Made by a program: the position numbers and the translations under genes
In this document: one piece after another, positions 1 through 64,000 of the stretch
Layout of the letters: every line of letters starts with the position of its first letter
Numbering within the stretch: position 1 is the stretch's first letter
Assembly: GCA_964016885.1 (NCBI GenBank)
Contig: CAXHJY010001386.1
Coordinates: 62,001 to 126,000, forward strand
DNA: 64,000 nt
Origin: Eledone cirrhosa
Taxonomy: Eukaryota
Direction of reading: 5' to 3'
Notes under the pieces: generated by a model
The model's input: the letters and a program-made list of their open reading frames with translations, nothing else
What the model was told of the DNA's origin: nothing
The model's database searches: none

Positions 1-1395
1 ATGAAGGTCACGGAAAAAGTAATAGTGCAACTAATCAGAGAGAGAATCGATCTAGATGAAATGCAGTTCGGGTTTGTGTCAGGCAAAAGTACCACAGACG
101 CTCTTTTCATTGTACGACAACTACAGGAGAAGTACCTAGCTAAAAGTAAACCCCTATACTTAGCCTTTGTCGACTTGGAGAAAGCCTTCGACAGAGTCCC
201 CCGTTCCATTATCTGGTGGGCTCTTAGAAAACTAGGTGTTGACAAATGGCTTGTGAGAGCTATACAAGCCATGTATAAAGAAACAGTGAGCAAGGTTAGA
301 ATTAACAACGAATATAGTGAAGAGTTTAGTGTAAAAGTTGGTGTCCATCAGGGCTCTGTTCTTAGCCCCCTACTATTCATTATTGCTCTTCAGGCTATAA
401 CAGAGGAGTTCAAGACCGGCTGCCCATGGGAACTCCTATACGCAGATGATCTAACGCTCATAGCTGAATCAATGACCGAACTAGAGAAGAAATTCCAAAC
501 ATGGAAGCACGGCCTAGAATCAAAAGGCCTTAAAATTAACATGGCTAAGACTAAAGTTCTAGTTTGTAGGAAAGAAAATAAGGCGCCGGTCCCTTCCGGG
601 AAATGGCCATGCTCAGTGTGTAGGAAAGGGGTAGGTAGAAACTCCATTTTATGTCCCAAATGCAAAGTATGGGTGCATAAAAGATGTAGTGGGATCACAG
701 GTAAGCTAACTAAGAACACAGATTTTACATGTGGCCGGTGCTCTGGTGCAATAAGTAGCAGCAAGTGTCCACAAAATACTAGCTCTTTCAACTGCGCAGA
801 GGGTTCTATAGAAATAGTGGACAGCTTCCGTTACCTGGGTGACAAAATCAGCAGTGGGGGAGGGTGCTCCGAAAGTACAGTAGCTAGAGTCAGAACTGGA
901 TGGAAAAAGTTCAGAGAGCTTATACCACTATTAGCCGCTAAAGGGTTCTCCCTAAAAGTGAAAGGCAGGTTGTATGATGCCTGCATACGAACAGCAATGT
1001 TACATGGCAGTGAGACCTGGGCATTGTGTGCAGAGGATATACGCAGACTAGAAAGGAACGAAGCTTGCATGCTCCGCTGGATGTGTAATAGTAATATACG
1101 CGAACGGCAAAGCATAAACGAACTAAGGAAAAAATTAGAAATAAGAGGGATCAGATGTTGTTTACTCGAGAGAAGGCTACGTTGGTATGGTCACGTGATG
1201 CGCATGAAAGACGACAGCTGTATAACAAAGTGCAGGGCAATAAAGATAGACGGTAGCCACGGAGTAGGCAGACCCAGAAAAACCTGGGACGAGCTGATAA
1301 ATTCCGACCTCACACACTTACATCTCTCCAAGACAATGTCACTGGACCGAGAGCTTTGGCGGTACTCAGTAATAGAGAAGACCCGCGTTACCTAA
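1..1395 (+). CDS. RTE ORF, partial: reverse transcriptase with internal PHD-type finger (610-741)
   Basis: Uninterrupted 464-aa frame with RT motifs and C-x2-C-x10-C-x2-C-x4-H-x2-C-x14-C-x2-C. Confidence 0.9.
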   Translation: MKVTEKVIVQLIRERIDLDEMQFGFVSGKSTTDALFIVRQLQEKYLAKSKPLYLAFVDLEKAFDRVPRSIIWWALRKLGVDKWLVRAIQAMYKETVSKVRINNEYSEEFSVKVGVHQGSVLSPLLFIIALQAITEEFKTGCPWELLYADDLTLIAESMTELEKKFQTWKHGLESKGLKINMAKTKVLVCRKENKAPVPSGKWPCSVCRKGVGRNSILCPKCKVWVHKRCSGITGKLTKNTDFTCGRCSGAISSSKCPQNTSSFNCAEGSIEIVDSFRYLGDKISSGGGCSESTVARVRTGWKKFRELIPLLAAKGFSLKVKGRLYDACIRTAMLHGSETWALCAEDIRRLERNEACMLRWMCNSNIRERQSINELRKKLEIRGIRCCLLERRLRWYGHVMRMKDDSCITKCRAIKIDGSHGVGRPRKTWDELINSDLTHLHLSKTMSLDRELWRYSVIEKTRVT

Positions 1396-1563
1396 ATACA
1401 AAGTAAAACCTACTACAGTCAGTAGGCATCTCTAACAAAATACACCCCCGTCCCACCACCCCCACCCCATCCACACCGCCCCTTTCAATGTAAAGTTATG
1501 TTGGTGCCACAAAATCCAGGCCGAAACAAATGAGATCGTGTAGGTGTCATGACAAAAAAAAAC

Positions 1564-1787
1564 ACAGTCCACGCTGTAATGTGACCGTGTAGGCAACACG
1601 GTAAAAACGTCCCAGTCCCACACTGTAAATGTGGTTGGTGTTAGGAAGGGCATCCAGCTGTAGAAAACCTGCCAGACAGTCCACGCTGTAATGTGGCCGT
1701 GTAGGCAACACGGTAAAAACCTCCCAGCCCCACACTGTAAATGTGGTTGGTGTTAGGAAGGGCATCCAACTGTAGAAAACCCGTCAG
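1564..1787 (+). repeat. 112-bp tandem duplication in RTE-A 3' UTR
   Basis: ACAGTCC starts at 1564, 1676 and 1788; two near-identical units. Confidence 0.9.
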
Positions 1788-1892
1788 ACAGTCCTATGCG
1801 AGCAAGACAACCACTCTTGCCTCAAGTGGGAAAACTCCCGTCCAAACCCATGCAAGCATGGAACACGGACGTTAAACGATGATGATGATGAT

Positions 1893-1959
1893 ATATATTC
1901 ATTTATATATATATATATTTATATATATATATATTTATATATATATTTATATATATTTA

Positions 1960-1992
<33 letters not shown>

Positions 1993-2005
1993 TTATAGAT
2001 ATAAA
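1893..2005. repeat. (TA)n microsatellite after RTE tail
   Basis: Direct reading. Confidence 0.95.
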
Positions 2006-2389
2006 TAAACCTGTTACGAGGTATGAATCTCAGAATTTGTCAACGCTTATTAATGGTCAGACCTCGTCGTCCCCTGCGAATTTTTCTTATCTCTCTCCAG
2101 CCTATCGGTCCATTCATTCATATATCCGTATCATCGCCCAGAATCCAATCTTTTGCTCTCTCAATGCTATTCTATAATTCTGTCTGGTTGTTTCTAAATA
2201 AGCTTCTTGTATTTTAAAACTCCATTATTCGCTTATTATTACTATTATATGCTTCTCCAATTATGCTCAAAATTCGAAGATTTCATTTTAACCCTCTCGC
2301 TAACTACCCCATACCCCATACCCCTCCCACCCGCCCCCACTCTCCACCATTATTATTAGGACCAATCATAAGTCAGCGGCCTATGCTAT

Positions 2390-3747
2390 CACTTCTGGTT
2401 GCTTGCCGATATGATGGATGGATATGGAATTCTGGAGAGTCTGAAAAATCTGGACACTCAGTGACAATGCTAAAGATAAAGACAAATTCACCACATGCTG
2501 CCGGACGAAAAGACAAGGACTCCTCCTCATTGTTTCGGCCGCGGATGGCCAACATAACCCCAACCCCACCCCCTCACTGCGTCCCACCGTTTCCACCCAC
2601 CAAACACAATCCAAAACTTCAGAGTTGGTACCATGAATGTAGGCACCTTAAAAGGTCGCTCTAACGATGTTGTAGAAATGCTTGAACGTAAGGAGGTTGA
2701 TGTTTGCTGTATCCAAGAGACCAGCTGGAGGGGTGGAACTGCTAGATTCATTGTGGGTAAAAAACGATGCTATAAGCTTTTCTGGGTGGGAAATGAAAAT
2801 GGGCTGGGTGGGGTAGGAATCATGTTAGCAGAAAAATGGGTAGATAAGATAATAGACGTAAATAGAGTGAACGACAGAATAATTAAAATAAGACTTGTCC
2901 TAAATGGAACTACTGTGACAGTAATATCTGCGTATGCACCCCAAACTGCCTGGCGCTATAAAAGACAGATTCTATGAGACATTGATGCTCACTACCTCCC
3001 AAATAACCGACAGTGACTACATAATTATTGCTGGCGACCTAAATGGTCACGTTGGACAACATTGTGACGGCTATGATGGAATCCATGGAGGCTATGGGTT
3101 TGGTACTAGAAATGAGGAAGGCTCCAGAATCCTGGAATTCTGCGACGCAAATAACCTAACTATCTGTAACACTAACTTAAAAAAACGAGACAATCACTTG
3201 ATCACCTATAGATCAGGGGAACACGCCAGTCAGATAGATTATATCCTTACCAGAAGACGTGATAGTGTCTGTTGTAAACACTAAATCCCTCCCCCCATGA
3301 AGAATGCACCTCCCAACATAGACTCTTAGTCAGCGACCTCATAGTCAGGACAAGACGTACTCGACAACAGAGGAGGACTATCCTCAGGAGAAAAATATGG
3401 AAACTAAAGGACCCCACAGCCACTACCCCCACCCCATCCACACCACCCCCTTAAATGTGAAGTTATGTTGGTACCACAACATCCAGTCCGAAACAAATGA
3501 GGTCGTGTAGGTGTCACGACAAAAAAAACACACAGTCCACGCTGTAATGTGGCCGTGTAGGTAACACGGTAAAAACCTCCCAGTCCACACTGTAAATGTG
3601 GTTGGTGTTAGGAAGGGCATCCAACCGTAGAAAACCCCCCAGACAGTGCTATACGAGCAGGACAACAAATCTTGCCTCAAGTGGGAAAACTCCCGTCCAA
3701 ACCCATGCAAGCGTGGAAGATGGACGTTAAACGATGATGATGATGAT
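2390..3747 (+). mobile_element. RTE-A copy 2: 5' region + APE endonuclease joined to the 3' UTR (about 2.3-kb internal deletion); 5' boundary approximate
   Basis: FRVGTMNVGTL, IQET, SAYAPQ, GDLNGHVG, SQIDYIL motifs; coding stops at KLKDPTA (3420) and continues as 3' UTR to a (GAT)n tail. Confidence 0.9.
2618..3420 (+). pseudogene. Frameshifted APE endonuclease domain of RTE-A
   Basis: Split across ORFs 2633-2977 and 2934-3284 plus a third frame; homologous to 45500-46090 on the minus strand. Confidence 0.9.
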
Positions 3748-3906
<159 letters not shown>

Positions 3907-3934
3907 CATATAAAAGCATTCACACACGTACACA

Positions 3935-4870
3935 TATCATCGTTTTGACATCTTTTCCAAGCCTGAATGACCCTTCCCCAAAACAGCATCTTGCCATGTA
4001 TTGCATTCCTTTGTCATATTCTTTGCGAGATTCTGCATCTTTAGATAATGTTTTCCTTGGTCTTCCTTTTCTGCAGGTTGTTTCCATTTGGAACTCTTGG
4101 CATTTCTTTACTCAACCATCATCATCTATACTGATTTAGTATCTGTACCAGCACAGTATTTTCTCTTGAACGCAGCATCCAATTCCTCTTATACTCAGAT
4201 TTTCTCTAAACTTATCTGTGCTTTGTTATTCATCTGTGTTAACACTACACTGCTGGCGGAGCTTGCTTGCTTCATTTTTTTCTAGTCATTGTTCATTCTC
4301 TGTGTTCCATGCAACATTGCACTATTTATACAATCTACCTTTTGCACAGACAGAATCACTTTGTAGCCAGCAAAGCTAATGGTTCCCTGAACTTTTTCCA
4401 TCCTACTACAGCTACCATGCTTTCAGAGCACCCTCCTCCATTACTAATTCAGTCACTTAGGTCACAGAATCTATTAACTACTTCTATGGAGCCTTCTAAG
4501 TATTGGAAAGATTTTATTTTACTGGTGCCCTGACGGCTGATACTGCAAATCCCACATATAAAACCTACATTCTCTGTTATCCTGCTTGCAATCCCACTAC
4601 ACCTATAGTATACACTATGTAATTCCTATCTACTCCTTCTCAGCATATTCAGCACAATCATTTCCCTTTTTGTCTTCTTTACTATTTGATAAGTTCATTC
4701 AGTCTTTTTGTTTTTTTCTGGATTTTCCAATCATCCCCATACTGAAATTCCCATAGACAACCAATCTTAAACATCTTTGTAATGGCTTAGAGAACTATGA
4801 TAAACAACCATGCCCCTTATGATTTAGCTCATTTTAAAGGATATTCTATTTCATGCGTTTGTATAAAATA
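3935..4870 (-). mobile_element. Old, degenerate RTE copy related to A/B/C (RT 3' half)
   Basis: 4380-4490 aligns with the SFRYLG-GGGCSE-GWKKFRE segment on the minus strand; GRPRKT remnant near 4050-4070. Confidence 0.7.
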
Positions 4871-5382
4871 GTAATTATTAACTGTTTGGTTTAGAAGTTT
4901 ACTTTGCAACAGTATTGTTCAGGGTCTGATGCCTCTGCACAGTACTTTGAATAAGTGTGTTGACTAATACCATTTGAGTGGCATTTAGTAGACAGAAACT
5001 GCAGAACCTTTCATATATGCTGGTGGTTTACTAGTGTAAAAATTGTTTTTTTTATTTTCATGTTTTTAAATGTCAACTTAGCATATGATATAGATCGATA
5101 AGTTAGTACCAGACTGAAGCAAGTACTGAGGTCAATATGTTTGACTAAAGTCCAAGGTAGTACTCTAGTATGGCTGCTGCCAATATAACTGAAACCAGTA
5201 AAAGAATATATGTGCCTCATTCTATCTTTCTTTCTATCCCTGGCTATATATGTATGTGTTTCATTCTAACCTTAAATCCTAAACCAAACTTTAATCTCTA
5301 CATGTTGGGGTTGATTTGCAGTTTACTGCATCCATATCCAAATGGAATATATTACAGAAATTACTGTATCAAATATGTAATT

Positions 5383-6221
5383 AACTTCTCCACCTATATC
5401 AGTGGAACTCCATTCAGATGTAGAGTGCATTGCACAGGCTTCCTTGAGAAGACAAGTGTCTCAGTTTTCACAGCACTGATTTTCAATCCTCCCATGCAGC
5501 ACTCGGCATGAAACCTGTCAAGTGTAAATCAAAGATCACCTTCTGTCAAGTTAAGACCTTGTCGCCTGCAAATTCCAGCCGATTGTGATACAACATCCAA
5601 CCCAGCTGCACATGGCAATCCTGTTCATGAAAATAATGAACAGGTGAGGTGACAGTACACACCCTTGTTGGAATCTGACTCCCACACCGGAGAAGTTCAA
5701 GTATCTTGGGGTTGTGTTTATGAGTGATGGAAAGCAGGAAGCTGAATTAAGTGTTAGAATTGCAATTCCATATTCGTGCCAACCTTTACTTATGGTCATG
5801 AATCTTGGGTAATGACCGAAAGAATATGATCGCAGATCCAAGCAGCTGAAACGGGGGTTCCTCCAAAGGGTTTTTGGAATAACGTTACATGATAGAGTTC
5901 ATAGCTCGGAAATCAGAGAGTCAATCCAGGCAGAACTGCTAATTTTCTGAATTGAGAGATCACAGCTCCAATATTATGAGCATGTTGCTAGAATGTTTCA
6001 GGAAAGAATCACTGGACAGATTTTATGGGCAAAAATAATTGGCTGGAGCCCCAGGGGCAGACCCTGAGCAAGATGGTTGGATAACATCCATGAGCTTGGC
6101 TACCCATGCTTGGGGATCCAGCCAGATAGGTTGGAGACAGTTGCTTCTGACAGGACCTGCTGGAAGGAGTGTTTGAGAACTCTGCTCCCATGACCCTCTC
6201 AGGAATAAGTGGGCAAAGAAG
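5383..6221 (+). mobile_element. Degenerate Expander/Rex3-like RTE with inverted 5' segment
   Basis: 5383-5688 minus encodes GVG..QQGCVLSPHLFIIFM...NGVPL.VEK; 5689-6221 plus encodes EKFKYLGV...LTYGHESWVMT...; candidate TSD AAATATRTAAT at 5371-5381 and 6222-6232. Confidence 0.8.
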
Positions 6222-6235
6222 AAATATATAATGTG

Positions 6236-7064
6236 CTAGCAGCAGTACCCAGCGTTGCCTGGGTAGGTAAAATAATATCTGCTTTGATGAAAAGGTGTTG
6301 ATCTTAGCGACTGCTTCTCGATGACTCATCTATGGCCACACACAGGCCATGCGGGGGAGGGTGGTGATGACCTCTATCACTGAGAAACGCAGGTGACTGA
6401 TGAAGGGGCATGCTGGGGGAGGGAGGTAATGACCTCTAACACTAAGCCAAATTTCCTCATGCTACTTGATTGGATACCGATGAATTCTCAAATACACAAC
6501 TAAAAGCTCAGACGACGTCAGTGGCCATTGTTTTGCCTTTGACCATCTATAAGATATGCAATGATAGGTTCTATCGTAGTATAAAAGTTGAACCAAATAA
6601 ATTGATTTATGTGTGAGGTGGAGCCGAAGTTTCGAATTTGAACGAAATCGGTTGAAAAATGTGGGAGCTAGAGCTGAAAAGGCGGAAATTTGAGCGAAAG
6701 GTGGTATTTTCGAATATTTAAGCGGCTGCCATGCCGTTCCTGAATAACAAATGCTAAATATAAAGCCATTACAGGATGTGCAATGATAAATTCTATTTTG
6801 CTTTAAAATTTGAACGAAATCGGTGGGAGCTAGAGCCAAAAATCTTATTTTTTGATACCTAAAAAGAGGTGACCCCCCCTCTATCGATTTTTATCTGCAG
6901 AATGATCCCGGAATAAAAAAAACGATACGCTGATATATAGAAAACACTCCCCGATGACCAATCTATGAGCCTGTAAAGTTTCATGAAAATCGGTCGTAAG
7001 ATGTAGGCCCCTATAGGTAATAAACAGACACACACACACATACTTAATTTTATATATATACAGA
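6236..7064 (-). mobile_element. Non-autonomous Helitron-like element
   Basis: Minus strand begins TC(TGTATATATA), has a (TG)n tract, and ends with hairpin ACCCAG-GCAACG-CTGGGT just before CTAG. Confidence 0.65.
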
Positions 7065-7530
7065 TATACTCATATATAATCCAAGGAATATGACAAAATA
7101 TAATCGATGGTAAAATGGGGATTGGCTTATATTCAAGGTGAATATTTTGACCAACTTCAAAATTCTATGTAAATAAAGAGTTAAAATATTTCCATTTTCG
7201 AGGTGAATATTACACCGGCTTCATTTCTGTGTGAAATTTGTATTTCTTATTGTTATTCATGTTTTGAATGAAATTGGCCATCAAAACGGTCGGAAATTGG
7301 TAAAACAAAAAAAATCATTATGTAATGGTGTTATGAAAAAAATAAACTACACTCTAAACGACACTGAAAACATTTTAAATATCATTTCAAATATCACAAG
7401 AATTTCAAAATTTCACTAGCTAAACATAATGTGTTGATTACCTGCTTTGGCTTATAAATAGGGTTTGGATTTTTTGCCTATTTCTCAGGCATAAAATAGG
7501 TGGTCGTTTTATATCTGAGTATATACAGTA
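7065..7530. mobile_element. Possible Tigger/pogo-like MITE relic
   Basis: Right end GAGTATATACAGTA, left end TATACTC, internal GGCTTATA motifs. Confidence 0.35.
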
Positions 7531-7836
7531 ATTAATACAGATGCAGGTGTGACTGAGTTGTTATGAAGGGCACTTCACAACCTTGTGCTTTTTGATTGAA
7601 GAGGATATCTTTTACAGTAGCCTAGGGTGAATAGCTGAAGCCATTAAAAATCTGAATCACTTTTTATTATTTTCTTTTGCTTTGTTTATGAATGAAATGA
7701 AAATCAACAATAAATTGAGTGATTTAAAAAAAATACATGAAATGTATACTGTTTAATGTGTGTGCATGTGAGTGATGATGTTAGATATTATGTGTGTATT
7801 ATATCTGCATATACATATATGCATTATATATATATA

Positions 7837-10677
7837 ATAGATCCGGGGAACACACAAGCCAGGTAGATTATATCCTTACCAGAAGACGTGACAGAGTGTC
7901 TGTTGTAAACACTAAATCCCTCCCCCATGAAGAATGCACCTCCCAACATAGACTGATAATTAGCGACCTCATAGTCAGGACGAGACGTACTCGACAGCAG
8001 AAGAGGACTATCCTCAGGAGAAAAATATGGAAGCTAAAGGACCCCACAGCCAGGAATAAATTTCAAAGCATATTACTTGATGCTTTCGACAGTAAGGAAG
8101 AACATTTAGAGTCGGACAATATAGAGGGAGAGTGGGAATTTCTGAAAGCAAACCTGCTGTTGGCGACAGACGAAGTCTGTGGCTGGAGCAGGCCTGTAGG
8201 CAGGAGGAGAGTAACATGGTGGTGGAACAGTAAGGTGGAGGGGTCAATTAAGGCCAAAAAGCAGGCTTGGAAAGTATGGCGGGATGGGGGAAGTAGAGAG
8301 GACTATCAAGTGGCCAGGAGGGAAGCTAGGAGACAAGTGTACTTAGCAAGAAGGGAAGCTGAGGAAAGAAAGTTCAAGCATGTTCTACAACGCGATGACC
8401 AAAAACGTGAGGTGTTCAGGATTGCTAGGCAATGCGTCAAGGAAAACCGTGATATTGTCGGGGAGAAGTGTGTACTAAACGACGATGGCACACTTGCCAT
8501 CACCGACGCTGATAAGAAGGTAGCTTGGAAGTGTCACTATGAAAGGCTACTAAATGAGGAGAATAAATGGGAGAAAGACAGTCTCCCCCATATCGACCCA
8601 ATAGAGGGACCAGCAGTGTTAGTCGAGGGGAGTATAATAAGTAAGGCAATCAAGGATATGAAGACGGGTAAAGCGGCTGGGCCTTCGGAAATAGTTGCTG
8701 AGATGCTGAAGGCATCTGGCACGGTGGGACACACCATGGTCACCCGCATAGTTAACCAAGTCGTACAGAATGGGGTTGTTCCGAAGGACTGGCATAGCAG
8801 CATCATCGTTAACTGTTATAAGGGTAAAGGAGACGCCCTAGATAGGAGTAACTATAGAGGCATTAAATTAATCGACCAGGTCATGAAGGTCACCGAAAAA
8901 GTAATAGCGCAACTAATCAGAGAGAGAATTGACCTAGATGAAATGCAGTTCGGGTTTGTGTCAGGCAAAAGTACCACACACGCTCTTTTCATAGTACGAC
9001 AACTACAGGAGAAGTACCTAGCTAAAGGTAAACCCCTCTACTTAGCTTTTGTCGACTTGGAGAAAGCCTTCGACAGAGTCCCCCGCTCCATTATCTGGTG
9101 GGCTCTTAGAAAACTAGGCGTTGACGAATGGCTTGTGAGGGCTATACAAGCCATGTATAAAGAAACAGTCAGCAAGGTTAGAATTAACAACGAATATAGT
9201 GAAGAGTTTAGCGTAAAAGTTGGCGTCCATCAGGGCTCTGTTCTCAGCCCACTACTATTTATTATTGCCCTTCAGGCTATAACAGAGGAGTTCAAGACAG
9301 GCTGCCCATGGGAACTCCTATACGCAGACGACCTGACACTCATAGCGGAATCAATGGCCGAGCTAGAGAAGAAATTCCAAACATGGAAGCACGGCCTAGA
9401 GTCAAAAGGACTTAAAATTAACCTGGCTAAGACCAAAGTACTAGTTTGTAGGAAAGAAAACAAGGCGGCGGTCCCTTCTGGGAAATGGTCGTGCTCGGTG
9501 TGTAGGAAAGGCGTAGGTAGAAACTCCATTTTATGTCCTAAATGCAAAGTATGGGTGCATAAAAGATGTAGTGGGATCACAGGTAAGCTAACTAAGAACA
9601 TAGATTTTACATGTGGCCGGTGCTCTGGTGCAATAAGTAGCAGCAAGTGCCCACAAAATACTAGCTCTTTCAACTGCGCAGAGGGTTCTATAGAAATAGT
9701 GGACAGCTTCCGTTACCTGGGCGATAAAATCAGCAGTGGGGGAGGGTGCTCTGAAAGTACTGTAGCTAGAGTCAGAACTGGTTGGAAAAAGTTCAGAGAG
9801 CTTATACCACTATTAGCTGCTAAAGGGTTCTCACTAAAAATGAAAGGCAGGTTGTACGATGCCTGCATACGAACAGCAATGCTGCATGGCAGTGAGACCT
9901 GGGCATTGCGTGCAGAGGATATACGCAGACTAGAGAGGAACGAAGCTTGCATGCTCCGCTGGATGTGTAACAGTAATATACGTGAACGGCAAAGCATAAA
10001 CGAACTAAGGAAAAAATTAGAGATAAGAGGGATCAGATGTTGTTTACTCGAGAGAAGGCTACGTTGGTATGGACACGTGATGCGCATGAAAGTCGATAGC
10101 TGTATAACAAAGTGCAGGGCAATAAAGATAGACGGTAGTCACGGAATAGGCAGACCTAGAAAAACCTGGGACGAGCTGATAAACTCCGACATCACACACT
10201 TACACCTCTCCAAGACAATGTCACTGGACCGAGACCTTTGGCGGTACTCAGTAACAGAGAAGACCCGCCTTACCTAAATATATAGTAAAACCTACTCCAG
10301 CCAGTAGGCATCTCTAACAAAATACACCCCGTCCCACCACCACCACCCCCACCCCATCCACACCACCCCGTTCTATGTAAAGTTATGTTGGTGCCGCGCC
10401 ATCGAGGCCGAAACAAATGAGATCGTGTAGGTGTCACGACAAAAAAAACACACAGTCCACGCTGTAATGTGGCCGTGTAGGCAACACGGTAAAAACCTCC
10501 CAGACCCACACTGTAAATGTGGTTGGTGTTAGGAAGGGCATCCAACTGTAGAAAACCTGCCAGACAGTCCTATGCGAGCAAGACAATCACTCTTGCCTCA
10601 AGTGGGACTACCCCCGTCCAAACCCATGCAAGCGTGGAACACGGACGTTAAACGTTGATGATGATGATGATGATGAT
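7837..10677 (+). mobile_element. RTE-A copy 3, 5'-truncated inside the endonuclease, single-module 3' UTR, (GAT)n tail
   Basis: Starts after a short TA tract at RSGEHTSQVDY; intact frame to EKTRLT*; tail at about 10658-10677. Confidence 0.95.
7839..10277 (+). CDS. RTE ORF lacking its N-terminus: end of APE, linker, RT, PHD finger (9492-9623), C-terminal domain
   Basis: About 812 open codons; NYRGIKL, YADD, FRYLG; no native start, the first residues of the track ORF come from flanking microsatellite. Confidence 0.88.
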   Translation, partial: RSGEHTSQVDYILTRRRDRVSVVNTKSLPHEECTSQHRLIISDLIVRTRRTRQQKRTILRRKIWKLKDPTARNKFQSILLDAFDSKEEHLESDNIEGEWEFLKANLLLATDEVCGWSRPVGRRRVTWWWNSKVEGSIKAKKQAWKVWRDGGSREDYQVARREARRQVYLARREAEERKFKHVLQRDDQKREVFRIARQCVKENRDIVGEKCVLNDDGTLAITDADKKVAWKCHYERLLNEENKWEKDSLPHIDPIEGPAVLVEGSIISKAIKDMKTGKAAGPSEIVAEMLKASGTVGHTMVTRIVNQVVQNGVVPKDWHSSIIVNCYKGKGDALDRSNYRGIKLIDQVMKVTEKVIAQLIRERIDLDEMQFGFVSGKSTTHALFIVRQLQEKYLAKGKPLYLAFVDLEKAFDRVPRSIIWWALRKLGVDEWLVRAIQAMYKETVSKVRINNEYSEEFSVKVGVHQGSVLSPLLFIIALQAITEEFKTGCPWELLYADDLTLIAESMAELEKKFQTWKHGLESKGLKINLAKTKVLVCRKENKAAVPSGKWSCSVCRKGVGRNSILCPKCKVWVHKRCSGITGKLTKNIDFTCGRCSGAISSSKCPQNTSSFNCAEGSIEIVDSFRYLGDKISSGGGCSESTVARVRTGWKKFRELIPLLAAKGFSLKMKGRLYDACIRTAMLHGSETWALRAEDIRRLERNEACMLRWMCNSNIRERQSINELRKKLEIRGIRCCLLERRLRWYGHVMRMKVDSCITKCRAIKIDGSHGIGRPRKTWDELINSDITHLHLSKTMSLDRDLWRYSVTEKTRLT

Positions 10678-12019
10678 ATACTTTAATGTATGTGTATATA
10701 AAGATATATGTAGACAAATATGTTCCACACTTAAACAATAAAATCTTAGAAGGCTCCCTTTCTGTCACTCTATCACAATTTTCTCATTTTTGTTTACTAT
10801 CTTGTTTGTTTCAATTCTTTTTCCACTCTCTACCAATATTTCTTCATCTCCTTCTCCACTCTCTTTCTCATACCATTCATGTGTGTGTGTTTTTGTATAT
10901 TTGTTTGTGCAGGGTTTATAATTTTGTCTCCAAATGGCTCTATATTCCATCTATTATATTAAAACTGTTGTATCTGTCGTGTAAAACGTCTGTCACTCAG
11001 TAGGTGGGGGATGATAAGCATGAGAGAAAAAGAAAGAGTGGCAGTGGTGATGGTGGCAGCAATAACACTGAAAATTTTCTCTTAAATCCCATGTTTTTAT
11101 GGAAAGGGGATTGTAAGAGTGCATGAGGGAGAGTGCAGTGGCTGTGGAGCTGAAATATGCTGTATGAAATCTGTTGTTTATCTTCAAATTAAGAGTAAAT
11201 TTTGGTAGTTTCACCCAATTGTTAAATGTATTCGATATATGTTGTTGCATTGTATATATGTAATTAAGTATTGTATATATTATTTATATGTATATATATA
11301 TATAATTTATAAATATAATATTTAAAATGTCATAGTGATCTTTACATGGTGGTTATATCTAATTGAATCATGGGATTTCCATGGGGTCAGTTAGTAATAA
11401 ATATACATGGATAGACAGACAGTGACAGAAATGGTAGACAGACAGACAGAGAGATATATTGATAGATGGACAGATGGACAGACATATCTGAAAAGGAATT
11501 TGCTTTTGATCTTATGCTGTTTAACTGATTTGTAATTGCTTTGGGTTCATTCAATTATTATGCATGTGTTATAGGAAGTCAAGATAGATTTACATTCTTT
11601 TAAATATATATCATAGATATTTGAAGTAAATAGCCAAATTCAAATGCATAGAGTTTTGCATCAAAACAGAATTTGAAACAACAAACTTATATATAGCAAA
11701 ATATTGAACATTCTTGAAAGTTCAGAAATTCCTTCAAAGGAACTGTTAAAATGTCACATGATAACAGAAGTGAAGTCAACTGCGAGTGTTTGTTGGAACT
11801 CAGACTAAGCTAGATGATGTGAACAATTTTCCATTCCTAAAATGCAGTGTTCCTCTAGTAAATGCTCATCAACAGCCTTCTGCAAATAGGTAAGGAAGGA
11901 CATTTCAGAACACTTTGCCAGGGACAGACAGTAGGGTTATTCCATGCCAGTTGTTTCTTGTGCAATGATACTTTCGATTATGACATCACCATAGGCCTCA
12001 ATGACTTGATTATACCTAT

Positions 12020-12760
12020 GCAGCGAAATTTCGTTGTAATGAAATTCATGGAGTATTAAAAAAATTTGTAACGAAAAATTCTTTATAGCGAGACCAACTG
12101 AAAAAAATTGAGTGTTTGTTTGTTATTACATATTAAAAAATTAAACGATAAATGAATGGAAACATACCTGCAATAAAATGTAAATATATATTTCAAATAT
12201 GTTCAAATATGTTTCCTTCGTTTGTTTTCTGTCATATTATAACTTGTGTAAAAAAACCCTAAAAACCTTTAAATAATTTTTTAGTTATGTATGTTGTTAT
12301 AATACATGTGTGTGTGTGTGTGTGTGTTTGTTTTTCAGATATGTTCTTTTAAATAATTTTCTGTCATTTGGAATATTAATTAATTTAAATGAGTAATAAC
12401 AAAGAGCCACAAATTGTAAAGATACTTTTATTCATGCATTGGTATGTAAGAATAATCAGTTGACGAATCATATGAACAATTCGGTTTTTGAAAAAAAATC
12501 AGCAATTTTGGATTTAGCAGGATTTGGGGGTTGAAGTATTTTGAAGTATTTTGGTTGAATGAGTGCATTGAAATTTTTTTTTCCGTTGTAGTAAGGGGTT
12601 TTGGCTGCTAGGGGTTCAATTTTCATTCATTGTACTGAAATATTCGTAATGAATTTTGTTATAACTAGATTCCTTTATCATTGTTTTAATAAACTTGTAG
12701 CTGGGGATTGAAAAGAATTTTGTTATACTGAAAAATTCGTTATAAGGGAATTTTACCTGT
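12020..12760. mobile_element. Degenerate non-autonomous DNA transposon (Tigger/Tc1-mariner-like)
   Basis: Left CAGCGAAATTTCGTTGTAATGAA versus right TTCGTTATAAGGGAATTTTACCTG-TA (imperfect inverted termini, repeated TTCGTTRTAA motifs). Confidence 0.4.
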
Positions 12761-13499
12761 ATACACAATGCATGCACAATATATAGTCACACATCCACAT
12801 TTAGATAAATGTACAACACTCACATACATCACAATTTAGCATCCAAGACAGTACTTAGGTCTACTGACCTCTCAAATGGGCTTGGAGCATATCTTGCTTA
12901 CATACTATGCTGTACTCTACAGAGTGTAATGGGTGCATTTTGTTGTAGAACCAGCTCTATGAAGGTTGTCATATCTTTGATACAACTGAAGTGTCTTCTT
13001 AACCCTTTGTTTGGCAATATATGTACACATGTAAATACAAGCATATACATACATGCACATAAATACATATACTTACATAAAAGCATATAAATATACATAA
13101 ATATATGTAAAGGTCATACACAAATAGGTGCACATATGCACCTAACTATGCAAGTCAATTTACATCAAATTAAAAATATGAAAAAATAGTGTGCTTGTGC
13201 TGTTAAAAATGACAGGATATGGAATTTATATTTTGTTAAATCTTTGTTATTAGATTATTTTTGTATGTGTGTGTATTTATCTACATATAACACACACACA
13301 TATAACACACACAAACACACATATATATACGCATACATACATACATGCATATACATATTCTATGTATATTTTCTTAAAAACTATTTGAGGTTTTCTGTAA
13401 AAGTGTTTTCAATAAATGTTGCATGTAAGCTTCGAAGATTATGTGAATGATAATGATGTTTTGTAGTTAGCAAATATTTTAATCATAGAATCTTTTTGC

Positions 13500-13780
13500 A
13501 ACATAGCAGCTTAAGGTGGGAAGGCAATATAGATTGTATGGAAGAGGAAAGAATTCCCAAATGTATTCTCTATGGAAAACTATATTCTAGCAAAAGACTC
13601 CTTCACCAAGCTAAGATACAAAAAATACTTTAAATCTGATCTGGAGAAAAAAAAAAATTGCAGTATTCATGCAATTGATTAAGCATCATGGATACAAATT
13701 ATACTGAATATATTCAAGCATTTTAAGGAGAATTGCATTAACTATGCAAAATTGAAACAAGATGCAAGGAAAGAAAACTA
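13500..13780 (+). mobile_element. Very old RTE-like LINE 3' fragment
   Basis: Remnant QLRW.G...MEEERIPKCILYGKL. Confidence 0.45.
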
Positions 13781-15107
13781 CTCTATAGTTATTATTTATT
13801 ATATCAAATGATATAATAAATAATAAATGATATCCTTTGATACTAAACTCTTTATTTCAAGGTGTTTTTATTTATCTAAAACCCTTTCATCATAACCATA
13901 TGTAAGAACCTTTGTTATATTCCCCACATGAGATTATTAATGAGAAAGTTAGTTATATTACTAAATCCTCCTGAATTTCTGATTATTTTCAAAATAATTT
14001 GAAAATCATAGAATGTGTCTTATGTTAAAAAATATGGCAATGACCGGATTAATATGTGACTGACGGTGTCTCTATGTGGCTGGTCTTGTTCATCACTTAT
14101 ACTGTATATCAAAGCAAACTGATAATAGTTCATTACCACCCAAAAGAACATATGTCTGCCAATCATGTAACAAGCATTGCCTTTCTATTTTGTAGTATGT
14201 ACACAATACCAGTTGCTATGATTCTGTGCTGCATTTAATTGAGAAGCCATATTTTTGTAATAGTTGTGGTAAAAGCTACAAATCATTAGTTGAGCTAAAA
14301 AGCTATCTTTGCTCTACAGATCATTAACAAGTAATGAGTCCCACATTATGTGTACATAAAATAACAATAATATGGTTTCAGCCCTATGGAAAGTCCCTGT
14401 AAATGGAAGGGCTCTTCATAGGGCCCAAACCATATTATTACATCAAATTCTGCATCTTAACATGTATTATATATATATATCTGTATATGTGTGCATGTGT
14501 TTGTATATTTATGTATGTCAAAGGTCAATTTCACCTCTTATCCTTTTGAAGTTGATAAATTAAAATACCAGCGCTGTACTGGGTTGATATTTCTTCTCCC
14601 TTTCATTCACTATCACCCTTCCAGAGTCAGGTGTGTTCATCTTTGGAGAAGGATAAGGCCTGCCAACTTTAAATGCGCGAGAAATGCAATCAGTGTCACT
14701 ATGACCTCATAAGTTAAAAGCTTGATGATGATGATTATATATATAATCCATACTAGCGTGGAAGATAGATGTTAAATGATGATGATGATACACACACACA
14801 CACACACACATATATATATTTATATATATATATATATATATATATACATACATACACATATATATACAGATGTACATATATCAATGCACACATGTATTTA
14901 TATATCCAATCCATTCCAGCATAGATATCATCATTTAATGTCCATTTTTCCATGGTGTATGTATGTGTGTGTGATATCTTTTTATATCCAGCATGAGCCC
15001 CAGTGTTTTTTCGCACACACCAGTAGAGAATACCAGTTATCTTTCTTATTGTTTTATATATATATATATATATATATGTATATGTATATATCTATATATA
15101 TATATAT

Positions 15108-15411
15108 GATGTGTTGTTTCCTTGAACAAGACACTTTATTTCACATTCTTCCAGTTTACTCAGCTGTAGAAATGAGATGATAGGACTGGGGTCGCTATCA
15201 TCCCACTGCAAAGTGATCGTGGAGATGCCACGGCAAAAAAGCACCTAGCCCACAGTGTAAAGTGGACGTGTAGGCGCCACGGAACAAAAGCACGCAGCAC
15301 TCATTTACAATGAGGTTGGTGTTAGGACGGGCATCCGGCTGTAGAAATCAAGCCAGAATCAGTACCCGTCCCACCCTTGCAAGCAGGAAAAAGCGGACGT
15401 AAAATGATGAT
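15108..15411 (+). mobile_element. 5'-truncated tRNA-SINE with RTE-related 3' half
   Basis: Matches the body of the full SINE at 39045-39438; middle matches RTE-B 3' UTR, end matches RTE-C terminus, ATGATGAT tail. Confidence 0.85.
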
Positions 15412-15545
15412 AATATATATGTATATGTATATATATGTATATATATGTATATATATATATATATATATGTATATGTATATATATATATATGTATATGTAT
15501 ATATATATGTGTATATATATATGTGTATATATATATGTGTATATA

Positions 15546-15580
<35 letters not shown>

Positions 15581-15684
15581 ATATATGTATATATATATGT
15601 ATATATATATGTATATATATATATGTATATATATATGTATATATATATATGTATATATATATGTATATGTATATATATATATGT

Positions 15685-16354
15685 ATCATCATCATCATCA
15701 TCATCAGGTTTAGCGTCCGTGTTCCACGCTTGCATGGGTTTGGACGGGGGTTTTCCCACTTGAGGCGAGAGTGGTTGTCTTGCTCGCATAGGACTGTCTG
15801 GCGGGTTTTCTACAGTTGGATGCCCTTCCTAACACCAACCACATTTACAGTGTGGGGCTGGGAGGTTTTTACCGTGTTGCCTACACGGCCACATTACAGC
15901 GTGGACTGTCTGGCGGGTTTTCTACAGCTGGATGCCCTTCCTAACACCAACCACATTTACAGTGTGGGTCTGGGAGGTTTTTACCGTGTTGCCTACACGG
16001 CCACATTTACAGCGTGGACTGTGTTTTTTTGTCGTGACACCTACACGATCTCATTTGTTTCGGCCTGGATGTTGTGGGACCAACATAACTGTACATTGAA
16101 AGGGGCGGTGTGGATGGGGTGGAGGTGGTGGGACGGGGGGGTGTTTTGATAGAGATGCCTACTGACTGTAGTAGGTTTTTACTTTGTATTTAGGTAAGGC
16201 GGGTCTTCTCTATTACTGAGTACCGCCAAAGGTCTCGGTCCAGTGACATTGTCTTGGAGAGGTGTAAGCGTGTGAGGTCGGAATTTATCAGCTCGTCCCA
16301 TGTTTTTCTGGGTCTGCCTACTCCGTGGCTACCGTCTATCTTTATTGCCCTGCA
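15685..16354 (-). mobile_element. RTE-A 5'-truncated copy with duplicated 3' UTR module
   Basis: CRAIKIDG...EKTRLT* on minus, two UTR modules, (ATC)n at the left end. Confidence 0.95.
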
Positions 16355-16532
16355 TATATATATACATATATATATACATATACATATATATATATATGTA
16401 TATATATATGTATATGTATATATGTATATATATGTATATATATATGTATATATATATGTATATATATGTATATATATATGTATATATATATGTATATATA
16501 TATATATATGCATATATATATGTATATATATG

Positions 16533-16567
<35 letters not shown>

Positions 16568-16602
16568 GTATATATATATGTATATATATGTATATATATA
16601 TG

Positions 16603-16633
<31 letters not shown>

Positions 16634-16956
16634 GTATATATATATGTATATATATGTATATATATATGTATATATATATATGTATATATATATATGTATA
16701 TATATATGTATATATATATGTATATATATATGTATATATATATGTATATATGTATATATATATATGTATATATGTATGTATATATGTATATATATATGTA
16801 TATATATATGTATATATATGTATATATATATGCATATATATATGTATATATATGTATATATATATGTATATGTATATATGTATATATATATGCATATATA
16901 TATGTATATATATATGTATATATATGTATATGTATGTATATATGTATATGTATATA

Positions 16957-17290
16957 TGGTGGCTGCCAACTCGTTTTCGAGTACGGCCACTACTTTATAA
17001 CCATGTAGGAGAACCCCTACCGATACGCTGAACGAGTGTGACTTTTTAGTCCAGCCAGCGACTTGAAAACTCTGGTACAAACACTACACTTGTTACAATT
17101 ATTGACACATAGTGCTGGGCCCATGGTACCATGTAATGACAAGTGCAGAGAGATCTCCAGATACAAAGCAATGCCTGTGCCGTGAAGCTTTTATAGTGAG
17201 CAAAGGCACTGCACAAAGCCAGTCCCACTCTCTTAACCAAGATGATATTTACCAAAAAGAAGAACAAGTCAACATCATTGGATACCATGT
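16957..17290 (-). mobile_element. 3' end of a separate LINE family with terminal C2H2-like finger, copy 1
   Basis: Minus frame [23 protein letters not shown]; ends GGCAGCCACCA then (TA)n; second copy at 49245-49533. Confidence 0.7.
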
Positions 17291-17436
17291 ATATATATAT
17301 GTATGTATATGTATATATATATATATGTATGTATATGTATATATATATGTATGTATATGTATATATATATGTATGTATATGTATATGTATGTGTATATGT
17401 ATATATATATGTATGTATATATATATATATATGTAT

Positions 17437-18223
17437 ATCATCATCATCAACGTTTAACGTCCGTGTTCCACGCTTGCATGGGTTTGGACGGGGGTAGTCC
17501 CACTTGAGGCAAGAGTGATTGTCTTGCTCGCATAGGACTGTCTGGCAGGTTTTCTACAGTTGGATGCCCTTCCTAACACCAACCACATTTACAGTGTGGG
17601 GCTGGGAGGTTTTTACTGTGTTGCCTACACGGCCACATTACAGCGTGGACTGTGTGTTTTTTTGTCGTGACACCTACACGATCTCATTTATTTCGGCCTG
17701 GATGGCGCGGCACCAACATAACTTTACATAGAACGGGGTGGTGTGGATGGGGTGGTGGTGGGACGGGGTGTATTTTGTTAGAGATGCCTACTGGCTGGAG
17801 TAGGTTTTACTATATATTTAGGTAAGGCGGGTCTTCTCTGTTACTGAGTACCGCCAAAGGTCTCGGTCCAGTGACATTGTCTTGGAGAGATGTAAGTGTG
17901 TGAGGTCGGAATTTATCAGTTCGTCCCAGGTTTTTCTGGGTCTGCCTACTCCGTGGCTACCGTCTATCTTTATTGCCCTGCACTTTGTTATACAGCTATC
18001 GACTTTCATGCGCATCACGTGTCCATACCAACGTAGCCTTCTCTCGAGTAAACAACATCTGATCCCTCTTATCTCTAATTTTTTCCTTAGTTCGTTTATG
18101 CTTTGCCGTTCACGTATATTACTGTTACACATCCAGCGGAGCATGCAAGCTTCGTTCCTCTCTAGTCTGCGTATATCCTCTGCACACAATGCCCAGGTCT
18201 CACTGCCATGCCGCATTGCTGTT
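17437..18223 (-). mobile_element. RTE-A 5'-truncated copy
   Basis: HGSETW...EKTRLT* plus 3' UTR and (GAT)n tail on minus. Confidence 0.95.
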
Positions 18224-18232
18224 ATATATATG

Positions 18233-18275
<43 letters not shown>

Positions 18276-18351
18276 ATGTATATATGTATATGTATATATG
18301 TATGTATATATATATATATGTATGTATGTATATATGTATATATATGTATGT

Positions 18352-18392
<41 letters not shown>

Positions 18393-18435
18393 TATATTTA
18401 TATATATATATATATGTATGTATATATATATATAT

Positions 18436-20270
18436 TTAACCAGGTAATACTAGAGGGGGCCATACCAAAAGATTGGTGCAGTAGCATCATTGTCAACTGC
18501 TACAAAGGTAAAGGCGATGCACTAGATAGAGGAAACTATAGAGGTATAAAGTTGATGGACCAGGTCATGAAAGTAACAGAAAGAGTTATAGCACAGCTGA
18601 TTAGGGACCGGGTGAATATAGACGAGATGCAATTTGGGTTTGTACCAGGGAAAGGCACCACTGATGCGCTCTTCCTTGTGAGGCAATTACAGGAAAAGTA
18701 CCTAGCTAAAAGTAAGCCACTCTACTTGGCATTTGTCGACCTTGAGAAAGCCTTTGACAGAGTTCCACGTGCAGTAATCTGGTGGGCTCTTAGAAAACTA
18801 GGAGTAGATGAATGGCTTGTGAAAGCGGTACAAGCCATGTATAGGGGAGCAGTCAGCAAAGTTAGGATTGGCAATGAGTATAGCGAGGAATTTAGCGTAC
18901 AGGTTGGGGTCCACCAGGGCTCTGTTCTTAGCCCTCTCCTGTTCATCATAGTCCTGCAGGCAATAACGGAGGAGTTTAAGACCGGATGCCCATGGGAACT
19001 CCTGTATGCTGATGACCTCGCACTCATAGCTGAATCTATGGTAGAACTAGAGAATAAATTCCAAACCTGGAAGCAGGGACTAGAGAGAAAGGGCCTCAAA
19101 GTCAACATGACAAAGACTAAGGTCCTTATAAGTAGACGAGAAAACAGAACCCAGATCCCCTCAGGGAAATGGCCTTGCTCAGTATGTAGGAAAGGTGTAG
19201 GTAGGAACTCCATTCTTTGCCCCAAATGCAAACAATGGGTACACAAGAGATGTAGCGGGATCTCAGGAAGCTTAATTAAGAATGTAGGATTCACATGCAG
19301 CAGCTGTGCTGAAACAGCAAGCAAACAGCCACAGGAAACAAGTACCACCAATCTCTGGGTGGGCCCTGTAGAAACAGTAGACAGCTTCTGCTACCTAGGT
19401 GACCGAATTAGCAACGGAGGTGGGTGCTCAGAAAGTACAATAACTAGGGTAAGAACGGGATGGAAGAAGTTTAGGGAACTACTACCACTGCTAGCTGCAA
19501 AAGGCTTCTCCCTCAGAATGAAAGGCAGACTGTATGATGCGTGTATCCGAACAGCGATGTTGCATGGTAGTGAGACCTGGGCGCTGAAGGTGGAAGACTT
19601 ACGTAGATTAGAGAGAAACGAAGCCTGCATGCTCCGATGGATGTGTAACAGTAATATACGTGAACGACAAAGCATAAATGAATTGAGAGAGAGACTGAGC
19701 ATAAGAGGAATCAAATGCTGCGTGCAGGAGAGGCGGTTACGCTGGTATGGACATGTGATGCGTATGAAGGATGACAGCTGCATAAAAAGGTGCAGAGCAC
19801 TAGAAGTTGATGGAAACCGCGGAGTGGGGAGACCCAAGATGACTTGGGATGAGGTGATAAAAGCCGACCTTACCCAACTACACCTCTCAAAGTCAATGAC
19901 ACACGACCGTGACTTCTGGCGTCACGCAGTAATACAGGGTACCCGACCTCCCATGGGTACATGCTGAAGCATATAAACAATATGCCCCCCCCCCACCGCA
20001 AGGTGGTCGTGGAGGTGCCCACGGCAAAAAAGCACCCAGCCCCACACTGTAAAGTGGACGTGTAGGCGCCACGAAAAAGCACCCAGCACTCACTGTAAAT
20101 GAGGTTGGTGTTAGGAAGGGCATCCAGCTGTAGAAATCAAGCCAGATCAGTTCCTGTATGAGCAAGGCATGGTCAGCCGACCAGACACTGCCCCACAACA
20201 GGACAACCCGTCTAACCCATGCTAGCGTGGAAGAACGGACGTAAAAACGGTGATGATGATGATGATGATG
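18436..20270 (+). mobile_element. RTE subfamily B, 5'-truncated copy
   Basis: Diverged RT+PHD ORF ending [10 protein letters not shown], distinct 3' UTR, GGT(GAT)n tail, TA array on both sides. Confidence 0.95.
18438..19967 (+). CDS. RTE-B ORF, partial: RT + PHD finger
   Basis: Open frame [13 protein letters not shown]...YADD...FCYLG...; the upstream part of the track ORF is microsatellite. Confidence 0.85.
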
Positions 20271-20481
20271 TATATATATATGTATGTATATATATATATG
20301 TATGTATATATATATATGTATGTATATATATATATGTATGTATATATATATATGTATGTATATATATATGTATGTATATATATATATGTATGTATATATA
20401 TATATGTATGTATATATATATATGTATGTATATATATATATGTATGTATATATATGTGTATATATATATATATGTATGTAT

Positions 20482-20517
<36 letters not shown>

Positions 20518-21029
20518 GTTTATATATATGTATGTATATATGTATGTATGTATATATATATATGTATGTATATGTATATATATATGTATGTATATGTATA
20601 TATATGTATGTATGTATATATATATATGTATGTATGTATATATATATATGTATGTATGTATATATATATATGTATGTATATATATATGTATGTATGTATA
20701 TATATATATGTATGTATATATATATGTATGTATGTATATGTATATATATGTATGTATGTATATGTATATGTATGTATATGTATATATATGTATGTATGTA
20801 TATATATATATGTATGTATATGTATATATATATGTATGTATGTATATGTATATATATGTATGTATGTATATGTATATATATATGTATGTATGTATATGTA
20901 TATATATATGTATGTATGTATATGTATATATATATGTATGTATGTATATGTATATATATATGTATGTATGTATATGTATGTATATGTATGTATATATGTA
21001 TGTATATGTATATATATATGTATGTATAT

Positions 21030-21063
<34 letters not shown>

Positions 21064-21752
21064 GTATATATATATATGTATGTATGTATATATATATATG
21101 TATGTATATGTATATGTATATATATATGTATGTATATGTATATGTATATATATATGTATGTATATGTATATATATATGTATGTATATGTATATATATATG
21201 TATGTATATATATATGTATGTATGTATATGTATGTATGTATATGTATATATATATGTATGTATGTATATGTATGTATGTATATGTATGTATATATGTATG
21301 TATATATGTATGTATATATGTATATATATATGTATGTATATATGTATATATATATGTATGTATATATGTATATATATATGTATGTATATATGTATGTATA
21401 TATGTATATATATATATATATGTATGTATATGTATATATATATGTATGTATATGTATGTATATGTATATATATATATGTATGTATATGTATGTATATGTA
21501 TATATATATGTATGTATATGTATATATATATGTATGTATATATATATGTATGTATATGTATATATATATATGTATATATATATATGTATATATATATATG
21601 TATGTATATATACATGTATGTATATATATATGTATGTATATGTATATATATATATATATGTATATAGATATGTATGTATATGTATATATATATGTATGTA
21701 TATGTATATAGATATGTATGTATATGTATATATATATGTATGTATGTATATG

Positions 21753-21785
<33 letters not shown>

Positions 21786-21796
21786 GTATGTATATG

Positions 21797-21827
<31 letters not shown>

Positions 21828-22124
21828 GTATATATATGTATGTATATATATATGTATGTATATATGTATATATATGTATGTATATATATATATATGTATA
21901 TATATGTATGTATATATATATATGTATATATATATATGTATATATATATATGTATATATATATATGTATATATATATATGTATATATATATGTATATATA
22001 TATATGTATATATATATATGTATATATATATATGTATATATATATATGTATATATATATATGTATATATATATATGTATATATATATATGTATATATATA
22101 TATGTATATATATATGTATGTATG

Positions 22125-22155
<31 letters not shown>

Positions 22156-22179
22156 GTATATATATATGTATGTATGTAT

Positions 22180-22219
<40 letters not shown>

Positions 22220-22285
22220 GTATATATATATGTATGTATATATATATGTATGTATGTATATATATATGTATGTATATATATATAT

Positions 22286-23509
22286 ATGTGGTGGTCCCTA
22301 AGGAAGCTGGGTGTTGAGGAATGGCTTATGAGGACAGTGCAAACTTTGTACAGAGGTACTCTCAGTAAAGTCAGGGTAGGAATGGAGTTTAGTGAGGAAT
22401 TCCAGATACAAGTAGGAGTACATCAGGGTTCGGTCCTCAGCCCGCTCTTGTTCATTATAGTCCTCCAAGCCATAACAGAGGAGTTTAAGACTGGCTGTCC
22501 ATGGGAACTTCTCTATGCTGACGATCTGGCTCTTATGGCAGAATCAGTAGAGGAGCTAGAGAATAAATTCCGGCTATGGAAACAGCAGTTGGAAGCAAGA
22601 GGACTGAGAGTAAATCTAGCTAAGACAAAAGTGTTGATGAGTAGAAAAGAGGACAAAACCCTGATTCCGTCAGGGAAATGGCCATGTTCGATATGCAGAA
22701 AAGGAACTGGCATAAATTCTATAAAATGCACACAATGTAGGTCCTGGGTACACAAGAGATGTAGCGGGATAGCAGGCAAACTAACAGGTAGGGAGAAATA
22801 TGTATGCAGTAGATGTACAGGGAAATTAGACAGTAGAAGTCGCACTGATAGACACATTTTTCAAATGCGAGAGGGCGCTATAGAAGTGGTGGATAGCTTC
22901 CGGTACCTAGGAGATCAGATTAGCATGGGAGGAGGGTGTTCCGAGGCCATAGTATCTAGAATAAGGACGGGTTGGAAGAAGTTTAGGGAGCTGCTTCCTC
23001 TGTTGACGAAGAAGGGTTTCTCCCTGCGTACGAAAGGCAGGTTGTATGATGCCTGTGTGAGGAGCGCGATGCTGCATGGTAGTGAGACATGGGCAGCTAC
23101 CGCAGAAGATATGCGACGGCTGGAGAGAAATGAGGCAAGCATGCTCCGTTGGATGTGCAGTGTAAATGTGCGTGAACGACCCAGCATAAATGTGTTGAGA
23201 GAGAAACTGTGTCTGAGAGGGATAGAATGTAGTGTACGGGAGAGGAGACTGAGGTGGTATGGACATGTGATGCGCATGGAGGATGACCGATGGGTGAAGA
23301 AGTGCCAGGAAATGCCAGTTGAAGGAAGACGTAGTAGAGGTAGACCACGAAAAACATGGGCGGAGGTGGTGAGAACAGACCTCAGATCATTGAAGCTCAC
23401 GGTGGAGATGACGAGGGACCGTGACGAGTGGAGAGATGCTGTGCTGAATAAGACACGTCCCACCCTTGCAAGCAGGGAAAAGCGGACGTTAAATGATGAT
23501 GATGATGAT
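22286..23509 (+). mobile_element. RTE subfamily C, 5'-truncated copy; ORF runs into the tail
   Basis: WWSLRKLG...YADD...PHD...FRYLG...[16 protein letters not shown] then (GAT)n with no stop codon and no 3' UTR. Confidence 0.93.
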
Positions 23510-24018
23510 ATATGTATATATGTATGTATGTATATATATATGTATGTATATATATATATATATGTATATATATGTATATATATATGTATGTATGTATATA
23601 TATATGTATGTATATATATATGTATGTATATATATATGTATGTATATATATATGTATGTATGTATATATATATATATATGTATGTATATATATATATATG
23701 TATGTATATATATATATATATGTATGTATATATATATATATATGTATGTATATATATATATATGTATGTATATATATATATATGTATGTATATATATATA
23801 TATGTATGTATATATATATATATGTATGTATATATATATATATGTATGTATATATATATATATGTATGTATATATATATATATGTATGTATATATATATA
23901 TATGTATGTATATATATATATATGTATGTATATATATATATATGTATGTATATATATATATATGTATGTATATATATATATATGTATGTATGTATATATG
24001 TATATATATATATGTATG

Positions 24019-24069
<51 letters not shown>

Positions 24070-24103
24070 GTATGTATATATATATATATATATATGTATG
24101 TAT

Positions 24104-24144
<41 letters not shown>

Positions 24145-24286
24145 TATATGTATGTATATATATATATATGTATGTATATATATATATGTATGTATATATA
24201 TATATATTTATATATATATATATATGTATGTATATATATATATATATGTATGTATATATATATATGTATGTATATATATATATATT

Positions 24287-24341
<55 letters not shown>

Positions 24342-25173
24342 GTATGTATATATATATATATATGTATGTATATATATATATATATGTATGTATATATATA
24401 TATATGTATGTATATGTATGTATGTATATATATATATATGTATGTATATATATATATATGTATGTATATATATATGTATGTATGTATATATATATGTATG
24501 TATGTATATGTATATATATGTATGTATATATATATGTATGTATGTATATGTATATATATGTATGTATATGTATATATATATATGTATGTATATGTATATA
24601 TATATATATGTATGTATATGTATATATATGTATGTATATGTATATATATGTATGTATATGTATATATATATATGTATGTATATGTATATGTATGTATATG
24701 TATATATATATATATGTATGTATATGTATATATATATGTATGTATATGTATATATATATATATGTATGTATATATATATATATGTATGTATATATATATA
24801 TATGTATGTATATATATATATATGTATGTATATATATATATATGTATGTATATATATATATATGTATGTATATATATATATATGTATGTATATATATATA
24901 TATGTATATGTATATATATATGTATGTATATGTATATATATGTATATGTATATATATGTATATGTATATATATGTATATATATATATATGTATGTATATG
25001 TATGTATATATATATATGTATATGTATACAGATATATGTATGTATATCTATATATATATGTATGTATGTATGTATATGTATATGTATGTATGTATGTATA
25101 TGTATATATATATATGTATATATATATATATGTATATATATATATGTATATGTATATATATATATATGTATGT

Positions 25174-25607
25174 TCCAAGACAATGTCACTGGACCGAGAC
25201 CTTTGGCGGTACTCAGTAATAGAGAAGACCCGCCCTTACCTAAATACATAGTAAAACCTACAACAGCCAGTAGGCATCTCTAACAAAATACACCCCCATC
25301 CACACCACCCCCTCCTATGAAAAGTTATGTTGGTGCCACACCATCCAGGCCGAAACAAATGAGATCGTGTAGGTGTCACGACAAAAAAACACACAGTCCA
25401 CGCTGTAATGTGGCCGTGTAGGCAACACGGTAAAAACCTCCCAGACCCACACTGTAAATGTGGTTGGTGTTAGGAAGGGCATCCAACTGTAGAAAACCTG
25501 CCAGACAGTCCTCTGCGAGCAAGGCAATCACTCTTGCTTCAAGTGGGAATACCCCCGTCCAAACCCATGCAAGCGTGGAACACGGACGTTAAACGTTGAT
25601 GATGATG
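25174..25607 (+). mobile_element. RTE-A 3'-end fragment
   Basis: [14 protein letters not shown] plus 3' UTR plus (GAT)n. Confidence 0.95.
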
Positions 25608-26615
25608 TATATATATATATATATATGTATGTATATGTATATATATATATGTATATGTATATATATATGTATGTATATGTATGTATATGTATATATATAT
25701 GTATGTATATGTATGTATATATGTATATGTATGTATATATGTATATGTATGTATATGTATATACATATATGTATGTATATGTATATACATATATGTATGT
25801 ATATGTATATACATATATGTATATGTATATACATATATGTATGTATATGTATATACATATATGTATGTATATGTATATATATATGTATGTATATGTATAT
25901 ATATATGTATGTATATGTATATATATATGTATGTATATGTATATATATATGTATGTATATGTATATATATATGTATGTATATGTATATATATATATATGT
26001 ATGTATATGTATATATATATGTATGTATATGTATATATATATGTATGTATATGTATATATATATATATGTATGTATATGTATATATATATGTATGTATAT
26101 GTATATATATATGTATGTATATGTATATATATATGTATGTATATATATATATGTATGTATATATATATATGTATATATATGTATATGTATATATATATGT
26201 ATGTATATGTATATATATATATGTATATGTATATATATATGTATGTATATGTATATATATATATGTATATGTATATATATATGTATGTATATGTATATAT
26301 ATATATGTATATGTATATATATATGTATGTATATGTATATATATATATGTATATGTATATATATATGTATGTATATGTATATATATATATGTATGTATAT
26401 GTATATATATATATGTATGTATATGTATATACATATATGTATGTATATGTATATACATATATGTATGTATATGTATATATATATATGTATGTATATGTAT
26501 ATATATATATATGTATGTATGTATATATATATATCTATGTATATGTATGTATATATATATATGTATGTATATGTATATATATATGTATGTATATGTATAT
26601 ATATGTATGTATATG

Positions 26616-26648
<33 letters not shown>

Positions 26649-26921
26649 GTATATATATGTATATGTATATATATATATATGTATATGTATATATATGTAT
26701 GTATATATATATATATGTATATGTATATATATGTATGTATATGTATATATATGTATGTATATGTATATATATGTATGTATATGTATATATATGTATGTAT
26801 ATGTATATATATGTATGTATATATATATGTATATGTATATATATATGTATATGTATATGTATATATGTGTATATGTATATGTATATATATATATATGTAT
26901 ATGTATATATATATATATGTG

Positions 26922-26952
<31 letters not shown>

Positions 26953-27675
26953 GTGTATATGTGTATATATATGTGTATATATATATATATATATATGTGT
27001 ATATGTGTATATGTATGTGTATATATATATATACATATGTATATGTATGTGTATATATATATATACATATGTATATGTATGTGTATATGTATGTATATAT
27101 ATATGTATATGTATGTGTATATGTATGTATATATATATGTATGTGTATATGTATATATGTGTATGTATATATATATGTATGTGTATATGTATATATGTAT
27201 ATGTATATATATATATGTGTATATGTATATATATATATGTATATGTATATATATATATGTATATGTATATATATGTGTGTATATGTATATATATGTGTAT
27301 ATATATATGTGTATATGTATATATATGTTTGTATATGTGTATATATATATGTGTATATGTGTATATATATATGTGTATATGTATATATATGTGTGTATAT
27401 GTATATATATGTGTATATGTATATATATATATGTGTATATGTATATATATATATATGTGTATATGTATCTATATATATATGTGTATATGTATCTATATAT
27501 ATATGTGTATATATATATATATGTGTATATGTATATATATATATATGTGTATATGTATATATATATATATGTGTATATATATATATATATATATGTGTAT
27601 ATATATATATGTGTATATGTATATATATATATATGTGTATATATATATATATATATATGTGTATATATATACGTG

Positions 27676-27727
<52 letters not shown>

Positions 27728-27740
27728 TATACATATACAC

Positions 27741-27773
<33 letters not shown>

Positions 27774-28120
27774 TGTGTATATGTATGTTTATATGTATAT
27801 ATATATGTTTATATGTATGTATATATCTATATGTATATATATATGTATATATATATCTATATGTATATATATATGTATATATATATCTATATATCTATAT
27901 GTATATATATATGTATATATATATCTATATATCTATATGTATATATATATGTATATATATATCTATATGTATATATATATGTATATATATATCTATATGT
28001 ATATATATATCTATATGTATATATATATGTATATATATATCTATATATCTATATGTATATCTATATGTATATATATGTATATATATATATCTATATGTAT
28101 ATCTATATGTATATATATGT

Positions 28121-28190
28121 ATTCAGGTTTGAGGTTCACCACTGTATAGAGCTGGTCTATTCCGTATGGTCAATCGTAATGCAATAATTG
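28121..28190. other. 70-bp unique island inside the TA array
   Basis: Complex sequence flanked by kilobases of (TA)nTG. Confidence 0.6.
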
Positions 28191-28221
<31 letters not shown>

Positions 28222-28364
28222 GTGTATATGTATATATATGTGTATATGTATATATATGTGTATATGTATATATATATGTGTATATGTATATATATATGTG
28301 TATATGTATATATATATGTGTATATGTATATATATATATGTGTATATATATATATGTGTATATG

Positions 28365-28413
<49 letters not shown>

Positions 28414-28454
28414 GTGTATATGTATATATATATGTATATATATATGTGTATATG

Positions 28455-28499
<45 letters not shown>

Positions 28500-28536
28500 G
28501 TGTATATGTATATATATATATGTATATATATATGTG

Positions 28537-28583
<47 letters not shown>

Positions 28584-28612
28584 GTATATATATATATGTA
28601 TATATATATATG

Positions 28613-28643
<31 letters not shown>

Positions 28644-28654
28644 GTATATATATG

Positions 28655-28727
<73 letters not shown>

Positions 28728-28738
28728 GTATATATATG

Positions 28739-28809
<71 letters not shown>

Positions 28810-29188
28810 GTATATATATATGTATATATATATGTATATATATATATTTATATATATATGTATATATATATGTATATATATGTATATATATATCTATATG
28901 TATATGTATGTATATATATGTATATGTATATATATGTATATATATATATCTATATGTATCTATATGTATATATATGTATATGTATATATATGTATATATA
29001 TATATATATGTATATATATGTATATATATATCTATATGTATATATATATACATATAGATATATATATGTATACATATAGATATATATATGTATATATATG
29101 TATATATCTATCTATATGTTTATATATATACATATAGATATATATATGTATACATATAGATATATATATGTATATATATATCTATATG

Positions 29189-29222
<34 letters not shown>

Positions 29223-29292
29223 TATACATATATGTATATGTATATATATATGTATATATATATATGTATATATATATGTATATATATATATG

Positions 29293-29323
<31 letters not shown>

Positions 29324-29386
29324 GTATATATATATGTATATATATATGTATATATATATGTATATATATATGTATATATATATATG

Positions 29387-29433
<47 letters not shown>

Positions 29434-29520
29434 GTATATATATATGTATATGTATATATATGTATATGTATATATATATGTATATATATATGTATATATA
29501 TATATGTATATATATATATG

Positions 29521-29567
<47 letters not shown>

Positions 29568-29951
29568 GTATATATATATATGTATATATATATGTATATA
29601 ATATATATGTATATATATATGTATATATATATGTATATATATATGTATATATATATATGTATATATATATATGTATATATATATATGTATATATATATGT
29701 ATATATATATATGTATATATATATATGTATATATATATGTATATATATATGTATATATATATGTATGTATATATATATGTATATATATATATGTATATAT
29801 ATATGTATATATATATATGTATATATATATATGTATATATATATGTATGTATATATATATATGTATATATATATGTATATATATATATGTATATATATGT
29901 ATATATATATATGTATATATATGTATATATATATGTATGTATATATATATG

Positions 29952-29986
<35 letters not shown>

Positions 29987-30191
29987 GTATATATATGTAT
30001 ATATATGTATATATATGTATAATATATGTATATATATGTATATATATGTATATATATATGTATATATATATATGTATATATATATATGTATATATATGTA
30101 TATATATATATGTATATATATGTATATATATATATGTATATATATGTATATATATATATGTATATATATATATGTATATATATATATGTAT

Positions 30192-30241
<50 letters not shown>

Positions 30242-30264
30242 GTATATGTATATATATATGTATA

Positions 30265-30313
<49 letters not shown>

Positions 30314-30316
30314 GTG

Positions 30317-30349
<33 letters not shown>

Positions 30350-30350
30350 G

Positions 30351-30413
<63 letters not shown>

Positions 30414-30448
30414 GTATATATATATGTATATATATGTATATATATATG

Positions 30449-30481
<33 letters not shown>

Positions 30482-30543
30482 GTATATATATGTATATATA
30501 TATGTATATATAATATATATATATATGTATATATATATGTATA

Positions 30544-30577
<34 letters not shown>

Positions 30578-30628
30578 GTATATATATATGTAATATATTA
30601 TATGTATATATATATGTATATATATATG

Positions 30629-30660
<32 letters not shown>

Positions 30661-30929
30661 AGTCATATATATATGTATATATATATGTATATATATATGT
30701 ATATATCTATATATATATGTAATATATATATGTATATATCTATATATATATGTATATATATATGTATATATATATATATGTATATAATATGTATATATAT
30801 ATGTATATATATATGTATATATATATGTATATATATATGTATATATATGTATATATATATATATATATGTATATATATGTATATATATATATATATGTAT
30901 ATATATGTATATATATATATGTATATATG

Positions 30930-30978
<49 letters not shown>

Positions 30979-31027
30979 GTATATATATATATGTATATAT
31001 ATATGTATATATATATATGTATATATC

Positions 31028-31058
<31 letters not shown>

Positions 31059-31092
31059 GTATATATATATGTATATATATATATGTTTTATA

Positions 31093-31157
<65 letters not shown>

Positions 31158-31295
31158 GTATATATATATATGTATATATATATATGTATATATATATATG
31201 TATATATATATATGTATATATATATGTATATATATATGTATATATATATATGTTATATATGTATATATATATGTATATATATATATGTTTATATG

Positions 31296-31326
<31 letters not shown>

Positions 31327-31353
31327 GTATATATATATGTTTATATATATATG

Positions 31354-31388
<35 letters not shown>

Positions 31389-31445
31389 GTATATATATAT
31401 ATGTTTATATATGTATATATATATGTATATATATATATATATATG

Positions 31446-31497
<52 letters not shown>

Positions 31498-31574
31498 GTA
31501 TATATCTATGTATATATATGTTTATATATGTATATATATATATGTATATCATATATATATATATATATATATAC

Positions 31575-31605
<31 letters not shown>

Positions 31606-31742
31606 GTATATATATATATTAATATATATATATATATGTATATATATGTATGTATATATATGTATATATATATATGTATATATATATATGTTTATATATA
31701 TGTATATATATATATGTATATATATATGTATATATATATATG

Positions 31743-31790
<48 letters not shown>

Positions 31791-31831
31791 ATGTTACATA
31801 TATATATATATATACAATATATATATATATA

Positions 31832-31871
<40 letters not shown>

Positions 31872-32389
31872 CATACATATATACTATACACTATATACAC
31901 TACTACACATACTATACTATATACACTATATACATATATACTACATATATACTACTATATATACATATATACATATACATATCTACTATACATACTATAT
32001 ACACATCATATACACTACTATACATAAACTCACTATATACATATATACTATACACTATCATAATATACATATACATATACTACTATATATACACTATATA
32101 TACACTATACATATATATCTAATATACATACATATACTACACTATATATACTATATACATATACTATACTACTATATATATACATATATACATATATACA
32201 TATACTATACTATACACTATACTAATATATACTATACATATATATATACAAATATATATACAATATATAACTATATATATACATAACTAATACATATATA
32301 TATAGATAATATATACATATATAGATATATATACATATATCTATATACATCTATATATACATATATATACATATATATATATATACTAA

Positions 32390-34759
32390 TTTAACACCCA
32401 CACACAACCACCACATAACTCAAACAAGGAATCCCACCAAATCTGCCGCTTTATCCCTGCGAGACAGATTGTGTATAGACCGGGATTGTCCCTTTACCCA
32501 TCTCCCGGGGACCCGTCGGACAAATGAAAATAAAATTAAAAATAAAAGCAAAAACAAAAACCATAACCTACATAAAAATAACCACTACCCACAGTCACCA
32601 ACAGTCTTCTAAACAGGAAACTTCTTCCTCTTTTTTTAGCCATAATGAATCTGGCAAAAGAACTGGAAAAAAACATTCGAGCTATCACCCAGCACTACCC
32701 TCCTCTATCACCCCACTGCACAAACTCCCATTGCTGCCATTAACAAACAAACAAATTAACAACACACCAAAACAATTAAAACCATCCACTCTCGCCTCTA
32801 CATTTTTGCTTAACGCCCAAGGCATCAGCCCTTCCACCAATACTCAAAAATGGAAGATCAAATTCCTGGAGGACTGGATTGATGTCCATCCAAACCACAT
32901 CCCTTTCTTCATCCTCACTGAAACCCATCTCAGTAACCTCCACTTGGAAGCCGAGGTGAAAGTGAAAAATTTCAAAGCCATCCGTGCTGATCGTGCTGGC
33001 AGAAGAAAGGGCGGGACTGCCATTTATGTCCATAATTCTTTCTCAACAGAGGCTATGAACATATTCACTAATGGATACTGTGAAGCAGTCACTGTATTCA
33101 GTCAAACCAACAACCTAATAGTAGTTGGGCTCTATAGGCCACCCCAAACGCCTGTACCATGCTTCAAGGAATGCCTCAACAGCATAAAGTGTTTCATCCA
33201 AGAGTGTCACCCTGACAACATCTTAATGATGGGGGACTTCAACCTCCCCGGAGTTGACTGGTCCACAAACAGCCTGCCACCAGGTTCTTCTGCCTCAACC
33301 TCTGACAGGGAAGCAGTGGAATCGCTTCTTGACTTCATGGATGATTTCTTCCTATCCCAACTGGTGCTCGAACCAACGAGGTGCCACAAAAACGTCCTAG
33401 ACTTAATTTTCAGCAATCACACTGACAATATCCACAATATTGCAGTGGAGAAAACTCTACTCTCTGATCATGACATGGTTCTCTGTGATCTGAGATTCCA
33501 CCGTCCAATATACAAACCCAATGTCATCTCTCCTGTCCATCCGTTTGACGCTATGGATTTCCACAATGCAAACTGGGAAGCGATCAGTCATGATCTTGCA
33601 CATGTCGACTGGTCCTTCACGCACACTCATACACCCACTAACATCAAAAAGTCCTGGCAGACATTTGTGGACACTGTTACAAACATATGTGCAAAACACA
33701 CCCCATTAAGAACTATAAACAAATCTAAGAGCAGAATCCCTAGAAATAGAAAAACGCTCATCAGAAAAATTAAGAGAACGAACAAAAAAAATCAACAAGC
33801 TGAAATACTGTCAGCAGCAACACATCAACTTGACTGCCATTTCATCACTAGAGATTAAAAAACATAACCTCCAAAACAACATAATGTCCCTCATCAACAA
33901 TCAGAGAAGAGCTGAAGAGGCCTGGGCCATTGAGAAGATCAAACTCAATCCCAAAGTGTTCTTTTCATTTGCAAAAAAACACAAAATCACTGGCTCTACT
34001 GTTAGCCCTCTAATTGATGAAAATGGCACTCTTCAAGACAATGCTAAAACCATGGGTGAGATACGGCAGAAACAATACTGCTCTGTTTTCAGCAATCCTG
34101 ATATGGCCGATCTGGGCTGTATCGGCGATGTTACTCCCCATTACACCTTATCGGACATAAAGTTTGGTGCCCTGATGTCTTAGCGGCAATAAAGGAAATC
34201 AAGCATAATTCAGCAGTAGGTCCCGATAGGTTCCCTGCTTGTGTCTTGAAGGCGTGTCAACACCAACTTGCATCTCCTCTTGCCAATCTGTGGCGGAACT
34301 CACTGGATGCTGGATATGTGCCAGAAAACCTATCCCAGTCTGTTGTCCCAGTTTTCAAAAAGGGAAACAAATCCCTTGCCGTGAATTACCGTCCAATCTC
34401 ACTCACCTCTCATATCATTAAGGTATTTGAGAGAGTGGTGAGATCGCGAATGACCCACTTCCTCGAGAGTAACAATATGCTGAACTCCAACCAGCATGAA
34501 TTCCGTAATGGAAGGGATTGCCTGACGCAGCTACTGCATCACTTTGATGACATTTTGAGAGCCTTGGGAGAGGGTTCCAACACTGATGTTATCTACCTTG
34601 ATTTCAGCAAGGCCTTTGACAGGGTTGATCATAACATTCTACTGAGAAAGCTGTCCAATATTGGTGTCACTGGAAAGCTGCTGCAGTGGATCAAGAGCTT
34701 CCTGTCAAACAGAACCCAACATGTTGTAGTTGAGGGAGTCAAATCAAGCCCAGCCAAAT
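32390..34759 (+). mobile_element. CR1-like LINE fragment: ORF1 C-terminal Cys/His motif, APE endonuclease and N-half of RT; frameshifted, 3' half missing
   Basis: LCIDRDCPFTHLPGTRR near 32470-32520; LNAQG, LTETHL, GGTAIYV, GLYRPP, MGDFN, LDLIF, SDH; NYRPISLTS, DVIYLDFSKAFDRVDH. Confidence 0.88.
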
Positions 34760-35686
34760 CAGCAAAGAGCCACAGGAAACAAGTACCACCAATCTCTGGG
34801 AGGGCTCTGTAGAGACAGTAGACAGCTTCTGCTACCTAGGTGACCAAATTAGCAGCGGAGGTGGGTGTTCAGAAAGTACAATAACTAGGGTAAGAACGGG
34901 ATGGAAAAAGTTCAGGGAACTACTACCACTGCTAGATACAAAAGGCTTCTCCCTCAAAATGAAAGGCAGACTGTATGATGTGTGTATCCAAACAACAATG
35001 TTACATGGTAGTGAGACCTGGGCGCTGAAGGTGGAAGACTTGCGTAGATTAGAGAGAAATGAAGCCTGCATGCTCCGATGGATGTGTAATAGTAATATAC
35101 GCAAACAACAAAGCATAAATGAATTGAGAGAGAGACTGAGCATAAGAGGAATCAAATGCTGTGTGCAGGAGAGGTGGATGCGTTGGTATGGACATGTGAT
35201 GCGTATGAAGGATGACAGCTCCATAAAAAGGTGCAGAGCACTAGAAGTCGATGGAAACCGCGGAGTGGGGAGACCCAAGATGACCTGGGATGAGGTAATA
35301 AAAGCCGACCTTACCCAATTACACACGACTGTGTCCTCTGGCGTCACGCAGTAATACAGAGTACCCGACCTCCCATGGGTACAAGCTGAAGCATATAGAC
35401 AATATGCCCCCACACCCTCCCACTGCAAGGTGGTCGTGGAGGTGCCACGGCAAAAAAGCACCCAGCCCACACTGTAAAGTGGATGTGTAGGCGCCACAAA
35501 AAAGCACCCAGCACTCACTGTAAATGAGGTTGGTGTTAAGAAGGGCATCCAGCTGTAGAAATCAAGCCAAATCAGTTCCTGTATGAGCAAGGCATGGTCA
35601 GCCGACCAAACACTGCCCACAACAAGACAACCCGTCTAACCCATGTTAGCGTGGAAGAACAAACGTAAAACGGTGATGATGATGAT
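34760..35686 (+). mobile_element. RTE-B 5'-truncated copy joined directly to the CR1-like RT
   Basis: Matches 19315-20270; (GAT)n tail. Confidence 0.93.
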
Positions 35687-35832
35687 ATATATAGATATGG
35701 TGTGTTTCTTATTGGCAACATGACCCTCCCAAAGTATAACAATATCGGTTTCAACACACTTTTTCAGATAAAGAATCTTGCTAAACAAATTCGGAAACGA
35801 AATATATAGATATATATATAGATATATATAGA

Positions 35833-36249
35833 TTAGCATTGCAGGTGACATAGCTAACCTATTCATGGTATGGTGGGACAATAGACTTAAACTTAAAGAA
35901 CAATTAGAAGACAGCAATCCCTTAATCCTAATAATGTACTCCCGCTACGTTGATGATATAAACATCGTAGTAAAAACACCCCCACTAGAGAACAGTCAGG
36001 AATTAGAGAAAAACACCATGGAAAGCATCCAGCAAATAGCTAACTCCATCCACCAGAGTATTAGAGTTACTATAGACTACCCAAGCAAACACCCCAACCA
36101 TCGATTACCTGTAGTAGACACAGAGCTCTGGTTAGATACCATTAATAACAAAAAACAAATCCTCCATTCCCATTATGCCAAACCCATGACTTCCAAATAT
36201 CTGATCCACTGAAACTCAGCTGTTTCGGACCATACCAAAATCAACATAC
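35833..36249 (+). pseudogene. Penelope-like element RT fragment (resembles Naiad-type)
   Basis: IANLFMVWWD...YSRYVDDI...IANSIH..IRVTIDYPSKH....LPVVD...HYAKPMTS...SA....K.NIL; internal TGA at 36210. Confidence 0.75.
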
Positions 36250-36406
36250 TTGGTGTTAGGAAGGGCATCCAGCTGTAGAAATCAAGCCAGATCAGTTCCT
36301 GTATGAGCAAGGCATGGTCAGCCGACCAGACACTGCACACAACAGGACAACCCGTCTAACCCATGCTAGCGTGGAAGAACGGACGTAAAACGGTGATGAT
36401 GATGAT
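36250..36406 (+). mobile_element. RTE-B extreme 3' end
   Basis: Matches about 20105-20270. Confidence 0.92.
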
Positions 36407-36439
36407 ATATATATATATATATAATGTATATATATATAT

Positions 36440-36471
<32 letters not shown>

Positions 36472-36702
36472 GCTATATATATATATAGCTATATATATAT
36501 ATAGCTATATATATATATATCTATATATATATATAGCTATATATATATATATCTATATATATATATAGCTATATATATATATATCTATATATATATATAG
36601 CTATATATATATATATCTATATATATATATGCTATATATATATATATAATCTATATATATATATAATCTATATATATATATAATCTCTATATATATATAA
36701 TC

Positions 36703-36756
<54 letters not shown>

Positions 36757-36777
36757 ATCTATATATATACATATAAT

Positions 36778-36809
<32 letters not shown>

Positions 36810-36892
36810 ATCTATATATATATATATATATATCATATATATATATATATAATCTATATATATATAATCTATATATGTACATAATATATATA

Positions 36893-36944
<52 letters not shown>

Positions 36945-36950
36945 TAATAT

Positions 36951-37023
<73 letters not shown>

Positions 37024-37154
37024 GTGAGGTTTTTTTTACAAAATGAAAAATAACCGAGGTGTCCTACACGAGTGGAAGTATAAAGAAAAAGGGATGAAAT
37101 CGAAAATGCAACTGAAGTCTTATTTTTTTTAAAAATATATATATTTATTTGGTT

Positions 37155-37192
37155 CCTTTACCGGTTTCGCAGTTCTTCTGCTTTTCAAAAGG
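37155..37192 (-). ncRNA. Minimal hammerhead ribozyme, mirror copy
   Basis: Exact reverse complement of 37263-37300. Confidence 0.78.
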
Positions 37193-37262
37193 TGAGTTGA
37201 GATGGAGGGTCTGTGGTTTTTCTCACATGTGTGAAAAACCACAGACCCTCCATCTCAACTCA

Positions 37263-37300
37263 CCTTTTGAAAAGCAGAAGAACTGCGAAACCGGTAAAGG
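37263..37300 (+). ncRNA. Minimal type-I hammerhead ribozyme, U3-A8 variant
   Basis: CCTT-TTGAAAA-GCAG(AAGAA)CTGC-GAAA-CCGG-TA-AAGG: stem I CCTT/AAGG, stem II GCAG/CTGC, palindromic stem III ACCGGT, GUA cleavage triplet. Confidence 0.78.
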
Positions 37301-37372
37301 AACCAAATAAATATATATATTTAAAAAAAAAATAAGACTTCAGTTGCATTTTCGATTTCATCCCTTTTTCTT

Positions 37373-37405
<33 letters not shown>

Positions 37406-37637
37406 TATATATATAATATATATATATATAATATATATATATATATATTATATATATATATATAATATATATATATATATAATATATATATATATATATT
37501 ATATATATATATATATAATATATATATATATATAATATATATACAATATATATATATTATATATTATATATATATATATAATATATATATATATACAATA
37601 TATATATATATATATATTATATATTATATATATATAT

Positions 37638-37694
<57 letters not shown>

Positions 37695-37737
37695 CTATAT
37701 ATATATATATAATCTATGTATATATATATATATATAA

Positions 37738-37809
<72 letters not shown>

Positions 37810-38395
37810 CTCTATATATATATCTATATCTATATATATATATAATCTCTATATATATATCTATATCTATATATATATATAATCTATATATTTATATATA
37901 TATAATCTATATATTTATATATATATAATCTATATATTTATATATATATAATCTATATATTTATATATATATAATCTATATATTTATATATATATAATCT
38001 ATATATTTATATATATATAATCTATATATTTATATATATATAATCTATATATTTATATATATATAATCTATATATTTATATATATATAATCTATATATTT
38101 ATATATATATAATCTATATATTTATATATATATAATCTATATATTTATATATATATAATCTATATATTTATATATATATAATCTATATATATATATATAT
38201 ATAATCTATATATATACATATATATATATATATAATCTATATATATATAATCTATATATATATATATAATCTATATATATATAATCTATATATATATATA
38301 TATATATATATAATCTATATATATATATATATATATATATAATCTATATATATATATATATATAATCTATATATATATAATCTATATATATATAA

Positions 38396-38439
<44 letters not shown>

Positions 38440-38843
38440 CTATATATATATATATAATCTATATATATATATATAATCTATATATAATATATATATATAT
38501 ATATATAATCTATATATATATATATATAATCTATATATATATATATATATAATCTATATATATATATATATAATCTATATATATATATATATATAATCTA
38601 TATATATATATATATATAATCTATATATATATATATATATAATCTATATATATATATATATATAATCTATATATATATATATATATAATCTATATATATA
38701 TATATATATAATCTATATATATATATATATAATCTATATATATATATATATATAATCTATATATATATATATATATAATCTATATATATATATATATATA
38801 ATCTATATATATATATATATATATAATCTATATATATATATAA

Positions 38844-38915
38844 TCGGCTAATAATGGAGTCCAGAATTAGCCGTCGAAATGGCTTGAGCTCAGCTGTCGG
38901 GGTCTTACTGGTTCC
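38844..38915 (-). other. 72-bp island with terminal hairpin; probable extreme 3' end of a retroposon
   Basis: CGGCTAAT (38845-38852) / ATTAGCCG (38866-38873) stem abutting the AATC(TA)n array. Confidence 0.5.
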
Positions 38916-39044
38916 TATATATAATCTATATATATATATATATATAATCTATATATATATATATATATAATCTATATATATATATATAATCTATATATAT
39001 ATATATATATAATCTATATATATATATATATATATAATCTATAT

Positions 39045-39438
39045 ATCATCATCATCATCATCATCATCATTTTACGTCCGCTTTTCCATGCTTGCAAGGG
39101 TGGGACGGGAACTGATTCTGGCTTGATTTCTACAGCTGGATGCCCTTCCTAACACCAACCTCATTTACAGTGAGTGCTGGGTGCTTTTTTTCCGTGGCAC
39201 CTCCACGACAACGTTTGCAGTGAAATGATGATAGGACTGGAGTCCTATCATCATTTCACTGCAAACGTTGGATGATAGGACTGGAGTCCTATCATCTCAT
39301 TTCTACAGCTGAGTAAACTGGAGCAATGTGAAATAAAGTGTCTTGCTCAAGGAAACAACACATCACCCGGTCTGAGAATTGAACTCACAACCTTTCGATT
39401 GCAAGGCCAATGCTCTAACCACTAAGCCATGTGCCTCC
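39045..39438 (-). mobile_element. Full-length tRNA-derived SINE with RTE-type 3' end
   Basis: A box TGGCTTAGTGG (39429-39419), B box GAGTTCAATTC (39386-39376), GGAAGGGCATCC module, RTE-C-like terminal stem-loop, (GAT)n tail. Confidence 0.9.
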
Positions 39439-40238
39439 ATATATATATATATATATTCTATATATATATATAATCTATATATATATATATTCTATATATA
39501 TATATAATCTATATATATATATATATATAATCTATATATATATATATATAATCTATATATATTTATATATATATATATATATATATAATCTATATATATA
39601 TATATATATAATCTATATATATATATATATATATATAATCTATATATATATATATATATATAATCTATATATATATATATATATATAATCTATATATATA
39701 TATATATATATAATCTATATATATATATATATATATAATCTATATATATATATATATATATATAATCTATATATATATATATATATATATAATCTATATA
39801 TATATATATATATATAATCTATATATATATATATATATAGTCTATATATATATATATATAGTCTATATATATATATATATATATAGTCTATATATATATA
39901 TATATATATAGTCTATATATATATATATATATATAATCTATATATATATATATATATAGTCTATATATATATATATATATAATCTATATATATATATATA
40001 TATAATCTATATATATATATATATATATATATAATCTATATATATATATATATAATCTATATATATATATATATATATAATCTATATATATAATCTCTCT
40101 CTCTATATATATATATATATATAATATATATAATCTATATATATATATATATATATAATATAATCTATATAATCTATATATATATATATATATAATCTAT
40201 ATATATATATATATAATCTCTCTCTCTATCTCTCTCTT

Positions 40239-40272
<34 letters not shown>

Positions 40273-40703
40273 ATCTATATATATATATATATAATCTATA
40301 TATATATATATATAATCTATATATATATATATAATCTATATATATATATATAATCTATATATATATATATATAATCTATATATATATATATAATCTATAT
40401 ATATATATATAATCTATATATATATATATATATATATATAATCTATATATATATATATATATAATCTATATATATATATATAATCTATATATATATATAT
40501 ATAATCTATATATATATATATAATCTATATATATATATATATAATCTATATATATATATATAATCTATATATATATATATAATCTATATATATATATATA
40601 TATATAATCTATATATATATATATATATATAATCTATATATATATATATATATAATCTATATATATATATATATAATCTATATATATATATATATATATA
40701 TAA

Positions 40704-40748
<45 letters not shown>

Positions 40749-40776
40749 TAATCTATATATATATATATATATATAA

Positions 40777-40821
<45 letters not shown>

Positions 40822-40851
40822 TAATCTATATATATATATATATATATAATC

Positions 40852-40928
<77 letters not shown>

Positions 40929-41078
40929 ATCTATATATGTATATATATGTATATATATGTATATAATGTATATATATGTATATATGTATATATATGTATA
41001 TATATATATATAATGTATATATATGTATATATATAATCTATATATATATATATATAATCTCTCTCTCTCTCTCTCTCG

Positions 41079-41126
<48 letters not shown>

Positions 41127-42341
41127 TATATATATATATATATATATATATAATCTCTCTATATATATATATATAATCTCTCTATATATATATATATAAT
41201 CTATATATATATATATATATAATCTCTATATATATATATATATAATCTATATATATATATATATATAATCTCTATATATATATATATATAATCTATATAT
41301 ATATATATATATAATCTATATACATATATATATATAATCTATATATATATATATATATATAATCTATATATATATATATATATATAATCTATATATATAT
41401 ATATATATAATCTATATATATATATATATATATATAATCTATATATATATATATATATATATATAATCTATATATATATATATATATATATATAATCTAT
41501 ATACATATATATATATAATCTATATATATATATATATATATATATAATCTATATATATATATATATATAATCTATATATATATATATATATAATCTATAT
41601 ATATATATATATATATAATCTATATATATATATATATATATAATCTATATATATATATATATATATATAATCTATATATATATATATATATATATAATCT
41701 ATATATATATATATATATAATCTATATATATATATATATAATCTATATATATATATATATATATAATCTATATATATATATATATATAATCTATATATAT
41801 ATATATAATCTATATATATATATATAATCTCTATATATATATATAATCTATATATATATATATATAATCTATATATATATATATATATATATAATCTATA
41901 TATATATATATATATATATAATCTATATACATATATATATATAATCTATATATATATATATATATATATATAATCTATATATATATATATATATAATCTA
42001 TATATATATATATATATAATCTATATATATATATATATATATAATCTATATATATATATATATATATAATCTATATATATATATATATATATATAATCTA
42101 TATATATATATATATATATATAATCTATATATATATATATATATAATCTATATATATATATATATAATCTATATATATATATATATATATAATCTATATA
42201 TATATATATATATAATCTATATATATATATATAATCTATATATATATATATAATCTCTATATATATATATAATCTATATATATATATATATAATCTATAT
42301 ATATATATATATATATATAATCTATATATATATATATATAA

Positions 42342-42375
<34 letters not shown>

Positions 42376-42449
42376 AATTATATATATATATATAGATTAT
42401 ATATAGATTATATATAGATTATATATATATATTTATAATCTATATATAA

Positions 42450-42507
<58 letters not shown>

Positions 42508-42667
42508 CTCTCTCTCTCTCTCTCTCTCTCCCTCCCTCTCTCTCTCTCTCTCCCTCCCCCTCTCTCTCTCTCCCTCTCTCTCTATATATATATATATAAT
42601 CTATATATATATATAATCTATATATATATATATATAATCTATAAATATATATATGTATATATATATC

Positions 42668-42698
<31 letters not shown>

Positions 42699-42726
42699 AT
42701 CTCTATATATATATATATATATATAA

Positions 42727-42875
<149 letters not shown>

Positions 42876-42899
42876 CTATATATATATATATATATATAT

Positions 42900-45800
42900 A
42901 TCATCATCATCAACGTTTAACGTCCGTGTTCCACGCTTGCATGGTTTTGGACGGGGGTATTCCCACTTGAGGCAAGAGTGATTGTCTTGCTTGCATAGGA
43001 CTGTCTGGCAGGTTTCCTACAGTTGGATGCCCTTTCTAACACCAACCACATTTACAGTGTGGGTCTGGGAGGTTTTTACCGTGTTGCCTACACGGCCACA
43101 TTACAGCGTGGACTGTGTGTTTTTTGTCGTGACACCTACATGATCTCATTTGTTTCGGCCTGGATGGCGCGGCAGCAACATAACTTAACATAGAATGGGG
43201 TGGTGTGGATGTGGTGGGACGGGGGTGTATTTTGTTAGAGATGCCTACTGGCTGTAGTAGGTTTTACTATGTATTTAGGTAAGGCGGGTCTTCTCTGTCA
43301 CTGAGTACCGCCAAAGGTCTCGGTTCAGTGACATTGTCTTGGAGACGTGTAAGTGTGTGAGGTCGGAGTTTATCAGCTCGTCCCAGGTTTTTCTAGGTCT
43401 GCCTATTCCGTGGCTACCGTCTATCTTTATTGCCCTGCACTTTGTTATACAGCTATCGACTTTCATGCGCATCACGTGTCCATACCAACGTAGCCTTCTC
43501 TCGAGTAAACATCTGATCCCTCTTATTTCTAATTTTTTCCTTAGTTCGTTTATGCTTTGCCGTTCACGTATATTACTATTACACATCCAGCGGAGCATGC
43601 AAGCTTCGTTCCTCTCTATCCTGCGTATATCCTCTGCACACAATGCCCAGGCCTCACTGTCATGCAACATTGCTGTTCGTATGCAGGCATCATACAACTT
43701 GCCTTTCATTTTTAGGGAGAACCCTTTAGCAGCTAATAGTGGTATAAGCTCTCTGAACTTTTTCCATCCAGTTCTGACTCTAGCTACTGTACTTTCAGAG
43801 CACCCTTCCCCACTGCTGATTTTGTCGCCCAGGTAACGGAAGCTGTCCACTATTTCTGTAGAACCCTCTGCGCAATTGAAAGAGCTAGTATTTGTGGGCA
43901 CTTGCTGCTACTTATTGCACCAGAGCACCGGCCACATGTAAAATCTATGTTCTTAGTTAGCTTACCTGTGATCCCACTACACCTTTTATGCACCCATACC
44001 TTGCATTTGGGACATAAAACGGAGTTTCTACCTACGCCTTTCCTACACACTGAGCATGGCCATTTCTCAGAAGGGACCGCCGCCTTATTTTCTTTCCTAC
44101 AAACTAGAACTTTAGTCTTAGCCAGGTTAATTTTTAGTCCTTTTGATTCTAGGCCGTGCTTCCATGTTTGGAATTTCTTCTCTAGCTCGGCCATTGATTC
44201 AGCTATGAGTGTCAGGTCGTCTGCGTATAGGAGTTCCCATGGGCAGCCGGTCTTGAACTCCTCTGTTATAGCCTGACGGGCAATAATAAATAGTAGGGGG
44301 CTGAGAACAGAGCCCTGATGGACGCCAACTTGTACGCTAAACTCTTCACTATATTCGTTGTTAATTCTAACCTTGCTGACTGTTTCTTTATACATGGCTT
44401 GTATAGCTCTCACAAGCCATTCATCAACACCTAGTTTTCTAAGAGCCCACCAGATAATGGAACGGGGGACTCTGTCGAAGGCCTTCTCCAAGTCGACGAA
44501 AGCTAAGTATAGGGGTTTACTTTTAGCTAGATACTTCTCCTGTAGTTGTCGTACAATGAAAAGAGCGTCTGTGGTACTTTTGCCTGACACAAACCCGAAC
44601 TGCATTTCATCTAGATCAATTCGCTCTCTGATTAGTTGCGCTATTACTTTTTCTGTGACCTCCATGACCTGGTCAATTAATTTAATGCCTCTATAGTTAC
44701 TCCTATCTAGGGCATCTCCTTTACCCTTATAACAGTTAACGGTGATGCTGCTACGCCAGTCCTTCGGAACAACCCCATTCTGTATGACTTGGTTGACTAT
44801 CCGGGTGACCATGGTGTGTCCCACCGTACCAGATGCCTTCAGCATCTCGGCAACTATTTCCGAAGGCCCAGCCGCCTTGCCTGTCTTCATATCTTTGATT
44901 GCCTTACTTATTATACTACCCTCGACTAACACTGCTGGTCCCTCTATTGGGTCGATGTGGGGGAGACTGTCTTTCTCCCATTTATTCTCCTCATTTAGAA
45001 GCCTTTCATAGTGACACTTCCAAGCTACCTTCTTATCGGCGTCGGTGATGGCAAGTACGCCGTCATCGTTAAGTACACACTTCTCCCCGACAATATCACT
45101 GTTTTCCTTGACACATTGCCTAGCAATCCTGAACACCTCACGTTTTTGGTCCTCACGTTGTAGAACATGCTTGAACTTTCTTTCCTCTGCTTCCCTTCTT
45201 GCGAAGTACACTTGTCTCCTAGCTTCCCTCCTGGCCACTAGATAGTCTTCTCTGCTTCCCCCATCCCGCCATACTTTCCAAGCCTGCTTTTTGGCCTTAA
45301 TTGACCCCTCCACCTTACTGTTCCACCACCATGTTACTCTCCTCCTGCCTACAGGCCTGCTCCAGCCACAGACTTCGTCTGTTGCCGTCAGCAGGTTTGC
45401 TTTCAGGAATTCCCACTGTTCCTCTACCTTGTACGACTCTAATTGCTCTTCCTTACTGTCGAAAGCATCAAGTAATATGCTTTGGAATTTATTTTTGGCT
45501 GTGGGGTCCTTTAGCTTCCATATTTTTCTCCTGAGGATAGTCCTCTTCTGTTGTCTAGTACGTCTCGTCCTGACTATTAGGTCGCTAATTATCAGTCTAT
45601 GTTGGGAGGTGCATTCTTCATGGGGGAGGGATTTAGTGTTTACAACAGTCACTTTGTCACGTCTTCAGGTAAGGATATAATCTACCTGGCTGGTATGTTC
45701 CCCTGATCTGTAGGTGATCAAGTTATTGTCTCGTTTTTTGAAGTTAGTGTTGCAGATAGTTAGGTTATTTGCGTCACAGAATTCCAGGATTCTGGAGCCT

Positions 45801-46087
45801 TCCTCATTTCTAGTACCAAACCCATAGCCTCCATGGATTTCGTCGTAGCCGTCACAATGTTGTCCAACATGACCGTTTAGGTCGCCTGCAATAATTATAT
45901 AGTCACTGTCGGTTATTTGGGAGGTAGTGAGCATCAGTGTCTCATAGAATCTGTCTTTTATAGTGCTGGGCAGTCCGGATTGGGGTGCGTACGCGGATAT
46001 TACTGTCACCGTGGTTCTATTGAGGACAAGTCTTATTTTAATTATTCTGTCGTTCACTCTATTTACGTCTATTATCTTATCTGCCCA

Positions 46088-46090
<3 letters not shown>
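42900..46090 (-). mobile_element. RTE-A longest copy (3.2 kb), 5'-truncated in the endonuclease
   Basis: APE + RT + PHD + 3' UTR + (GAT)n; TA arrays on both sides. Confidence 0.95.
43275..46090 (-). pseudogene. RTE-A ORF with one nonsense codon (45665) and one frameshift (about 43895)
   Basis: Track ORFs 45665-46057, 43850-45652 and 43275-43901 are collinear with copies 2 and 3. Confidence 0.9.
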
Positions 46091-46118
<28 letters not shown>

Positions 46119-46537
46119 ATCTCTCTCTATATATATATATAATCTATATATATATATAATCTCTCTATATATATATATAATCTATATATATATATATATA
46201 ATCTATATATATATATAATCTATATATATCTATATATAATCTATAAATATATATATAATCTATATATATATATATATATAATCTATATATATATATATAT
46301 ATAATCTATATATATATATATATATAATCTCTATATATATATAATCTATATATATATATATAATCTCTATATATATATATATATATATAATCTATATATA
46401 TATATATATATAATCTATATATATATATATAATCTATATATATATATATATAATCTCTCTATATATATATATAATCTCTCTCTATATATATATAATCTCT
46501 CTATATATATATATAATCTCTCTATATATATATATAA

Positions 46538-46572
<35 letters not shown>

Positions 46573-46747
46573 ATATATATATATATATAAAATCTATATA
46601 TATATATAATCTATATATATATATATATAATCTATATATATATATATAAAATCTATATATATATATAAAATCTATATATATATATATATATAATCTATAT
46701 ATATATATATATATATATAATCTATATACATATATATATATATATAA

Positions 46748-46783
<36 letters not shown>

Positions 46784-48190
46784 CTATATATATATATATA
46801 TAATCTATATATATATATATATATATAATCTATATATATATATATATAATCTATATATATATATATATATATAATCTATATATATATATATATAATCTAT
46901 ATATATATATATAATCTATATATATATATATAATCTATATATATATATATATAATCTATATATATATATATATATAATCTATATATATATATATATAATC
47001 TATATATATATATATATAATCTATATATATATATATATAATCTATATATATATATATATAATCTATATATATATATATATAATCTATATATATATATATA
47101 TAATCTATATATATATATATATATATAATCTATATATATATATATATAATCTATATATATATATATATAATCTATATATATATATATATAATCTATATAT
47201 ATATATATATAATCTATATATATATATAATCTATATATATATATATATAATCTATATATATATATATATAATCTATATATATATATATATAATCTATATA
47301 TATATATATATATAATCTATATATATATATATATAATCTATATATATATATATATAATCTATATATATATATATATAATCTATATATATATATATATAAT
47401 CTATATATATATATATATATAATCTATATATATATATATATAATCTATATATATATATATATAATCTATATATATATATATATAATCTATATATATATAT
47501 ATATAATCTATATATATATATATATATAATCTATATATATATATATAATCTATATATATATATATAATCTATATATAATCTATATATAATCTATATATAT
47601 CTATATATATATATATATAATCTATATATATATATAATCTATATATATATATATATAATCTATATATATATATATATATAATCTATATATATATATATAT
47701 AATCTATATATATATATATATAATCTATATATATATATATATATAATCTATATATATATATATATAATCTATATATATATATATATAATCTCTATATATA
47801 TATATATAATCTCTATATATATATATATAATCTATATATATATATATATATAATCTATATATATATATATATATAATCTATATATATATATATATAATCT
47901 ATATATATATATATATAATCTATATATATATATATATAATCTATATATATATATATATAATCTATATATATATATATATAATCTATATATATATATATAT
48001 AATCTATATATATATATAATCTATATATATATATAATCTATATATATATATATATAATCTATATATATATATATACAATCTATATATATATAATCTCTAT
48101 ATATATATATAGATATAGATATAGAGATAGAGATAGAGATACATATATATAGATATATAGGTATATAGATATAGATATATATATAGATAT

Positions 48191-49203
48191 GTTTCTTTTA
48201 TTTGCCACCAGGGCATCAAAAGTGGGACAAGTACAATGGGGGGAGTTTACAAAACAAGGCGTCCTCAATAAGGAGGAGGCAAAACAAAATATAAAAATAA
48301 AATAAAATATAACAGAATAAAATATATAACAAAATTCTCAATAGAGAGGAGGCGCCTTGGGGGGTCGCACACACCCCCGAAAAAAAGTGTGCAACCCTTT
48401 TCCTCAGGAGCACAGAGAAGGGGTGCTCCCTTGGTCTTTCATCTTCCTCACCTATAGTCTGATGTAGAGTGAAGGCCCATTCACACGGGCCATTCTCGCC
48501 ACTTTCACCCATCTTTCATAAAAACGGCTGGGGTGCAGCACCTCTCTCTCCATCCTGATCCTTCTTCCGAAATGATATCGGAAGAAACGGACCAGTTGTT
48601 GGCCAGAGAGAAAGGTGTCTGACCTCAGTCCTTTCAGACGCGTCCACCATACAACCGCTTTCGCCATGGCTATTACGCACAGAAACACCGCCTCTTCTTC
48701 GTTTTTGAAGAGGGGAGGCGGCTTGATCGTTACAATAGACTCGGTGGTCAACCGGATCGGTCCCACCCTTGACAGCAGTTGTTCGACATAGCCCCACAGA
48801 TCGGCTACGCCCGAGCAGTGTACCAATGTGTGTGCAACGGTTTCCGCGTCGCACACGCATCTGGGACAGATCTTTTTCGAGGGGTCCCTACCCGGGCGCC
48901 CATGTCTGTAGAGCCTTTCTCGAACGGGCAGAGCCCTTCTGTTGCATTGCCAGGCCAGGGACCTCTGGAAGTTATCCATGGGTCCCGGGCTGAATGTCCT
49001 ACCGAACAGGTTGGCCAGTTCCTCTTCCTCCATGTCTAGGGCTTCTCCGAGGGCGTCGTCGCACCTGCTAACCACCAGCCCTCTATAGAATGACGAGGTG
49101 GATTCTCCACTGACAGCCGGGTCCGCCTGCCAGAGAGCCGTGAGCGCCTGGGCACACTCGGTGTCCCAGGCGCCCAGTTTTCTCGGTCTTTGCTTGACCC
49201 AGG
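48191..49203 (-). mobile_element. Tx1/L1-like LINE 3' fragment with CCHC zinc finger and 3' UTR
   Basis: AWQCNRRALPVRERL...CPRCVCDAETVAHTLVHC...W; T-rich 3' UTR ending AATAAAAGAAAC; flanked by TAGA/TA repeats. Confidence 0.8.
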
Positions 49204-49244
49204 ATAGATAGATAGATAGATAGATATACATGTATATATATATA

Positions 49245-49533
49245 TGGTGGCTGCCAACTCGTTTTCGAGTATGGCCACTATTTTATATCCATGTAGGAGA
49301 ACCCCTACCGATGCGCTGAACGAGTGTGACTTTTTAGTCCAGCCAGCGACTTGAAAACACTGGTACAAACACCTCCCTTGTGACAATTATTGACACATAG
49401 TGCTGGGCCCATGGTACCATGTGACAAGTGCAGAGAGATCTCCAGATATAAAGCAATGCCTGTGCCGTGAAGCTTTTATAGTGAGCAAAGGCACTGCACA
49501 AAGCCAGTCCCACTCTCTTAACCAAGAAGATAT
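49245..49533 (-). mobile_element. 3' end of the C2H2-tipped LINE family, copy 2
   Basis: Highly similar to 16957-17250 with the same 3' terminus before (TA)n. Confidence 0.7.
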
Positions 49534-49604
49534 AGTTTTATATATATATACTTGTATAAATGCATGCGCGTGTGCAGACGCATACTGCATCCAGTATAAT
49601 AAAA

Positions 49605-49748
49605 GTATTGGCATTAGGAAGGGCATGCAGCTGTAGAAATTATACCAAAATAGAATGTATGCTCTCCCCTCCAAACCCATCTAGCCTTGAACCAATACAA
49701 CCCATCTAGCCCATGCCAGCATGGAAAGTTGACAAAATGAGGATGATA
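49605..49748 (+). mobile_element. Old SINE/RTE 3' fragment
   Basis: TTGGCATTAGGAAGGGCATGCAGCTGTAGAAA...CCCATGCCAGCATGGAAA...ATGAGGATGAT. Confidence 0.65.
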
Positions 49749-51100
49749 CACTTACACGCATACATAAAATACACACAAGCGTAATAATATACACAAACAT
49801 ATATTAGAATTCATACACATAAATACATTCATCTTTGTATCAAATCTTAATTACTATCATTTTACATCCAGCATGAACTTCAGTGTTTTATCATTTATCT
49901 CTGATGCAGTGTCACACCAGCAGAGCATACCAGCTATTTTTCTTATTGTGTGGGTTTTTTTGCAGGTATGGTTGTTACAGTTGGATGGTAATATGTAGTG
50001 TAACATGTTTGTAGTACTTCTGGTGGTTGTGTGCTGTATTTATTGGTGGGGTTGATATATAGTACAATGTTTCCCGAAGAGGGTTCCAAGGAACCCTAAT
50101 GTTCTATAAGATAAGGTGTCTTTTAATAAATTTTATTACAATTCTTTTTTTAAATTTTTTTTTATTTTAATGCCTTATTCAAATGGAGGTATTGGTTCTG
50201 TGATTCTGGAAGGTCTTATAAAGGTTCCACATCAAAATAGGTTTGGGAACCACAAGTATGTGGTATTGTATAGTTGCTTCTGCTGCTGTGGTGTTCGTGG
50301 TGATGGTTGTGATGTGTAATTTATGTTAGTGCTGGTGTTGATGATGTGCAATGTAATGGTATTAATGATGGGTTGGTGTAGTTGCTGCTGTGGTATTGGT
50401 GGTGAAGGTGGCAGTGTATGGTGTTGTTGTTGTTGTTGGTGTACAGTGTATGATGTGTGCAGTGATATGTGTGTAGCATATGATATTTGTGTTTTTGGTA
50501 GTGTAGATTAGTAGGGGTATTGGTAAAGATGGAAGTGTTTTATATCGCAGAATATACGATTGTAGTTTGATGTGTGGTATTGGTGGTAGTAGTGGAGGTG
50601 TTTGTGTGTAATTGTTATTCTACTGAAACTTTACCGTTGAAAGCAGCCTCTACAACATCCTCTTGATGCTGCTACCACTGCCATCATCGACTGCAGCAAT
50701 ATAAGCATTAACCAGAGCTGCTGCAACTACTGCTTCTACCACTATTACTTCTGTGGTTGCTGCTCTCATCAATATTACAAATGTCTGTAAATCAATTTCT
50801 GGCAAACATGGAGTGTTCTACACCTTACATTCATTCTAAACTACATCATCATCTCTCATCCTTTATCCCTTTCACACACACATTTTTTCCCATATGAGAC
50901 TTAACAGTAATGAACCATTCCACAGCTCTCACAAGACTGGAATCTAGCAAAACTACCATTTCGCAATATGTGTTGTTAGATTCAATCTCCAAGCACTCAT
51001 CACCACAATAGGGTTTTGGGACATGATCCCCTTTATCATCATTATTATTTGCTTGGTAATACTTATAATAAATTATAGCAATACAGAAAAGATTATTATT

Positions 51101-51231
51101 AATAATTGTTTCTACTTTTGGCACAAGACCAGCAATTACTCAGTACATTACTGGTACTTTATTTTATCGACCCCGTAAGGATGAAAGGCAAAGTTAACGT
51201 CGGCGGGATTTGAACTCAGATCGTAAAGGGA
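51101..51231 (-). mobile_element. SINE family 2, 5'-truncated
   Basis: Reverse complement of GAGTTCAAATCCCGCCGA..TTTGCCTTTCATCCTTACGGGGTCGATAAAATAAAGTACCAG...GTAGAAACAATTATT. Confidence 0.85.
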
Positions 51232-51269
51232 TGTATTATTAATAATGTTAAAAAATCACCATCATCATT

Positions 51270-51364
51270 CCTTTCATCCTTACGTGGTCCATAAAATAAA
51301 GTACCAGTAATGTACTGGGATAATTGCTGGCTTTGTGCCAAAAGTAGAAACAATTATTATTATT
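51270..51364 (+). mobile_element. SINE family 2, 3' fragment
   Basis: CCTTTCATCCTTACG...GTAGAAACAATTATTATT. Confidence 0.8.
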
Positions 51365-51460
51365 CAGTCTCAAGTACTGAGGCTGATTTAATTGACTATA
51401 ACCTCCCTTCAAATTTTTGATTTTATGCCTTAATTAGAAATCATTATTTGTTTGTTTATA

Positions 51461-51651
51461 GGGCGGTGAATTGGCAGTATCGGTAGAGGCTCGGACGCCA
51501 TGCTTTGACGCATAGTTACGGCCCTTGCCATTCTGAGTTCAAATCCCGCCGAGGTTAACTTTGCCTTTCATCCTTATGGGGTCGATAAAATAAAGTACCA
51601 GTAATCTACTGGGTAATTATTGGCCTTGTGCCAATAGTAGAAACAATTATT
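51461..51651 (+). mobile_element. SINE family 2, full length
   Basis: A-box-like TGGCAGTATCGG, B box GAGTTCAAATCC; near-identical to 56664-56853. Confidence 0.88.
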
Positions 51652-52029
51652 TGTTTGTTTATATTTGTTGCTTTAATTTTTCTACCTCCCTGTATTTGTA
51701 AACCCCCCCCCCCCACCCACCCACACACATCTCAGTGAAACCTTGTAATAAATCTGAGCAATCAAATATTTGCCCTACTATAATTTCACAATGTCTTCCT
51801 AGATTCCTCTGTCGTACACATGCACACACACACACTCTGAACAGTTTTTGTCATGGTTGAGTGGGTATCTGAGGTGGGAAACAAGCTATAACCATTCCTA
51901 ACCACTAAACTCATTCGCTTACTGAGTGGGGTGGAACTCATCAAATTGGACCAGGAAAAACAATGTTTTCATTGGTCTTTCCATACCTGGCACTATCTAC
52001 TGGTCACAACTCCTAGCAGAAAGAGCAAC

Positions 52030-52138
52030 ATAAAATAAAGCGTCTTGCTCAAGGACATAATGCATCACCCAGTCCAGGAAGTGAACTTGCAACCTCATGA
52101 TTTCAAATCCAATTATCTAATTACTAAGCCATGTGCCA
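52030..52138 (-). mobile_element. Older copy of the head of the 39045-39438 SINE
   Basis: Similar to 39330-39436 (TCTTGCTCAAGGA...ACTAAGCCATGTGCC). Confidence 0.7.
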
Positions 52139-52226
52139 CATTATGATATTATGCCTATGTGACCTGCAAGGTTAACCCTTGCTTTAGCTGGAAAAAAGGC
52201 CTTAAAATGCTTGTTGGTTGGTATTA

Positions 52227-52344
52227 TGAGTTCAAATCCCGCCGAGGTTAACTTTGCCTTTCATCCTTACGGGGTCGATAAAATAAAGTACCAGTAATGC
52301 ACTGGTTAATTGCTGGCCTTGTGCCAAAAAGTAGAAACAATTAT
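52227..52344 (+). mobile_element. SINE family 2, 5'-truncated
   Basis: Matches 51533-51650. Confidence 0.85.
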
Positions 52345-52734
52345 GTATATATAGATAGTCCACATGAATTAGGTTATTCATCTCTTTTTATAGCTTCATT
52401 AAAATTTAGCATAAGATCTTTGTTTATTACTTGACTAAAGGTTAGAGTATAGATCATGCTTACATGGAATATAAGGATGTATAGTGTTATATAATATCCA
52501 GTACACTCCACTGCTGCACTGCCTATCCCAACCTGTGCAGCCAAGATAGTAAGTACTGCAGGGCAACTTGTACAAATATATCAGCATATATATTAATAAA
52601 TATATCAGTAGATATATTGATAGAACGATTGGAATATCAAAAAGTAGAAACACATAGTCACGTGCTTACATACACCCAGTATACACACATGAAAAAGAGG
52701 CAATGAATTGGATGATGCATATAGAAATGAATGT

Positions 52735-52887
52735 CATCATCATCATCATCATCATCATCATACATCTATCTTCCACGCTAGTATGGGTTTAGACGGGAAT
52801 TGTCCCACGTGAGGCAAGATTGGTTGTTTTGTTCGTATAGGACTGTCTGGCGGGTTTTCTATGGCTGGATGCCCTTCCTAACACCAA
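52735..52887 (-). mobile_element. RTE-A-like extreme 3' end (older)
   Basis: (ATC)n, terminal stem-loop and GGATGCCCTTCCTAACACCAA. Confidence 0.8.
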
Positions 52888-52966
52888 TATGTACATAAAT
52901 TTACATAAATATGTCCATGTTTATCCCTATATATACATATTTTCCTGTGAACATATTGGCATGAAT

Positions 52967-53045
52967 TGTAATTCTATAATAAATAAAATAGATTAAAATA
53001 ATGTTCAACATTATTTTAATCTATTTTATTTATTATAGAATTACA
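52967..53045. repeat. Perfect AT-rich palindrome, 39-bp arms, 1-nt spacer
   Basis: TGTAATTCTATAATAAATAAAATAGATTAAAATAATGTT-C-reverse complement. Confidence 0.95.
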
Positions 53046-53341
53046 CTTACTCAAGAAAAGGTCCTATCTATTTAGCAAAGTAAATCGAGAGATATATACA
53101 GAAGAAAGAAATTGAGAAGGATTAACCAGTGTATATGATGGGAGTGGGGAATGTATGTGGCAGTACCCAGTTAAATAGATCAATGGAAAGATTCAATCAA
53201 TATACTAATAAATTCATTGCACCTAACAGTTATAGTTATAATTTATTTAAAGATTTATACCTACCGTGTATGTAAAAAAACAACAAAAAAACTATGATAT
53301 GCATAAAAAATATATTCATTAAAGTAGCGAAATTATCTTAC

Positions 53342-53392
53342 CATTGCACGTAGAAAACAAGGTTTCTGCGAGCGGTGTTGTCAAAATATCCA
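53342..53392 (-). CDS. Candidate 51-nt host exon
   Basis: Minus strand ATATTTACAG|TGGATA...GCAATG|GTAAGA; length divisible by 3; two frames open (DILTTPLAETLFSTCN or GYFDNTARRNLVFYVQ). Confidence 0.3.
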
Positions 53393-53949
53393 CTGTAAAT
53401 ATTCTACCTTAATCGGTATAGGGCTAAAATTCTGCTATGCTATTTTCAGCTACATTAATTTTCAATTAACAAAGAAGGTTTTGCTGTTTGATGTTGCTAT
53501 TATGGATAAAAGAGAGCAGGTACCTATATTTATTAATCTGTTTAAGTCCAAGGGCTATCCTATTGATGTTTAATAAAAATAGGCAGGGTATATGTGTTTA
53601 TAGGTGGTGAATTGGCAGTCAAGAGCATCAGGTTAACTGCTTTGGTTATTGGTTCTGGCTCTCTGCACTTCAAGTTCAGACCCCACAGTGGTCAACTTTA
53701 CCTTTCATCTTTTTGGGGCTAATAAATAATGTACCAGTCTAGTGGCAGCGGATTTTCAGAAAAAGGTCAGGAAGGATACTTTGCAATGTCTGAGCCAACT
53801 CTGTGTGCTCTGAGTTCAAATTCCACCTCCTTTTGCCACAAGTTTTGACTGGCAGAGTGTATCAGCAATGGAAACAGAATTTCTTTGATCTGATCTAATC
53901 ATCAGCATTTTTTCTTTTATATGTATTTATAAAGCAGGTGGCTCCAATA

Positions 53950-54820
53950 ATACAGAATTTGTTGATACATATATGTTAGGGCCTGTAGAGGGGTTCCAGG
54001 ATGACAACTCTTCAGTGTATAAATTTGTTTCAGTGATTGTGATGCTTAGCATTTGTAACAATTGTGTGGGATCTCATTGCTTGCTACTCGTGATTAATGA
54101 GTGTTTGATATGGCACTTCTTCTGGTTACATGTAGCGATTGGGCCTTTGTTGGTTGGTATGGCCTTATTGGAGGATAATTTCATGATCTGTGTCCATGGA
54201 GTTAGTGCAAGTTTAGTATTAGGAGTTTCATGAAGTTTCATGTGAGTAAGTTATGCGTTTGGTTGTTAGATAGAATGAAGGGTGGCATCATCTATGTAGG
54301 TATGGGCATTGTTAGAAGTGATGGAAAATAGGTCTTTGATATTTAAGAGGATGGGTATGGGGACAAAACCAAACCTTGGAACATACCAGGGATGGTAGTG
54401 TGTGGGTGAGGGAGATCTCAATCAGCATATACCATAATGGTGCAGTCTGACTGGAAGACTACAATCCAATAGTTAAAATGTAGTGTGTCCATAGATTGAC
54501 AGCTTTCTTCAGTAAATTTATCAAGGGCAAGGACCTACTAGTAAATTACATAAGAGATTTAGTTTCCAGTAGATCTTAATTTACAAAAATCATGCTGTTG
54601 ATCAAAGTGAGAGAGGGATTGAAGCTGTTGAAGAAAGTTGTTGTTAATTGTTGTTTTCACCACCTTTGAGATGACAGGAGTACAACAGGACAGTAGTTGA
54701 CAGTTTCAAAGTGGTTGCCTTTTTTCAGAAGACACTTTTCCAAAGATCAAGAAGTGCTTTCAAAGTTAACATGTATGTGAAGATGAGCCTGTTGAGAGGG
54801 AAAGGGGTAGTTTTTAAGAT
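53950..54820 (-). mobile_element. Highly degenerate Penelope-like RT relic
   Basis: Minus-strand remnants FNSFNPSLT (near 54605-54632) and an LP.LD-like segment (near 54520-54532). Confidence 0.35.
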
Positions 54821-56663
54821 GTAACTAGTCTATGCATTCTTGTATTGTATGAATGTGTATCTTCCAAACACCAGCTTAATGAGAAAATTATATTAGAAAT
54901 GTGCCATGTCTTCCATTAGAAATGTGCACAGTCTTCCTTTAGAAATGTGGCCATGAAAGGGTCAAAAATTAATATTTATTGCTTTAGTCTGAGTTGGCAA
55001 TGTCTGTATTACCTACCTAGTGGGCATGTTCCTGATGCATGCAGTCCAGCAGCAATTACTGAACATATACTATTAATCTTTTTGCTAGTAAGCTGACCAT
55101 TGACCTGGTCAACTATACCTCTATAGTAATTAGTAATTGTTGATACTTTTTAGTTTGACCTCCTTTCACTCTATGACTGTTGTCTGTGTTTGATAATATC
55201 TAGTTAAGAGTCACTAGTATTTGCCCTTTTCCATAAAATACAGCTTTTACAATAAATTAATTGCACATCTAGAAAAGTACTTAACAATTATTGCTGCCTT
55301 TTCTGGCAATCATAACCTTCTATTACATGCTTGTCTTAATTAACTGAAGTAATTAACTTTACATTGTTGTTTTATGTTATTTCTCTATCTGTTAATCTTG
55401 TTTTGTTAGAGTGAATAACATTTGTTATATTGTTTGAAATGTTGTTAAGCACTTTAAATTTGTTATTTAACATCTGACCAATCCTAATTGAGCATACTTA
55501 TGGTTAAAGGTATTCCAGCCATGACCATCCCAACTTTATTTTTAGATGTTATGTATCAATGACTGCATTACTAAAAGTCTACTGTTTTTAGTGAGAGGGT
55601 ATGATTTGAAGGAGAATTGGCTGTTATTTCTAGCATATCAACCTATCATGTAGAAGTCCCCTTGAGGTTGTTATTGTTATTTATCCCCAAGTCAGCTCTG
55701 ATTAAGAAGTCCTGTCAGAAAGAGTGTTTCAATATTGGCTACTCCAAATTATCTAATTTAGCCTTCACTTTAAAAGAAAGTTGTTTTTTTATTTCAGACA
55801 AATTTAGTGGCTGTTTATGAGCAAACATGTAGAGGCTCATTTGTTGGGTCATTTGGAAATGATGTTGTTTAATATAGAACAGCTTGATTTATTTAGCATA
55901 AGAAAACTGCAACATATTACTTTAATTCAGCAGTATTTCATTATAGAACAGTACATGGCACCACAATAAAATGCACTCAATCCACACTGTAAAGTAGTAT
56001 TTGTCTTAGAAGACTCATTTTTTGCCACAACTAAGCTACTTTAAACTTATCAACTGTTTTTTTAACCCTTTTGTGACAATATTTCTAATGAAATACATAC
56101 CCAGTGTGTTTTAATTAATTTTTAAAATAATGAAAAAAATTGGAGGGATTTAGTAAAATAAACTTTGTCATCACTGTGTTTTTCAAACATTACTTGACAA
56201 AATGTTCTTACATAAAATTATGAACTCTTTAAAATGCTTTGTATCATAGAACTAGGGATGGTTTCAAGTGGGTTAGTATCAAAAGGTGTTTAATTACTAA
56301 TTCATATATGGGTGCCTAGTGTTAGCTGATTGAATAGAATGCTGGTTTGTTAGGGTTAAAATATACAGATTTGTATCCTAACGCCAATAGCAGTTATAGG
56401 CAGTTTAGTATTAAAAGGGTAAAACTGTCACTTAATGATTTATGGCTCACTCATATAAACTCTGTGGTCTTGTATAAGTCACTCATATGACTTACAACTA
56501 TGATGTATAGAAAGTTTTTTATATTTAAATCTTTCAAAATAACTTTTACAACAATTCTGACAATAATTTGCTGACAGCTTACCATTAAATTTTCTAATGG
56601 ATTGTTCTCACTGAACTGTTTTGTCATTTTCTAAGAGTCGTAGGATCATTATATATATATATC

Positions 56664-56853
56664 AGGGCGGTGGATTGGCAGTATCGGTAGAGGATCGGAC
56701 GCCATGCTTTCCAGCATAGTTACGTCCCTTTACGATCTGAGTTCAAATCCCGCCGAGGTTGACTTTGCCTTTCATCCTTACGGGGTCGATAAAATAAAGT
56801 ACCAGTAATGCACTGGGTAATTACTGGCCTTGTGCCTAAAGTAGAAACAATTA
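56664..56853 (+). mobile_element. SINE family 2, full length, inserted in a short (TA)n
   Basis: Same A/B boxes and body as 51461-51651; flanked on both sides by ATTATATATATATATC. Confidence 0.9.
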
Positions 56854-57522
56854 TATATATATATCTGCAGACAATAATTCAATGAATTGCAGAGGATGAT
56901 GAGAATAGGGCTAGTGATAAATATTATGAAGAGAAATGGAATGAGATGGTTGGGTCATATATTGAGGAAGAATGTAAGTCACTGAGATGAGTGATGCAAA
57001 TGAATGTGGAAGGAAATAGAGGAGGAAAAAGATGATGGAAGATGAATGAAAGCCAGGGGTTTGGTGAGGTGGGGATGCAAATGATAGGAAAAAATGTAGA
57101 AACTTGTCATGGGACCTGCAAGGCTAATCCCTGCATTAGCAGTGATAGTGACCTTAAACACTTGTTGAACTATATGTATCAGACTGCAGAAGAATGGAAA
57201 CTTTCAGAGGAATCTGTCTTTTATCTGTTTTTGTTTTTTTAGTGGGTGCAGACAGACAGACAGATACACAAACACACACACACACTATGATTTAAAAACA
57301 AACAATAACTTGAAGGAAGATATTGACTGTCATTTAAATTGTTTTGGATCTGTACCTTAGCAAGTTGATAGGCAATCATCAAGCATTCATTGATGAGTAT
57401 TTACAGTATTCTAAAGGGAATTATATTTATCAAGTTTTCAATAATAAAGGATAAATTTTACTTTTTTCCTCCACAAGTTAGTAATTGATTGCATGAGTCT
57501 GCAATGCACCATTTCCACATGA

Positions 57523-57591
57523 TCCTACATATTGCATGTATCTCTTATGAAACTTAACCTACATATTGCATGTATCTTTTATAAAACTTAA
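57523..57591. repeat. Tandem duplication of about 35 bp
   Basis: CCTACATATTGCATGTATCTYTTATRAAACTTAA x2. Confidence 0.85.
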
Positions 57592-57704
57592 CATGCACTT
57601 CAAGCCAAGGTTGTCTTTGGTCAAGTTGTAGGTCATGCAGCACCTTTTGTCACAGTCTCAAACCAGCTTGATATAACACAAGTTATGATGTGTACTGTGG
57701 ACAC

Positions 57705-57850
57705 AGCATGAGCTAATGATTAAGGAGTTCATTTCGCAATCATTAGGTCCTGGGTTTGATCCCACTATGTGACATCTTGAATAAGTGTCATTTATCATAA
57801 CCTCAGATTGATCATAGTGAAATTGAGTCGATGGAAACTGTTTGGAAACT
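57705..57850 (+). mobile_element. Degenerate tRNA-SINE head
   Basis: Decayed A box and GGGTTTGATCCC B box. Confidence 0.5.
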
Positions 57851-58054
57851 CGTTGGAGGGACTGTACCTATAATTTAAAGGCCAGTCTTGTCACACACTG
57901 TCACACAGAAATTCCTTGAAAATTATGTTAAGGATACACATATCTGTGGAATGCTCAGCCACTTACACTTTAATTTCATGAACAGGCCGTTCCTTTGATT
58001 AAACGACTGGGACACACATAAAAACTGAGTTCCATCCCACAGGTGTACATCTGT

Positions 58055-58197
58055 GTATACATGCACACACATAGATTACTTCACATGAAGTATATACATG
58101 CAAACACACTTATAGATTACTTCACATGAAGTATATGCATGCACATACATAGATTACTTCACATGAAGTATATACATGCACACACATAGATTACTTC
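58055..58197. repeat. Minisatellite of about 38-41 bp, 3-4 copies
   Basis: ATAGATTACTTCACATGAAGTATATACATGCACAC repeated. Confidence 0.85.
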
Positions 58198-58479
58198 CCA
58201 AGTTTAGCCATGCTTTTTATACTGTGAGGAAGTTATGACTCTTGTGAGATTGGATGGAAAATAATCATTTAAACGGAAGTAGGCAGGCATCTTATTTCTC
58301 TAGGGACACTGGCTTTGAATTCATTTATGCTTATGTACACATAACTTACTATCATCTCATCTGTGTGAATATTTATAATCTACATGGTTAAATGTATGTA
58401 TCTTCATATGAATGTGTGTGATAGATATATGTATATTACCTATATATTTAAGTACACTCAAACGTATACAAGCAACCTC

Positions 58480-58712
58480 ACTTGTGCTGGTGCCATGATA
58501 AAATTCACCCAGTTTACTTTGTAAACTGAGTAGTGTTAGGAAGGGTATCTAGCCATGGAAAATATACCAAAAATATAATGTCTGAGTGAGATGTGGTCCC
58601 TTGATCTATCTAGGAGGGCAGCAACTCCAAATATTAACTGATTCAGATTGACGGCCCATCTAATTATCGAAAATAGACGTAAAAGGGTGATGATGATGAT
58701 GATGATGATGAC
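58480..58712 (+). mobile_element. Old SINE/RTE 3' half with single module and (GAT)n tail
   Basis: GTGCTGGTGCCATGATAAAATTCACCCAG...GTGTTAGGAAGGGTATC...GACGTAAAAGGGT(GAT)n. Confidence 0.7.
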
Positions 58713-60099
58713 GACCATAAGTTTATTTGTTCTTTCATCTTCTTACAACATGGCCACATATTACAATTCTTGTCCCTTTATTAGTACTTGCAATGACTCT
58801 ATATATGTGATTTTCAGGCATTAAGGATCATATGTAGTATAACATTTTAAGAAGTGGTGTAAACCAGCAGCTCGAACAACTAAATTTACTTTATTACATA
58901 TACTGATTATCTTTTTCTCCTGTTTAAATATTTAAACACACACTGTTGCAAGGCTACAAAATTCTTGAAGTCGAGGCACATGATTATATAATGCAATGAA
59001 CACATTTGTGGTAACGAAATATATCTCAAACTAAAACAATTAGTCACACATCTACTATGTCTTGATAATTGTCATTATTCATCATGAATCTCATTGGGTT
59101 CCAAATTCTTCGAATTGGTAAAACAAGTATCGTATTTAGAATTTTTAAATTTTTTTCTTGTGAGGATACATTGGTTAAAATTCCTTTCTGTGTGGTGTAA
59201 GTGTTGTATTGAATGGCATTAATTGGGCTACCTTTATAAACAATAGTTGAAAGTGGAAACAGCATCAAACACTCCAGAAAGATTGAATCACGTCTCTGCT
59301 GCTGGCCAAGCAATCATGCTTAGCATTGCACTAATATAGACGTCACAAATTTTATAATCATATTAGCATACAAATGTTCATTTGCTACAAGCAATTTACC
59401 TCTATACAATTACTTCATTACTGTAATACAGAACTTGTTTAGTACCTCAGCAGAGTTAAGTAAATTAATATCTAACACTAAACAAGGTATCCCATTTTGA
59501 TTTAGTACATGGATTATCATGAAGAATATTAGGTTGATCTTGCTACCATACAATTCAAGTTATATGGTCAGTTAAATAAACACACACACACACACTCACT
59601 ACTGTGAGAATGAATATTCCAAAACAAAAAGAAAAGAAATGTCTCTAGAGATTTCATTTAAAAATATTATAAATGATTACAATGAAATGTAAAGTTAGTT
59701 TCTTTAGTTTCCCCACATAACTGTTGCTTAAAATAAATACAAATGAACTGCTATAATTTGGGTGTCTATGTTGGTTTAAATGCATTTAAAATATTTTTTT
59801 TCAATAAAATCCTTAGTGAGAAATATTTAATACTGGTTATGGAACATTTAAATAAACTGTAGTGAATGTAGTTTTGTCTTAATTTTGTTGGGTGCTTATA
59901 ACTTTACTTGAATATTAAGCTTTTTGATACCAAATTGCCTGATTCTGTCTCTGCTTCCATGATACAAAACTGTTTATTCTAGATACCTTTCATTTAATTT
60001 TACATAAGAACCTTTGTTAAAAAGCATCCATCTAACTGGAAGTTAAAAAATAGTTAGTTATAGCTCACACCTATTTAGGCTTTGCTGGCCTACAGGATT

Positions 60100-60607
60100 G
60101 CTCAGTTCATTGATGGCATTTGCACAAATTTGCAAGATACATGTCATGAAAAGAGAGCTTTATTTGAGAAAAGGTTGGCATGAATCTTGAGACTTTTCTT
60201 GATGCATCCACTCAATGATTCTACTGTTAGCATTGATGACTTTCTGGGGTTCTTATCAATAATTTTCTGCACCTTTCATACACATTTGGATTTTGTGATG
60301 GTATTAGGAACCTTAGCAAGTGTTTTACATTTGGTTACTGCTGTAGAATCTCCATCAGTGACTTCCAGCTCTTTGTGAACTTCGATGAGTGACCATGCAA
60401 CTTTCAGGAACTGAGCAATTTCTAAATCACTATGCTCTGCCTTTAAGGCAAGGATTACAGTATGCCTTTTGTTTTGTTGAGTTAACTTGATGTTTGTCAT
60501 CATTTATCTGAAAAGAAATGATAATCAGAACAAGTTAGAAAAAAAAATAGCAATACTCAGTTCAATAATTAAACTAACAATATTATGATTATGTATATAA
60601 CACCCTA
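60100..60607 (-). mobile_element. Tc1/mariner-superfamily transposase N-terminal relic
   Basis: HTH-like KRHTVILALKAEHSDLEIAQFLKVA...KELE; TAGGGTG terminus-like motif at about 60601-60607. Confidence 0.5.
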
Positions 60608-61021
60608 ACTACTAGACCAAGCACCTTCACTAATAGTGAAAGTGTAGTTTTTTGATTCAGTTGTAATTTTAACATTGATTTATAGCCTTTCAGTCATATT
60701 TAACTGATTAGTGAAGTCTAAGTTGTTAATGATGCAACTCAAAGCTACATTCTTGTTAATTAGCCCTATGCTATACCTAATCCAGCAAACATATGGTCAA
60801 AGTTATTCACGCCTTGGCCTTCCCTTCCTTTTTTAACTCAGAAGGATGGGATTCCTGAAAGATATCTAATAGGTTGAGTAGCTTCTTGTTGACTCAAGAC
60901 AAATTTGTTTTAATAGCCTATGCTACTGTGGTACCAGTAACTTTTAGCTTTAAGGCTGTTCTATATAGATTTACATATCTAAAGGTAAATATAAACATAT
61001 TAATTATAACAATATTACTGA

Positions 61022-62188
61022 CTAGCATTAAAGCCCGGCGTTGCTCGGGATCATTAAGTTACCAAAGTTAGGTTGCACCACCCATTTTATGGCAGCACTT
61101 TTTTGTCTGCCAGGCACTGGGTGAATGAATTGCAGACCTGGAAGCAGGAGCTGCGCCAGCAGTGACAATTGTAGTTTCGCCTATGGATATTATCTCTGTG
61201 CAAAAAAGTGTTGAAATTTATTGTTTCACAGTACTTGCGCAACACGCGCGTAGACGATGCCAGCCGAACAACAGAGCTGCGATGGAGTTGTTCTGCATGG
61301 TTGTCTGTGTGTTTTCTAAATTTAAGACAGTAGGGAGGGTTGTGATATGAGGGAGAGTTAGCTGTTGTTTCTAGCAGGTTTAGTGACCTCATAGAGGATA
61401 TGTGTTTTCTAAATTTAAGACAGTAGGGAGTGGTGTGATATGGGGGAGAGTTAGCTGCTGTTTCTAGCAGGTTTAGTGACCTCATAGAAGATATGTTTTC
61501 TAAATTTAAGACAGTAGGGAGGGGTGTGATATGGGGGAGAGTTAGCTGCTGTTTCTAGCAGGTTTAGTGACCTCATAGAGGATATTATTGTTTATCATTA
61601 TCTATAAAAGGCAGATTGTTGTTGTTGTTGTTGAAGTGAGTGTGTGTTTGTATGCGTTTGGAAAAGAGGTTTTAAAAAAGATTTATCGCTTGTTGTTGAA
61701 TAAATGTATCTGATGCTTTTGAATAATTGTCGTTTCGTATGAAATGTAATAATTGTTTCTACTTTTTTGGCACAAGGCCAGCAATTACCCAGTACATTAC
61801 TGGTACTTTATGTAATAATAAACGTTCTCTATCTCTCTCTCCTCACTCTCTTCTCTCTCTCTCTTCGGCAATCATGCACGTTGTCAGATGATATGAGAGA
61901 GTAAAACGGACAGTATCACCATCAAGCTTGGAAAGAGAAAGTAGCAGAAAGTATGAAGTTGTATAGATTTTGAATGGTAGTGGAAAGAGTTTAGCAGTTT
62001 AAATGACAGAGGAAAATCGTAAAATATTGAGTTTTATCTATTTTTTGCGTAATTGTGGGTGAAATTGAAAAAATTAGATGTGCCAAGACGCAATCGATGC
62101 TATTTTGAATACTGAATTGTAAATTTCAATTGAAGAAATTCTATATCGTAGATTTCTATAAGAAAGGAGCATGACCGCACACTGAGCT
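61022..62188 (-). mobile_element. Non-autonomous Helitron-like element with internal tandem repeat and SINE fragment
   Basis: Minus strand starts TCTATAAAAG and ends with hairpin CCCG-AGCAACGC-CGGG then CTAG|T; SINE family 2 tail at 61748-61811. Confidence 0.6.
61311..61584. repeat. 91-93-bp tandem repeat x3
   Basis: GTTTTCTAAATTTAAGACAGTAGGGAG starts at 61311, 61404 and 61495. Confidence 0.95.
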
Positions 62189-64000
62189 TTATAGATTATG
62201 ATACTAGCTTAAGTAAACTGATTAAACGGGTGAAGTAAAATTGTTTCCATCAGCTTCAATTGAACCTGTTTGCATTGCTTTTAGGTTAAGCAGACAAATA
62301 ACTACCATCCTGAGCACCTCAACACTTACCATCTCAACTACCATAAACACCTCTTATCTACCACCAACACCATAACTTATGTGTTTATATAACCATTTTA
62401 AAAAGAAAATCAGTTGGGGCTGTTTCTCAGTGGTCTTGGTAGTGCACTTGAACTCTGTTATTGATTCCCATTGTCCAGTCTAAGTCTTGGTAGAGAAGAA
62501 ATCTATAACATTTTAACAAGAGTCGAAATGTTAAAACCAAAATGAAAATATTTATTTTAGATTTGTTTATAGCAACTTAAAATATATTTGCTTTAAAACA
62601 GTTCTTGATAGATTGCTGAACTAGCATTAGTAGGTATTGAATTATCACATACATTTCCCACCTCAAATTAGGAATCCATTTTCTCTGTTTCTAATGGTGT
62701 ATTGTTTGTTTTTCAAAGGCAGTTTAGTACTTACTATAACAGTTGATTACCATTATTATATTGTGAGAATAGATTTCCTAGTTAGCCTACTAATTTACTA
62801 CAGTTTAAGAGAAACTCTACTTACCAAACTACTGAAGGGAATAATTTAAAGAGAGAAATATTAGGAAGCGATAAATGAGAGCAACAAGTGATTTTCATCT
62901 CGTGTCATCAATCAGGTCATTAGTGCAATCTAACAAAATCATTTTTTTCTAAACTGATGCGAAGCTACTTCATTTACAATAGTATTGATCAATGATCAAC
63001 CTCATTTTATCCTACCTCTCACCTTCACCCACATTTTTTTCCATCAGTGATTACTAATAGTCTACAGCTCCACAACTTCCTGAGTTACTAGTTTGTTTGT
63101 TTGTTGTTTATTTGTATGTTATTATTATTATAAGAGCTGAAGTTTCAAGATGCAGTACACCAAGTACAAGTGATATTCCATCTCTAAGAGGAGTTTTTTG
63201 GTTGTTTTCTGACAGAGGTGAGGTATGATGGAGAGAAGATATTTATCTGATCAATAGGGTTTTAAAAGATACAAAGTTTTCATTTATTTTACCCACTTTT
63301 TATTCCACATATACCAATTAGCAATAAAATATTTATATCATGTATCATTTAAAAACATATAAAAACACTTTGATATGGCTGTAATGGGTGCAGGGTTAAG
63401 AGACCTGGCACTGTTGGAAAACAGATATTGATTCAATGAGAAAGTTTTATGGCCTTGTGGTTAGGGTGTTGGACCCTCATGGGTTTGATTCCTGGACTGA
63501 GCAGTACAGTGTTGTTGAGTAAGATGCCTCATTTCTTGTTGCTTTTTATGATGGGACTGGGACCACCTATCATTAAAACACCAAAGAAACCTCCCATAAA
63601 GTACAACCTCGTAGGAGGCCTGCTAAACCTGCACAGGCGTGAGCTGTAAATTTCATTCTCTTTAATGTTTACTTGACCTGCTCGAAATATTGATGGTATA
63701 GATCTCAAATCATACTTTATTATCTTAAAAAGAGGAAGAATACATTGTGTATTCCTATATTTGTTATCAGTGGGTTGATGATGAGCGTCCTGGCTGGAAT
63801 GTCTTTAATCATAGGTCAGAATTAACAGGGAACTGAGCAACAATAGCAATGATTTCTATATACTTGATATGCTGTATACAATGTATTATGGACTAGATAA
63901 ATCAATAACGGAATGTTTATGTGATCATCTAAACTTTTAGAAATAGCAACAAAATCTACCTCAAATCACACCTTCGCACATACTAAATGTAATTCTAGAT

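What the first reader, a model, noticed from the sequence alone, without database searches (positions are those of the whole stretch)
2525..3502. RTE-A 5' region is complementary to its own 3' UTR (possible RNA circularisation)
Seen: 2525-2558 CCTCAT-TGTTTCGGCC-GC-GGATGG-CCAACATAAC is the reverse complement, in collinear blocks, of a 3' UTR segment present in every A copy that spans it: GTTATGTTGG-(7-nt bulge)-CCATCC-A-GGCCGAAACA-A-ATGAG (best match at about 25324-25363; also 1495-1534, 3462-3502, 10382-10421). About 30 bp could pair. The 5' partner covers an ATG (2545) and the TAA (2555) just upstream of the endonuclease frame. B and C 3' ends lack this segment. Inference: end-to-end pairing like RNA-virus cyclisation sequences could switch translation versus reverse transcription or favour full-length templates; LINEs are not normally described with such sub-terminal inverted repeats. 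Only one 5' end is visible, so the claim rests on one copy.
Basis: partly seen in the sequence, partly recalled or inferred. Interest (0 to 1): 0.78.

Follow-up and report, generated by a model that had tools for sequence, protein, structure and literature searches.

The report
LINE whose two ends are complementary
One lineage of a very common jumping gene carries about 30 bases near the start of its protein-coding frame that match, in reverse, a piece of its own tail; the two pieces have changed together at two positions, so the RNA likely folds end to end, which would be new for this class of element but is untested.

Summary
The match is real and lineage-wide. The 5' arm (2526-2558) is in 39 of 39 other top genomic hits, and both arms lie in cis in 67 of 98 copies examined. 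The match beats 300 of 300 shuffles; families B and C show nothing like it. Corrections: the arm is coding sequence (codons about 21-31), at least 0.7 kb from the 5' end. The 3' arm is the first unit of a tandem tail array also found in B, so the 5' arm is probably an inverted self-copy. An older sister family D keeps both arms, with two double changes: G-C to A-U, and A-U to C-G through a mismatched subfamily. A post hoc null gives about 0.01 for both, but overall pair retention is only p 0.07-0.12, three pairs are broken, and full-length folds omit the helix. Best reading (0.45): selected long-range RNA pairing that damps translation. Rivals: neutral relic (0.28); relic repaired by fold-back conversion (0.22).

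The parts
2000..3746 (+). One internally deleted, frameshifted copy of RTE-type LINE family A, subfamily A1 (5' region, endonuclease part, 3' tail); start approximate, copy is 5'-truncated
2467..2469 (+). Upstream in-frame ATG, likely start of the single ORF (kept in A and D)
2526..2558 (+). 5' arm: 33 nt of the N-terminal linker (peptide SLFRPRMANIT), reverse complement of the 3' arm; A2529 is private to this copy
2545..2547 (+). Second in-frame ATG inside the 5' arm; opens 1,030-1,034 codons in intact copies
2559..2617 (+). C-rich hypervariable linker; an 8-nt private deletion here shifts the frame and makes TAA2555 look like a stop
2618..3420 (+). APE-type endonuclease coding part (broken)
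   Evidence: Pfam PF03372, PF14529
3420..3421 (+). Junction of a roughly 2.3-kb internal deletion (endonuclease joined to 3' UTR at a C-rich microhomology); not seen in 39 other top hits
3462..3502 (+). 3' arm in cis: first, diverged unit (U1) of the tail array plus the start of U2
3465..3482 (+). Predicted local 6-bp hairpin in U1 (-5.5 kcal/mol), mutually exclusive with the long-range helix
3496..3640 (+). Tail units U2-U4 (about 48 nt each), shared with the family B tail and the family C 5' UTR
3733..3746 (+). (GAT)n 3' end
1495..1535 (+). 3' arm of another A copy
10382..10422 (+). 3' arm of another A copy (young type)
25324..25364 (+).
16049..16089 (-). 3' arm of another A copy
17682..17722 (-). 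3' arm of another A copy
43144..43184 (-). 3' arm of another A copy

Best explanation
A 33-base stretch in the N-terminal coding linker of one RTE-type LINE lineage is the reverse complement of the first repeat unit of its own 3' tail; it likely began as an inverted self-copy of that unit and is likely kept because the two arms pair in the RNA, closing a 3.2-kb loop that would damp translation and favour use of the RNA as a reverse-transcription template. Shown: complementarity in cis, its spread over families A and D, its absence from B and C, the tail-unit homology, and the pattern of changes. Inferred: the direction of the copy (tail to linker) and selection on the pairs. Predicted only: the helix competes with a 6-bp local hairpin in the tail unit; elongating ribosomes open it; it closes on untranslated RNA over the second in-frame ATG, about 60 nt behind the first; and the reverse transcriptase unzips it after the first 270 nt. 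The translation-damping step has no direct evidence; I chose it from the position of the arm.
For: Pair 14 (2539:3487) is A-U in D, C x U in A1 (5' C in 23 of 24, 3' T in 22 of 24) and C-G in mid (3' G in 9 of 10) and young (19 of 19). A tree rooted on D and B puts A1 basal and the repaired copies in one clade (bootstrap 100). Pair 7 (2532:3494) is G-C in A and A-U in most D: 5' A in 94 of 100 listed D arms (G in 5; one has A beside another change), 3' T-type 4,517 hits against 539 for the minor type, and one cis pair 3,215 bp apart, against 0 of 94 A-type 5' ends. A lineage-aware null gives 0.005-0.009 for a double change in both lineages. Four of five changes in the 16 pairs around the ATG keep the pair (p 0.08). 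In the young subfamily an A-to-C change (16 of 19) weakens the local hairpin and allows one more long-range G-C pair. When only the two ends are folded together, 15 or more pairs form in 5 of 8 A0, 8 of 10 mid, 14 of 19 young, 10 of 23 A1 and 3 of 3 D copies. The peptide over the arm differs between D and A (read from the sequences), so protein constraint does not explain the match.
Against: The statistic was chosen after seeing the data, and I assigned the changes to lineages by hand. Broken pairs overall: 3 observed against 5.3-5.9 expected, p 0.07-0.12; with the minor D tail p 0.40. A pooled null gives 0.07-0.20 for two doubles. Pairs 11-12 are broken in most D, pair 30 in 13 of 19 young copies, and A1 spread widely with a mismatch. 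All three D copies sequenced at both ends carry the minor tail and a weak duplex (-24.5 to -29.9). The cis link for pair 7 rests on 1 of 16 coordinates, and a predicted partner near C1:143,950,500 was not listed. The 5' arm is not significantly more conserved than the linker (A1 against young 2 of 33 against 19 of 102, Fisher p 0.10; D against A 6 of 33, like the upstream flank). The 3' arm (4 of 41) is no more conserved than the tail behind it (13 of 218). The helix is absent from 3 of 3 full-length minimum-energy folds; forcing it costs 4.6-18.6 kcal/mol. B and C lack it and are far more abundant. There are no RNA data.
Confidence: 0.45

Rival explanations
1. Neutral relic. An antisense piece of the tail was captured in frame in the dispensable N-terminal linker before D and A split, and the arms are still alike only because the lineage is young and the tail is conserved for its own reasons. 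The two double changes are chance.
For: U1 is homologous to the other tail units (1, 0 and 3 of 1,000 shuffles for U2, U3 and the first B unit). The stretch upstream of the endonuclease is 76 nt longer in A than in B (224 against 148). There is no significant extra conservation of either arm, several pairs are broken, overall retention is p 0.07-0.12, and chimeric and nested copies are common.
Against: Needs two double changes by chance, one of them two transversions in order (0.005-0.009 under the lineage-aware null). Changes near the ATG mostly keep pairs.
Confidence: 0.28
2. Relic kept matched by repair, not by function. The arms pair transiently in the RNA or in the folded-back cDNA during reverse transcription, and short template switches copy one arm onto the other, which mimics compensation without selection.
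For: Both double changes end as one arm being an exact complement of the other in a short tract. Recombinant copies show template switching in this family (L188, L199, L205). Fold-back repair of inverted repeats is recalled, not tested here.
Against: Mismatches a few bases away (pairs 11-12 in D, the 7-nt bulge, the internal loop) were never converted in any sampled subfamily. No copy with a converted bulge was seen among 67.
Confidence: 0.22
3. Chance complementarity, or each arm belongs to a separate local structure such as a ribozyme.
For: U1 has its own local hairpin. The 3' arm contains a GGCCGAAAC motif that resembles a hammerhead strand (recalled).
Against: 0 of 300 shuffles reach the score. 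No Rfam ribozyme match in window 1-4000 or in 8 loci. No CTGA-N-GA core on the + strand near either arm. Neither arm folds better than shuffles alone.
Confidence: 0.05

Closest known systems
HIV-1 gag-U3R 5'/3' interaction (PMC1976439; abstract and section list seen)
   Same: A coding stretch several hundred nt from the 5' end pairs with sequence flanking a 3' hairpin in a retroelement RNA.
   Different: There it was shown in vitro and is conserved across subtypes, in an LTR genome that needs strand transfer. Here it is only predicted, in a non-LTR element primed at the target, and is limited to one lineage.
Ty1 CYC5/CYC3 cyclization (PMC7969010; passages seen)
   Same: Short complementary cis sequences near the two ends of a retrotransposon RNA.
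   Different: Ty1 pairing is tied to tRNA priming and particle-based reverse transcription. LINEs have no tRNA primer or strand transfer (established knowledge), so the purpose must differ.
RTE-clade LINEs, e.g. octopus RTE-2_OV (PMC9115989; passages seen)
   Same: Single ORF with endonuclease and RT, a zinc-binding domain, long UTRs and a microsatellite 3' end.
   Different: No 5'/3' complementarity is mentioned in the passages seen. RTE-2_OV is 1,109 aa with a mostly microsatellite 3' UTR. No sequence comparison was made. That this genome is a cephalopod is my untested guess from its size and repeats.
Twin-priming and template-switch inversions of L1 (PMC2837659; start of abstract in a listing)
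   Same: A known route to inverted self-derived sequence in LINE copies.
   Different: Those are dead genomic copies. Here the inverted piece is fixed in the master lineage, in frame, 3.2 kb from its source.

Membership tests
RTE-clade non-LTR retrotransposon | Single ORF with APE endonuclease and RT | tested here: met
   Intact A copy L108: 1,058 aa, PF03372/PF14529 and PF00078
RTE-clade non-LTR retrotransposon | 3' end of short tandem repeats, frequent 5' truncation, no LTRs | tested here: met
   (GAT)n ends and truncated copies
RTE-clade non-LTR retrotransposon | Placement in the RTE clade of an RT tree with named references | not tested
5'-3' cyclization element (Ty1 CYC, HIV-1 gag-U3R, flavivirus type) | Complementary arms in cis in one RNA, beyond chance | tested here: met
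   67 of 98 copies; 0 of 300 shuffles
5'-3' cyclization element (Ty1 CYC, HIV-1 gag-U3R, flavivirus type) | Compensatory changes across lineages | tested here: inconclusive
   Two double changes (null 0.005-0.009), three breaks, overall p 0.07-0.12
5'-3' cyclization element (Ty1 CYC, HIV-1 gag-U3R, flavivirus type) | Helix favoured over local structure | tested here: inconclusive
   Forms in 40 of 63 two-end folds, in 0 of 3 full-length folds
5'-3' cyclization element (Ty1 CYC, HIV-1 gag-U3R, flavivirus type) | Pairing shown in RNA and needed for replication | not testable with these tools
   Needs probing and mutants
5'-3' cyclization element (Ty1 CYC, HIV-1 gag-U3R, flavivirus type) | Shared by related active families | tested here: not met
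   B (2 copies) and C (1 copy) scored like shuffles; alignments of 16 copies each lack both arms
Terminal inverted repeat | Arms at the element's ends | tested here: not met
   At least 0.7 kb from the 5' end and about 270 nt from the 3' end
Hammerhead or HDV-like ribozyme | Rfam match or catalytic core | tested here: not met
   no custom HDV descriptor search was run

The most novel reading that the evidence does not exclude
A LINE lineage turned an inverted copy of its own tail unit into a selected RNA switch. The coding 5' arm displaces the local hairpin of the first tail unit and closes the transcript end to end, coupling translation to template use. It would be a cyclization element in an autonomous non-LTR retrotransposon, with its birth and its pair-by-pair compensation readable in one genome.
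Probability: 0.4. Interest if true: 0.8.

Novelty: new variant of a known kind. Interest (0 to 1): 0.58.

Why it matters
How a LINE RNA switches from message to template, and how its protein finds its own RNA's tail, is an open question (my own knowledge). A discrete 30-bp helix with natural compensated, mismatched and absent variants makes one answer directly testable. RTE UTRs are also being optimised for gene writing (PMC13708176, passages seen), where an arm inside the ORF would be missed. I found no description of 5'/3' pairing in a LINE in five full-text searches (listings only; the library lacks most subscription papers). If neutral, it is still a dated case of a LINE gaining N-terminal coding sequence from its own antisense tail.

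Tried and rejected
Rfam on window 1-4000 and on 8 loci: only microsatellite-driven or sub-threshold matches. Single-arm folds were no better than shuffles. A DNA search with family B returned nothing because its words are too common; a protein search worked. A protein search with the N-terminal 120 aa gave 8 relatives that match the endonuclease only, with no shared linker, so it gave no outgroup. Sequencing runs: no RNA holder was listed. Contigs of 4 other organisms were laid on the stretch. Only X8 covered the 5' arm, with no difference there among the rows shown (126 rows hidden), and X12's differences at 3490-3495 look like mis-laid tail units, so there is no cross-species covariation test. 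Of 20 probes for D 5' ends, 3 held the arm, 1 had it deleted and 16 were not element 5' sequence. My first D tail sample (20 copies picked by likeness to one copy) was biased to the minor type; genome counts reversed this, so the '4 of 10 keep' test (p 0.57) used the minor type. Cis matching by coordinates: 0 of 4 (one search list), 1 of 16 (one search list), 0 of 25 (one search list). The true 5' end of A was not defined. Earlier scan notes for this genome: none. Deeper sampling of D at both ends remains open.

Full report
What the window holds. The window lies in a 3.0-Gb animal genome (G000:C1413) and is packed with non-LTR retrotransposon pieces and AT microsatellites. The flagged copy (about 2000-3746, +) has a 5' region, an APE endonuclease part and a tail ending in (GAT)n. 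About 2.3 kb, including the whole RT, is deleted at 3420; none of 39 other top hits has this deletion. Intact relatives encode one ORF with endonuclease, RT and a PHD finger (1,058 aa in L108), an RTE-type layout. No tree with named references was built.

The observation. The letters are as stated, and the 3' arm occurs in 7 window copies. The inverted match beats 300 of 300 dinucleotide shuffles in the window copy and in 4 of 5 other A copies; the fifth was masked by microsatellite. Two B copies and one C copy score like shuffles. The 5' arm is in 39 of 39 other top hits, and a 19-nt core pattern has 1,090 hits against 3 for the control. Of 99 copies fetched with a 5' arm, 98 could be anchored and 67 had both arms in cis on a collinear element; 31 were truncated, interrupted or deleted and were dropped.

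Corrections. A2529 is private (T in 38 of 39). The best partner named, 25324, is from the young subfamily; the cis partner 3462 gives -40.7 rather than -46.7 kcal/mol. The arm is coding. In intact copies ATG2545 opens 1,030-1,034 codons, and an upstream in-frame ATG (2467) is present in 81 of 97 copies. TAA2555 falls in the endonuclease frame only through an 8-nt private deletion. Shared sequence runs at least 0.7 kb upstream of the arm, and the 3' arm is about 270 nt from the end.

Origin. The 3' arm is the first unit (U1) of an array of roughly 48-nt tail units. It aligns to U2, U3 and the first B unit beyond shuffles (1, 0 and 3 of 1,000), and weakly or not at all to the other B and C units (20-92 of 1,000). 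B has the array but neither arm, and its stretch upstream of the endonuclease is 76 nt shorter. The simplest history is an antisense copy of the U1/U2 junction captured in frame in the linker. The direction is inferred.

Evolution of the pairs. Of the 67 copies, 61 fall into four groups: A1 (24), A0 (8), mid (10) and young (19). Six intermediates or recombinants were left out of the group counts. An older sister family D, about 85% like A in the RT, keeps both arms. A tree of the ORF end rooted on D and B puts A1 basal. I number the 5' arm from 2526. Pair 14 is A-U in D, mismatched in A1, and C-G in mid and young (A0 mixed, 4 of 8 G). Pair 7 is G-C in A and A-U in most D. The D 5' arm has A in 94 of 100 listed hits by my count, with G in 5 and one more A beside another change. 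The D-type tail with T has 4,517 hits against 539 for a minor type that keeps C. T-type tails sit on RTs 90-94% like D, and one 5'/3' pair lies 3,215 bp apart in cis: 1 of 16 testable, against 0 of 94 for A-type 5' ends. Pairs 23, 25 and 33 switch between Watson-Crick and G-U. Pairs 11-12 are broken in most D (of 100 listed T-type tails, 17 keep the G of pair 11), and pair 30 is broken in 13 of 19 young copies.

How strong this is. With changes assigned to lineages by hand, a double change in both lineages has a null chance of 0.005-0.009. Three or fewer broken pairs has 0.07-0.12, and 0.40 if the minor D tail is used. A cruder pooled null gives 0.07-0.20 for two doubles. These tests are post hoc. 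Conservation adds little. For A1 against young, the 5' arm has 2 of 33 changes against 19 of 102 in the linker (p 0.10); fourfold sites have 53 of 367; the 3' arm has 4 of 41 against 13 of 218 behind it. For D against A, the 5' arm (6 of 33) is like its upstream flank. The peptide over the arm changes between D and A, so it is not a conserved protein motif.

Folding. U1 has a predicted 6-bp local hairpin whose 3' strand has the same six letters as part of the 5' arm, so the two structures exclude each other. The young subfamily has weakened this hairpin. Folding the two ends together (300 + 380 nt; shorter tails for D) gives 15 or more long-range pairs in 40 of 63 copies. Full-length minimum-energy folds omit the helix in 3 of 3 copies, at a cost of 4.6-18.6 kcal/mol to force it. 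Such long folds are unreliable (PMC7969010, passage), but they do not support the helix.

Mechanism. I commit, at 0.45, to a selected long-range helix born from a relic. It would close over the second ATG, about 60 nt behind the first, and sequester U1 from its local hairpin. Elongating ribosomes would open it, and the RT would unzip it early. It would thus bias an RNA away from new initiation and toward template use. Everything after 'the arms can pair and have covaried twice' is prediction. It is not essential for RTE success: B and C lack it and have about 91,000 and 94,000 first-look candidates, counts that cover related families too. The rivals are a neutral relic (0.28), a relic repaired by fold-back conversion (0.22), and chance or ribozyme (0.05).

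Known systems. It would work like HIV-1 gag-U3R pairing (PMC1976439, abstract) or Ty1 CYC5/CYC3 (PMC7969010, passages), but membership is unproven: covariation is inconclusive, no RNA test exists, and sister families lack it. It is not a terminal inverted repeat. Searches (listings) showed no LINE case. PMC9115989 (passages) describes an octopus RTE without such a feature in the passages seen. No supplements were read.

Verdict. A real, lineage-wide feature with corrected anatomy and suggestive but thin evidence of maintained pairing. New variant of a known kind; interest 0.58.

Noticed in passing
L141 about 1350-1450 (family C) against window 3496-3640 and 20000-20260: The tail-unit module ending in GGAAGGGCATCC lies in the 5' UTR of family C, just before or overlapping the ORF start, but in the 3' UTR of A, B and D. 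C's own 3' UTR is only about 60 nt. A UTR module seems to have moved between ends.
   Followed up: partly
window 18432-20315; L120-L135: Family B is very young: 150 of 150 scored hits are 100% identical over 150 aa, many with a 1,040-codon open frame. Short upstream frames end just before its ATG.
   Followed up: partly
window 7785-10277, 18063-19967, 43850-45664: A PHD finger directly follows the RT domain in A, B and C and in several database relatives.
   Followed up: no
window 32479-35690: A different endonuclease-RT LINE is cut at about 34770 and continues as a B-like RTE 3' half: a chimera or nested insertion.
   Followed up: no
window 1564-1794 and 15791-16022: A 112-bp tandem duplication in the tail of two A copies; L031, L049 and L069 have a similar but offset duplication, so tail-unit number varies.
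   Followed up: no
L176/L205, L188, L199: Recombinant copies: a mid-type 5' region on an A1-type body, and one 5' junction that repeats the 5' arm upstream.
   Followed up: partly
L013, L022-L025 upstream of the match: Some A1 copies carry a longer 5' UTR with an internal duplication.
   Followed up: no
window 10392-10399 and runs X7, X8: The young-type bulge variant GCCGCGCC also appears in contigs of other organisms, so these subfamilies may be shared across close species.
   Followed up: no
window 48455-49282 (-) and 61308-61585: A zf-RVT match of another retroelement, and a 91-bp three-copy tandem repeat.
   Followed up: no
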